16,244 bases of DNA from Vitrella brassicaformis CCMP3155 (lineage: Eukaryota > Protista > Chromerida). This document shows, piece after piece, positions 1 through 16,244 of this stretch. Where the stretch lies: the NCBI GenBank assembly GCA_001179505.1, contig CDMY01000834.1, positions 1-16,244 on the forward strand, read 5' to 3'. Within the stretch, counting starts at the first letter, position 1; each line of letters opens with the position of its first letter. A program made the position numbers and the translations under genes. The notes beneath the pieces are model-generated. The model saw nothing but the letters and a program-made list of their open reading frames with translations, had not been told where the DNA came from and did not search any database.

Positions 1-128
1 CCCTTTGTGCTTTCTTCGTGATTTTCTTTTCCTGAGTACACGCCGTGATGGTTCGTCTTGAGAGGGGGTGTCAGGATTGCCAGCTTGGCAAGACGAACCA
101 CTGCGAGCTTGTGAGCTAGGGTATATTG
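1..128 (-). CDS. Possible partial coding exon running out of the window (unknown protein, basic NLS-like stretch)
   Basis: On the minus strand a long pyrimidine tract (RC of 141-175) ends in ACACAG| at 129-130. It is followed by a frame open to the window edge: IYPSSQARSGSSCQAGNPDTPSQDEPSRRVLRKRKSRRKHKG. A second frame (QYTLAHKLAVVRLAK...) is also open. No start codon was identified. Confidence 0.3.
49..100. repeat. Perfect 12-bp inverted repeat (hairpin) with 28-nt spacer
   Basis: TGGTTCGTCTTG (49-60) is the exact reverse complement of CAAGACGAACCA (89-100). An overlapping alternative stem TTGCCA-GCT-TGGCAA lies at 77-91. Confidence 0.8.
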
Positions 129-188
129 CTGTGTAACGGGTGGAGAGAGGAGAAGACAAGGAAAGACAAGGAAAGCATTCTGAGGAGA

Positions 189-387
189 CACGATCTTATC
201 AGCCATCACCGAAGTGAGATCTGTGTTGACCACCCTTCATGATGCCATACATGGACAGAAACAACTTTGACTGGCCAGTCCATCGGTCTTATTGAAGTAA
301 AAGCACTCTTACTCTGGGACTTACCGCCCAGCAGATCCTCTATTCAGCTAACTACAGGAAAGGTCCTCACCGGCCTTTTTCGCACAC
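189..387 (+). repeat. Left arm of a ~200-bp long-range inverted repeat (partner 16042-16244)
   Basis: CACGATCTTATCAGCC...GGCCTTTTTCGCACAC is the reverse complement of 16042-16244, with 3 substitutions and one 4-nt (GACT) indel by manual alignment. Confidence 0.97.
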
Positions 388-1565
388 AGAGAACACAGAC
401 TGACAGACACGATGGGCGACAACGTAGCGAAGTAGCTGGCCAAGACTTACACATGTCAGTCATGTGCTGCTGGTGCTGTTTGTTGTACCATACATACACA
501 TACATACTGGGACCGGCGAGCAGGACTGTTTTCACTGCTCCCTCTCCTCACTCTCAATGCTCTCTTGAACAACTGCCCGTGTTGTCAGTGGTGCTTGACA
601 GGACACATGTGTGTGGCGCACGAGCTGTGTCAACACTGGAAAGCCCCAGGGGCTGAATCGAATCATACCTGGCTGGGGACCTGTGTGTCTACCTATCAAT
701 CAATCAAGGAAGCCGCCCGTAGTAACTAGCTAGCACATTTCTCTCTCTCTGTCTGTGTGCGTGTAGAGTAGCTCTACATGCAGTTAGTAGGTAGTGCACC
801 CATCCATCCACGCTTGTCCGAATTGACAGCTGCTGGGCGGGGCGGGGCGACGTGGGTTTGGGTTTGGTTGGGTTCACGTGGTTTTACCACACCGCACCGT
901 GTAGGATATCCACCCACCCACCCCTGTCATGTGATGTCACGTCAAGTGTGCATCTCGTTCATTTTGATGTGGGCATGCAATGCACCAGACTTGTCGCTCT
1001 CGCGTGTGTTGGCAATTCAATGCATGCTCTTCATCTCATTGATACATGGCATTAAAGTCACTGACACCATCAACACACTTACGCATGACAAATACACACA
1101 TCCATAGCTGGATCAAGCAAGCAGAAAGGCAGGCAGGCCCGCGGGCTCAAAATCGCCGGCAGCCGTGCACTGCACACCATCCAATCCATCCATCCATCCA
1201 TTCATGGTTGCAGTTGTTTCATGCGCTTTCCAGTGGTAGCGTGACGGCGGGGCAAGGTGACGTGCGGGCGGCTCAAATCACCACACACATGTGACCTTCC
1301 CGAGAGTCGCGGAACACTGGAGAACACACTGACCATCGACATTGAAGCACACCATACATACATTCTTCGTATGTGCAATGCATGTCATGATGTGGTGTGT
1401 GTCAATCAAAAATGGCCATGAGTGACGTGACAGGGCTTCAGTCGGGAGCCCCTGCCCTAGATCTAAAAAGGATGCCTGACTGACTGACTCCACTCCTTAC
1501 TTACCCATGCACACATGCAATGCACCCACGCCCTGCAACACAATCCAATCCGTCTGCCCTGCTAG

Positions 1566-3414
1566 TCAGAACTTGTCGCTCATGGTTGCGACGAGTATGC
1601 CCTTGATGGTGTGCATTCTGTTCTCCGCCTCGTCAAACACCACCGAGTGCTCACTCCTACACCACACCACACCGCACCGCACACGCATCGCATCCGTGGC
1701 GCAACGCAGACACACACAAATGCTTTCTTTGTATGTCGATTAGATTGGTGTGTGGGTCACCTGAATACTTCGTCGGTGACCTCCATGGACTCGAGGCCGT
1801 ACTTGTCACGAACCTAGCCTCACGCACCACGCGCACACGAGGCTCACACACGGGATGGAGAGTGCCTGCCTGTCTGCCCATTTATGTGTGTACCTGTGTA
1901 CCTACCTGTCTGCCGACGACAGTCTGCAGGTCGTGGAACGACGGCAGGCAGTGCATGAAGATCACATCAGCCTCATCTGACACACACACACAATCCGGCC
2001 CATGCAGTCAGTGTCTTGTGGTCCGTCCTTCCTTCCATTGCCCGTCCCGTCCCGCCCCTCTCACTCACTCACTCACCAGTGGCTTTGATCATGTCCATGT
2101 TGACTTGGTATGCCCTGAGCTGCTGTATGCGCTCCTCCCACAGGGCCTCCTCCCCCATGCTCACCCACACGTCCGTGTAGATGATCTTGGCACCCTTGAC
2201 GGCACTCGCTACGTCAGCACTGCACGATATAGTACCGCCCGTCGCCTTGGCCGCCTCCTGATTCATGACATACATGTAACGTACCACACGTGTCAGTCAC
2301 ACGTGTCCATAATATAAATGGATGGATGGATGGATCTCGCTCGTCTCCACCAGCCCAGCCCACCCACCTCACCTGCATGTGTGTGAGAACGTCTCCCTTG
2401 GGCCAGAGGCTCTCTGGTGCGAGGGCGACGTAGTGCATGCCCAGCTTGGCAGCCGCTATCATCAAAGATATGGCCACGTTGTTGCGGGTGTCGCCCACAA
2501 ACACCAGCTTGACGCCCTTAAAACGGTCGGCGGGCAGCTGGGGCGGTGGCGGGGGTGGGGCAGATGCATTCGTGGCTGGGTTGGGCAGGCCAGCTGTGCC
2601 TTTCTTGTTGCCGTAGAGGAGGTGCTCCTGTATGGTGAGCAGGTCGGCCAATATCTGGGTGGGGTGGAACGCATCAGTCAGCCCATTCCACACCGGCACA
2701 CCTACACATACCATACACACGGGAGGCCAGCGCATCTACAACGTGTGTGTCGATGGATGTCATCTGATGTGTTTGGCGTTTGCTGACCTGAGTGCTGTGC
2801 GAGAGTTTCGCAGACGGACTGCAGAGCACCCCTGAATTCGATGCCGTCATAGTATCTGCCCAGCACTTTGGCAGTGTCCTCGATGGACTCCTTCTTGCCC
2901 GTGTGGGAGCCCTGCAGGTAGGTCGTCATGCAGCCCTCATCGTACGCAGCCACCTCAAACGCACACCCTGCACACACACACACACAACAGGACAGGACAG
3001 GACACACAGACAGCATCCATTGCAATGCTAGGCGTGTGGTGTGCCGTTCTGGAAAGCAGCCCATCCCAGCCGACTGACTGACGTGTGCGAGTGGAGTCCT
3101 TTTCGAAGACGAGGCATATGTTTTTGTTTGCGAGTAGATCTCCCCTCTCCTTGCCGGTCTTCTTCTTGTGCTTGAGCGCCGCAGACAGATCCAGCAGATA
3201 CAAGATCTCTGACGTATATCCGCCACATCACACACAGAGAAAGGTCACACAAGCGTGCATCTGTCTGTCTGTGGGCACAGGAGGGTGATATGGGGGTTCT
3301 TGCCCGTTCGTGTGCCGTGTGCGCACCTTCGGCAGTGAATTCCTTGAGTGTGAGCAGATGTCTGCCTTTCAGCTGTGGCCGCAACGGATGCTTCTGGAGG
3401 CTCTCCATCGACAT
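1566..3414 (-). CDS. OTC: Ornithine carbamoyltransferase, bacterial ArcB/ArgF-like, 8 exons
   Basis: Spliced translation contains the OTC motifs [108 protein letters not shown] and [21 protein letters not shown]. All 7 introns are GT-AG with consistent phases. The stop TGA is at 1566-1568 and the first in-frame ATG of exon 1 is at 3414. Confidence 0.96.
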
Positions 3415-3633
3415 TCTCGCGGCAGGGACCTCTCGATGGCAGCAGAATGAAGGAGAATGCACCCTTTCAGCGCACTGAGCTGTAGAGTCCACGCGCTGTG
3501 CGAGCTTAGAAGTCCAGCAATCGGTGCAGGGATACTTTCCATTTGTCTGGCGATAGTTACTCACTAGCATGCACACGGACACAGTGTCGTATGTTGGAAG
3601 GCAAGGAATGCACGAAAATGTCGGCAGCTGGCC

Positions 3634-6136
3634 TCATCCAATCTGGGCCAGGATGGTCAGGACCTTGAAGGGAACGCGCACACGCCGAGACAAAAACAGT
3701 CATGGCAGGCATCGCTCTTGTGTGTGTGCGTGCTTACGTCTTCCAGCGCCGTTTTCTCTGCTTGTCGTTGCTGCTTTCGTGTGTCATAGTTGGAGAGAAT
3801 GAAGTCACAATTCGGGCGGATGCTCGTGCTGTACTTGTCCAACGCCGACACATCCTGCAAGCATGATACATGACACATGGCACACACAGATAGACAGCCA
3901 TGGGGCCGACAATAAATGCCCTCTGTCGATCGACCCACAATGTAGCTATATGTGCACCAACCAACCCCGCCTCCCACTTACCTCCTTTGTCTTGTGCAGT
4001 TCCTGTTGCTTTGCCATTTTGTTTTCCTCACACTGTGCGATCTCCTGGTCCTTGGCCGCTATCGCCTCGACAGCCAACTGCTCGGCCTCCTTGAGCTATA
4101 CGCATAGAAGGCAGGACAGGCAGGACACAACACGACACGTATATGTGCTGGGATGCTATAAGTGATCGACCTGTTTGATCATGGCTTCATATGCCGTCCT
4201 GGCGGCTTCCTCCTCGCTCTCGGCCGATTTGAGGCTCGATTCGGCCTGAGTTAAGTGAAGCAACAGGCAGACGAATGGGCGAGAGATGTAGAGACCCACA
4301 GCAACAGCCAATATCACCGACTTCATCGTACAGAAACTGAAGTGTGGAGATGACAGTTTGGGCGTCCGACTCGCCTCCTGCAAGCCGAGAGGCAGACAGT
4401 GTGGCGTCGGTCTCATCCACCGAATCCTCCCGGGTCAAGTCTTTCTTACTGTATGTGGCATCGAGTGCGTCAGGTGGTGTGTCAGGTGGCTGCTCGACCC
4501 CATCGATGGGCTGACCCATCGCCACACGCTGCTCACGCCGCTGCAGCAACAGCTCACTCTGTTGCTCTGGAGGAAGACAAAGGTACAAGGGTTTGATTGG
4601 ATGGTCATGTCATGGATCCTTCCATTTATCTATCCGTCGATTTATGGTACGTTCTTGTGTCTATAGTGTGTCGTAGAATGCCTTTAGAGTCTTGACGGCT
4701 TCTTGTAGCAGCTCCATTGTCTTCTGGTAATCTGTACGTACAATGGATGGATGGATGGATGGATGGATGGATGGAGACCTGGTTGATGATGTGTGTGTGT
4801 GTTTGTACCCATCACCCCACCCGCGTGCCTGTCGTACCTTTGACATCTTGCTGGTACTGCTCATACATGGCCTTGCGAGTAGCCTCGGCCGACACTTGCG
4901 CCTCTCGGTTGCTGTCGAGGGCGGCCACTGCAGCCGACCTCTCGCCCTCCTTCTGCACATACATACATACAGATAGGTACGTACGCATCATAAGTAGGGA
5001 AGACACCAGTGGATCGGATCATCCCTCATACCGTCCCGATGTCTCCCTCTATTTGGTCTATTTGTGCTTCCAGCAGTGCCATTTGTGTCGTCAGATCGGC
5101 ACGGGTGGAGTTGTTCTGGAGAGGGTGAGGGCAAAGGTAGATATGTGCGTATTCTTAATGTCTGTCGGTGTCCGTTCGGCTGACCGGGCTGTATTCTGTC
5201 TCGCACCAGCTCTTGGCATGGTCGTCCTGGCAGCGCAAGGCAGGCACAGACAGACGAAGGCACTGGTCTTCGTGCGTGTCTGCCTGCCTGCCTGCCTGCC
5301 TTCTACCTTTCCTTGATCTTTGTCGAGCACTGTTTGCATCTTCGTTATCATCTTTTTCACTTTGTCCAGCGGGCCGCCAGCCGCCAATGCACTCGCCAGC
5401 TGGGAGAAGGCACGCCATCCAGATCTTGAGAGGAGGGCGGCAAGCTGATATATGGACAGGCGAGAGCATACAGTATGCACGCGCCAAATGGTGTCCTGAT
5501 TAGAGCCTGCGCGACTGACCTCGTTTCTGGTTTTGTCTTCTGTGTGTGCCCAGGTGTCGAGTAGAGAAAGGGTGCGGCTGGACTGGTGGGGGCTGGACTG
5601 GTGGGCGCGGGTGAGTGTTCTAATGAGCCTGTGGGCATTGTTGCGCTGGATGAGCATCATGTCGCCGCCCCCCATCGACCTGTTTGTGCATAGTGAGTGG
5701 CAAAGGAGCAGGCATTTGGCGCATTTGTCTGTCATGTGTGTGCGTGTGTGTACTTGGAGAATGCCTGGTATGCCTCGTCGCTGCTGAGTATAGAGACGGC
5801 TTTGCTGATAGCCGCCTCCTCGTTGGCGCGCTTCATCTGCACACTCATACATTGCATAGATGCATACACACACATGAGCGGTCCGGTGTGCCATTGTGTC
5901 TCTTGTGCCCACGGTCGTTTCGGCAAACACGTTGGCCTGGGAGTTGCATTGGTCCTTCAAGGTGGCCAAAGTTGACTCATCTGCACCACCACCAGCCAGC
6001 AGTTGGATGGCTCTCTCGTACACATAATGCAGAAGGATGGATGGATGCATTCACACCTGTTTCAAGGGCCTGTGTGAGGCCATCAAGCTCCCCCTGACTG
6101 TCAGAAGACTCCCCCAAACTGACACACGCTCACACG

Positions 6137-6168
<32 letters not shown>

Positions 6169-7509
6169 GGAGAGAGAGAGAGAGAGAGCCTCTGCGTCAA
6201 GACTGAGGGTTGCCCACTGGTTGATGTACCCACCGTGTGGCCATGTCGGCTTTCTTGGAGGCCAGAATCGCGCTCATCTCGTGATGGGCCTTCTGAAAGA
6301 ATGCTCATACAGACACGGGGCGGTCATCACATCACATCGCACCCACCCACCCACCCACCCACCCACCCAGCCGGGCATCTATCACGCACCTGTTTGAGTC
6401 TCATGAATGAGTTGTGTGCCGTCTGTGCCTTGTTCTCCCTCTCGGTGGCGGCAGAAAGGTCTTGCACGAATGTGTCGTTCATGTTAGACAAGATGCCGAT
6501 GATCTGTCCAGACTGCGGATTGTATGTCTGCAGGTGGGGGGCCACAGATGCGCCAGACGACACAAATGACAGCACCACCTGCACAGCGGACAGAGACAAA
6601 GAAAAAGGCAGATTCGGGGGGAGAGCATTCAACGCATGTCGGTACAGTACATGCCTGTTTCTGTGCATCGTCCAGGAGCTCGCTGACGGCTCGCAGTGCC
6701 CCTTTGGCTGCATCCGTGAGGCCTCTCCTGGCCAATGATTGCGACCTCAGAAGGAATGCGGGCGGCTCCTCGTCCATGTTCGTCAAGGTCGCAATTGCCT
6801 GCGCCAGGCTGCTGATGTAGGCCTCCGTGTCTGCAGACGACGAAACACAGGCAATACAAATGAATGGATGGATGGATGGATGAATGGATGGGTGCAGAGA
6901 TGGATGCAGTGCAGGCAGCCGGGTGTCTGTGTGTGCGTACCGTTTTTGAAGGCCATGTATTCCTCATACTCCTTGTTTCTCATGGTTGCAGCGGCGTTGC
7001 GCGCCTCTACATTGCCTTGTATTTGTTTGGTGAGATCAGCGATCTCCGTCGACAGTGTGCCGACGTCGGCCTTGGCCGCACCCACAGATGCAGACAGCAC
7101 CGGGATGGTGTCTCTGACGGACGGCACCACCACCAATAGATAGGGCAACATAGATTGAAGTGTATGGGACTTTCTTTCAGCAAAGCCCATTCTCACTTTG
7201 CGTGTTTAATGTGTGTTTCCTTCTGCTCGATCTCTTTGTGGCAGAAACACTTGAACTTCTGATAGGTCGCCTCCTCATCCTTGCCTGAAGTGACATTCGT
7301 TTCAACCAAATCAACCAAAGAGCATCCCGATGGGGAAAACCGCCTCCTTCGATCTATGTACCTTTTTGCCTTGACGACTGCAGCATGCCCTCAAGAAGGG
7401 AGATGACGTCAGCCATGCCTCGCGCCTTCTGATGCCCATGCGCATGGGAGCCGCTGACGGCCGCCACCAATGGCAGCAGCAACAAAGGCACCGACAGGAG
7501 GCTTCTCAT
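3634..7509 (-). CDS. Secreted multi-exon coiled-coil protein, alveolate extrusome/trichocyst-matrix-like (inferred)
   Basis: Exon 1 (7509-7362) gives MRSLLSVPLLLLPLVAAVSGSHAHGHQKARGMADVISLLEGMLQSSRQK (signal peptide). Exon 2 gives GKDEEATYQKFKCFC. Later exons give heptad-rich helices, PLDKVKKMITKMQ, KSWCETEY and NCDFILSNYDTRKQQRQAEKTALED|VLTILAQIG*. The junctions I checked are GT-AG and in phase; the middle exons are only approximately defined. Confidence 0.85.
4743..4774. repeat. (ATGG)8 intronic microsatellite
   Basis: Eight perfect ATGG units; similar tracts near 2318, 6864 and 10202. Confidence 0.95.
6137..6188. repeat. Compound (CA)12 / (AG)9 intronic microsatellite
   Basis: CA run 6137-6160 and AG run 6171-6188, read directly. 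Confidence 0.95.
6341..6368. repeat. (ACCC)7 intronic microsatellite
   Basis: Seven perfect ACCC units. Confidence 0.95.
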
Positions 7510-7623
7510 CCTGCCGACCTGCTGATACACAGGCCCTGGACAAGAAAACGCCGCAGATCTTCACCTCTGAATTTACGTCAACCCCTTAAGCTCGCAAAAT
7601 TTCTGGCGACCACCAAAAAGAAG
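7510..7623. promoter_or_regulatory. Compact bidirectional promoter/5' UTR region
   Basis: Only 114 bp separate the divergent ATGs at 7509 (-) and 7624 (+). Confidence 0.6.
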
Positions 7624-10464
7624 ATGGGCAACACGACGAGCTCTGGCAGCAGTAGAGTGAGGTTGGACGTCGACAGTCCATCCAACCTTCCCCCTCCCCC
7701 GCCCCATCTGCCGCACGGCAAGCTGTTCGGGCTCATCCAGACGGCCAACGACACGCGACACCTCACATCCCTGCCCACAGACACCCTCACCATCGACGTC
7801 CCCGCAGATCTGCCCGTTTTCACCGTCTCCTTCTACGTAACTTCACACATGCACACACACTGCGCCATGGGATCGTGTGTGCGTGCGTGTTGTGCAGTAT
7901 GCGGATAGCCTTGTTGAGCTCCGTGATGGCGTGGCGACCATCGCGGCTGAGGTGTACATCCACGTGCCCTCTGCATCGCAATATCTGAGGGCCAAAGCCG
8001 GCACGGATGTCAGGCAGCCTCTCCCGAGCGGCGAGACGTTCAGTCTGGCTCTGCGGACGAGCGGCTTCCTGCCGGGGCTGAACGCCCAGCCCGCTTCTCT
8101 GTCGACCTATGATGGGGCATTCAGGAGCGCCCTCATGCCTGCCCCCACCCAGCCTTCAGGTCGACAAATGAACAAAGGAGGTGTGTGACGCATCCTTGTC
8201 TGGAATACGTTTCGGCTGCCATCCATATGTGTGCAGTGCGCCTGACGCTGCACAGCCCCTCGCCTGTTGAGGGCCGAACCAGCCACGTCGACGATAAACA
8301 TGACCTCTACTACCCCTCGGCCGCCCCATCGCAGCCCTCGGCGTCCACCTCCATCTTCAGCGGCCTCTTCTTCCCCCCCAAGACGACACAAGAGTCGGAC
8401 CTCCCGGCACACGCGGGCTCCCGGGCGGCAGCGGGCCCAGACCAGGACATCTATCGTACAGAGGGGCGAGTTCACCAGACTCAGCAAGGGTGGACACGAG
8501 AAGAGCCGCCTGCGGCACCACAATCGGCGGCATCTCCAGGGAGTGGCATTGGTACGTATTTCGGCTGGGGTAGGGGCGGTGACGAGGCGGCGCGTGTGAA
8601 GGAGCTAGAAGCGCAGCTGAGGGCTGCAAGCGAAGGGCAGCAGCGTGCTCAGGAGCACGTAGATCGGCTAAACGCGGCGATGAGGAAGCTGGCGGAGGAA
8701 CACAGGGACAGCCACAAGACCATCCAGGTAGCTGCACGGACACGCGCTGCCTACAGATGCACGCAACGTTGTCTGTCTTACTTTCGCTGTGTTCCATGTA
8801 TGAATGAATGTCAGGAGCTGACTCACACGGCCAGCACCGCAAGAATATCATATAAGACCATTCGGGAGGAAAAGATGTGCCTGCAGGTCTGGTCTGCACT
8901 AGGGCAGACACGTACCGTACACCTTGCCTGCTAATCTTTTCCTCTCTCTGTCTCTGCCGCAGGCCGAGTTGGAGCAGGAGCGACGGTCAGTCGTCCGTCC
9001 AGCCACTAGATAGACCCATGCATTGCAACGCCCCACATCTAGTGTGCCTGGCCTGCGTGTATGTACAGACGCACCCGCACTGCCCGTGCGCATCAGCTGG
9101 ATGACGGGACGGCAGGCGCTGATATGGGTGAGCTGGCCAAGACGAGAGCGAGGCTCTCTGAGGCCATCCTGGCTTACGACAAACTCATGCGGGAATGCAA
9201 CCAGAGACACGAGGAGCTTAGGTGAGGAAGGGGGCACACACAGAGACACTTACTTACACTTCAGCTGCTGTCGTGAAGTCTGCCTAATTGTGTGCAATGG
9301 ATCCATCATGCAGTGGCGCGTTGGCAGGCAAGGAGCATGAGCTGCGTGTGCTGGAGGAGAGGCTGGCGGGCGACGTGGCTGACGCCGCACTGACGTGGAG
9401 CGTTGAGAAGAACACACTGCAGGCAAGGCAGACACACTTCATTACACCGTTGGTTCATGTAACCATTCCATGGTCGCCAGATGGAGTGGACCGAGAGGGA
9501 GCGGCATCTCGAGTCTAGGATACAGCAGCATGCTGACGAGATACGTGAGCTCACGCAGCAGAAAGCCGCCAGCCAAGACGTGTCAGTGAGGGTGGAGAGA
9601 TACCTGTCATGCCGCAGATATACCTTAAAGCTGATGTCTGTCTGCGTTTCAGTGTGTCTGCCCTTGAGAAGGAGATCGCAGCGCTCAAGGTGGGCTGTTC
9701 GATGGAAAGCACCCACTCATTTCCTTGTATGCTCCGTCTCTCTCTCTCTGTGGCAGGCTAGTGGCGTCTCAGCACGATCATCTTCCGGTGAGGAGGGGGA
9801 CGCCGTAGCGCACCTGAAGGCCAAAGTCGAGAGGGTGGAGAAGGAAAAGAGAGACTTGAACCAACAGGTACATACATATCTCATCTACATGTATGGGTAT
9901 AACGCATGTATGTATGTGTGTAGACACCTGTGTATCTGTATGTATGTGTGGGTGTATGTATTTGTGGTCTTCAGTTGGCAGAGTATCGTGATAGTGTTCG
10001 TGTGTCGGAGGGAGAGGTAAGTCAGGTTGGCAATTCGGCAACCCTCCCTGGCTTTTCATTTGGTCGCTGTGTGTGTCAGCAACCCTCAACTGCGGAGAAG
10101 GACCGTCGTTGCGAGTTGCTGGAGGGACTGCTGGAGCGGATCGGTACCTACACCGACCCAGCCATTCGCCAACAGGCAAGTCGACTTCTTCACACACACG
10201 AATGGATGGATGGATGGATGGATGGGCGTGTGTGTCCGACATGTTTGTTTGCACTGCACGAGCAGATAGCCTTGTATCGGCGTGACCCTGAGGGCCTCAA
10301 GAGCTGGCTCGACGCATATACAGATCCGCCACAGCCGACTGGGGTAGGTCCCTCGCCTACACACACAAATACAGACAGACAGACGTGCGCAAACTCCCGT
10401 CTTCTCTTCCTGGTCTGTCTATCCCCTGCAGTCACTGGAGCAGGCCAGCGGGGACCCCTCATAG
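7624..10464 (+). CDS. Multi-exon coiled-coil protein with predicted N-myristoylation (MGNTTS), function unknown
   Basis: Starts MGNTTSSGSSRVRLDVDSP (MGxxxS). Exons include YADSLVELRDGVATIAAEVYIHVP, RVKELEAQLRAASEGQQRAQEHVDRLN, MEWTERERHLESRIQQHADEIRELTQQK, LKAKVERVEKEKRDLNQQ and IALYRRDPEGLKSWLDAYTDPPQPTG|SLEQASGDPS*. The last junction (10343/10432) is in phase and the stop TAG is at 10462-10464. Confidence 0.8.
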
Positions 10465-10598
10465 CGCGCAATGCATGTCGGCATTCATTCGTATTTTTCA
10501 TGTGAAACAAAGCATATCTCTGGCGCGGGCTGGTGAATCTCTCTGTTCCATTCATTGATGCAGTATGTGTGCGGTGCGTCTGGACTGGACCCGTCTGT

Positions 10599-10622
10599 CT
10601 GGCTGGCTGGCTGGCTGGCTGG
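10599..10622. repeat. (CTGG)6 microsatellite in the convergent intergenic/3' UTR region
   Basis: Six perfect CTGG units. Confidence 0.9.
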
Positions 10623-10833
10623 CCATGCGATGAAAGATGACACCCGTCCCGTGCAGTGCACACATTTGGTTCTGTACTCTGTCCGTCCCGTCAAGCTTCA
10701 CATCCATTATACCCCCCGATGTGGCTTCACGCGACATACAACAGCCCTCAGCGCTCGACAACCAAGCAACCATGACTCCCCAGCAAATAAAGCAAAAGAC
10801 TCACTCATCCCAGCAAGGATGGATGTATCCATA

Positions 10834-13800
10834 TCACTTTGTGTGTTGCATCGGTTGCGGCAGCGGCAGGGCGCTTGAGCTCGAGCTGCTGGCCCTCGTC
10901 AGGTCAGAGTGCGTGAAGCCACTCTTGGCCGAACTTGGACGGTTCACGTGGATGATGCCCGGCAAGCTGCTGGTGCTGGGCCGGTCGTGTGTGGATGCTG
11001 TCTCGGCCGAGAAGGATGTGATGATGGTGGGAAGGGAGGAGGGCGGCCTGGAGCCGACCCGCTGATGCATGTGCATGTCCCCGCTGCCGCTGATGCTCGA
11101 CACACTCCCGCTCGTCCATCGCTCCCGCACCACCTGCCTCACCGCCGCCTCCATCAACACACACCCCGCACACGCATCCCGCCCGCACCGTGCCTCAAGA
11201 AGACTCTCCAGCTGACTTTCGGTGGCAGCCACCGCCAAGGCCACAAAGTGTCCGCGGCAGACGGACGTGAAGTAGCGCTTGGCACTTGTGGCTGGTCGCA
11301 GGCCGCCGTCGAGGGAGGGCCTGGGGCTACGGCGAGTCACCATTCGGCGTGGGATCTTCTCGATGAGTAATTCCAGCTGGGTCTGGTGGCGAGAGAAGGC
11401 AGCGATCACCTTGCGGGCATCCTCTACCTGTGCACATGACACACATAAGTGAGCACACAACGTGGAGCGTCCGTGCAGTGCAGTGGTTTATGCCTACGAT
11501 ATGTGTCCGTACCTCAGTGCGCTCAAGTCGTTTGAGTGCGGCCTTGATTCTGTTGACCAGCTGTTGTCTTTCCAGCATCAACAGCGACTCTTGCTCCTTC
11601 CTGTACCGATCCATCTTGTCCACCACCGCACTGTAGCTCTTCTCCTCCTCTCGCCGCGCCACCTCATACTCGGCCGCCAGCCGCTGGTCCACTTCCGCAT
11701 TGTACTTGTCACGGTCGCGCGCCTCCAACTGCTCGGACAGGTCACTCATGCGCGCCGCCTCTGCGAACCTGTGCTTTTCCAAAAGCCGTGGAGCGGCCAT
11801 GCGCACACTCAGCAAGGCTGAGGAGGCCTTCATGTGCTTCTTGGCCTCCTCGCGCTTGGCCTCCAGGGCTTCGCGGAGGTGTGCGAGGGCGGCCTGCTTC
11901 CTGGCTTGTAGCTGAGATGTGGTCCTCTCTATGTGTCGCGTCAGGTTGGCCAACTGAGTGTCCCACTCGTCAATTAGGAGTCTGCAGCGGGACACGACGC
12001 CAGAGGCACGACATCCAGCGGGACGGGGTATGGGTGGGCGCTGTCTCTGTGCTCACTTGGCATTGTCCAGGAATGCCTTTTGGCAGAGGTCGACGAGTTT
12101 CTTCCGTCGTCCCTCGAGCGCCTTTTCCACATGCGCGAGCCACCTCGCCCGCCACCACGGCCACCTGGATGACACCGGGATGCATCATGACATCCATCGA
12201 TCATACAGAGAGGTTGTGTTGTGTTGTGCATGTAATGAGTGAATAGTGAATTCATGTCATTATTGGTTGGTGCCTCACTTCTTTTCCAGTCTGTTCATCT
12301 TGAACATGACATCGTCGTCTGGCTGCTGTTGCTGCTCTCTTTGCTGGAGTCGCAGCTCGATCCAGCCAAAGTACTGATGGAGACACATCATGTGCAGCCG
12401 ACACAGTCGGCCATCGCGGGCAGCAAAGACGTCCCTGCTGGCTGCAGCCGCCGCCTCTGAGCTTCTCAAGTATTTGGAGAGGACCGAGTAGAGTGATTGC
12501 AGGGCCGCACTGTGTTGGATGAATCGCTGGAACAAGGCCAGGCAGACTGGGCAGCTCTGTAGGTCGGATTCCGCGACAGCTTCAGCCGTGAGAGCCGTCA
12601 ATGCCTCCGTCACAGCTTGGTCCACCACCTGGACAATTGTCGGTGGCGGAGTCACTGCACGGCTCGCGCGGATCGCCTTGGCGAACTTAGCCCTCGCAGC
12701 CAAACTCTGGGGCGTCCTCCTAGCTTGTTGTGCCACCGTCCTGGCTCTTTGCTGCTGCCTTGCCGGCGACTCGTCATCAAGCGTACCCGACGGGCTCAGT
12801 TGAATCCCATAAGACGAAGCCACGTTTTTCAAAAAGTCCATCGGACTCGTTGGTGGCCTTGGAAACGCCTCGTGTGACGGCTTGACACCGAGCGAATCGG
12901 AACGAGCGTGCGAAGGTTGGGACGGTGCAGATGGCCGACGGCGGCGGCGGAAGCCATCCGAGTGTCGTCTTGCCGGCGCACTGGAGGTCTCTGGGATGGA
13001 TAGCGTGTGGGCCGACATGGATTTCTGGAATCGAAGTTCCCTCCTTGTTGCCGGGCGACACGGGGAAGCGGCGTCTTCTTTCGCTGTCGCATCCTCTGCA
13101 CCAACATCCCGGATTGCCGCGGGTGGCCCCGCTTCAGGTGGCTCCTCCTGTCCCGAGTCCAGGGAGCCCGCGAATGAGGGCAACGCAATGAGCCCACTGC
13201 TGCCACTCCGCCGCCCGTGTTTGCCCTCTGCTCGTGGCGGGACGAGGGTCTTTTCCTTGTGCTGTCCGTCAGGGCTTTCCACGTCTCCTGGTGTCTCTTG
13301 GGGGGCCGCATCGCCCTCTAATGAGTCAGTCGACCACATGGAGCCGCCAAGCTGAGGGCTGCCGAGGAGACGGGAGGGCATATTCTGCAGCACCCATTCA
13401 TTCATCACACGAATGCATTCACATCGCAGACATCGAGTGCATTCATGGGTGGCTTACTGCATCGATTTTGAATCCTCTGAACTCCACTTTGTTCTGGTGT
13501 GGCTGGACTTCTGGGTCGATGGCGCCTGCCGAGGTGAAGGCATCAGAGGCACCAGGCGAGTCGGGGAAGAAGGATGGGAGGCGGTCCGGCTGCAGGTGAG
13601 CCATCGATGGGCTCTTTCTCCCTAATATGTATTGTAGTTCCTTGTGCAGTGACTTGTGCAGTGCAAAGGCTTCGGTTTTTGCCTTAGGACCTCCGGTCCC
13701 AGCAGCTGCTGCAGCAAGCAGCCCACAGAGTACAAACAGTGGTGAGCTGTGCAAAGCGGCGGAAGGAAGGTGATGAAGCAGCGGTTCGGAGGTGATGAAT

Positions 13801-14165
13801 TTGCGAGCTGTTCTGCGATCGTGTCCGAGCTCGCACAGGCTGCTCGTTCCCAGCTCACGGACCCGACGGACCCGGCTGGCGAGTCGTAATGATAATCTGC
13901 ATCGGACCGATTTGCGTGCCTCTTTGGTGAGCCAATATACTCGAGACAGTTGAACAGGCTCTGTGGTGAGTTGTTGGGTCGCGTGTGTGAGAGCTCAGGC
14001 ACGTCGGTCTCCTGTTGGCCTTTCTGTTCAAGCCTGCCTACCGATGGGCAAGACGAAAATGCGGATACGAAGGTGCGTGCGGGCGGACGACTGTTCTGAC
14101 ACATACGAACACACCACTACCCTTGCGGTCGTGTTCTTATCAGAAGCTGAAGAGACCTCCGCCAT
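10834..14165 (-). CDS. Large multi-exon protein of unknown function (Ser/Pro-rich regions plus coiled coil)
   Basis: Proposed exon 1 is 14165-14042 (MAEVSSAS...RIRIFVLPI), then an 81-nt GTAGGC..CACAG intron, then exon 2 at 13960-13458 (..EPVQLSRVYWLT..FRGFKIDA|GTAAGC). The long exon from the 12275-13408 ORF follows, then KWPWWRARWLAHVEKALEGRRKKLVDLCQKAFLDNAK, LLIDEWDTQLANL...LKRLERTE and VEDARKVIAAF...PQPMQHTK*. Phases are consistent at the junctions checked; the 5' end is less certain than the body. Confidence 0.75.
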
Positions 14166-14676
14166 GACAAAGCAGAATATGTCCGGCAACCCACCACCTG
14201 ACGCACCTGCGGAGCACACAGAGGAGACGACAAACGACGCCGCTGGAGCCACTCTTCGCCGCAGGCCGGTCAGCAGAGTGGCCGACAGCGACGGCAGGGG
14301 CGGCTGCGTGGATGTGCACACACCCGAGGAATGGCAAAACGTGTGCAAGAGAGCCTCGGACGGCGGGCTGCCGATCGTGCTGGCTGTCGGTGCGTCGTGG
14401 TGCAAGCCATGCAAGCACATTGCCCCAGTGTTCAGGAGCCTGGCGCAGCAGCACAGGGGCCTGTTTGTGTCGGTTGATGTGGACGAGATGGCTGACTTGG
14501 CTGAGGAGGCAGCGGCGAGAGCCCTGCCGACCTTCCAGATCTGGAGGCCGGACGACGGCAGAAGGGTGGCCAAGACGACGTACGAGCTAGTCGGCGCTGT
14601 TGAGGCGTCCCTGAGGAGTTTTGTGGCTGACCACTGTGAGGCACATGGCCACTGCGATGATGTGACTGCCAACTGA
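14164..14676 (+). CDS. Thioredoxin-domain protein (WCKPC), single exon
   Basis: IVLAVGASWCKPCKHIAPVFRSLAQQHRGLFVSVDVDEMADLAEEAAARALPTFQIW matches the thioredoxin fold pattern (WCxPC active site, DVD, cis-Pro PTF). The start is either 14164 (GCC ATG) or 14179. Confidence 0.9.
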   Translation: MTKQNMSGNPPPDAPAEHTEETTNDAAGATLRRRPVSRVADSDGRGGCVDVHTPEEWQNVCKRASDGGLPIVLAVGASWCKPCKHIAPVFRSLAQQHRGLFVSVDVDEMADLAEEAAARALPTFQIWRPDDGRRVAKTTYELVGAVEASLRSFVADHCEAHGHCDDVTAN

Positions 14677-15203
14677 CACGTGGGTGCATTGAGTGCTTGC
14701 GGAGGCTGGCAGGGCAGCACTTTCTGTATTGATCTTTTTTCCGTGCTGTGCTTCCCTCTGCTGCTGAGTTCTGTACAGACAGACACGTCCATGTGTGGTG
14801 ACTGACATTCTCATTCATCCATCCATCAAAAGAGTCTCGAGTCCCTCGCGGCCCATATTCTACACTCTCACTGCATTGAGCTGGGCACACCAGCTGACTG
14901 ACTGTGTTGACTGATGCATGGCATGCACAAGGCCAACAACTCCACTGCAAAAACAGTCGCATCGTCGTTCAGCCACGTGTCGACCACATCTCCTGCATTG
15001 ATCACGTTCACAAACGCCCCTCGAGAGTTTGCTGAGCGCGTGTGTGCCCCAGTAAGCTCTTCACGGCAAGCAGTTGCTGACGGCATCAATGGCAGAAGGA
15101 GCGCTACACGCGTCCCTTGCATCTCGGAACCTCATTGACAGATTCACACACAGACAGATCAGGCAGGCAGGCAGGCATGCAGCGTCGTCTAGAGAGGGTC
15201 TCC

Positions 15204-15908
15204 TCAGTCCTCTGCGGTCAGCGTGCGGAAGCCTGACAGATCCATATCCAGAAGCAGACACACAGATGTGCCTTGTGGCTGGTCTGGCTGTCTGTGGGCC
15301 TGTCTGCCCGTCTGCCTGTGTGGGTGAGGTGACTGACTGACCGAATCCCATAGCGACAACGGGGATGAAGAGGCAGAAGATGGGCACAAACAGCTTCGGA
15401 CCTGACAAGAATACATGAATACACCCATACAGGCATGCCTCACGGCCGCACATCACTCCACCAGCGGTTAGTGGGTGGTCAGAGTCTATGCATGGCACCC
15501 CACTCCCACCCACGTGCGTACCGATGTCGCTGAACCCAGTCGGTGCCTCCATATTGCCAACTTTGCCCTTGTAGGCAATCAGCTCGTTGAACCCCGCACC
15601 CAGCATGTCCAGGAAGGCCGGGTCCGTCGCGCTGTCGAGGGTCGCGCTGTCCAACACCATCTGCGGACTTGTCTGCAACGCACCAACACATCCACCGCAC
15701 ACACGAACCGCACTCATTATTTGACTAACGGTACGTGGTCAGTGTGAGATAGAGTGAATGAGTGAGTGACCCTTCTTTCGACAGCTCGTCGGTTGGCGCT
15801 TTGCCTGAGGATGTTGCCGCTGAGAGCATTTGCGGGCCTCTGCACAAAGGCTGAGGCAGCAACCATCAGGCACACGGCCACCAGGGCGAGGAGCGGAACT
15901 CTCATCAT
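15204..15908 (-). CDS. psaI: Nucleus-encoded, plastid-targeted photosystem I subunit VIII (PsaI)-like protein, 4 exons, 125 aa
   Basis: Exons are 15908-15771, 15672-15522, 15401-15342 and 15232-15204 (phases 0,1,1). Product: MMRVPLLALVAVCLMVAASA|FVQRPANALSGNILRQSANRRAVERRTSPQM-VLDSATLDSATDPAFLDMLGAGFNELIAYKGKVGNMEAPTGFSDIGPKLFVPIFCLFIPVVAMGFGFRTLTAED*. It has a signal peptide with ASA|F and an Arg/Ser-rich transit peptide. The C-terminal P-x-x-FVP-x3-L-x2-P-x2-AM-x3-F pattern matches PsaI as I recall it. The exon 1 donor (GTCACT) is weak; an alternative in-phase GTACCG donor exists. Confidence 0.75.
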
Positions 15909-15978
15909 GGCTCTGTGAAGCAGCACAAAGAGAGGCCCGAGTGTGTTTACGGAATCTCTGGTGAGGTTCCTCGACGCC

Positions 15979-16006
15979 AAACCCTACACCCCGAACCCTA
16001 CCCTGA
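15979..16006 (+). repeat. Degenerate telomere-like/telo-box motifs (AAACCCTA, GAACCCTA, CCCTGA)
   Basis: AAACCCTA at 15979-15986, GAACCCTA at 15993-16000, then CCCTGA. They lie between the psaI start and the right inverted-repeat arm. Confidence 0.35.
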
Positions 16007-16041
16007 TGAGATTTCATTTGATGAGGAAGCATGGGCACAGA

Positions 16042-16244
16042 GTGTGCGAAAAAGGCCGGTGAGGACCTTTCCTGTAGTTAGCTGAATAGAGGATCTGCTG
16101 AGCGGTAAGTCCCAGAGTAAGAGTGCTTTTCCTTTAATAAGACCGATGGACTGGCCAGTCAGTCAAAGTTGTTTCTGTCCATGTATGGCATCATGAAGGG
16201 TGGTCAACACAGATCTCACTTCGGTGATGGCTGATAAGATCGTG
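16042..16244 (-). repeat. Right arm of the long-range inverted repeat (truncated by window end)
   Basis: Reverse complement of 189-387 with a 4-nt GACT duplication. Similarity continues to the last base, so the outer boundary is not visible. Confidence 0.97.

What the first reader, a model, noticed from the sequence alone, without database searches (positions are those of the whole stretch)
15204..15908. Cryptic nucleus-encoded PsaI with a bipartite plastid presequence, split over tiny exons
Seen in the sequence: four GT-AG exons join in phase into a 125-aa protein with a signal peptide, ASA|F, a transit peptide and a C-terminal single helix SDIGPKLFVPIFCLFIPVVAMGFGFRTLTAED. Established: PsaI is a ~30-40 aa PSI subunit with an (S/A)xLPxIFVPxxGLxxPxxxMxxxF pattern. 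It is normally plastid-encoded, and chromerids have been described as lacking several small photosystem subunits. Inference: this is a psaI transferred to the nucleus. Its conserved part is split across exons of 60 and 29 nt, so homology surveys could easily miss it.
Basis: partly seen in the sequence, partly recalled or inferred. Interest (0 to 1): 0.85.

Follow-up and report, generated by a model that had tools for sequence, protein, structure and literature searches.

The report
Vitrella nuclear PsaI gene, already annotated
This is a real, spliced and strongly expressed nuclear gene of the alga Vitrella brassicaformis for the small photosystem I subunit PsaI, which a 2017 paper scored as lost; public databases already hold the gene model and name it PsaI, so it is a correct reading and not a discovery.

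Summary
Four GT-AG exons on the minus strand (15908-15771, 15672-15522, 15401-15342, 15232-15204) join into a 125-aa protein. All three junctions appear in two independent transcript contigs and in three RNA runs, and not in a DNA run. An environmental relative about 91% identical in DNA keeps the frame and the splice sites (pN/pS 0.12).

The C-terminal helix matches three independent PsaI profiles and no other family:
- Pfam PSI_8: 19.9-20.0 bits against a cut-off of 19.8.
- NCBIfam NF008830: E 8e-6.
- NCBIfam TIGR03052: E 5e-4.

The best solved-structure hits are PsaI chains. None of 3000 shuffles reaches the real score.

The window is a Vitrella brassicaformis CCMP3155 contig. The gene is not cryptic. 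The protein is CEM34848.1 / A0A0G4GVG4, and UniRef already names it "Photosystem I reaction center subunit VIII". In the sister alga Chromera velia, cryo-EM (PDB 9HYU, Dec 2025) showed that "Unknown 3" is a nuclear PsaI with a lumenal N-terminal extension.

What remains mildly new:
- The published "psaI lost in Vitrella" (2017) is wrong.
- Vitrella PsaI also carries an acidic N-terminal extension of about 50 aa.

I could not obtain the Chromera sequence, so I could not test whether the two extensions are homologous. The scan has noted similar "lost" PSI subunits (PsaF-PsaJ, PsaM-like) elsewhere in this genome.

The parts
16002..16075 (-). 5' UTR exon, used in the two JGI transcript contigs. 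It lies partly inside the contig's terminal inverted repeat (16042-16244).
   Evidence: L001 1-74 and L003 1-81 align here at 100%. X1/X2 contigs instead run unspliced up to 15934/15926, so the 5' end is variable or the assemblies differ.
15913..16001 (-). 5' UTR intron (GT..AG on the minus strand, 89 nt)
   Evidence: Gap between the L001/L003 blocks. Boundary bases read.
15849..15908 (-). Start codon and signal peptide, aa 1-20 (MMRVPLLALVAVCLMVAASA), with predicted cleavage ASA|F
   Evidence: One of only two hydrophobic segments in the protein. Kyte-Doolittle 19-residue windows reach up to 2.63, with A-S-A at -3..-1 and F at +1. Cleavage is inferred, not tested.
15771..15848 (-). Transit-peptide-like region, aa 21-46 (FVQRPANALSGNILRQSANRRAVERR). 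End of coding exon 1.
   Evidence: 26 aa with 6 Arg, 1 Glu and net charge +5, against net -5 for the next 50 aa. The end point of the transit peptide is inferred.
15673..15770 (-). Intron 1 (98 nt, GT..AG)
   Evidence: Retained in transcript contig L003.
15522..15672 (-). Coding exon 2: acidic N-terminal extension of the mature protein (aa 47-96), predicted mostly helical with an amphipathic stretch around aa 60-84
   Evidence: The low-confidence AlphaFold model has helices at 9-15 and 18-38 of the mature part. No convincing homologue was found.
15402..15521 (-). Intron 2 (120 nt, GT..AG; in frame and without a stop, so a plain ORF reads through it)
15342..15401 (-). Coding exon 3 (60 nt): core of the PsaI transmembrane helix, PKLFVPIFCLFIPVVAMGF
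   Evidence: Pfam PSI_8 positions 2-20 of 25 align here. The PsaI-invariant P, F, P, P, V, M are kept.
15233..15341 (-). Intron 3 (109 nt, GT..AG)
15204..15232 (-). Coding part of the last exon (GFRTLTAED + TGA): end of the helix and a short stromal tail
   Evidence: The NCBIfam PsaI profiles align through to the last residue.
15000..15203 (-). 3' UTR, at least to 15000. Transcript contigs continue to 14142, where they merge with the convergent thioredoxin-like gene on the + strand.
   Evidence: X1/X2 contigs are colinear from 15231 down to 15000. L001/L003 are colinear from 15233 to 14142.

Best explanation
The gene encodes the precursor of PsaI (photosystem I reaction centre subunit VIII) of Vitrella brassicaformis. 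The gene has moved from the plastid to the nucleus.

Shown here:
- The four-exon mRNA exists and is abundant.
- The frame is under purifying selection.
- The last ~30 residues are a PsaI-type transmembrane helix.

Inferred:
- The N-terminal 20 residues act as an ER signal peptide, cleaved at ASA|F.
- The Phe then exposed, together with the Arg-rich 26-residue stretch, takes the protein across the inner membranes of the four-membrane plastid.
- After stromal processing, a mature protein of about 79 aa and 8.3 kDa inserts into the thylakoid. Its single helix sits beside PsaL and PsaB, as in every solved PSI.
- The acidic N-terminal extension of about 50 aa lies on the lumenal side and the 8-residue tail on the stromal side.
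- By analogy with Chromera PsaI, the extension probably packs against a lumenal loop of PsaB.
For: Gene structure and expression.

Purifying selection:
- Environmental relative L002 differs at 15 of 378 exon bases, 11 synonymous and 4 conservative.
- pN/pS is 0.12, Fisher p 6e-5.
- There are no indels in the exons.
- All GT/AG sites are kept.
- The introns are 84-87% identical over their aligned parts and carry indels.

PsaI identity:
- Pfam PF00796: E 6e-4, 19.9-20.0 bits against a gathering score of 19.8 on the C-terminal 38-40 aa. The only other Pfam family listed (DUF5325) is about 7 bits weaker and far below its own cut-off.
- NCBIfam NF008830: E 7.7e-6. TIGR03052: E 4.6e-4.
- phmmer against PDB puts PsaI chains in the top three places, 16 of 18 hits in all.
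- An HMM built only from three bona fide PsaI segments scores the real sequence 24.5 bits. The best of 3000 shuffles scores 13.2, the reversed sequence 0.4 and the signal peptide -0.1.

Database name: UniRef calls the identical protein PSI subunit VIII.

Precedent: Chromera 'Unknown 3' is PsaI with a lumenal N-terminal extension contacting PsaB (PMC12830998).

Presequence features.
Against: - The profile scores are marginal. The full-length protein scores 17.9 bits, below Pfam's 19.8. Both NCBIfam scores are far below their equivalog cut-offs of 50 and 38.2.
- No protein-level evidence for Vitrella PSI was available.
- Sobotka 2017 did not list PsaI among the Vitrella PSI spots.
- An exhaustive phmmer search with the mature part found no Chromera or dinoflagellate relative at E <= 1e-3. 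Orthology with Chromera PsaI is therefore assumed, not shown.
- The structure model is of low confidence (pLDDT 58).
- The flanking charges give no clear positive-inside signal.
Confidence: 0.85

Rival explanations
1. It is a PsaI-derived single-helix plastid protein that no longer sits in PSI. Its conserved helix would be reused elsewhere, for example as an assembly factor or in another thylakoid complex, and the new N-terminal domain would carry the function.
For: - Scores lie below the curated equivalog cut-offs.
- A 50-aa extension without homologues makes up most of the mature protein.
- PsaI was not reported in Vitrella PSI gel spots.
Against: - The PsaI-invariant residues are all kept.
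- RNA word depth is very high, as expected of a photosystem subunit.
- Chromera's equally extended PsaI is physically in PSI.
- No psaI was found elsewhere in Vitrella according to PMC5643376, yet PsaL, which PsaI stabilises, is present.
Confidence: 0.08
2. It is an unrelated plastid-targeted single-pass membrane protein whose helix resembles PsaI by chance or by convergence of Pro/Phe-rich helices.
For: The match covers only about 25-28 residues. E-values are 1e-3 to 1e-5 in family-library scans and 0.016 at best against PDB.
Against: - Three independently built PsaI models all rank first.
- The three best solved-structure hits, out of 177,635 distinct sequences, are PsaI.
- 0 of 3000 composition-matched shuffles come within 11 bits of the real score.
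Confidence: 0.05
3. It is not a real gene: a chance chain of ORF pieces with GT-AG borders.
For: None beyond the small size of the exons.
Against: - Spliced transcripts occur in five independent RNA data sets.
- pN/pS is 0.12 against an environmental relative, with the splice sites conserved.
Confidence: 0.01

Closest known systems
Chromera velia PsaI (formerly 'Unknown 3', Cvel_6643; PDB 9HYU; PMC12830998)
   Same: Both are nucleus-encoded chromerid PsaI proteins first scored as lost. Both have a single PsaI helix and an N-terminal extension, which in Chromera lies on the lumenal side against a PsaB loop.
   Different: The Chromera precursor is 22.5 kDa against 13.4 kDa here. It also has a C-terminal extension that helps form the SOD platform, whereas the Vitrella tail is only 8 residues. 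The Chromera sequence was not retrievable here and was not detected by phmmer from the Vitrella query. Homology of the two extensions is therefore untested. The Vitrella helix is close enough to the canon to hit Pfam.
Symbiodinium PsaI (PDB 8JJR chain i, 179 aa)
   Same: It is a nuclear-encoded, extended PsaI in a related alveolate lineage with a red-derived plastid.
   Different: It is much more divergent. It matches the PsaI profile only at E 0.21 over 15 positions, and it is longer.
Nuclear PsaI of chlorophycean green algae (PDB 6IJJ chain I, 106 aa; 9MGW chain I 'PSAI1', 109 aa)
   Same: PsaI is made as a precursor of about 105-110 aa with the PsaI helix at the C-terminal end. This shows that transfer of psaI to the nucleus is not unique.
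   Different: These are primary plastids, so a simple transit peptide is expected instead of a signal peptide plus transit peptide (from general knowledge). No large mature N-terminal extension is known to me.
Canonical plastid or cyanobacterial PsaI (e.g. PDB 1JB0 chain I, 38 aa; Pfam PF00796)
   Same: It shares the helix motif P-x-x-F-x-P-x(6)-P-x-V-x-M-x(3)-F. Identity is 36-42% over the helix.
   Different: Those proteins are 30-40 aa, are encoded in the organelle or bacterial genome, and have no presequence, no introns and no N-terminal domain.

Membership tests
PsaI / PSI_8 (Pfam PF00796) | Score at or above Pfam's gathering threshold (19.8 bits) | tested here: inconclusive
   The isolated C-terminal 38-40 aa scores 20.0 and 19.9 bits, which just passes. 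The mature part scores 18.2 and the full precursor 17.9, which just fail. It is the top family in every case.
PsaI (NCBIfam NF008830 / TIGR03052 equivalogs) | Score above the curated equivalog cut-off | tested here: not met
   25.6 bits against a cut-off of 50, and 20.0 against 38.2. The E-values are significant (7.7e-6 and 4.6e-4). The cut-offs are tuned to bacterial and plastid-encoded proteins, so this lowers 'equivalog by rule' but not homology.
PsaI | Conserved helix residues (Pro, Phe, Pro, Pro, Val, Met, Phe in register) within a single transmembrane helix | tested here: met
   Seven invariant columns are shared with Thermosynechococcus-type and Dunaliella PsaI segments. There is one hydrophobic segment at aa 98-118 besides the signal peptide. 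The shuffle control gave 0 of 3000.
PsaI | Physical subunit of PSI next to PsaL and PsaB, with the N-terminus in the lumen | not testable with these tools
   This needs PSI proteomics or cryo-EM of Vitrella. It has been shown only for the Chromera counterpart (PMC12830998).
Nucleus-encoded proteins of complex red plastids (bipartite leader) | Signal peptide with an AxA-type cleavage site followed by Phe at +1, then a basic, acid-poor transit peptide | tested here: met
   This was tested by sequence inspection only. The hydrophobic core spans aa 4-19, the site is ASA|F, and aa 21-46 carry net charge +5. No SignalP or ASAFind run was possible, and cleavage has not been shown.
Endosymbiotic gene transfer of psaI | psaI absent from the plastid genome of the same organism | not tested
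   Taken from PMC5643376, which scored psaI absent in Vitrella. The plastid genome was not available to the tools.

The most novel reading that the evidence does not exclude
The acidic N-terminal extension of about 50 aa in Vitrella PsaI is homologous to, and works like, the lumenal extension of Chromera PsaI that seals a new PsaB loop. The extension would then predate the split of the two chromerids. It could not have arisen as a Chromera-specific compensation for the split PsaA and reduced antenna, as the 2025 structure paper proposes. Together with the nuclear PsaF-PsaJ and PsaM-like genes noted elsewhere in this genome, the 'extensive loss' of small PSI subunits in chromerids would be largely an artefact of surveys missing short, diverged nuclear genes.
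Probability: 0.35. Interest if true: 0.4.

Novelty: already known. Interest (0 to 1): 0.25.

Why it matters
The finding corrects a published table. Sobotka et al. 2017 list psaI as lost from Vitrella, and part of the argument for 'extensive loss of PSI subunits in chromerids' rests on that. The gene is present, spliced, highly expressed and conserved.

It also offers a comparison point for the Chromera PSI structure. Vitrella has an intact PsaA, yet its PsaI still carries an N-terminal extension, which bears on why that extension evolved.

Beyond that it is an ordinary case of organelle-to-nucleus gene transfer. A public database already names the protein correctly.

Tried and rejected
- **Word-indexed protein search.** I queried with the exon2-intron2-exon3 read-through and with the C-terminal region. 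Only the protein itself and one environmental near-copy came back.
- **Exhaustive phmmer of the mature part against 1.8 billion representatives.** Besides self, the hits were long TPR/CHAT-type and 'helicase-associated'-type repeat proteins. They match a short FNELIAYK-like motif 4-7 times. I judged these repeat-amplified chance matches, not relatives.
- **Finding Chromera PsaI (9HYU chain I) in the solved-structure sequence set.** It was not among the phmmer hits, nor among the 60 shown of 63 hits to a small PsaI profile. The paper has no supplement held as text.
- **Scan of metagenome contigs with the mature protein.** 226 pattern matches, none confirmed.
- **AlphaFold without an alignment.** pLDDT was 57.9, and Foldseek against PDB returned only meaningless matches at E about 8. 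I draw no conclusion from either.
- **ESM Atlas features.** The best scores were 0.76-0.78, below the level of evidence. One of the top three clusters is a eukaryotic 'PSI subunit VIII family' of about 112 aa. This is a lead only.
- **Identity with Vitrella 'Un1' (Vbra_13060, 12,117 Da), a spot co-migrating with PSI in Sobotka 2017.** I could not resolve whether it is this protein. The precursor mass here is 13,382 Da, or 11,340 Da without the signal peptide. That table also repeats the same mass for PsbE. Neither the held supplement nor the text search of other papers helped.
- **Rfam scan of the window.** No RNA family was found.

Full report
**Observation**

The feature lies on the minus strand. 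I joined 15908-15771, 15672-15522, 15401-15342 and 15232-15204. This gives 378 nt in frame: a 125-aa protein ending in TGA. The introns are 98, 120 and 109 nt, each beginning GT and ending AG (sequence). Intron 2 is in frame and has no stop, so a plain ORF list shows a 218-aa read-through.

**Is it a real gene?**

Yes, on several independent lines.

- The protein database holds the spliced product. Entry P0001 (124 aa) comes from JGI. P0003 (125 aa) comes from NCBI, UniRef, MMETSP and EukProt.
- JGI contig L001 carries the ORF without interruption. It aligns to the window at 100% identity in blocks that end exactly at the proposed junctions. It also shows a further 5' UTR exon at 16075-16002.
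- A second transcript contig, L003, splices introns 2 and 3 and keeps intron 1.
- In RNA runs X1, X2 and X3, one contig each skips 109, 120 and 98 bases, with CT..AC on the + strand. Word depths are 1523, 447 and about 7. Run X5 holds the colinear genomic form and none of these joints, so the spliced form is RNA and not a processed DNA copy.
- An ENA metagenome contig (L002) carries a relative about 91% identical in DNA. Its exons differ at 15 of 378 positions without any indel: 11 synonymous changes and 4 conservative replacements (L>F, S>N, Y>F, I>L).
- In that same contig pN/pS is 0.12 (Fisher p 6e-5), all donor and acceptor dinucleotides are kept, and the introns are 84-87% identical over their aligned parts, with indels.
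- The 3' part of L002 folds back on itself, which looks like an assembly artefact. Its exon 4 was therefore read from the other strand of that contig.

**What is it?**

The C-terminal 38-40 residues hit Pfam PSI_8 (PF00796) at E 6e-4, scoring 19.9-20.0 bits against a gathering score of 19.8. The only other family listed is DUF5325, at 12.8-12.9 bits against a cut-off of 25. The full precursor scores 17.9 bits.

Two NCBIfam PsaI models also rank first, NF008830 at E 7.7e-6 and TIGR03052 at E 4.6e-4. Both align through to the last residue, and both fall below their strict equivalog cut-offs.

phmmer against all solved-structure sequences puts PsaI chains in the first three places. PsaI accounts for 16 of the 18 hits.

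In an alignment with Thermosynechococcus-type and Dunaliella PsaI segments, seven columns (P, F, P, P, V, M, F) are invariant.

As a control, I built an HMM from those three bona fide segments alone:

| Sequence scored | Bits |
|---|---|
| Vitrella C-terminus | 24.5 |
| Best of 3000 composition-preserving shuffles | 13.2 |
| Reversed sequence | 0.4 |
| Signal peptide | -0.1 |

The resemblance is specific, not a by-product of a hydrophobic composition.

**Anatomy of the precursor**

| Residues | Feature | Details |
|---|---|---|
| 1-20 | Signal peptide | Hydrophobic; ends A-S-A, followed by Phe |
| 21-46 | Transit-peptide-like | 6 Arg, 1 Glu, net charge +5 |
| 47-96 | N-terminal extension | Net charge -5; predicted largely helical with an amphipathic stretch |
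| 98-118 | Transmembrane helix | The only other hydrophobic segment |
| last 8 (RTLTAED) | Stromal tail | Short |

The layout ASA|F plus a basic stretch is what established work on complex red plastids describes for bipartite leaders. I had no SignalP or ASAFind, so cleavage sites and the mature N-terminus are inferred.

There is no second hydrophobic segment that could act as a thylakoid signal. The acidic extension must therefore cross the thylakoid membrane as an N-tail if PsaI keeps its usual orientation (N-terminus in the lumen). How this happens is open.

**Origin and what is already known**

The exact 125-aa sequence is CEM34848.1 of Vitrella brassicaformis CCMP3155, on a contig of 16,244 bases, which is this window. 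UniRef100_A0A0G4GVG4 names it "Photosystem I reaction center subunit VIII". The gene is therefore neither unannotated nor unnamed.

In the literature held here:

- Sobotka et al. 2017 (PMC5643376) scored psaI as absent from Chromera and Vitrella. They concluded that Chromera PSI lost PsaI while gaining unknown subunits Un1-3.
- The 2025 cryo-EM structure of Chromera PSI (PMC12830998, PDB 9HYU) showed that Un3 (Cvel_6643) is PsaI.
- In that structure a lumenal N-terminal extension stabilises a PsaB loop, and a C-terminal extension supports the SOD platform. A parallel preprint agrees.
- No held paper reports a Vitrella PsaI, and the 2025 paper does not discuss one.
- Solved structures also include nuclear PsaI precursors of 106-109 aa from chlorophycean algae and a 179-aa PsaI from Symbiodinium. 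A nuclear psaI is therefore not rare.

**What I could not settle**

I could not retrieve the Chromera PsaI sequence.

- phmmer from the Vitrella protein does not find it in the solved-structure set.
- The exhaustive search of 1.8 billion representatives found no Chromera or dinoflagellate relative at E <= 1e-3.
- A metagenome scan found nothing.

Orthology with Chromera PsaI, and above all homology of the two N-terminal extensions, is therefore untested. The only non-self hits to the extension are repeat proteins matching a short motif several times, which I regard as chance.

The single-sequence AlphaFold model is of low confidence, and its Foldseek matches are meaningless.

I could not determine whether the Vitrella PSI-associated spot 'Un1' (Vbra_13060) of the 2017 paper is this protein.

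**Verdict**

The claim of a hidden gene is not, because the model and the name are already public. The remaining value is twofold:

- It corrects the 2017 'lost in Vitrella' call, in line with other notes from this scan on PsaF-PsaJ and a PsaM-like gene in the same genome (not tested here).
- It raises the question of whether the PsaI extension is shared by both chromerids.

Noticed in passing
window 189-387 and 16042-16244: There is a terminal inverted repeat of about 200 nt at both ends of the contig (arms of 120 nt at 98% and 85 nt at 100% complementarity). In DNA-like run X5 the right arm has a word depth up to about 31,000 against about 23 for the neighbouring single-copy DNA. It is also deep in the RNA runs. 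It therefore belongs to a very high-copy, transcribed repeat family. No Rfam family matches. The 5' UTR exon of the PsaI transcript contigs starts inside it.
   Followed up: partly
window 13843-14700, + strand: A convergent neighbouring gene encodes a thioredoxin-like protein (WCKPCK motif in the ORF 13963-14676). It has introns at about 13928-13997 and 14073-14141. Its transcript overlaps the PsaI 3' UTR, so unstranded assemblies join the two mRNAs into one contig (L001 and L003).
   Followed up: partly
L003 81-477 (window 15913-15517): One transcript assembly retains intron 1 of the PsaI gene while splicing introns 2 and 3. The gene caller then starts at an internal Met and gives a 75-aa product (P0004) lacking the presequence. 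This is probably unspliced pre-mRNA and not a functional isoform.
   Followed up: no
L002 (ENA ERZ893784, contig k147_5645806): An environmental metagenome holds a Vitrella-like organism. Its PsaI gene is 96% identical in the exons and 84-87% identical in the aligned parts of the introns. The contig's 3' end folds back on itself (window 15133-15375 in the opposite orientation), most likely an assembly chimera.
   Followed up: partly
window 15150-15190 and 15290-15320: Short CAGG/CTGT-type microsatellite stretches in the 3' UTR and in intron 3 attract many loose ends and odd low-depth joints in the read layouts (tables 5 and 7). These look like repeat cross-matches, not alternative splicing.
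   Followed up: no
window 15980-16005: Two AACCCT units (telomere-repeat-like hexamers) lie just inside the right terminal repeat, within the 5' UTR intron.
   Followed up: no
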